From NCBI GenBank assembly GCA_963693365.1, contig CAVNZM010000013.1:1823817-1887816 (forward strand): 64,000 bases of DNA, written 5' to 3'. The notes beneath the pieces are model-generated. The model did no database searches. It was not told where the DNA came from and saw only the letters and a list, made by a program, of their open reading frames with translations. The DNA is from Amoebidium appalachense (lineage: Eukaryota > Protista > Ichthyosporea). Positions 1-64,000 of the stretch are shown here, in pieces; within the stretch, counting starts at the first letter, position 1; the number at the start of each line of letters is the position of its first letter. A program made the position numbers and the translations under genes.

Positions 1-589
1 TAAGTTTTCGTAGACTCCGTATGTTTTCACTGACTCAGAGGTGAGGGGGAGGAGATGGTGGGGGGTTGGGGTTTTTCTTTTCTTTTTTTTGGGGGGGGGG
101 GAGGGGGAGGAGGGCTAGATGGGAGCGGGGGCGGGCGGGCAGGGAGGGGGGTAGGGGGAAGGAGGGGGTGAAGGGGGCGGGAAGGGGAGAGGGGGGGGGG
201 GGGGGGGGGGGGGAGGGGGGGGGGGGGCCTCGGAGGGGGAGGGTTGCCGCTGATCACAGGGAAAAGTAAGGGGATGCTGGTGTACGTGTATGCTTGAGGA
301 GGGTAATGGTGGAGGAGGTACCGCTGGTGAAGTATGTATGCATACCGGCAAGTGGGTGGGTGAGCATGAGTTGGCTTGGTGGGAACATCCGGGGATCGCG
401 AATTGTACATGTGCATGCAAATGGAGAAGGGGCAGAGAGGCCGTGATGATGGCCATCACGACAGAGTGACCATGACACAAAGAAATGCAGAGAGAGGAGA
501 GTTATGGTTTTGGCTGGCCAAGAATCCTTTTTGAGGAGGTTTTTCTTGTGTGTGTGTGTGTCTCTTGGGGGGGGAGGCGGGCGGGCGGG

Positions 590-633
<44 letters not shown>

Positions 634-681
634 GTTGGGAGGCCCGGGCCCCGGCCGGGCCGGCCCCCGGGACTGCGCAGG

Positions 682-775
682 ATTGCGCAAACACAACTGA
701 TGACGTTTCACTGGCCAATCATATCTCGCCATTGTACAAACCTGGGGGTATATAAAGCCCGAAGAGTGGCTCAGT
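682..775 (+). promoter_or_regulatory. Putative Pol II core promoter of the membrane protein gene at 1113
   Basis: ATTGCGCAA (C/EBP-like) at ~682, GGCCAATC CCAAT box at ~713-720, TATATAAA at 749-756 and an Inr-like TCAGT at 771-775, in canonical order upstream of the ATG at 1113. Confidence 0.5.
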
Positions 776-1112
776 GTGGCTCCAGATTTTTTTTTCGTTT
801 CCAGAGAAGTTTTGAGCGCGAAACGAAACACGAGAGAAGATAATTTCTACAGTGAAGTAGAAAAAATAGTTATAGGGAGAGGGAAAGGAAAGACTGACAG
901 CTTATACGTGTGTGTTATTCATGCAAATATAGCACGCGCTTCTAATCATCCCGCCTTTTCCATCCCCTTTCATTCTCGGTAATACCACCTTCCTCTTGGA
1001 CAGACACACCAACTCGGACACAGAGAAGCGGGCAACTCATTCTTTCTCACACATCCGCATCTCCCAGTTAGTTCCAGAAACTCGAAAATATAACCAAGCA
1101 CCTAACATAAAA

Positions 1113-1674
1113 ATGGTTAAGAAAGCATCCTCCGCCGCTGCCCCCGCCCCTGCCGCCCCCGCCCCCCGCCCCTGCCCCCGCACCGGCAGCCGCACCACAC
1201 AAGGCGACTCTCGAAATGGCGCCAGAACATGCAGGGATGGGTGCTGTGGAGCTTTTCGTTTACAGCTGGCCCGGCGCACTTGTAGGTTACGTCGTCTGCA
1301 CGATGGGTCTCGATCCAATCAAGGAGGTTTTGTTCTGGGTTTGCATTCTGATTGGCATGTCTGGGGAGCTCCTCTTTGTGCGAAAGGAGCCCAACATCCT
1401 CTCGACGTTGCTTTTCGCTGGCGTCATCGGTGGGTTTTACAGCGGTTTGATGCACCTGTATTTCTTTGAGGAGTACATGGAGAACAACAGGAGTTGGCTG
1501 GGTGACAATGCAGTGGAGCACATCGTCAAGCGGAATCTCATGGTTCAGTCCACGGTGATGGGGGCGGTGTTGGGTGGGATTATGGGCGTGATCGCTTTCC
1601 AGGTGAGAAATGTGATTGCCCCGAGGCGCAACATTGCGCCGCTGAAGCCGGCAAAGGCAAAGAAGACTGAGTGA
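1113..1674 (+). CDS. Intronless multi-pass (about 4 TM) membrane protein with Ala/Pro-rich N-terminus and C-terminal KKxx motif; one apparent frameshift
   Basis: ATG at 1113 (MVKKASSAAAPAPAAPAP) joins ORF 1216-1674 (MAPEHAGMG...KAKKTE*) if one C is removed from the C-run at 1162-1167, restoring continuous APAPAPAAAPHKATLEMAPE. Four hydrophobic Gly-rich segments; ends KKTE (dilysine ER-retrieval pattern). Confidence 0.75.
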
Positions 1675-2667
1675 GATAGAAAAGTAGTGGTGGGGGTTGG
1701 GCTAGAAAAGAGAAGCCCCGAGGGGGGGGGGGGGGGGGGGAGAGGGAGGGCGCAGGGAGGAGAGGGTTTGGGGGGGGGAGGGGGAGGGGGTGGGTTAGAG
1801 GGGGGAGGATGCGGTAGGGAGGTGTGAGTGAGAGAGGCAGAGTGGTGGAGTGCAAAGGTTACGTGGAGAAAGAGCATGCAATAGAAGTGGTTGTTGTATG
1901 CTCAAGTGTGTCATTTGGATCACTTTTTTGGGATTTCGCGGGGCATTGAGAAAGAGATGCTGTTAGATTAAGTTTGCAGTAAGTTGAGGTGTAAGTAGAG
2001 ACACTAGGAATTACGAAAAAAAATTGGAAGCAGCGTCTTGCTGTACCTGAATGGCTATAGAAAAGGGCTGGCATCTGTGTAGCATGCATCAGTAAACCAT
2101 CACAAAATTGAATAGGAAAGTGCATTGGTTTTTGCACAAACCAACCGATCAGCAACAACCTCTTATCTTGTGTCAAAGACCTACTATTTTTTGTTGTGGA
2201 TGTTGGGGGAGGGGGAAGGTTAATGTGATATATCTTCATGCACCCGTTCCCCCCCCCCCCCCCCCCCCCCCCCCTCCCCTCCGGCCCTGGCCCCTCAATG
2301 CTTTGTGTTGCAGTTCTCTTTCTATTCTTCTATCCACCCCACCACTCTTTCCGTCTCTCTGTTTTCCCAAATGCCCCCCCCCCCCGCATACTCTTTATGT
2401 ATGGCTTGCATTCTGCATCGTGTTATCCGTTTGTTCTTGTGTACTTCGTACTTTTTGACGCAATCAAACCCTCCCCCCCCCCCCTCCACCCCCACCCCAC
2501 CCCACCCCTTCCCCCTTCCTCTTTCAGACCACCACCACTCCCCCACATTCAACCCTTTCCATCCCGGGTCTACCTTCAGCTCTCAGCTTTCTCTATCTCA
2601 CTCTATCTCTCTCTCTCCCCCCCCCCCCCCCCCCCCCCCCCTCCTCTCTCTCTCTCTCTCTCTCTTT

Positions 2668-2760
<93 letters not shown>

Positions 2761-3758
2761 CCCTCCCCCCCTTCCCCCCCTCTCTCTTTTTCTCTCTGTC
2801 TCTCTTTCTCCCCCCCCCCCCCTACCCCCTCCCCCCCCGGCCCCCCCCTCCCCCCCCTCCCCCTCAGTCCCTCCCCCCTCTCTCCTTTTCCCTCCCAACA
2901 CACACACACACACACATACACACACACACAGCCACCACCACCTGCTCTTCGGTCTCCCTCCCCTTCCTTTGCCCCGCTCATAACCCTCCAACCCTCACCA
3001 CTCTCTAATTCCACCTCCTTACCTTACTCTTATCAGAACTTGTACAAGGTGATGCATTCATGCAAATGCAAACCTTTAAATCTACACAACACACAAGATA
3101 TGTAGGCTCGCACAAAAACAATGAATCAAGCACATACATTCTAACACAGAGTAGGGAACATACCACATATTACACAGGCGCACACACATTCAAAACACAT
3201 ACACGATGGAAATAGGGCACACACACACACAGCTGAGATGAAGGTAGATACGCAAGGAGGTATGTTTGCACGTGTGCATGTTCACATTGGCAAACACCAC
3301 TTTAATGAAAAGAAACGAAATGGGTGATGGGGAAGGGGTGGGAGGGGGCCTTAGCATACAGCAGTTGTGTTGTCACCGTATATTAGGTAACATTACTAAT
3401 TATAAGGATATCATGCATATGGGGCACATGTGTTTCCGATTGGCCGGAGGGAGCGGCCAATAAAGTGCAATGATCCCGTCAAGAAATCGGTGGTGGCTTG
3501 GTTTACATGTTCATATAGGCTTGAACGTATTCAATTTGGGATAGATGGGAAGGGGAAAGGGGGAATCAAGGGGGGTTTTACGGGCAGGGGGAGGGCGGGG
3601 GTAGGGGGGGGGGGGGGAGGAAGGGATTGGCATAGCCATATATGGAAATTCAAAGGGAAAAAAGAAGTGGGTGGCCATGGGTGGGGGGGGGAGGGGATGT
3701 GACGCTGTGACGCTCCCAAAAGCTGAGGTTGAGGGGGGCCGGAAGGGGGGGGGGGGGG

Positions 3759-4472
3759 TTTGAATGCGGAACACAGTACGAAGTACGCATAGACGATGAG
3801 AAGCATGGTGCAGGACACATGCAAAGGCAAACATTCAAGTATGCAGCATCAGCCATGCGCACAGTATGCGTCATAAGCAGAGCCCATCCTCAGGGAGGGC
3901 CCAAGTCATCAATTGCGTCTGAGTTTCGACCCCTTAGCCCGCGTATATACGACGCTCCAACTCAGACAGCAGCATCAACTGAACTTGGGTGGGTCAACCC
4001 GTCTTGATCAAAGACGAGCAGGGTTGCTTATGCAAGCAAGGTGAGCAAAACGGTGAAGATGTGTGTGCAAACTAATGCAGTGCAGCGACAAACGCGTATG
4101 TGCTTACAGATGCACGAAACAGAGCAACCATGCCCGGTTGCATGGAAGTAAAGATGTCTCCACACAGTGGTCTGTCCTGAAAGGACACCTCTGAAAGAAG
4201 ACGGGGGGGGTTTGAATGCGGAACACAGTACGAAGTACGCATAGACGATGAGAAGCATGGTGCAGGACACATGCAAAGGCAAACATTCAAGTATGCAGCA
4301 TCAGCCATGCGCACAGTATGCGTCATAAGCAGAGCCCATCCTCAGGGAGGGCCCAAGTCATCAATTGCGTCTGAGTTTCGACCCCTTAGCCCGCGTATAT
4401 ACGACGCTCCAACTCAGACAGCAGCATCAACTGAACTTGGGTGGGTCAACCCGTCTTGATCAAAGACGAGCA

Positions 4473-4475
<3 letters not shown>
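3759..4475 (-). mobile_element. ~452-bp non-coding retroelement-like family, 1.6 head-to-tail units
   Basis: Unit starts TTTGAATGCGGAACAC at 3759 and again at 4211 (period 452); second unit is identical and stops at ...GACGAGCAGGG. Both ends abut poly-G. Homologous copies at 16403, 20059, 23833, 51156. Strand assignment is inferred from the fixed end. Confidence 0.8.
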
Positions 4476-4505
<30 letters not shown>

Positions 4506-5376
4506 CCAAGAACTTGAGGAGTCTGATCGCAGTGTAAGTTGAATGGGGTAAAAATGCCAAAGGTCCCCTCCCCCCACCCATGGGGGTCTCCGGGGCCAAA
4601 ACACACGTGGACCCTTCAATGGGGCACCACACGTACATTGAAACACAAAAATGCGCTCACGCGTCCGGTATACGCGTACACACACACAGCACATAGGTGC
4701 AACTTGTGAAGCACGTGCACACAGACACACACACAGACACACAGACATACACACACGCACAAATTACGTCAGCACATCACCCAAGTACGTTGTATCTGTA
4801 CACACACACATGCCCACGCCTACACCCACCCACCCACCCAACCATCCAACCACGTGCACCCACCCACACAAGACACATCTAACCGTGCGGGACAGACAAA
4901 CATCATGTACATGTGTACAAAAAACATTCAGAGTGTTTATCAGCGCAAACGAAATTTTTTGTAGATGTTTTGTTTGGCCGGATGATCAGTATTAACATAA
5001 TAATACTTCAACATTAATAAAAAGAAAGACGCAGAAACAACCGTTTGTGCTGTGGATCCCACATTCGAGCTATAATGCAGATAGTTTACGGGTATATACA
5101 CGTTATTATCTATGTACACGATGCACTACGCATGTGGGCCGTCAGCCACGTTCTAGTGTTAGCTAGATGAAAGACGTCCTCTAATTCGCGTTAACACATA
5201 CAAGGGAAAAAAACGATATTTACTCGAAGCAAGAAAACAAAAAGAAAAGGGGAAAAAACCTCGACACCATTGGGGTGTTGAAGGAACAGAAGTGCCTTCT
5301 AGGAATAAGCCTAGCCACAGCCAGAACCCCCCCCCCCCCCCCCCTCCCCGGGGGTCCAGGCCTGTCCTATCTAACA

Positions 5377-6688
5377 CTACCCACACACTGAGTCTTGAAC
5401 CTCAATCTTAACCCTACCCATCTCGCGCCTTCTCTTTTTCCTTGCCGCATATTTCTCCCTCCTCCTCGCATTCAACTCATCCTTCCTCAAGTCAGACAGA
5501 TGCTTCAACCCATGCCGATTGCACAATGTCCCCGGCCCGTGCGGCCCCATTCTCCAATGTGTCTCCTCCGCACCAGAGACAGTGCACTCTGGCCACAAGC
5601 ACATGCGCAAACTACGTTCAAGTGCCAATACTGATTTCAATTTCTGTCGCGATTGTAACGGTTTACTCTCCGTAACATCTTGTTTCGGATGCGCGCTGGC
5701 GCCGAAGTCAATGTCTGACGTCGTTGCGCACATGGGTAGTGTTTTCTCTGCACAAGTTTGCTTGCGGTCGCTGCTAAAGTCGAACTCAAACGTTTCATAA
5801 GGACGTTTGTGGAACATGTTGGAGTCCATGTCGTGCGCCGTTGTGCATGGTGGCGGCAGCCTGCTTTCTGCAAGATTTTTCAGGCATCCGGAGCGGGAAT
5901 TCAAGTCAAACAACGAAAGACTCTGCGTGTTTGAAGTGTTGGGGTTCAGGTCGTACGTCGTTATACTTGGAGGTTGCTCACTGTGCATCATCAAATCCGT
6001 CCACTTTTCCGGGCCCGCGTCATGGCAAACCAAGCCTCCCGAACTCTTTTCAGTACACGTCGACGTAGGCCAAATGGAAAATGGCAGGAGAGGCAGTGAT
6101 TTCTCGGAGCATGTCGTTGGCGATGGTGCCGAAGAAGTAGGTGGGAGGACGGGGTGAAAAGCCGCTGTTTGGGCTGCAAGTGGGTCGAAGGGAAACTCTC
6201 GTTGGGAAAAATTTAAACCGCCAAACAGAAAAGGATCGTCTGGTACGTATGATTCCGGATACACATTAATATCAAGTTCTAAAGATGAATTGAAAAAAAT
6301 CTAAAATGATATCCGTGGCTGCCAGCTGATCACTTGCTTTCTCTTCGACAGGTGCAGTGTTGGAAGTTATCAAAACATTTTCCGGTGGAAAGAGAGGTGT
6401 AAGTTCAAAATCTGCCGGGAAGCCTAGCTCGAAATCCGAAAAGTTGAAATCCGGAATGGAAGTCTCCGTCGTTGTACCTGTGTGGTCCGCCGTGTCGATG
6501 ATTATGCATGGCAGTGGGTCCAACACCGTGGCTGAAGGCTCGAAATGGGGGGTCTTTTGGTCGTAATTTGTCTCACTTTCTGTCTCCCCAAATGGATGAG
6601 AACTTTCCAAAGACGTAAAGAGCTTAAAGTCATCATCTAGTTGCTTTGAAGTGGGCTCAGGGACCTCGTAGGTGTTAGGGCAGTCCAT
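5377..6688 (-). CDS. GATA-type zinc-finger transcription factor (atypical finger); one apparent frameshift
   Basis: ORF 5377-6264 contains CLWPEC...THWRMGPHGPGTLCNRHGL (GATA signature WRxGPxG...LCNxCGL) followed by a basic tail RRREKYAARKKRRR. Upstream acidic ORF from ATG 6688 (MDCPNTYEV...) joins it in frame if one base is removed from the A7 run at 6293-6299 (DFFNSSLELDINVYPE). Confidence 0.8.
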
Positions 6689-6986
6689 GGTAGTATGTGT
6701 GTTTGGAGTAAAGCTCGCTCTAAGATCATCGTAAATCTCTTTTTCAGGTAAAAAGTTGTTTTGCTTTGGGAGCGAGAACCGCACGGCGAAAGGCTGCCGG
6801 GCTATGTAAAAGAACGTGGTTGTTCATTCATAAAAAATAAGGTGGTTGCGTTTCGCACGACTTGTGCGACCCACTATGTCAGTCAGATTTTAATGACAAG
6901 GGGGGGAAAAGAAAGCGACAAAAGGAAAGGTTTGTGTGTGCGTGTGTGCGTACTTGAACGCGTGTGTGTGTGTTTGCGTGTGTGTT

Positions 6987-7034
<48 letters not shown>

Positions 7035-7118
7035 CGTGTGTGTGTGTTTAGAATTCTGCTGTGTGTGTGCAAATATGAATATGTCTGTCTGTAGGTGTGT
7101 GTGCGTGTGTGTGTGTGC

Positions 7119-7206
<88 letters not shown>

Positions 7207-7809
7207 ATGTGTGCGTGTGCGTGTGTGTGTTTTCGTGCGCTCGTGTGTGTGTGTGTTCAGATTTCTGCTACTCCCCAGATATAATGAAATATATGAACCG
7301 TGTAGAACATGAATTGCCGTGGCAAGGCCGGAAAAAAAAAAATGGTGAAGAAGAGTGGTGAAGCAAAAGAAGCACACACAGTACTTTAGCATAAATTAGT
7401 TAATTAGAAAATCTGCATTCATAAACCACCGCTATTGCTGAGACATAAAAAACAGGGCAGAAAGTAGTGATGTGGAAGCATAACTTCGACTGTTTGCAGC
7501 TGTGACTCAGTGATGTTGGTGCCAAGGTGAACTGGTGTCGTAGCGAAAAATCTATTTATAGAATGATGCTTCTAATAATAGCTAGGCTTACATCACATCT
7601 TATAGGGGGGTTCGTCATTCGAAAGTCGTTAAGAATCTCTTAGTATTGAAATTCTTGGTTGCATATGTATATATGGGCTACAAAGGTGTTCAAAATACAA
7701 TGGCACCCATAATTACTGATTTTTTTTTCTTTCTTTTTTTCTTATATATGACTGTAGTTCTTTTCTTCATGATAAATGCTGCAGATATCATATTTTCGAA
7801 ATCTTTATG

Positions 7810-8009
7810 GACTTCATTTTCACTTCGATACACTTTCCTTTCACATCAATTTTTTTCCCGACTTTTCATCATGGCATTAATTAAGAGCTTACGCTTCTTT
7901 CTTTTTGTGACTTCATTTTCACTTCGATCACTTTCCTTTCACATCAATTTCTTTTCCCGACTTTTCATCATGGCAGGTATATAAGAGCTTTCGCTTCTTT
8001 CTTTTTGTG
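7810..8009. repeat. Tandem duplication, 2 x ~99 bp
   Basis: GACTTCATTTTCACTTCGAT...CGCTTCTTTCTTTTTGTG starts at 7810 and at 7909 with few differences. Confidence 0.9.
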
Positions 8010-9447
8010 CCGGGACTGAAGTCCGGTGCAAGGGCCGGGTACTCTGATGGCCGCGAGGCTTCTCTTCTAGGGGGTTGGCGGCCTTCTGCCGGGGTTAGCG
8101 ACGGCACCCTTTTTCTATGATGGGGGGCACAACTAAGTTTTCTCCAACTCTACGTTTTCTCCTTGGGGTGCACCTGCGGCTTGGTTGACGTCTCCTTCGC
8201 GGCGCGCGTCCGGGGTAGTTTGTAGCCGACTGGGACGTCGAGAAGCTTCCTCAGCCGGCTACAGTTACGGGCCCTTGTGGTGGCAGTTAGCTCTTAGACT
8301 ATGTGCTATAGCCTTGATTTGTGTACCCCGCTTGCTTGGTAGTGTTGGTTCCTTTTGCATCTCCCCTTACAGCTAGGCTACCTTGTTTGGCTGCTATTCT
8401 CCTTGGAGGGTTACTCCTGTCGCCGCGCCCCCTAAGGTAGTTTTGCAGTCTTACATGTTCTGTAATGCTCTTTGAGACCTCGTGTGCTGCTCCAGTGATA
8501 GAGTTTTGGCCGAGGGCTCTGTCTCGTCTCTAGAGTAGTTACAGATGGCTTCCTTGCAGTTTGTAGCCTAGACATCTTCGTGGCTTTGATGGAGCAATCT
8601 AGCCATGCCCCAAGCTTCTCATTTTGTACCCTGCCATCGATACTAATTACATGTTAACGTACGCATTTACTCAAATTTCTGTGTTTTAACGTATGCGTTT
8701 CACTCAATGATATCTGTGACTCATTTAGGTCACCTTTATTGAGGTTTTTTTTTGTTGTGGCAGCCGAGATATCAACTTATCGTTTTCACTCCTGCCTTTA
8801 GTGTTTATTTGTATTTTTATACCTTTGGGTCGACGTCCGTATTCCAGTGAGCCTACTTCTGATTTGAGTGACTCGAAAATCGTCTCTCGAGATATCTGGG
8901 ATATCTCTTTTTCGTGCCTTCGAACATATGAGCACATCAGTAAAGTCAATATGAAAAACGAAAAAAAAATCTTTATGCTCTCTTCATAAGCACCCTCCTT
9001 TTCGTCATCCAAAGAAGTTCGCGCGGTTTTTTTGAATTTGGTGTCACTTGACCATTATTGCCTGCTACCCAGACGCGTTCGTAGCCCCTTGGTCCATGAT
9101 GATCATTCGGTTTGAGCGGTTTCTAGGGGAACATGCTATCTATACATATTAAGTTTGAAGTTAAGGTTTATTGGAATGCTTGTAATAACAGTAAAAAGTG
9201 CGTTTTGTTAAGATTTCCGTTAGGTGGGCGGTGCTGCGCTCGAGAACCGAAACCTTTTTGATGCCAACAACGAGAGAGAGCTAGGTCTGTTTACCCCTAC
9301 TGGAAACGTAACGAACACAAGCGTGGGGTGAATAGAAAAATAATAGGTAGGCTTACCAGCAATTCCTTGATTTATTTCTTCTTGCACAGTAGTAGCTGGC
9401 ACTCCTGCTGCTGTGTATACAGGCAGACATCATCCTCGTGGACAAAA

Positions 9448-10094
9448 ATGGCGAGAAATAGAAGAAAGGCGCAGCGACCTGCAGCAAAAAGGAAAACCGA
9501 GCAACCTACTGAGCAAGAGTCTTCTTGGCTATATCAGCCTCTTGAGAGCACGGACGATGAGGTCAACAAAACAGCACTCATAGGTGAGCAAGTGGGAAGG
9601 ACGCTACTTGTGACCAGAAATCCTTCGATTTCCGAGTCATTTCTTTTTACAAATTTCCTGACTTTCCTTCTCGCGACTTGCTGTGTATAAGATAACTTAA
9701 TGATGTAAGTCACATTCAGTTAAGCCTATCGGTTATAGTTTCTTAATCCCGTAAAAACACTTTCTGCCCACTCCCTTTTCAGGTTAATGTGCACAAGCAG
9801 TGCTGCTCAAGTAACCTTTCTTAAACCTTTAGTGACTCGTAGTGGTACAGTGCAGTATAGTTGCCCTTTCACCCCAAGACTTTAAGTTGGCTTTGTTTTA
9901 AAGTCACGAGTCCCTGCGTTTTAATGGGCACAAGGGTAACCACTCAACCTGTCAGAGAATTGAGCAAGGTGGCATTGTGGGTTAATATGCTTTTTACGTG
10001 GGAGACGCTACGGAAAATGTGCGCTCAGCTGCAGGTGGAAGTTCTTGATGAAAGAAACAGCAAGGAAGAGATGATATGTACCCTGATCGTGAAG
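9448..10094 (+). pseudogene. Possible degenerate gene fragment (basic N-terminal exon plus SAP/HeH-like helical motif)
   Basis: ATG 9448 MARNRRKAQRPAAKRKTE...ALI followed by a GTGAGC donor; downstream ETLRKMCAQLQVEVLDERNSKEEMICTLIVK resembles SAP-like motifs and ends at a GTAGTG donor, but the pieces do not splice in frame. Confidence 0.25.
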
Positions 10095-10338
10095 GTAGTG
10101 CACTCACCCACCCCTTCTCCGTCTCTGTATCCCTCTCTCTCTCTGTCTGTCTGTCTCTCTGTCTGTCTGTCTGTCTCTCTCTCTCCTCCCCCCCCCCCCA
10201 CCTCCCTCCCTATATCTCTCTCTCTTCTCCCCCCCCCCCCCCCACTCTCTCCCCCCTCCCGCTTTCCACTCCCTCCCTTCTCCAACCGTTTGAAACACAC
10301 ACACACACACACAATCCTCTCTCTATAACCACCCCCCC

Positions 10339-10369
<31 letters not shown>

Positions 10370-10729
10370 AAAAAAAAAAAAAAAGACAAAAAAGGCCCCC
10401 GAAAGGAATATATACATGTATCATGAATTTTCTGAAAACTGGAAACGGTTAAACCAGAAAAAAAGTAGAATTGGGGCGGGAAAAAATGACTGTTAAAAGA
10501 AAAAAAGACAACACCAAGAACACGGAAAAAGGCATATAACGAGCAGCAGCAGCCAAAACAAATCTTCGCTTTCATTTTTGTTTGCCACGATGCGTGTGTG
10601 TCTGCGAGGACGTGTGTGTGTGTGCACACTCGTGCGCGCGCACGTGTGCACGTGTGTATGTGTGTGTATGTGAGTGTGTGTGTGAGTGTGTGCGTGTGTG
10701 CATGTGTGTGAGTGTGAGTGAGTGTGTGC

Positions 10730-10789
<60 letters not shown>

Positions 10790-11162
10790 CGGCCCCGATG
10801 CATGTATGTGCGTGTGTGTTGTTAATACGGTGTGTTTTGAGCTCGTGTTCAGAGTGTGAGTATGGCGCACAGTGTGCTGACGCGTGTTTTTTTTTTTTCC
10901 CCCGTGGGGGGAGAGGGATCCCGGGAGTGGGGGGGGGAGGGTGGTGGAGGCGGGGGGGGGTGTTATCCAGCGCAGAAAGCAAGTCGACTTGGATGGCATG
11001 AGGGTTACTGCAGTGCATTCGTACTGAAATCTAAAGTGTAAAAGTGGAGGTTAACGCTTAGTCTTTGAGTCATTTTCAGGTTACAGAACAACATCTGAAA
11101 TAGGTACACATTTCACTTTGCACTCTGCCTCGCACTTGAACATGGGCGTTTTTGTTATGCCG

Positions 11163-11213
11163 ACTCGCGCGAGTTGAAGGCCGCGGACTAATATCACAAA
11201 ATTTCCCGCCAAA
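11163..11213 (+). promoter_or_regulatory. Candidate upstream elements of DCTN2 (palindrome and E2F-like site)
   Basis: Perfect palindrome ACTCGCGCGAGT at 11163-11174 and TTTCCCGCCAAA (E2F consensus-like) at 11202-11213, about 390 bp upstream of the ATG. Confidence 0.3.
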
Positions 11214-11598
11214 AACAATGATTCTATTTGCGTTCATTGCTCATTTTCGGTGATACGTAAATCCCCTTTTTCTCTGAAAGAAAGGTTTATAAACCCCATA
11301 CAGCTTCTTCTTTCACCAAATATCCCCAGAGACTGAACAATTGAAACGTAAATTTTTTTGTGGAGCCGCAGTGCGGCACTTCACGAAACTCAGCTGCAGA
11401 TGTATCCAAGAGGGAAAGAGAGAGAGAGAGAGAGACAGGGCCCACTTATGCTCCTATTGATGCACGCTACTGCGTAGAGACAACAAGAAGAACGAGAAAC
11501 CAAATCCTTCACACGAAGCTTCAGCAGGAGTTGCACACTTTTTTTTTTTCAAGCAAAACTGTGCCAGAATTGATCACAGGAGGGAACCCTTGGAAAGC

Positions 11599-24706
<13,108 letters not shown>

Positions 24707-24720
24707 CATACCCCCCCCCC

Positions 24721-24756
<36 letters not shown>

Positions 24757-25295
24757 CCCCCCCAGACACACACCCACACACACCCACCCACACACCCACC
24801 CACACACCCACCCACACACATAAATGTCCACAATATGTGCATGCATTGCTCACAAGGGGTACGCTCACACAGCGTGCACAAATACACACACGCACACACT
24901 AAAACATGTGTACGTGCTCACGTATGAGGTGAATGACCCGGAACATACAAGTCTTCTATGTCACTAGTGGTTTCTGTGTGTTTTTTCTTTATCGGGCTTT
25001 TGGTGGTTTGATACATAGGGTGAATGGAGCCATAGATATAAAAATCTGGCCAATCGATATCATGTGCGCTGGTCCAGGATTGGTAGGTTAATTTGGTAGT
25101 CACTTTAATACTCCGCACACACAACCCCATACTTGCCTTCTTCCCTTTCTCACTCGACTTCATGTTACACAGTTGAACACTCTGTACTTACACATATAGC
25201 GTGCGCACAGGCAAGCTTACACGATATGTTTACACCGAGTCACCAACACACTCAGACCCACCTTGTTCATTCGCACACAGACATTCACACACACA

Positions 25296-25446
<151 letters not shown>

Positions 25447-25958
25447 GCACACACACAAGCACAAGCACAAGCACACGCACACACACTAGTTGTAGACTTA
25501 CAGACCAATGAGCATACATACACGGCATTTTTGTTTCCCACAATGCATGCCACTTGAACACCCCCTGTGTACATCATAGGGATTGGCATTCTCTAACAGC
25601 GCCCCTCGACATGTGTTCTGCTATGCAACCTAATAAGTGTTTGTAATGTAAACACTATGAAATAACATCATATAGCAGCTTGGCTGGTGCGCACATCTGT
25701 ATCTGGATTTATACACTAGAGAAAGAGCTCAAACATATCAACTGTGGTGGTTTTCTTTTTTTGTTTGTTTCTTTTTGCTTTGCTTTAAGACGGTTGTTCG
25801 TGGATACACATTATTACCAGTACAACCATGAAAGTACTCGTGCCGCATGGACCATATATCTTGTACGGTGTCCGAAAAGAAAAATGTAAGGTTACTATAA
25901 GCTATTTGATGTTTTGATAACAGAGTTTGATGACTCACCGTGACAAAACAGTTACCGT

Positions 25959-25990
<32 letters not shown>

Positions 25991-26000
25991 AGCCGTCGCC

Positions 26001-26309
<309 letters not shown>

Positions 26310-26599
26310 ACCACTGAGAACATGCCCTAGCTTTTTTTGCCTTGGAATCAACGATTTGACCCTGCACACCCAATAGTCACATTGTATTGGATCATTACCC
26401 TCCACTCTCCAGCCCGTCACTTTCATGATATTGTGCATCATATTGCCTGAGTGTTATTATTATGGCATATACATATAATGGATGCTCATCATCATTCCCG
26501 AGCCCCTAGTTATGCTGCCAGGACCGCATAATTTTGAAGTAGGGTTTAGAAGAAGGATGGGGGCCCCGGAGAGAGAAGAAAAGGGAGAGAGCGTGTGTA

Positions 26600-26998
26600 G
26601 GGCCCAACCACATCGGCAGGCTCAACTTGCAAAAGCAGAATTATTCTGCACAAAGCAGAATTATTCTGCAAAATTAGCAGAATTATTTATCTGGAGAAGC
26701 AAAATTATTCTGCAAAAGCAGAATTATTCTGCACAAAGCAGAAGCACTCTGCGTTTAGGAGAATTATTCCATAAAAAGCAGAAGAATTCTGCTTTAGACA
26801 GCAGAATAAACTTGCTCCATGGATCTCCAGGCAGAATAATTCTGTTTAGATTAATTCTGCCTTTAGCAGAATAGCCTTTGCTGAATAAATTAGCAGAATA
26901 TTTCTGCTTTTTGCCGAAAGCAGTGCTGCTTTTTTGCGAATAATTCTGCTAGCGCTCGGAGCAAGTTGGCTCAGCCGATTTGGTTCAACTTGGGCCCA
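26600..26998. mobile_element. Foldback/MITE-like element with palindromic GCAGAATTATTCTGC subrepeats
   Basis: Left end GGGCCCAA.CCACATCGGC..CAACTTGC..AGCAGAATTATTC is the inverse of the right end GAATAATTCTGCT..GCAAGTTG..GCCGATTTGG..TTGGGCCC; more than 10 internal AGCAGAAT(T)ATTCTGC motifs. Confidence 0.7.
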
Positions 26999-27173
26999 GA
27001 GTGTGTGTGTGTGTGCAGGAAGAGAGCTCTAGCGAGGAGTAGATATAGAGCGAAGGGAAAGACTCTTTCTGCAGCTAGTTGGAGTCACTGCCAGCACAGT
27101 GATGGGAACCCGGGGGAAGGAAGCCCGGCTTAGGCCAGAGAGAGAAGTGAGAAGGAGAGGAGAGAGGGGCGAG

Positions 27174-27207
<34 letters not shown>

Positions 27208-27308
27208 GGGGGGAGAGGGGGGGGGGGGGGAGAGGGGGAGGGGAGAGGGGGGGGGGGGAGTCTATCTATAGAGAGAGAGAAAAAGGAAAAGAGAGAGGGG
27301 GGGGGGGG

Positions 27309-27493
<185 letters not shown>

Positions 27494-27936
27494 AGATCTC
27501 CTCCATTCGAGAGGATCCTCGAGAATCAGAGAGGTCTCTACTAATATAATTATTGCTACGGCTCCTGCCCCCCAACCTTACTAGCCCAAGCACATGTTAA
27601 AACCCAATATGGCCGCTGCACTGAACGAATTTTCTGATGACTACGCATGTATGTACTTACGGGACTAGTGCTGACATCATCATGGTTGATGCGCACTGTC
27701 ATGATCGAGATGTCAAGACGATCCAGCCGCAGATCTGTTCAAATTGCTGCCTGAGCTGTGATGTATACCTATGATGCATAAAAGGCACGTTTTCGAAACG
27801 TCGCCTTGAAGCATGTAGATACAGTTGTATGCATGCATGCTGCCTCTGGTAAGTATAAGGGTTTGCACTTGTTGTCCGATGGTTAGATGGTCCGAATAGG
27901 TCGCTTACGTGTTTTTTCATCGGAAGTACGCAGCCA

Positions 27937-28488
27937 TGGGGGTGGTGACTTGACTCCGAGTCGCGACTTGAAGTCACGAAAGCTCGTGACTTGAGTCAAG
28001 TCAAGTCAGGCAACCAGGCGTGACTCGGGGGTGACTTGTGAGGAAGGGGGCCCCGGGGGGGGGGGGGGGGGGGGGGAGGGCGCCGGGCTCGTTGTCACTC
28101 ATGGGGAAGGGTGGGGAGGGGGGTAACCAGAGAAGGGGGGGGGGGGGGTGCAAAGGGGGGGAGGGGGCTCGGAGGGCTCACGGGGGGTGCGCTCCCCCCC
28201 CCCCCCCCCCCCCCCCCCCCACCACACACACACACACACACCCCATGCCAAAAAGTCCTTAACCCTCCCCCCTCCTCCCCCCCCCTTCTCCCCGCGCGCC
28301 CACCGGGCCCCGGCGAATGGACCTTGACTTGAGGCAGTGGAGTCGCGACTTGAGACCCTATGACTCAAGTCGCGACTTCAGGTGACTTGTTACTAATTTT
28401 AGTAAACTTGAGTCATAGGGTCTCAAGTCGCGACTCCAAGTCAAGTCAAGTCACATGCCCCCGCTTTCAATTATAATTAAAAGTCAAG
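27937..28488. mobile_element. hAT-like MITE with GACTTGA/TCAAGTC subterminal repeats
   Basis: Inverted ends GGGGGTGGTGACTTGACT (27938) / AGTCAAGTCACATGCCCCC (to 28462); many GACTTG and AGTCGCGACT motifs at both ends; flanked by 11-bp direct repeat GTACGCAGCCA at 27926-27936 and 28489-28499. Confidence 0.7.
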
Positions 28489-29249
28489 GTACGCAGCCAG
28501 CAAGAATTAAGCAAACCAATGAAATGAGCGGATCTTAGATGACAGCGATGAACTTCCCGTTTAACTATTGGTTGGCTAGAGGTTTGCAAAATCATTATCA
28601 TCTCTCTCTTGTACCGGCCGAATCCGGATTCCGGAGGGGCATTAAAACTGACTCCATTTTCAGCAGAACAGACGGACCTCACAACATCTTATATAAATTT
28701 TTAAGAGATTTTCTGGACTTTCTTATTTTCCCCAAAAAAAAATCATGAATTTAATACTAATACTGTGATGCGACGCTATTCTCTGCCAGGCTCTTTTGCC
28801 GTCCTGGCGAAAACGGTCATCCGGTGCAATCTTTTACCCCCATCACTCAGGCATCTACCTTTTAAACTTCACCGTTTTGAAATGCTGAGCGCACCGTCTC
28901 GGACTTGCACACTGTCATTCAAGGGCCCAGGTATAAAAACACTCACCGTATAGGGGTATATTATTTCTCTGTTCTCTATAGGTCCACTTTCTGTAAAGGT
29001 GCACGGAAAGCTGTACATATGTAGCTCGTTTCCCCACCAACCGACTTTCACTACAAGGCTCTTCACGCTAGACCGACCCATTCTTCCCAAACAGTTCATC
29101 TTGCATTTTTTCTTGTGTGGTGGTTGCAAAAGAGTTTGTTTTGCCGCCTAACTTCGAGGAACTCTCAGCTCTTTTGTTCTTAAGACTTCAAATTATATAC
29201 CTTGAGACCAGCTCGCTTTTTTTTTCGTTTCGTCTTTTTGAACGACAAA

Positions 29250-29525
29250 ATGGGGATTTCACCAGGTTTTGGGTCTTTCCTGTCCTTTGCGGCTGGTGTG
29301 CTTGCTATCGCCGCATTGGTCTCGAGTAGCTGGATAAGCTCCGCCTACCAGGGCTCAGAGTGAGTCTTTCTCCCCCCTCCCCCCCCCCCCCCCCCCCCCT
29401 CTCGCCCCCTCCCCCCCCTCCCGCCACTTCTCCCCTGGTCAGTTAGAAGAGATGGCGGGAAGTAGTTTGGAGGTGGGGGAGGGAGGGGGAGGGGGGGGGG
29501 GGGAGGGAGAGAGGGGGTGGAGAGT

Positions 29526-29572
<47 letters not shown>

Positions 29573-30594
29573 TTGTGTGTAATTGTGAGTTGGTTTTTGG
29601 GGTCAGGTGTGGGGGGGTGAAGGGGGAGGGGGGGAGAAGGGGGGGTAAAGGGCATGGTTACTCTAAAACCCTATCTGTTTTTGCTTCATGGTAATGATGT
29701 TCTCACAAATATGTGCTCACAAAGCTCTGCTGGTATAACCTGTGGGGTGGAGGTGAGAAGGAGGCGGAGGGAGGATCCTCTCCAAAAGCTTAAGCACCAC
29801 CGGTGACGTAGATATTAATGCAGGCATGTTGCTCTTGAACTTATGAACTCTCTTGCGCGCACTTGCGCCTGCACGTTGAACTGCACTGTAGACCCCTCGC
29901 GACGAGTTGTTTCTGCACGCGCACGACACACAAACACACACATACGCACTACCGACCAAATTCTTGACATACCAGGATATCTCTGGTTTCTCAGCACAAT
30001 TCTATGTTGGTTTCTCAGCGCCTTTCTATATATTGATTCGATTTGCACAATTTTTTCCCCAACAGCTATTCCTTTGGTGTGTCTCGCGCGTGCGTCAGTG
30101 TAAACGGCGAGGAGGCCTGCAACTTTTATTTCGTGTCGGTGAAATTCATCGCCGAGCAACCTTGGGGATGGCCTAGCACAGCATGGCAAACAGCCATGTT
30201 CCTCATGTTTTTCGGCCTTGCATGTTCCGTCGTCTCTTGGATCGTCGGCACCATTGCCTCATGCATGTTGTGTTTCTGCTGCGTGAGCATCCCCCTTAGC
30301 GCCATTTCCGCTGTTTTCGCCCTTGGCGCGACTGCGCTCTACACAGGAAGCATTTGCATGTTCTGTTCAGCGGCTCAGTTGCCCATGTGGAACATGTTTG
30401 CAAAGGGGGGAGATGCATCTCCTGTGTGTGGTACCACTGCGGCGAGCTACAATTTCGGTGTTTGTGACCCCCGATGGGGGTTCTATGTGGCAATTTCGGC
30501 GGCGGCGTGTTCTCTCGTTTCGTTCATTGCGTTCTTCCCTACTTTCTGTAGCTCCCCTAAGCCCAGTAGCAAGCTGGGGCACGGTTATGCCTAG
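29250..30594 (+). CDS. LHFPL (lipoma HMGIC fusion partner-like) tetraspan membrane protein, claudin superfamily; 2 exons
   Basis: Exon 1 29250-29359 (MGISPGFGSFLSFAAGVLAIAALVSSSWI..., GTGAGT donor) splices in phase 2 to exon 2 30066-30594 (SFGVSRAC...WPSTAWQ...CGTTAASYNFGVCDPRWGFYVAI). The W..FG..R.C, PS.AWQ and CG...Y..G.C...W..Y.AI motifs are typical of the LHFP family. Confidence 0.85.
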
Positions 30595-31263
30595 AAAGGG
30601 TTTTTTACGGCTTTTACAGACAATTCGGTGTTTATTATTTTTTTTTTTATTCGAGAGAAATTTCAGGAATTACGGGTGCGGGTCTTGTCATTTTTAGGGG
30701 CATGATTCTTTTTTTACAAGTAAAACACCCAGCGTCAACGATATATATATATATACTGTAGTGAGAGAGGGTTAAATCAACTCGGTTTGGATCGTGTATA
30801 TTTGTGCTACTATGTTGCGCTACTGCATTAGTTATTTGCGGTCGAAAGCACGTGCAATATCAGTGGAAGTTGGTCAGGCGGCTTTGCCCCGTGCACGGCA
30901 TGTGCATGGGATGAAAAGCAACGCTCCCTAGATCACTCAAAAGACTGCTATATGACGAAATGATGATTGGTGTATTTCTATTAAATCAATAAACTATGGT
31001 GTTCTTCCAGGAGGTTCGAGTTGCCGGAAACTGACTTGCATTGCACAATAAGTGGACGTATATACGAAAAGTTGGTGTTAGTTTTATACTGATCAGTTTT
31101 ATCCTGATTTATGCACATGCATGCGCGCATGCGCACGCGCACTCATACTCACACACTTGCATAACTCAACACATGGGTACGCGCGCACACACAAGCACAA
31201 ACACGCATACATGCGAGCGCGCGCGCGCGCACACACACGCACACACACGCACACACACACGCA

Positions 31264-31308
<45 letters not shown>

Positions 31309-31429
31309 AAACACACACACACACACACACATGGCGCGCACGCGCACACGAGGAGGCACTGCGGTGACCACTGAAATGCAAGTTATGCATTTGAAAGAAC
31401 TAATGCCTGGACAAGCCCCCCCCCCCCCC

Positions 31430-31468
<39 letters not shown>

Positions 31469-31600
31469 AAAAGAAAAAAAAAAAAAAAAAAAAGGAAGAT
31501 AGAAAAAAAAGAATGAAAAGACAAGAAAAGCTCACCACACTCACCGCACACAGATGGGGGAATGGTTGTGGAGTGTGTGTGTGTGTTTGTGTGTGTGTGT

Positions 31601-31636
<36 letters not shown>

Positions 31637-32113
31637 AGATACATATTCTCCCGAAGATATCTTTTTTTTTTTTTTTTTTTTTGGGTTTGTTGGACTGTGT
31701 TGTGACTTCTTGTGTGCATGCGCCGCTGGTGCTTCATGTGCTTTTCTCTTGAGTGGATGTAGGGTTATCCCCTCCCAAGGGGGTTCCGCCAAAATGGAAC
31801 AATCGGCTTTTCCTACTTTTTTTTTTTAGCTTATTTAATCCTCTTTTTTTTTTGGTTGGTTTTTTTTTTTAAAAGGTTCTTAGATCCCCTTTTCCTTTCT
31901 CTTCTTCTTCTTCTTCTTCTTCTTCTTTTTATTCTTTAGATGATGTCTTGTCCAAAGGAGAACGTTTGAGCTGTGTTCACTGTGATACTCTACCGTTGAC
32001 TAAGGCTCTGGTGGTGGAGACCGTGGTAGTGGTTTTGATGACCTGTTTGCGTGTATGTGTGTGTGGGGAGGGGGGGGGGGGGGGGGGGGGGTTGATTGGC
32101 GGAAGGGGGAGGT

Positions 32114-32150
<37 letters not shown>

Positions 32151-32816
32151 TGGTGCCCAAATATAGGAAGGATGATTTTCTGTTCACAGTAGGAACAGCC
32201 TTTGTGAGGCAATTACACCGAATCATACTAGATGTCATATAAATAACAATAAAAGTAATAAAGATTGAAAGAACTGCACAAAGAAAAGTGAATTGGCAAA
32301 CTTAAATGTCTTCAGCTGCGAATAAGAGGGATCACCCAGTGGGCTGGATTTGTGCTTCCACACTGCGCTCTCTCCCGTTGCAGATATGGCTCTGCACTGT
32401 GTGCATGGGCAGGTCACTCATTTGATTATCAAGGAAACCTAACTTCTATGCCGTCATGGTTTTTTTGTCGTTTGATTGTGGGACAAAAAAAAATCGATAA
32501 GGACTAAGTCTTGATCGACCATTTTCTGCACATGGTAACTTGACAGTATTAAAGATTTACCCCCCCTGTTTTAACATGTGTTCTGGAATATGCATGTAGT
32601 TGTGTCGTGATATTTCTATTTCTGACAGTAGATTTGACAAGCATTTCCAATCAGATTCTGCCCGAGATCGTGTGAACACACAAACATTATATTTGACTCG
32701 CAGAAAGGCAACGGTTACCGTTACCCTGTTACCCATACTATCAAACTATGCCCCCTCCCCCCCCCCCCCCCCCCCCCCCCCTCTCACCCTTCCAACTCCC
32801 CCCCCCCCTCCCCCCC

Positions 32817-32866
<50 letters not shown>

Positions 32867-33186
32867 AGCTCTCCCCAAAACCAAAACAACAGCACACACA
32901 TACCGTGACATAATGCACGCAGGCTCGCAGGCACTCGCACACATGCGCCGGCTTGGGGGGGGAGGGGGGGGGGGGGGGAGGGGGGGGAGGGGGGGAGGGG
33001 GGGGGAGGGGGAGGGGGGTGGGAGGGGGGAGGGGGAGGAGGGGGGGGGGAGGGGCGGGGGGGGGTATTGGGCTCGGGGTACCGGGTAGGCTATGTGTGCG
33101 GGGTTCACGCGTGCGTGTATGATGAATTTGTGTATGTGTGCGTTTAACTTAAAGTATTCTGGGACCCCCGTGTGTCTGAGGCCCCC

Positions 33187-33234
<48 letters not shown>

Positions 33235-33333
33235 GGGGGGGGGGGGACGGGGTGGTGAGGAAAGATTGGAGATGGGGTTTTGGGGTGAAGGCTCACATAC
33301 ATGAGTCCATCCACACCCACCCACCCACCCACC

Positions 33334-33379
<46 letters not shown>

Positions 33380-33382
33380 GTG

Positions 33383-33414
<32 letters not shown>

Positions 33415-33455
33415 CCGCACCCGCACGCGCAAACGCACACGCACCCACACACACA

Positions 33456-33499
<44 letters not shown>

Positions 33500-33543
33500 G
33501 ACACACACACACACACCGTGACACACACACACACACACCGTGA

Positions 33544-33585
<42 letters not shown>

Positions 33586-34199
33586 CACATATAACTCACT
33601 GTGCGCGTGCGCGCGTGTGTGCGTGTGCATATCTGAAAATCTGAAAGCTTGTGCGTGTGCGTGTTATCTGAAACTTTTTTTTATTTCTTCTGCAATTTAC
33701 ATGAGGGTGACCTTTTGACCCAACAGACCCCGTCGGTGTTGACGATCTGCCAGTCTTTGGCTGAAATTTCTCCTCCAAAGAATCATTACTTGCTCTATTA
33801 ATATATATTAAACAAGTGCAGATTCTGAACGGACTTTGCACTGTCTGCATAGGCAGGTCACCCGAATGGCTAACACAAAAACCTTGTTTTGTAAGCAGTA
33901 CAGTTTTCTGGCGAATGATTGTGGGACAGGACTCGTGTGCTCGTGCCGTGAAGAACATCTTGACGGGATTTGCTCCCACCACGTGCACGATGGCATGTCA
34001 GAATTCAGACACACCCTTAAGCTAGCAGTTATCTTGTGTTTTTGTCCTTTAGTAGTTCAGTTTCTGTAACAGTATGCGCAGATTCAGTAATATTCTTTGG
34101 TCATGCGAAGCAGGGCATAAGAACTCACAGAGAGACCAACGTTTTGTATCACTTCATTAGTCAACCTCCTCCCCCCCCCCCCCCCCCCCTCCTTCTCAA

Positions 34200-34243
<44 letters not shown>

Positions 34244-34373
34244 CGGGCAGGCTAAAGATTTGAGCACACATATTATTTATTACACATGACCCACACGTGT
34301 GCATACACACACACCAACCATTTTCGACCCATCCATCTCCACTTCCCCCCTTCCCCCCCTCACCCCTCCCCCC

Positions 34374-34404
<31 letters not shown>

Positions 34405-34470
34405 AAAAAAAAAAAAAGGAAAAGGAAAACATACGAAAACACACACTGGCACATGTACACAGTGTCACGT

Positions 34471-34538
<68 letters not shown>

Positions 34539-35916
34539 GTGACACACACACACACACGCGATACATTTACACACACACGCACACACACACACACAAACAC
34601 ACGCACACGCACACACACGCACGCACACGCACGCACGCACGCACGAACACACTGGCACACCAAAAAAAAAAACGTCAGTGCCACGAAGTTGAATACGATC
34701 GTGTGCAAGCACACATTCTCCCCCTCCCACCCCACCCCCACCCCCCATCCCCACCCATCCACCTTTCCGTGACCGATTCAAAAGCCCATGGCCACGGTGG
34801 TATAGCATGCAGTATTTGACTTTTGATTTTGATTCATCATGTGCACAATTCGACACATAACTTCTTCCAATTGACACTTTCTACTTGTACCCCCCCCCCC
34901 GCACCCACCCACCCACCCACCCACCTTCTCCTCCCCCTCCCCCCCTCCCCCCTTCCCCTTCCCTCTCCTCCCCCTCTCTTCCCTTCCTTCTCTCCCCTAC
35001 CCCTAGCTACCCCTTTTCTGACCGCTTCATGCATTGTGGTATATTTGGCTTTTCATAGCCTGTACATATCGACCCTTCAAGGCTTATAAATCCCCCCCCC
35101 CCCCCCCCCCCCCCCTTTCCCCCCCTTCTCCCCTTCCCCTTCCCCCCCCTCCCCCCCTTGTCCCCTCTGTCCCCTTCGTCCCCTCTTCGCCCCCTCCCCC
35201 TCCCCCATCCCCTTCCACCCCTTTGCCCCCCTCCCCCCCCCCCTCTTCCCACCCCCCCCCCCTCCCCCCTCCCCCCCCCCCCCCCCCCCCCCCCCCCCCG
35301 CCCGCGCCCACCACCACCACCACTCCCTTTGAACCCAAACCCATGGCCACCCCACCTACCCCCTGCCTTCCCTATCGGGGTTTTAGCCCTTATCCAACAC
35401 TCACACTCTGTTATGCATGTCCCGTTCTTCAAGCAAATAGTAAATCGTACACTTGTGTACTCCACTCCCTCCACCCAATATCCCCTTCCTTTGCCCAACA
35501 ACCGTTCTTAATATCATTACTAAATATAAAAGTTTGCCTGGGGCCCGGGGTTACCTTAGCCAAGTGAAGACGTAGCCTCTGTAAGGTAGAAATGGATAGA
35601 CGCTTCAAACAAGAATCAAGAAAAGAACAGAAAAGAGGAAGGAAAGGAAGAAAGACAAAAAGAAAGAAAGAAATGAGAAAAACATTTCTTTAGCTGCATT
35701 GATAGGGGTGACCTTGGTGCCGGATTTGTAATGCCGAGCTCTGCATGGCTTTCCCTATCCATACCATTTGACCTGGCATTCGAGTTGTGCAGCAGACACT
35801 GTCGGACTCTGCACTGTGTGCATGGGCAGGTCACCTTGAAATGACTTCCACCGAAACCTTTTGCTTATGACAGCTACAGATTTCTGTTGGTTGATGGTGG
35901 GACAGAATTTCGGGAT

Positions 35917-36171
35917 GCGGGTGGGGACCCAGCCAAGCTGCAGCAGCCACCTATGCACATGCTGCTTTGTGACCACTAAAAAAAAAAACAAAAAAAACAA
36001 AAAAAAAAAAACAAAAAAAAACGGTGCTTTACACCCATCACCCGTTCAACGACTCTTGCTTATGGCTATATGTTCCCAACTAGAATGGCTTAGATGGCCC
36101 AAGTTTGGACTTATTGATGTTTACAAAAGTGTGTAGTTGGGAAAATCTAGGGAGGGTGGTTACAGCTACCT
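35917..36171 (+). repeat. ~250-bp dispersed duplicate, copy 1
   Basis: GCGGGTGGGGACCCAGCCAA...GGTTACAGCTACCT nearly identical to 39539-39783. Confidence 0.9.
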
Positions 36172-37443
36172 AACGCTGGTTGGGAGTTACCATCCACGAC
36201 ATTGCAGATGTGTCTCTGCAATGCGTGTACGTGCAGGCCACCCAAATGGCTTGCACCGAAACTTAATCCTTACGTCTATAACATTTTTCTGTTTTTTGAT
36301 TGTGGGACAGAGAAGTGCCCAGAAGGCTTTGATCGGTAAACCTTTTTCTGTGGGCCATTAATTTTATAAAGATTCAAGTGGCACGATCAGCTGTACCAAC
36401 GCCACCTAAAAACGTGTGCCACTAGAATTTATGATTGTACATGTAACATACACGTACAGCACAGCTTCCGTGAGAGCATACATAGACTAGGCGAATTGAA
36501 TTGAATACTCGCAACCTACTTGCATCGTGCAAAGACCGAGGCGTTAGCGAAGTTATTCTTTCAATCACTTACCCCCCCCCCCCCCCCCCCCCCCTACCTT
36601 CCTGCTTTGGAAAGCAAGAAAAAGTAACCCCCCCCCCCCCCCCCCCTCCCTTTCCCCCGTAGCCTCCCATCCCCAATCCCCAAATTTCTTTCCCCCCCCC
36701 CCCCCCCCTCCCCCCCTCCTCCCCCCCTCCCCCTCTCCCAACCTGAGTCCCTCCCACCAGGCTGGGCGCCCCCACATATCTGCAGTTTGAGCTTTTACCA
36801 AGACAAAATCCTTGACCTTGAGAGGAAGATAGAGGGATTTAAGCTGACGTATACATGGAGTGACCTTTGAGCCCACCAACTGGGACTTTTGCGCTGCCAA
36901 TCGTTCAACGTAGCATTTCCCATCGATAGCCTGGCTTGGGGCCATGCTTGGCCGGAAAGGCTTACAGACGCTTGCAGATTTGACTCTGCATTGTGTGCAT
37001 GGGCAGGCCACCCGAATTCGCTCTCCGAAACCTAACCCTTATGCCAAGTACCGTTTTCTATTGTTTGATTGTGGGACAAAAACATGCACGCTGTGAAGAA
37101 AATGATCAATGATTCTTCTGTATTCAACATGCTACAACAGGCTAGCCCCTAGTTTCGTCGTGGAAATACAGTCTCTGACAGTAGAATCGGCAAACATTAA
37201 TGTTCTCAGATTGCAATTGTGCGGATACCCACAAAAAGGCGACTGTTACCCATGCTCTCCATTTACATCTTACCCAAACAGCCCCCGTCCCCCTCCTCCC
37301 CCCCCCCCCCCCCCCTCCTAACACAGCAGTCTAAAAAAATGCCCACATAAGAGGTCTAAAAAAATGCCCACATACAAGTGCAGTCTAAAAAAAAAATGCC
37401 CACATACATACCAGCGCAGTCCACACACACACACAGGCAAACA

Positions 37444-37474
<31 letters not shown>

Positions 37475-37969
37475 GCGTGCACCCTCTCCCTCCCTCCCCC
37501 CCCCCCCCCCCCCCCCCCCCCCCACGCACACACACCCTGCGCGCATGGCACACACACACGCACACACGCAGACACACACTGTACTACACCCCACTTAATG
37601 TCATGTGCCCTACTACTAGACTTGTAATTGTGAGACAGGGTTAGGATAAATGTAAGATTTTTCGAATATAAAATTCTAACGCTAGGAGTTGTGGAAAATC
37701 TAATATTCCAGCTGGGTACTGGGCCCAGATTGCACAAATGAAAATCAAGATTTTTCAAGATTTTTCCTTTTTGTTCTTGTGCCCCACCCCTCATCCCCCA
37801 TCCTCAAAATTCTATCCCGTGACTTCGAATCCCCCCCCCCCCAAGCAAGTCTTAGACACCCCTTCATCTACACGTACATACATGGGGATAAACCCGGAGT
37901 CAAACCCGGCTGGTTTGGCCATTTGTGCTGCCAGTCGTGTTGGTACCGTGCTAAAGGAGTTTTCCTAAG

Positions 37970-38057
37970 AGGGGTCGCCTGCAACCAGTATATATATCAT
38001 CATAATTTAAATACTAGTATATATATTTATGTGACTACCGGTTGTGGGGGACCCCTC
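37970..38057. mobile_element. Miniature inverted-repeat element (~90 bp)
   Basis: AGGGGTCGCCTGCAACC at the left versus GGTTGTGGGGGACCCCT at the right, enclosing an AT-rich core. Confidence 0.45.
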
Positions 38058-38861
38058 TGGGGTCCCAGGGACTGGTCAGAGCCAAGTCCTAGTACTGAAC
38101 GACGGTCACTTACAGTGCAGTAGCTTCAACCTCTGTGAGGCTTGATATAAAACGAGATTGAAGTCATGAAAAAAAGTCTAATGGGGAAACTTTCAAAGAA
38201 AAAGCAGGAAAGAAAAAACGATTTGAGAAGGAAGGAAAGAAGGAAAGAACTTCGGAAAGAAAGAAAAAAGGAAAGTAAAATACAGGTGAATGTTTTCAGC
38301 TTCATAATTGGGGGTGGCCATTGGGCCCAACCATCAGTGGAGTTTGGATCTGTGCTTAAAATCATTGACCACACATGTCCTGCTGCAGACATTATGACTC
38401 TGCACTGTGTGCATGGGGCAGGTCACCCAAATGACTTGCACGGAAACTTAATGCTTATAACCGCAACAATTTTCTCCTTCGATTGTGGGACAGAACTTCG
38501 TTTCCAGACGGATTTCATTTTCGTCATGCCAGAACAAGTTTCTGTGGCTTTAGGCTCGCCAAATTCAATGAAACATTCACAAGCTCATTGCGATCGCGCA
38601 AACACACAAATGTTAGACTCACAGGAAGGAAACAGTTACCCATTCTATCAGTTTATGGCTCTCTGATCCCTCAGAGTCTGCCCTTTCCTCCCCCCCTACC
38701 CCCTCTCCACGGGAATGGCAAGCACACATGAAAGCGCCATGCACGCACACAAACACACACAAACATGCACCTGCACCCTCGCAGGCGCGTGTGGGCGCGC
38801 ACACACACACCAACAGCCACACCCACACCCACCCACCCACCCATCCACCCACCCACCCACC

Positions 38862-38924
<63 letters not shown>

Positions 38925-38966
38925 ACACAAATGCGCGCCCACACACACACACACACACGCACACAC

Positions 38967-39018
<52 letters not shown>

Positions 39019-39129
39019 ACAGACAGCTGCAGACACAGCGCGCGCGCACCCAACCATACATACATGTGCACAAACTTCCGCAGACGCACACACGCGCGCA
39101 CAACATCCCCCACCCCCGGCCGAAAGTGC

Positions 39130-39160
<31 letters not shown>

Positions 39161-39246
39161 AAAAAAGAAAAAAGAAAACACACACACACACACACGTGTG
39201 CGTGCACTCACATACACACACACACGCACGCACACACACACACACA

Positions 39247-39285
<39 letters not shown>

Positions 39286-39464
39286 ATGAACACACAAACA
39301 CACACACATACACACACACAGCGCGCTACCAATCCACACATACACGTGCACACACTTCTGCACACGCACACGCGCGCACACCATCCGCCTTAAGCCCCCT
39401 CCCCCTCCCCTTCCCCCCCCCCCCCCCGCCTTAAGCCCCCTCCCCTCCCCCTTCCCCCCCCCCC

Positions 39465-39495
<31 letters not shown>

Positions 39496-39538
39496 ACACA
39501 CACCCAAACACACACACCATGAAATCATTCATACACTG

Positions 39539-39783
39539 GCGGGTGGGGACCCAGCCAACTTGCAGCAGCCAGCTATGCACATGCTGCTTTGTGACCACTA
39601 AAACAAAAGAAAAAGAAAAAAGACAAAAGAAAACGGTGCTTTACACCCATCACCCGTTCAACGACTCTTGCTTATGGCTATATATTCCCAACGAGAATGG
39701 CTTAGATGGCCCAAGTTTGTACTTATTGATGTTTAGAAAAGTGTGTAGTTGGGAAAATCTAGGGAGGGTGGTTACAGCTACCT
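39539..39783 (+). repeat. ~250-bp dispersed duplicate, copy 2
   Basis: Near-identical to 35917-36171. Confidence 0.9.
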
Positions 39784-40068
39784 TTATTACTTGATTCGTG
39801 TCACGCTAAAGTTATTTTGCCCAGTGATATAGATAGACAGAGCATATAGAGAGAGCCATTTGATAAGTAACCTACTGGAAAGGTGGTCTTTTAGAATCTA
39901 GACAGCAGGAGGTAAAACGGGAAAAAAAAAAGGAAGAAAAAGAAAAAAAAAATTTCAGCTGCATACTTGGGGGTGACCCTCAAACCCAATAGTTTTGCTT
40001 TCTGCTGCCATTCGTTGTTGGCTGGGAGCCTGAAGTTCCCATCGATACACTGAATGCAGATGTAACTC

Positions 40069-40188
40069 CTAACACGTACTGACGTGTTGCCGCACGTGCG
40101 ACATTATACATCTACTTCAGGCGGCCCTTTTAAGCAAAAAAAAAAAAAAAAGAAGAAGAAGAAAGGAGACACCGCCTCAGTAGGTGGT
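40069..40188. mobile_element. ~120-bp insertion with 11-bp target-site duplication; inverted second copy at 40275-40388
   Basis: Flanked by AGATGTAACTC at 40058-40068 and 40189-40199; contains hairpin AACACGT-ACTG-ACGTGTT, palindrome CGCACGTGCG and an internal A-rich tract. Confidence 0.65.
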
Positions 40189-40390
40189 AGATGTAACTCA
40201 GGCTCCGCAATGTGTGCACGTGCAGGCCACCCGAATGCCCGGCGGCCAAGAGCCGCTGAGAACCTCAAAGCAAACTACTGAGGCGGTGTCTCCCTTTTCT
40301 TTTCTTTTTTTTTTTTCCCTTTTTTTTTGGCAAAAAGACAAGAAGTAGATGTATAACGTCGCACGTGCGTCAACACGTCAGTACGTGTAG

Positions 40391-42233
<1,843 letters not shown>

Positions 42234-42879
42234 TGTTTGTGTCATGAGCGTGTGTGTCTGTGTACTGTGTTTTGTGTTTGTGTGTGGCTGTGCCTCATTG
42301 TATTCGTGGCTCATAATTACTTCCCATAATATGACCTCCATAGTACCTTATTATGCGTTGGGTGTTCGTTTGTAATGCTGTTGTGCGCCTGTGTGTGCAT
42401 GGCATGCGTGCGTGCGTACGGCCGTGTGCGTTTGTGTGCGTGCCACTACCAGGGCCTCCTGGATACAGCTGTCTAGGAGGCCTTGGCCACTACGGAGTGC
42501 GTGCGGCCGCCGGCTGGTGACCGGATTTCTGCCGCGCTCTGATATAATGATGAGGATTGGATAAACTAACAAAAGCCAATCATAATTCACAGTTGCTGCT
42601 GATATAATTGGCTCGTATCTGGTCTTGGAATAGATGACCAATCAAAAGCGGCTTCCTTCGATCATGCCCTAGACTTTCTGAACGGTTTGAAATTCGAATG
42701 TCAGAAAAAGTTGTCCCTATCAAATTATTCATATATTCTGAAAGCATCCAAGTTTTAAAACACCCAATTGGGCTTGACACATTTAGTTCTATGCTCATAG
42801 CGTTGCTGTGAAACACACGACAGCCTCAACTAAGTCATACATTTGATTTACCCGCCTCTGCTCGGTATTTCTGTTCTAA

Positions 42880-42899
42880 CCAATCACAAGTGAGATTGG
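42880..42899. promoter_or_regulatory. Inverted pair of CCAAT boxes upstream of the gene at 43073
   Basis: CCAATC-ACAAGTGA-GATTGG about 180 bp upstream of the ATG. Confidence 0.3.
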
Positions 42900-43072
42900 C
42901 TTTCAAGTACATCCAGTACATCTGTTCGGCAGCCGTCAGTTCACATGCGAAACGTTCGCGGAAAGTTTACTTAGTCGTTGCGTTTCAAAACCACAAAGTA
43001 GCACTCCCTTTTAACTTCACACTAGACTAACTTAGAAGCAGAAAGAGTAGATATAAGCTATAAACTTTGAAA

Positions 43073-44637
43073 ATGGTGGAAGCTAACACTATGCAAATCT
43101 CTAAGCCGGCGGCGGAACAGACGGAGCTGGAGCAGCCTGAAGTCGAACACATGACCGCGCCCGTCTCGCAGGTGTCTGTCGATGTACCACCAGGAGCCTC
43201 GCATGTTGCTGACATGCACACCCACTACACGACAAAGGCGCAGGAACAATATGTGCATGTGTAAGTATTCTTATTCTTGTGGGGTGCTTCCTTCCTTTAC
43301 AACTAAATCTGCGTGATCAGGAGGTACCTACCACACTCGCCACACTTGTTCTTCGAATTCGGAGCACATATGTGAGTTCTCAGGACAGAGAAGGTTAAGC
43401 TAGGATGTAAGTAGTAGATTTGGTGTAGGCTTCAAGCACAGAACGGATTGAAAATTGGAAAACGTGAAATCGGAGCTGGAGATTTAGGGAGGAGGGGGGG
43501 AGGGAGGGGGCGGAGGGGGAGGAGGAGTTTTAACGAAATATCGACACTGGTGTTTCTCGGTTCAAATTTCGTGTCATGACCTACACAGTCTAAGTGCATG
43601 TCACAGCACGACCCATCATTCCAAATCTGCACCTGAATATCTGTGTTTGTGCTTTATTTTTAAGGGACCGGAATAGCACCAACCATACGATGTTTGGTCA
43701 TACTGGCGTAGACAAAAAATATGCTTGCCACCATTGGCATCGGAAGCTCTGTCACAGCACCGTTGCTGTCTCTGCAGATGTAGTCACGGTGTTGAGAGGA
43801 AATGCGTGCAGTGCACCGGCATTGTGCTTGCTCAACTTTTGTATGCTCAGTCCGCAGAATGGTGTTAAATTCGAGTGTCTGTCTGCGCGTGTCTGTGTGT
43901 GTTGGGTGTGTGTGTGGGGGAGGGGGGGGGGGGGGGGTTGGGGGGGGGGGGGGGGTGGACAGGTGTTTGTGTTTGCCCTGGTGGCCCCCCCTTTCCTCCC
44001 TCCCCCTCTCCCCCCCTCTCTCCCTCTTACGACACAACTCTCCCCCCCCTCTTAAAACACATGGTTGTACCCACGCCGAGTCACCATGCATACACACATA
44101 AGCACACGGTGACAATGCACTTTCACGCACACGAAACCAGCTTTCCTCTCAGTCATGGCGCCACCTAATCCATAAAAGAAGAAACACCCCAATCCTGCCC
44201 AAATACCTCTCGTTTACACTTATACAAACACTCCGTCTATTCATCAATTTACACAACCTTTTTCGCCATTGACACCTTATCATATAACAAAACAGGGAGG
44301 AGGAGGGTCCCCTGATGACCTTCAAGACCAAACTGATCTACTTTGTTCTGATGGCATTGGGGATGTGTTCGTGGGTCGTCGGCATTGGCGGTATTTCGGC
44401 CACCACGCAGACATGCAACTCACTGACTGCACCAAACTACTCGTGCAACAACCAGATTCGCCTCATCTGGATGAGGTAAACAAAAAAACACCCCCTCCCC
44501 CCTCCTCCCCCCTCCTCCCCCCTCCCCCACCGCCTTCTACCCCCTTCTCCCCTCCCCCCCCCCCCCCCCCCCTTCCCCCCATCCCCCTTCTAGATCTTCT
44601 TCAACCCCCTTCCCCCCCCCCCCCCCTCCCCTCCTTC

Positions 44638-44682
<45 letters not shown>

Positions 44683-45132
44683 ACACACGCACACATCTCT
44701 TCCTTTTTCAGATTCTAAAATGAAACAAACTTCAGAGGAAAAAACCAAACTAGCATTGAGAGAATTAGGTTTTAAATAAGGGTGTGTATAAGTACTGACC
44801 CCTATTAACACTGCATATTTCTTTCTGGCAGTTTCTGGTTCTTTGTAGTGATGGTCCTCGTCACCGGAGCCATGGTTTTCGTCGACAGCATCCCCCGGGC
44901 CCGCAACCTCATTCTCGTTCTCTGGGCAATGTGCACTGTCTTTACGATGCTTTCTGCCGACTACGCTCTTAGTTTGCAAGGGGAAGCGTACACTTTGGTG
45001 TCCAATCAGGACGGGAAGGAGCTTTACGAGAGGTCTGCCGTGACGTACAGCGGGGCAATTCTCATGTCCATAATCGGATTTGTGATGGTGATTGCCGTGG
45101 GAGGGTTGGATAGGACTACCATTTGCCGTTAG
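43073..45132 (+). CDS. Four-TM membrane protein resembling the Sho1 transmembrane domain, no SH3; 3 exons
   Basis: Exons 43073-43260 (GTAAGT donor), 44296-44475 (GTAAAC donor), 44832-45132 splice in phase 2: MVEANTMQ...LIYFVLMALGMCSWVVGIGGISAT..C...C..RLIWMSFWFFVVMVLV...SIPRARNLILVLWAMCTVFTM...SGAILMSIIGFVMVIAVGG. Gene model is solid; family assignment is tentative. Confidence 0.75.
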
Positions 45133-46103
45133 AAGGTTGTGATGTGTGTGTTGGGTGGGTGGGTGGGTGGGTCGGGGGGGGGGGGGGGTAAGGGGCAGGG
45201 GGAAAGGGGAGGTGGGGGGGGGGGGGGAGGGGGGGGGGAATGGCTGAGCGTTGGATTTGTGGATAGTCGAATTTGATAGAGTTCTGGCTTCATTGGTTGT
45301 TCACTCAGCCTGATGATTTGTTATGATTTATGATGGCCCTACAAAGTTTGTTTACATACCGCGGCAACAGGGGGGGGGGGGGGGGGGGGGGGTTTCGCTT
45401 GGTAGCAGAGTATGCAGTTGGAAATATTAGAATGATAACCAATGTATCAACCCGTATATACCTAGTAGCCTAGTAGCTGATACATATACACCCCATCCAT
45501 ATGGTGGGTACGTCTCTCTCTTTTTCTATTTCTCTCTCTTGCCCAACAAGTTCTTTGTCATTCTTGTGGATGCTTGCTATATGAGTGGTTGATTTGTAGA
45601 TCACGATTCTGAAATTGTACACGTGTACATAGACATAGAGACGGTATTATGTGACGTTCAGAGACCCCTAAAGCGTGCTATATTTGGAGCCTTTTTTCTA
45701 AAGAATTCAATAGGGTAGCTGGGCTCCCTGAAATAAAATGGAAATTCAGGACATTGGAATTACACGCACTGTAAGTTCGAGACCATGGCTGCCAAAAAAC
45801 ATCAGGGAAAGGGAACTTCCAAGAACGCACACAATTCGGATACGCATCGGGAATCGATGACACCGGAAAGCAAGGACACGGTGACTGAATTTAGTAGGTC
45901 TTAGGGAAATATAACACAAAACCAAATAAGAGCGCCGAACCCGTACCCGAAGGAATTTTAGAACGTAGTTTGGGAACGTGTAACGCCAAGGCCTCCTATA
46001 TCCTTGGAAACGCTCACTCTGGGAACCCTTTTGTGATCTGTAAGTCATGTTTATCACTTGCATGCACAATCCCCCTCCCCCCCCCCCCCCCCTCTCCCCC
46101 CAA

Positions 46104-46177
<74 letters not shown>

Positions 46178-46783
46178 GCACGCACACACACACACACACA
46201 CACACCAAAACGGAGAGGGGTCAACCCAGCGGCACTGAGCAAGGCCCTCTAAATAGAACACCTGCTTATGAGGATTTTAATTATGCAAAGCCAACTATCG
46301 AACCTGGCTTCTGAAATAATATTTGAACTTAAAACCTTTTTTCTGCGTCGATTGGGCTCCGTGGAATTAATGCCGTCTTAATTGACCTCAAAGAGCGGGG
46401 TGTAACACCTGCGATTCAAATTGGCTGTTTAAATACAAGGCATTGGTCGGTCCACTAATCATGAAATAATAGTCCCGGTATCGCTGCGGGAATGTGCAAA
46501 GGACCACATTCTGAAGCTGCAAATTGAAGCGAGGAAAACAAAAAAGACGAAATTCAAAAAAGAAGGGGGGGGGGGGGGGGGGGGGGGGGGGATCTGGAGG
46601 GATGGACACGTACATATGTGAGCTGGGATGAGGTGCCGGCACCAGGCCAACAGTACTTCCACCCAACAAGATACACATGAATGTAAAAACTTTAAGGGAC
46701 GTCACAAGAATACAGTATATGTGGAGATACAAAGCTTTTTTTTTTGGTGACTGTGTGTGTATTGTGTGCGCGCGAATTGTGTC

Positions 46784-46814
<31 letters not shown>

Positions 46815-46828
46815 CACGGTGTGTGTGT

Positions 46829-46873
<45 letters not shown>

Positions 46874-47222
46874 TTAGAGTTTTCTACACCATTCATCCCG
46901 AGACTTCCACCCAACAAGGTGCAGGGCTGGATAACAAAAATGTACCTAGATAACCGAGATTTATCCACATAGAACTTACATGTCTTTGTGCAAAGTTTGA
47001 AACCCGTATAGCTGAATTATGTTGTGAAGTCTCAGAAGTCCTACGTACCGTCACAATAATTTTTCTCAGTATATCTCGCCATGGATTAATGGTGAAGTGG
47101 CAATTAATTAACCCTGTCTGATGCCCGGCCCTTACTAAATTCATTACGCGCTCCGAATGCTTCTTAAGCTTGGACCTTAGCTCCCTTTCGTAGCTATATT
47201 ACTGTAGATTCAGTTCCAGCAG

Positions 47223-47268
<46 letters not shown>

Positions 47269-48395
47269 AATGGGTTCTCTGTGATCGGTTTTCCTCCAAA
47301 TTCAGCAAAGTTTGATTTAGTAATTTTATCCTTGTCCTTCACGTGTGGGCTTCTAGAAACCCAAAAGAATCATGCGATTGGGCGTATAGTTATCCTGCAA
47401 ATCCGACATATGTATAGATCGGAGGCGCCGCAGGCCTAGATCTAGTGTGTGGCCGTGCTGGAAAACACAGTTACTGTAAGCCACACATGCACACCAGGGG
47501 CAGTGCTCCCACCGTTGCCCAAAATATGAAACGTGTAAACCAACCAAATGCAATGCCCCTGTGTTTCATGACTCGTTTATCCACACTCAATGAGAATCTT
47601 TGAATTTATTTGTTTTGTATTCGTTATTTATTTAGGTATATCTGTTATTAGGCCTAGGAAGCTGACATGGGAAGCTCTGGAACCAACCAGGGCTCACAAT
47701 TTAACGGATTTCCCCAAAGATATTTTATCCGGTTTTTTCCTTTCTTTTTTCTTTCTTTCTTTCTTTCTTTCTTTCTTTTCTTTTTTTTTTTTTTTTTGAA
47801 ATATCAATCTTTAGCATTGGGAAATTCTGTCTTCACAATACAGTGGCAGTATCTACATAACCAACGGTTAGGTTAACGGTATTTTATTCTTGTCTATTTC
47901 CAATATTAAATATTATAACAACTGAAAACTCGAAAATCAAGGTAGTATGAGCATAAATAAAATCCCCTTATCATATAAAAAAAGTCGGGGAATCTGCACC
48001 CTAATTAATGACCACGATTGGTTAAACTAAGATCAGAAATTAATACCTTACGGAATCAACTTTAACTACCGACGACTATTTTACGTTTACTGTATATCTT
48101 CGTTGTCGATTCTATTGGTACATTAATGCGACCATTATCAAAACTAAGGGGGTGTATCAATTGACACTTGAAGTTCCGGATGGAAAAATTTCTGAAATGA
48201 ACCGAAAATATGAACAAGAAGTGGATAATGAAATGAGGTGCGCGCTCACACACTCAGTCGCGCTCACAAAGCGCACACATACACAAAACGGAAGAAAAGT
48301 TCCTCATATTAAGACCTAAGCATATCATAGAAGCATGACAACGAGAAAAAAAAAAACACACAAACAACAACAAAAAAACGAGCAACCAAGCCCCC

Positions 48396-48426
<31 letters not shown>

Positions 48427-48511
48427 AAAAAAAAAAAAAAAGAGAGAGAGAGACAGAGAAAGAGAGACAGAGAAAGAAAAAGAAGGAAAAAAGACACTAT
48501 AAGACCACCTA

Positions 48512-63769
<15,258 letters not shown>

Positions 63770-64000
63770 CTGTTCATGTTGCACGTGTCAGCAAAACAAA
63801 GTTGTTATCAAAGCTCGTTTTTCAACCGTGGTTGGTTATCTTAGTTTAAAGCAACCACCACTACTCCCATTTTTAGCCACTGGGCGGTGAGCCACACTGG
63901 TGACGTGATTCTATGCACAATTTCCATAACGCCGTGTAGCCGTCGAGCTGAAAAGGGCGCGAATGAAACTGGCTCTGTCGTATGTCGACATCGGCAATGT

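What the first reader, a model, noticed from the sequence alone, without database searches (positions are those of the whole stretch)
3759..4475. Non-coding ~450-nt element inserted as more-than-unit-length concatemers with one fixed, poly(C)-flanked end: candidate circular-RNA (retrozyme-like) retroelement family
Seen: at least five clear copies (3759-4475, 16403-16540, 20059-20357, 23833-24290, 51156-51711) plus older relics. All share one end (...GCATTCAAA, next to a C-rich or pyrimidine run) while the other end is variable, and three copies run past one full unit into a second (1.6, 1.3 and 1.02 units). Within an insertion the two partial units share private variants (both units at 51156 carry the same ~15-nt deletion; both at 3759 are identical). 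No conserved ORF; many hairpins (CCCAAGT/ACTTGGG enclosing GTCTGAGTT/AACTCAGAC, CGTCTT/AAGACG, TTGCTT/AAGCAA, GCAACC/GGTTGC, GTCCT/AGGAC). Known: non-LTR retrozymes and Penelope-like elements give partial head-to-tail tandems by reverse transcription of circular or multimeric RNA. Inference: this is a non-autonomous element copied by target-primed, rolling-circle reverse transcription; I could not fold a canonical hammerhead, HDV or twister motif, so any self-processing motif could be of an undescribed type.
Basis: partly seen in the sequence, partly recalled or inferred. Interest (0 to 1): 0.8.

Follow-up and report, generated by a model that had tools for sequence, protein, structure and literature searches.

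The report
Poly(C)-targeting Penelope-like jumping RNA
A 452-base non-coding repeat sits in runs of C/G as cut-short or more-than-one-unit copies that all share one end; it is likely pasted in from a folded RNA by a borrowed Penelope-type reverse transcriptase, a kind of element already known from green algae, and nothing here shows that the RNA is circular or cuts itself.

Summary
Five copies of a 452-nt unit and three relics of a sister family share one fixed end (10 motif matches, 0 expected) and a variable far end. All eight insertions lie in G/C-rich runs on both sides. Three run past one unit (1.59, 1.30, 1.02), and the two long ones share rare variants within the insertion. Contigs of four public runs show a very abundant family with the same short head-to-tail joint. 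No Rfam family or canonical or minimal hammerhead was found, and no reverse transcriptase in the window. This anatomy ((C)n target, 5' truncation, partial tandems, no hammerhead) matches published non-autonomous Chlamys-type Penelope-like elements (MRC1, Chlamys-N4). Best reading: target-primed reverse transcription from a G-run primer on the minus-strand RNA, with a second pass through the C8 linker. A circular template is possible but not shown, and the partner enzyme was not found. Worth following up: a fixed-spacer terminal signal shared by two families, and helices kept between them by apparently compensatory changes (from unlinked contig ends). New member of a known kind; moderate interest.

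The parts
3759..4475 (-). Copy c1, 1.59 units (3759-4210 full unit, 4211-4475 identical partial unit); strand given is the presumed RNA strand; lowest divergence between its own units
3760..3786 (-). Fixed-end signal: 4-bp hairpin, 9-nt spacer of variable sequence, 7-nt conserved word next to the C-run; shared by families A and B
   Evidence: 10 matches vs 0 expected, spacer 9 nt in all 10
3745..3758 (+). G14 run at the fixed end (inferred primer strand of the target)
4203..4210 (-). C8 linker between units (G8 on +); a short linker of this kind is seen at the head-to-tail joint in all four runs laid
   Evidence: (tables 5, 5c)
4473..4503 (+). G31 run at the variable end; its first three G also fit unit positions 263-265 (microhomology)
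3863..4041 (-). Internal region with blocks shared by families A and B (3863-3910, 3997-4041) and the long P1/P2 hairpin (3900-3989)
   Evidence: table 7, table 7
16402..16540 (+). Copy c2, 140 nt, about 85% identical, in a dynamitin intron
20051..20356 (+). Copy c3, unit positions 1-277 interrupted by a G/C run at position 140, in a dynamitin intron
23833..24290 (+). Copy c4, 1.02 units, 96% identical, in a dynamitin intron
51156..51711 (-). Copy c5, 1.30 units (51156-51591 and 51592-51711) with shared deletions; candidate 13-nt purine-rich target-site duplication at 51140-51152 and 51710-51722 (low complexity, so weak)
56305..56446 (-). Family B relic, 142 nt, within the EGF-repeat gene region
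23595..23643 (+). Family B-like relic, 49 nt, in a dynamitin intron
2385..2468 (+). Family B relic, 84 nt; its sequence matches loose ends of public contigs at 3863

Best explanation
This is a highly repeated, non-coding 452-nt element that lies in C/G runs with one fixed and one variable end, and it is likely a non-autonomous passenger of a Penelope-type (Chlamys-like) retrotransposon, likely copied by target-primed reverse transcription. Steps: (1, inferred) the minus strand is transcribed, plausibly by read-through, since the four insertions in the dynamitin gene all lie in sense; (2, inferred) the partner protein binds the terminal hairpin-spacer-word signal and its endonuclease nicks the G strand of a genomic C/G run; (3, inferred) the G-run 3' end anneals to the C-run that follows the unit in the RNA and is extended from the fixed end; (4, pattern shown, cause inferred) synthesis often stops early and joins the far side of the target at GGG spots of the unit; (5, shown that one template sequence gave both units; route inferred) when the enzyme reaches the unit's far end it goes on through the C8 linker into the same sequence again, most simply by re-annealing the new G-rich cDNA end to the C-run of the same linear RNA or by reading a multimeric transcript. 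No covalent circle and no ribozyme are needed.
For: Fixed end plus graded far end in 8 of 8 insertions (49 to 714 nt). Summed contig depth in two DNA runs falls away from the fixed end (X1 about 1.6-2.3 million at 3789-3908 and 0.5-0.9 million at 4149-4193; X4 0.42-0.83 to 0.10-0.15 million; not a copy number, and family B adds to two blocks). G-rich flanks on both sides in 8 of 8. Four of the five family-A far ends fall at GGG spots (positions 136, 140, 265 and the G8 region plus 7 nt), which cover about 9% of the unit; c3 (277) does not. Both units of c1 share 3 of 3 c1-private sites, one of which (3792 G) is at most 6% of depth in X1. The 4202-to-3759 joint is in 4 of 4 runs (1, 2, 15 and 11 contigs in table 5) with a short T/A plus G4-7 linker, unlike the long target runs. 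Published Chlamys elements target (C)n, are 5'-truncated, form partial tandems and mostly lack hammerheads; their non-autonomous partners give multicopy head-to-tail insertions; new Chlamys-9/N4 insertions had a median of 128 bp and were all intronic. Minus strand as RNA: the terminal 147 nt of c1 fold at z -4.77 on minus and -1.48 on plus; three G-U pairs read by eye from family B contig ends fit the minus strand only.
Against: No autonomous partner was found: no RT or GIY-YIG Pfam match in 165 window frames scanned (15; 150, mostly from a list of 207 low-complexity-filtered frames), no host genome is held, and no sequence link to published Chlamys 3' ends (exact-word search only). No inverted copy and no 30-40-nt tail, both common in Penelope-like insertions, among 8 insertions. 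The strong terminal fold is confined to c1 (other copies z -0.84, -2.01, +0.25, -0.01; relic 56303 folds on both strands, -2.37 and -3.04). Among the window copies helix changes are uninformative: 7 mismatches, 5 G-U, 4 A-C, 2 double changes. All 13 of 49 published Chlamys-sheet families with a (C)n target are from Chlamydomonas or Edaphochlamys, whereas this host encodes dynamitin and is probably not a green alga (loss of dynactin in green plants is recalled, not tested). Sense orientation in introns may only reflect target supply (46 C-runs vs 13 G-runs in the dynamitin gene).
Confidence: 0.5

Rival explanations
1. Same Penelope-type, G-run-primed insertion, but the template is a covalently closed 452-nt RNA circle released by an undescribed self-processing motif or by host enzymes.
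For: Defined monomer with a conserved short linker in 4 of 4 runs; within-insertion sharing of rare variants; size near that of animal retrozymes (150-450 bp); circular templates were proposed for Penelope tandems. Families A and B keep a long hairpin by what look like compensatory changes: an 8-pair helix with mostly different letters, an A-U to U-G change in P1, and a GACCC/GGGUC to GACCU/AGGUC change in a crossing pairing (read by eye).
Against: No Rfam ribozyme; no canonical or minimal hammerhead on either strand of 3 of 3 full units, any order on the circle; a loose HDV-like descriptor also hits 15 of 30 shuffles; circular fold only z -2.5 with 64% paired; the joint is present in DNA runs; longest insertion seen is 1.59 units, not the long arrays of retrozymes; the family B pairings come from separate, unlinked contig ends.
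Confidence: 0.27
2. A SINE-like passenger of a microsatellite-targeting LINE (APE or RLE endonuclease) that has a C-run instead of an A-tail; tandems arise by template jumps.
For: Fixed 3' end with a stem-loop shared by two families is typical of SINE-LINE pairs (established knowledge). A- and B-box-like words lie on the minus strand 24 nt apart with 3 mismatches in total; 18 of 400 shuffles do as well.
Against: The boxes lie mid-unit, not at the 5' end, are post hoc and weak; no tRNA-like fold; regular full-unit head-to-tail joints with a fixed linker are a Penelope-like trait.
Confidence: 0.1
3. A non-autonomous rolling-circle DNA transposon (Helitron, Helentron or Replitron type) whose fixed end is the origin and whose termination is sloppy.
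For: Orientation-specific insertion, terminal hairpin and one sharp end occur in HUH transposons; Replitron-1 inserts after RG with a fuzzy far end.
Against: 5 of 8 insertions are shorter than one unit, whereas the described fuzzy ends overshoot into parental flank; no terminal direct repeats; no Helitron TC...CTRR ends or A/T target (recalled definition); G-U-type changes between families A and B favour selection on one RNA strand.
Confidence: 0.08
4. A TRIM or solo-LTR family: c1 read as LTR (1-262) + 190-nt internal part + LTR, with the purine-rich G8 tract as polypurine tract.
For: c1 alone starts near TG and ends in CA, and a purine-rich tract precedes the second repeat.
Against: The 'LTR' is 262, 136 or 7 nt in the three long copies, and single copies end at 140 and 277; no primer-binding-site-like sequence after position 262 by eye; no 4-6-nt target-site duplications in 8 insertions.
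Confidence: 0.03
5. Local duplication after insertion, or assembly artefact at poly-G.
For: The window is 43% low-complexity and identical repeats can be mis-assembled.
Against: The same joint is assembled in four runs of three samples; c5 units differ at 3 sites yet share two deletions; three separate loci cross the same junction.
Confidence: 0.02

Closest known systems
Non-autonomous Chlamys Penelope-like elements of Chlamydomonas reinhardtii (MRC1, Chlamys-N4_cRei; PMC8557442, PMC9977147)
   Same: (C)n target, intronic, 5' truncation to about 130 bp, partial and head-to-tail tandems, no canonical hammerhead, target duplications hidden by the repeat target, once mistaken for an LTR element.
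   Different: Host is a dynactin-encoding eukaryote of unknown lineage; no sequence link and no autonomous partner shown; two families share a fixed-spacer terminal signal and internal helices; no tail or inverted copy seen.
Animal non-LTR retrozymes (PMC7229834; bioRxiv 10.64898/2026.07.22.740005)
   Same: Non-coding unit of a few hundred nt, head-to-tail copies, likely Penelope-mobilised.
   Different: No type I hammerhead (their defining feature); no dimers or long arrays among 8 insertions; circular RNA not shown; C-run target.
Endonuclease-less Penelope-like elements Athena and Coprina (as described in PMC8557442)
   Same: A C-rich stretch at the RNA 3' end that would pair with a G-rich DNA primer.
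   Different: Those attach to telomeres and carry hammerheads; this element is dispersed in internal C/G runs.
Replitrons and Helitrons (PMC10288648)
   Same: One sharp end, terminal hairpin, orientation-specific insertion.
   Different: Heavy internal truncation, no terminal direct repeats, no Helitron ends or target.

Membership tests
Non-autonomous Chlamys/Naiad-type Penelope-like element | One fixed (3') end with frequent 5' truncation | tested here: met
   8 of 8 insertions; depth gradient; 3' assignment is inferred
Non-autonomous Chlamys/Naiad-type Penelope-like element | Partial or head-to-tail tandems (pseudo-LTR) | tested here: met
   3 of 8 insertions cross the joint; joint in 4 of 4 runs
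Non-autonomous Chlamys/Naiad-type Penelope-like element | Microsatellite target, (C)n | tested here: met
   G-rich on both flanks in 8 of 8 vs 4.9% of sites; empty sites not seen
Non-autonomous Chlamys/Naiad-type Penelope-like element | No canonical hammerhead, no conserved ORF | tested here: met
   unit lengths 452, 451, 436 break frame, longest ATG frames 62-105 aa, no Pfam match in the 14 element frames above a curated cut-off
Non-autonomous Chlamys/Naiad-type Penelope-like element | 3' end shared with an autonomous element encoding N-terminal GIY-YIG and Penelope RT | not testable with these tools
   no host genome; none in window; collection scans gave only chance hits
Non-autonomous Chlamys/Naiad-type Penelope-like element | Optional 30-40-nt tail or inverted 5'-truncated copy | tested here: inconclusive
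   none among 8 insertions; the feature is optional and the sample small
Non-LTR retrozyme | Type I hammerhead in each unit | tested here: not met
   a CUGANGA word with GAAA within 50 nt is present on minus but also in 112 of 2000 shuffles
Non-LTR retrozyme | Self-cleavage and monomeric circular RNA | not testable with these tools
   only contigs were available; joint is also in DNA runs
TRIM / LTR element | Two fixed TG...CA ends, primer-binding site, 4-6-nt target duplication | tested here: not met
   far end varies; no such duplications
tRNA-derived SINE | 5' tRNA-like head with A and B boxes | tested here: inconclusive
   mid-unit box-like pair, 18 of 400 shuffles as good; no tRNA fold
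Helitron / Replitron | TC...CTRR ends in an AT target, or short terminal direct repeats | tested here: not met
   Helitron end words recalled

The most novel reading that the evidence does not exclude
The unit is a hammerhead-less circular RNA replicon-like passenger of a telomerase-related reverse transcriptase: it is released by an undescribed self-processing fold (the P1/P2 hairpin with a crossing GACCC/GGGUC pairing kept between two families) and presents a hairpin-spacer-C-run template that captures G-run primers much as telomerase RNA does, in a eukaryotic lineage where (C)n-targeting Penelope-like elements have not been described.
Probability: 0.13. Interest if true: 0.8.

Novelty: new member of a known kind. 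Interest (0 to 1): 0.42.

Why it matters
How Penelope-like elements make partial tandems (circle, multimer or template jump) is stated as open in PMC8557442. A 452-nt, very abundant, apparently young passenger with a sharply defined end signal and a defined monomer would be a compact substrate to settle it, once its partner enzyme is found. It would also extend (C)n targeting beyond the Chlamydomonas group, and such insertions may feed the poly(C) tracts of this genome's introns. If the conserved fold proved to self-cleave, it would be a new ribozyme class; the evidence here does not show that.

Tried and rejected
Rfam: 0 matches at gathering score in the window; 1 low-complexity match at E 0.86 for 3740-4500. 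Hammerhead descriptors, full and minimal, both strands, circular order: 0 hits in 3 of 3 full units; crude hairpin and pistol patterns 0, a crude twister pattern gave one 1-mismatch hit per minus strand with no control and is not counted. HDV-like descriptor: 2-5 hits on minus, but 15 of 30 shuffles also hit, so no evidence. Relatives elsewhere: viral contigs 3 and 0 hits, metagenome 6, prokaryote genomes 2; all 11 loci are chance matches without similarity to the unit. No RNA holder listed on record; X9 and X17 are only guessed to be RNA. The second laying did not recover the middle of family B; X19 gave 0 contigs and X10 one. One search had copy c4 on the wrong strand and is discarded (redone: 1 of 30 predicted pairs with a double change). 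One search used a 10-nt spacer by mistake (0 matches; redone). Exact-word searches of the Chlamys/Naiad supplement found no family match (line breaks can hide words). Pol III boxes and hammerhead half-core are near chance (p about 0.045 and 0.056). Earlier notes of this scan by place and by sequence: none.

Full report
Setting. The window is eukaryotic, intron-rich DNA: 43% low-complexity, with 161 C or G runs of 12 or more against 27 A or T runs, a dynamitin gene, an EGF-repeat gene and an LHFPL-like gene. No whole genome is held.

The observation. The unit is 452 nt (3759-4210). Family A has five insertions: c1 3759-4475 (1.59 units, 0 differences between its units over 265 nt), c5 51156-51711 (1.30 units), c4 23833-24290 (1.02 units), c3 20051-20356 (positions 1-277 with a G-run at 140) and c2 16402-16540 (140 nt). 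Three relics (56305-56446, 23595-23643, 2385-2468) share the end but not the following sequence; two of them match loose ends of public contigs and form a second family, B. The end motif TTGAATG-N9-GTACGAAGTAC has 10 matches at up to 2 mismatches and none in 100 shuffles; the spacer is 9 nt in all 10 although its letters vary, which marks it as a recognition signal (inference). In 8 of 8 insertions both 25-nt flanks are at least 56% G on the same strand; 4.9% of window sites meet that.

One template for both units. c1 carries 3 sites at which it differs from both c4 and c5; both of its units have all 3, and one allele makes up at most 6% of depth in run X1. Both units of c5 carry a 15-nt deletion, a 1-nt deletion and one substitution absent from c1 and c4, and differ from each other at 3 sites. 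The junction is the same in c1, c4 and c5 and in contigs of 4 of 4 runs laid (table 5: 1, 2, 15 and 11 contigs; linkers of T or A plus 4-7 G in the 12 rows of table 5c shown, 58 not shown). The linker is short while targets are long, so the tandems are not chance insertions beside one another: a defined monomer was read past its own start. This does not tell a circle from a linear RNA with a jump or from a multimer, and the joint is in DNA runs too.

Abundance and polarity. 14,356 contigs of X1 and 9,367 of X4 lie on the monomer, with summed depth up to 2.3 million against 16-75 for single long contigs of X1. The tool warns that this is no copy number; with 8 insertions in 64 kb, thousands of copies are likely. 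Depth falls from the fixed end towards the far end in both DNA runs, as expected from truncation, though family B adds to two blocks and edges lose cover. Twenty listed runs from seven studies and five coded organism labels hold more than half of the words.

Which strand is RNA. The terminal 147 nt of c1 fold at z -4.77 on the minus strand and -1.48 on plus, but the other four family-A ends give -0.84, -2.01, +0.25 and -0.01, and the whole unit -1.91 versus -0.66. Within the window, changes in named helices are uninformative. Family B gives better, though unlinked, evidence. Its contig ends beyond 3910 and before 3997 are colinear with family A, differ in most letters, yet still pair: eight consecutive pairs in the P2 position (ACAGUAUC with GGUACUGU, one G-U), CCCAUGU with ACGUGGG in P1 where A has CCCAAGU with ACUUGGG, and GACCU with AGGUC in X9 where A and X4 have GACCC with GGGUC (read by eye). 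The G-U pairs work on the minus strand only. The halves come from different contigs and are consensus strings of 0.6-1.0 agreement, so this is a lead, not a test. With minus as RNA, the fixed end is the 3' end and is followed by a C-run.

Ribozyme search. Rfam gave nothing. Full and minimal hammerhead descriptors found nothing on either strand of 3 of 3 full units. A CUGAGGA word and a GAAAC word are both kept in A and B, 30 nt apart in the wrong order; this resembles the 'half core' noted for some Naiads but arises in 112 of 2000 shuffles, and CUGAGGA sits in a local hairpin. An HDV-like pattern was no better than shuffles. Box A/B-like words lie mid-unit on the minus strand (18 of 400 shuffles as good).

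Mechanism. A G-run 3' end pairing with the RNA's C-run and extended from the fixed end explains the target, the orientation and the polarity; early stops at GGG spots (4 of 5 family-A far ends; about 9% of the unit) explain the far end and resemble the microhomology joints reported for a Penelope insertion. c5 has a candidate 13-nt duplication in a purine-rich target; elsewhere a duplication would be hidden in the run. Passage through the C8 linker gives the tandems. The nick, the priming, the enzyme and the RNA are all inferred.

Comparison. PMC8557442 (main text parts 1-6 of 10 and passages; supplement parts 1, 2 and 31 of 59 and two word searches) describes Chlamys elements with (C)n and (CA)n targets, 5' truncation, partial tandems and mostly no hammerhead, and non-autonomous partners such as MRC1 with multicopy head-to-tail insertions. 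PMC9977147 (passages and section 7) reports new Chlamys-9/N4 insertions of median 128 bp, all intronic, at (C)n. bioRxiv 10.1101/2022.06.16.496473 (one passage) confirms the reclassification of MRC1. This element works like those; membership cannot be closed without the partner. It fails the retrozyme test (no hammerhead; PMC7229834 passages; bioRxiv 10.64898/2026.07.22.740005 part 1 of 5; PMC4209133 passages, which proposes circles as templates for Penelope tandems). Replitrons and Helitrons fit poorly (PMC10288648 passages). PMC3846280 was seen as passages.

Novelty. No description of this family was found in nine paper searches (listings only), but these search words, not sequence; the host's own repeat library and preprint supplements could not be seen and may already hold it. 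All 13 of 49 families on the Chlamys sheet with a (C)n target are from Chlamydomonas or Edaphochlamys, so a (C)n-targeting element in this host would be an extension. Earlier notes of this scan on similar partial-tandem elements in other genomes reach like readings; they were not checked and are not evidence.

Verdict. Real, abundant, and best filed as a new non-autonomous Penelope-type family of a known kind (0.77 for a Penelope-type enzyme in total; 0.50 linear or multimeric template, 0.27 circle). Interest 0.42. The bold reading, a circle released by a new self-processing fold, has about 0.13.

Noticed in passing
window 32373-32488, 33815-33930, 35788-35912, 36202-36311, 36972-37082, 38378-38495, 40190-40237 (+): A second, clustered repeat: seven same-strand copies of about 115 nt spaced 0.4-2 kb apart, 70-79% alike, with a 6-bp hairpin whose loop length varies, conserved internal words and a common end in GTGGGACA. 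No credible Rfam match; consensus fold has 2 of 22 pairs with a double change. Could be an array of small non-coding RNA genes or repeated exons.
   Followed up: partly
window 13098-24703 (+): Dynamitin (dynactin p50) gene in at least 13 exons, matching P0002; four of the eight insertions lie in its introns; introns carry 46 C-runs against 13 G-runs of 10 or more.
   Followed up: partly
window 52750-63780 (-): Gene with many calcium-binding EGF repeats; one 358-nt exon block is duplicated at 98% (58199-58556 and 62855-63212).
   Followed up: no
window 29250-30591 (+): Two-exon LHFPL/TMEM211-like membrane protein gene (PF10242), matching P0001 only.
   Followed up: no
window 40390-42027: Degenerate tandem repeat with periods of roughly 290 nt and shorter sub-repeats; shorter tandem repeats at 52103-52658 and 26628-26873.
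   Followed up: no
window 35917-36171 and 39539-39783: About 250-nt duplication at 92-97% identity inside the cluster of 115-nt repeats.
   Followed up: no
table 7, run X17, place 4179: A contig continues from the unit into a G-run and a third end variant with a 5-nt instead of 9-nt spacer before the hairpin: a further family may use the same signal.
   Followed up: no
window 20190-20215: The G/C run inside copy c3 sits at unit position 140, the same spot where c2 and the second unit of c5 end and where a 3899-to-3759 joint occurs in X1: either run expansion or internal priming at this C-rich spot.
   Followed up: partly
window 5377-6300 (-): Frame with a GATA-type zinc-finger-like motif (recognised by eye; no Pfam match at 0.001).
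   Followed up: no
window 48044-48316 (+): Weak Pfam match to poxvirus-type RNA helicase NPH-II (E 0.00048, below the curated cut-off); probably chance.
   Followed up: no
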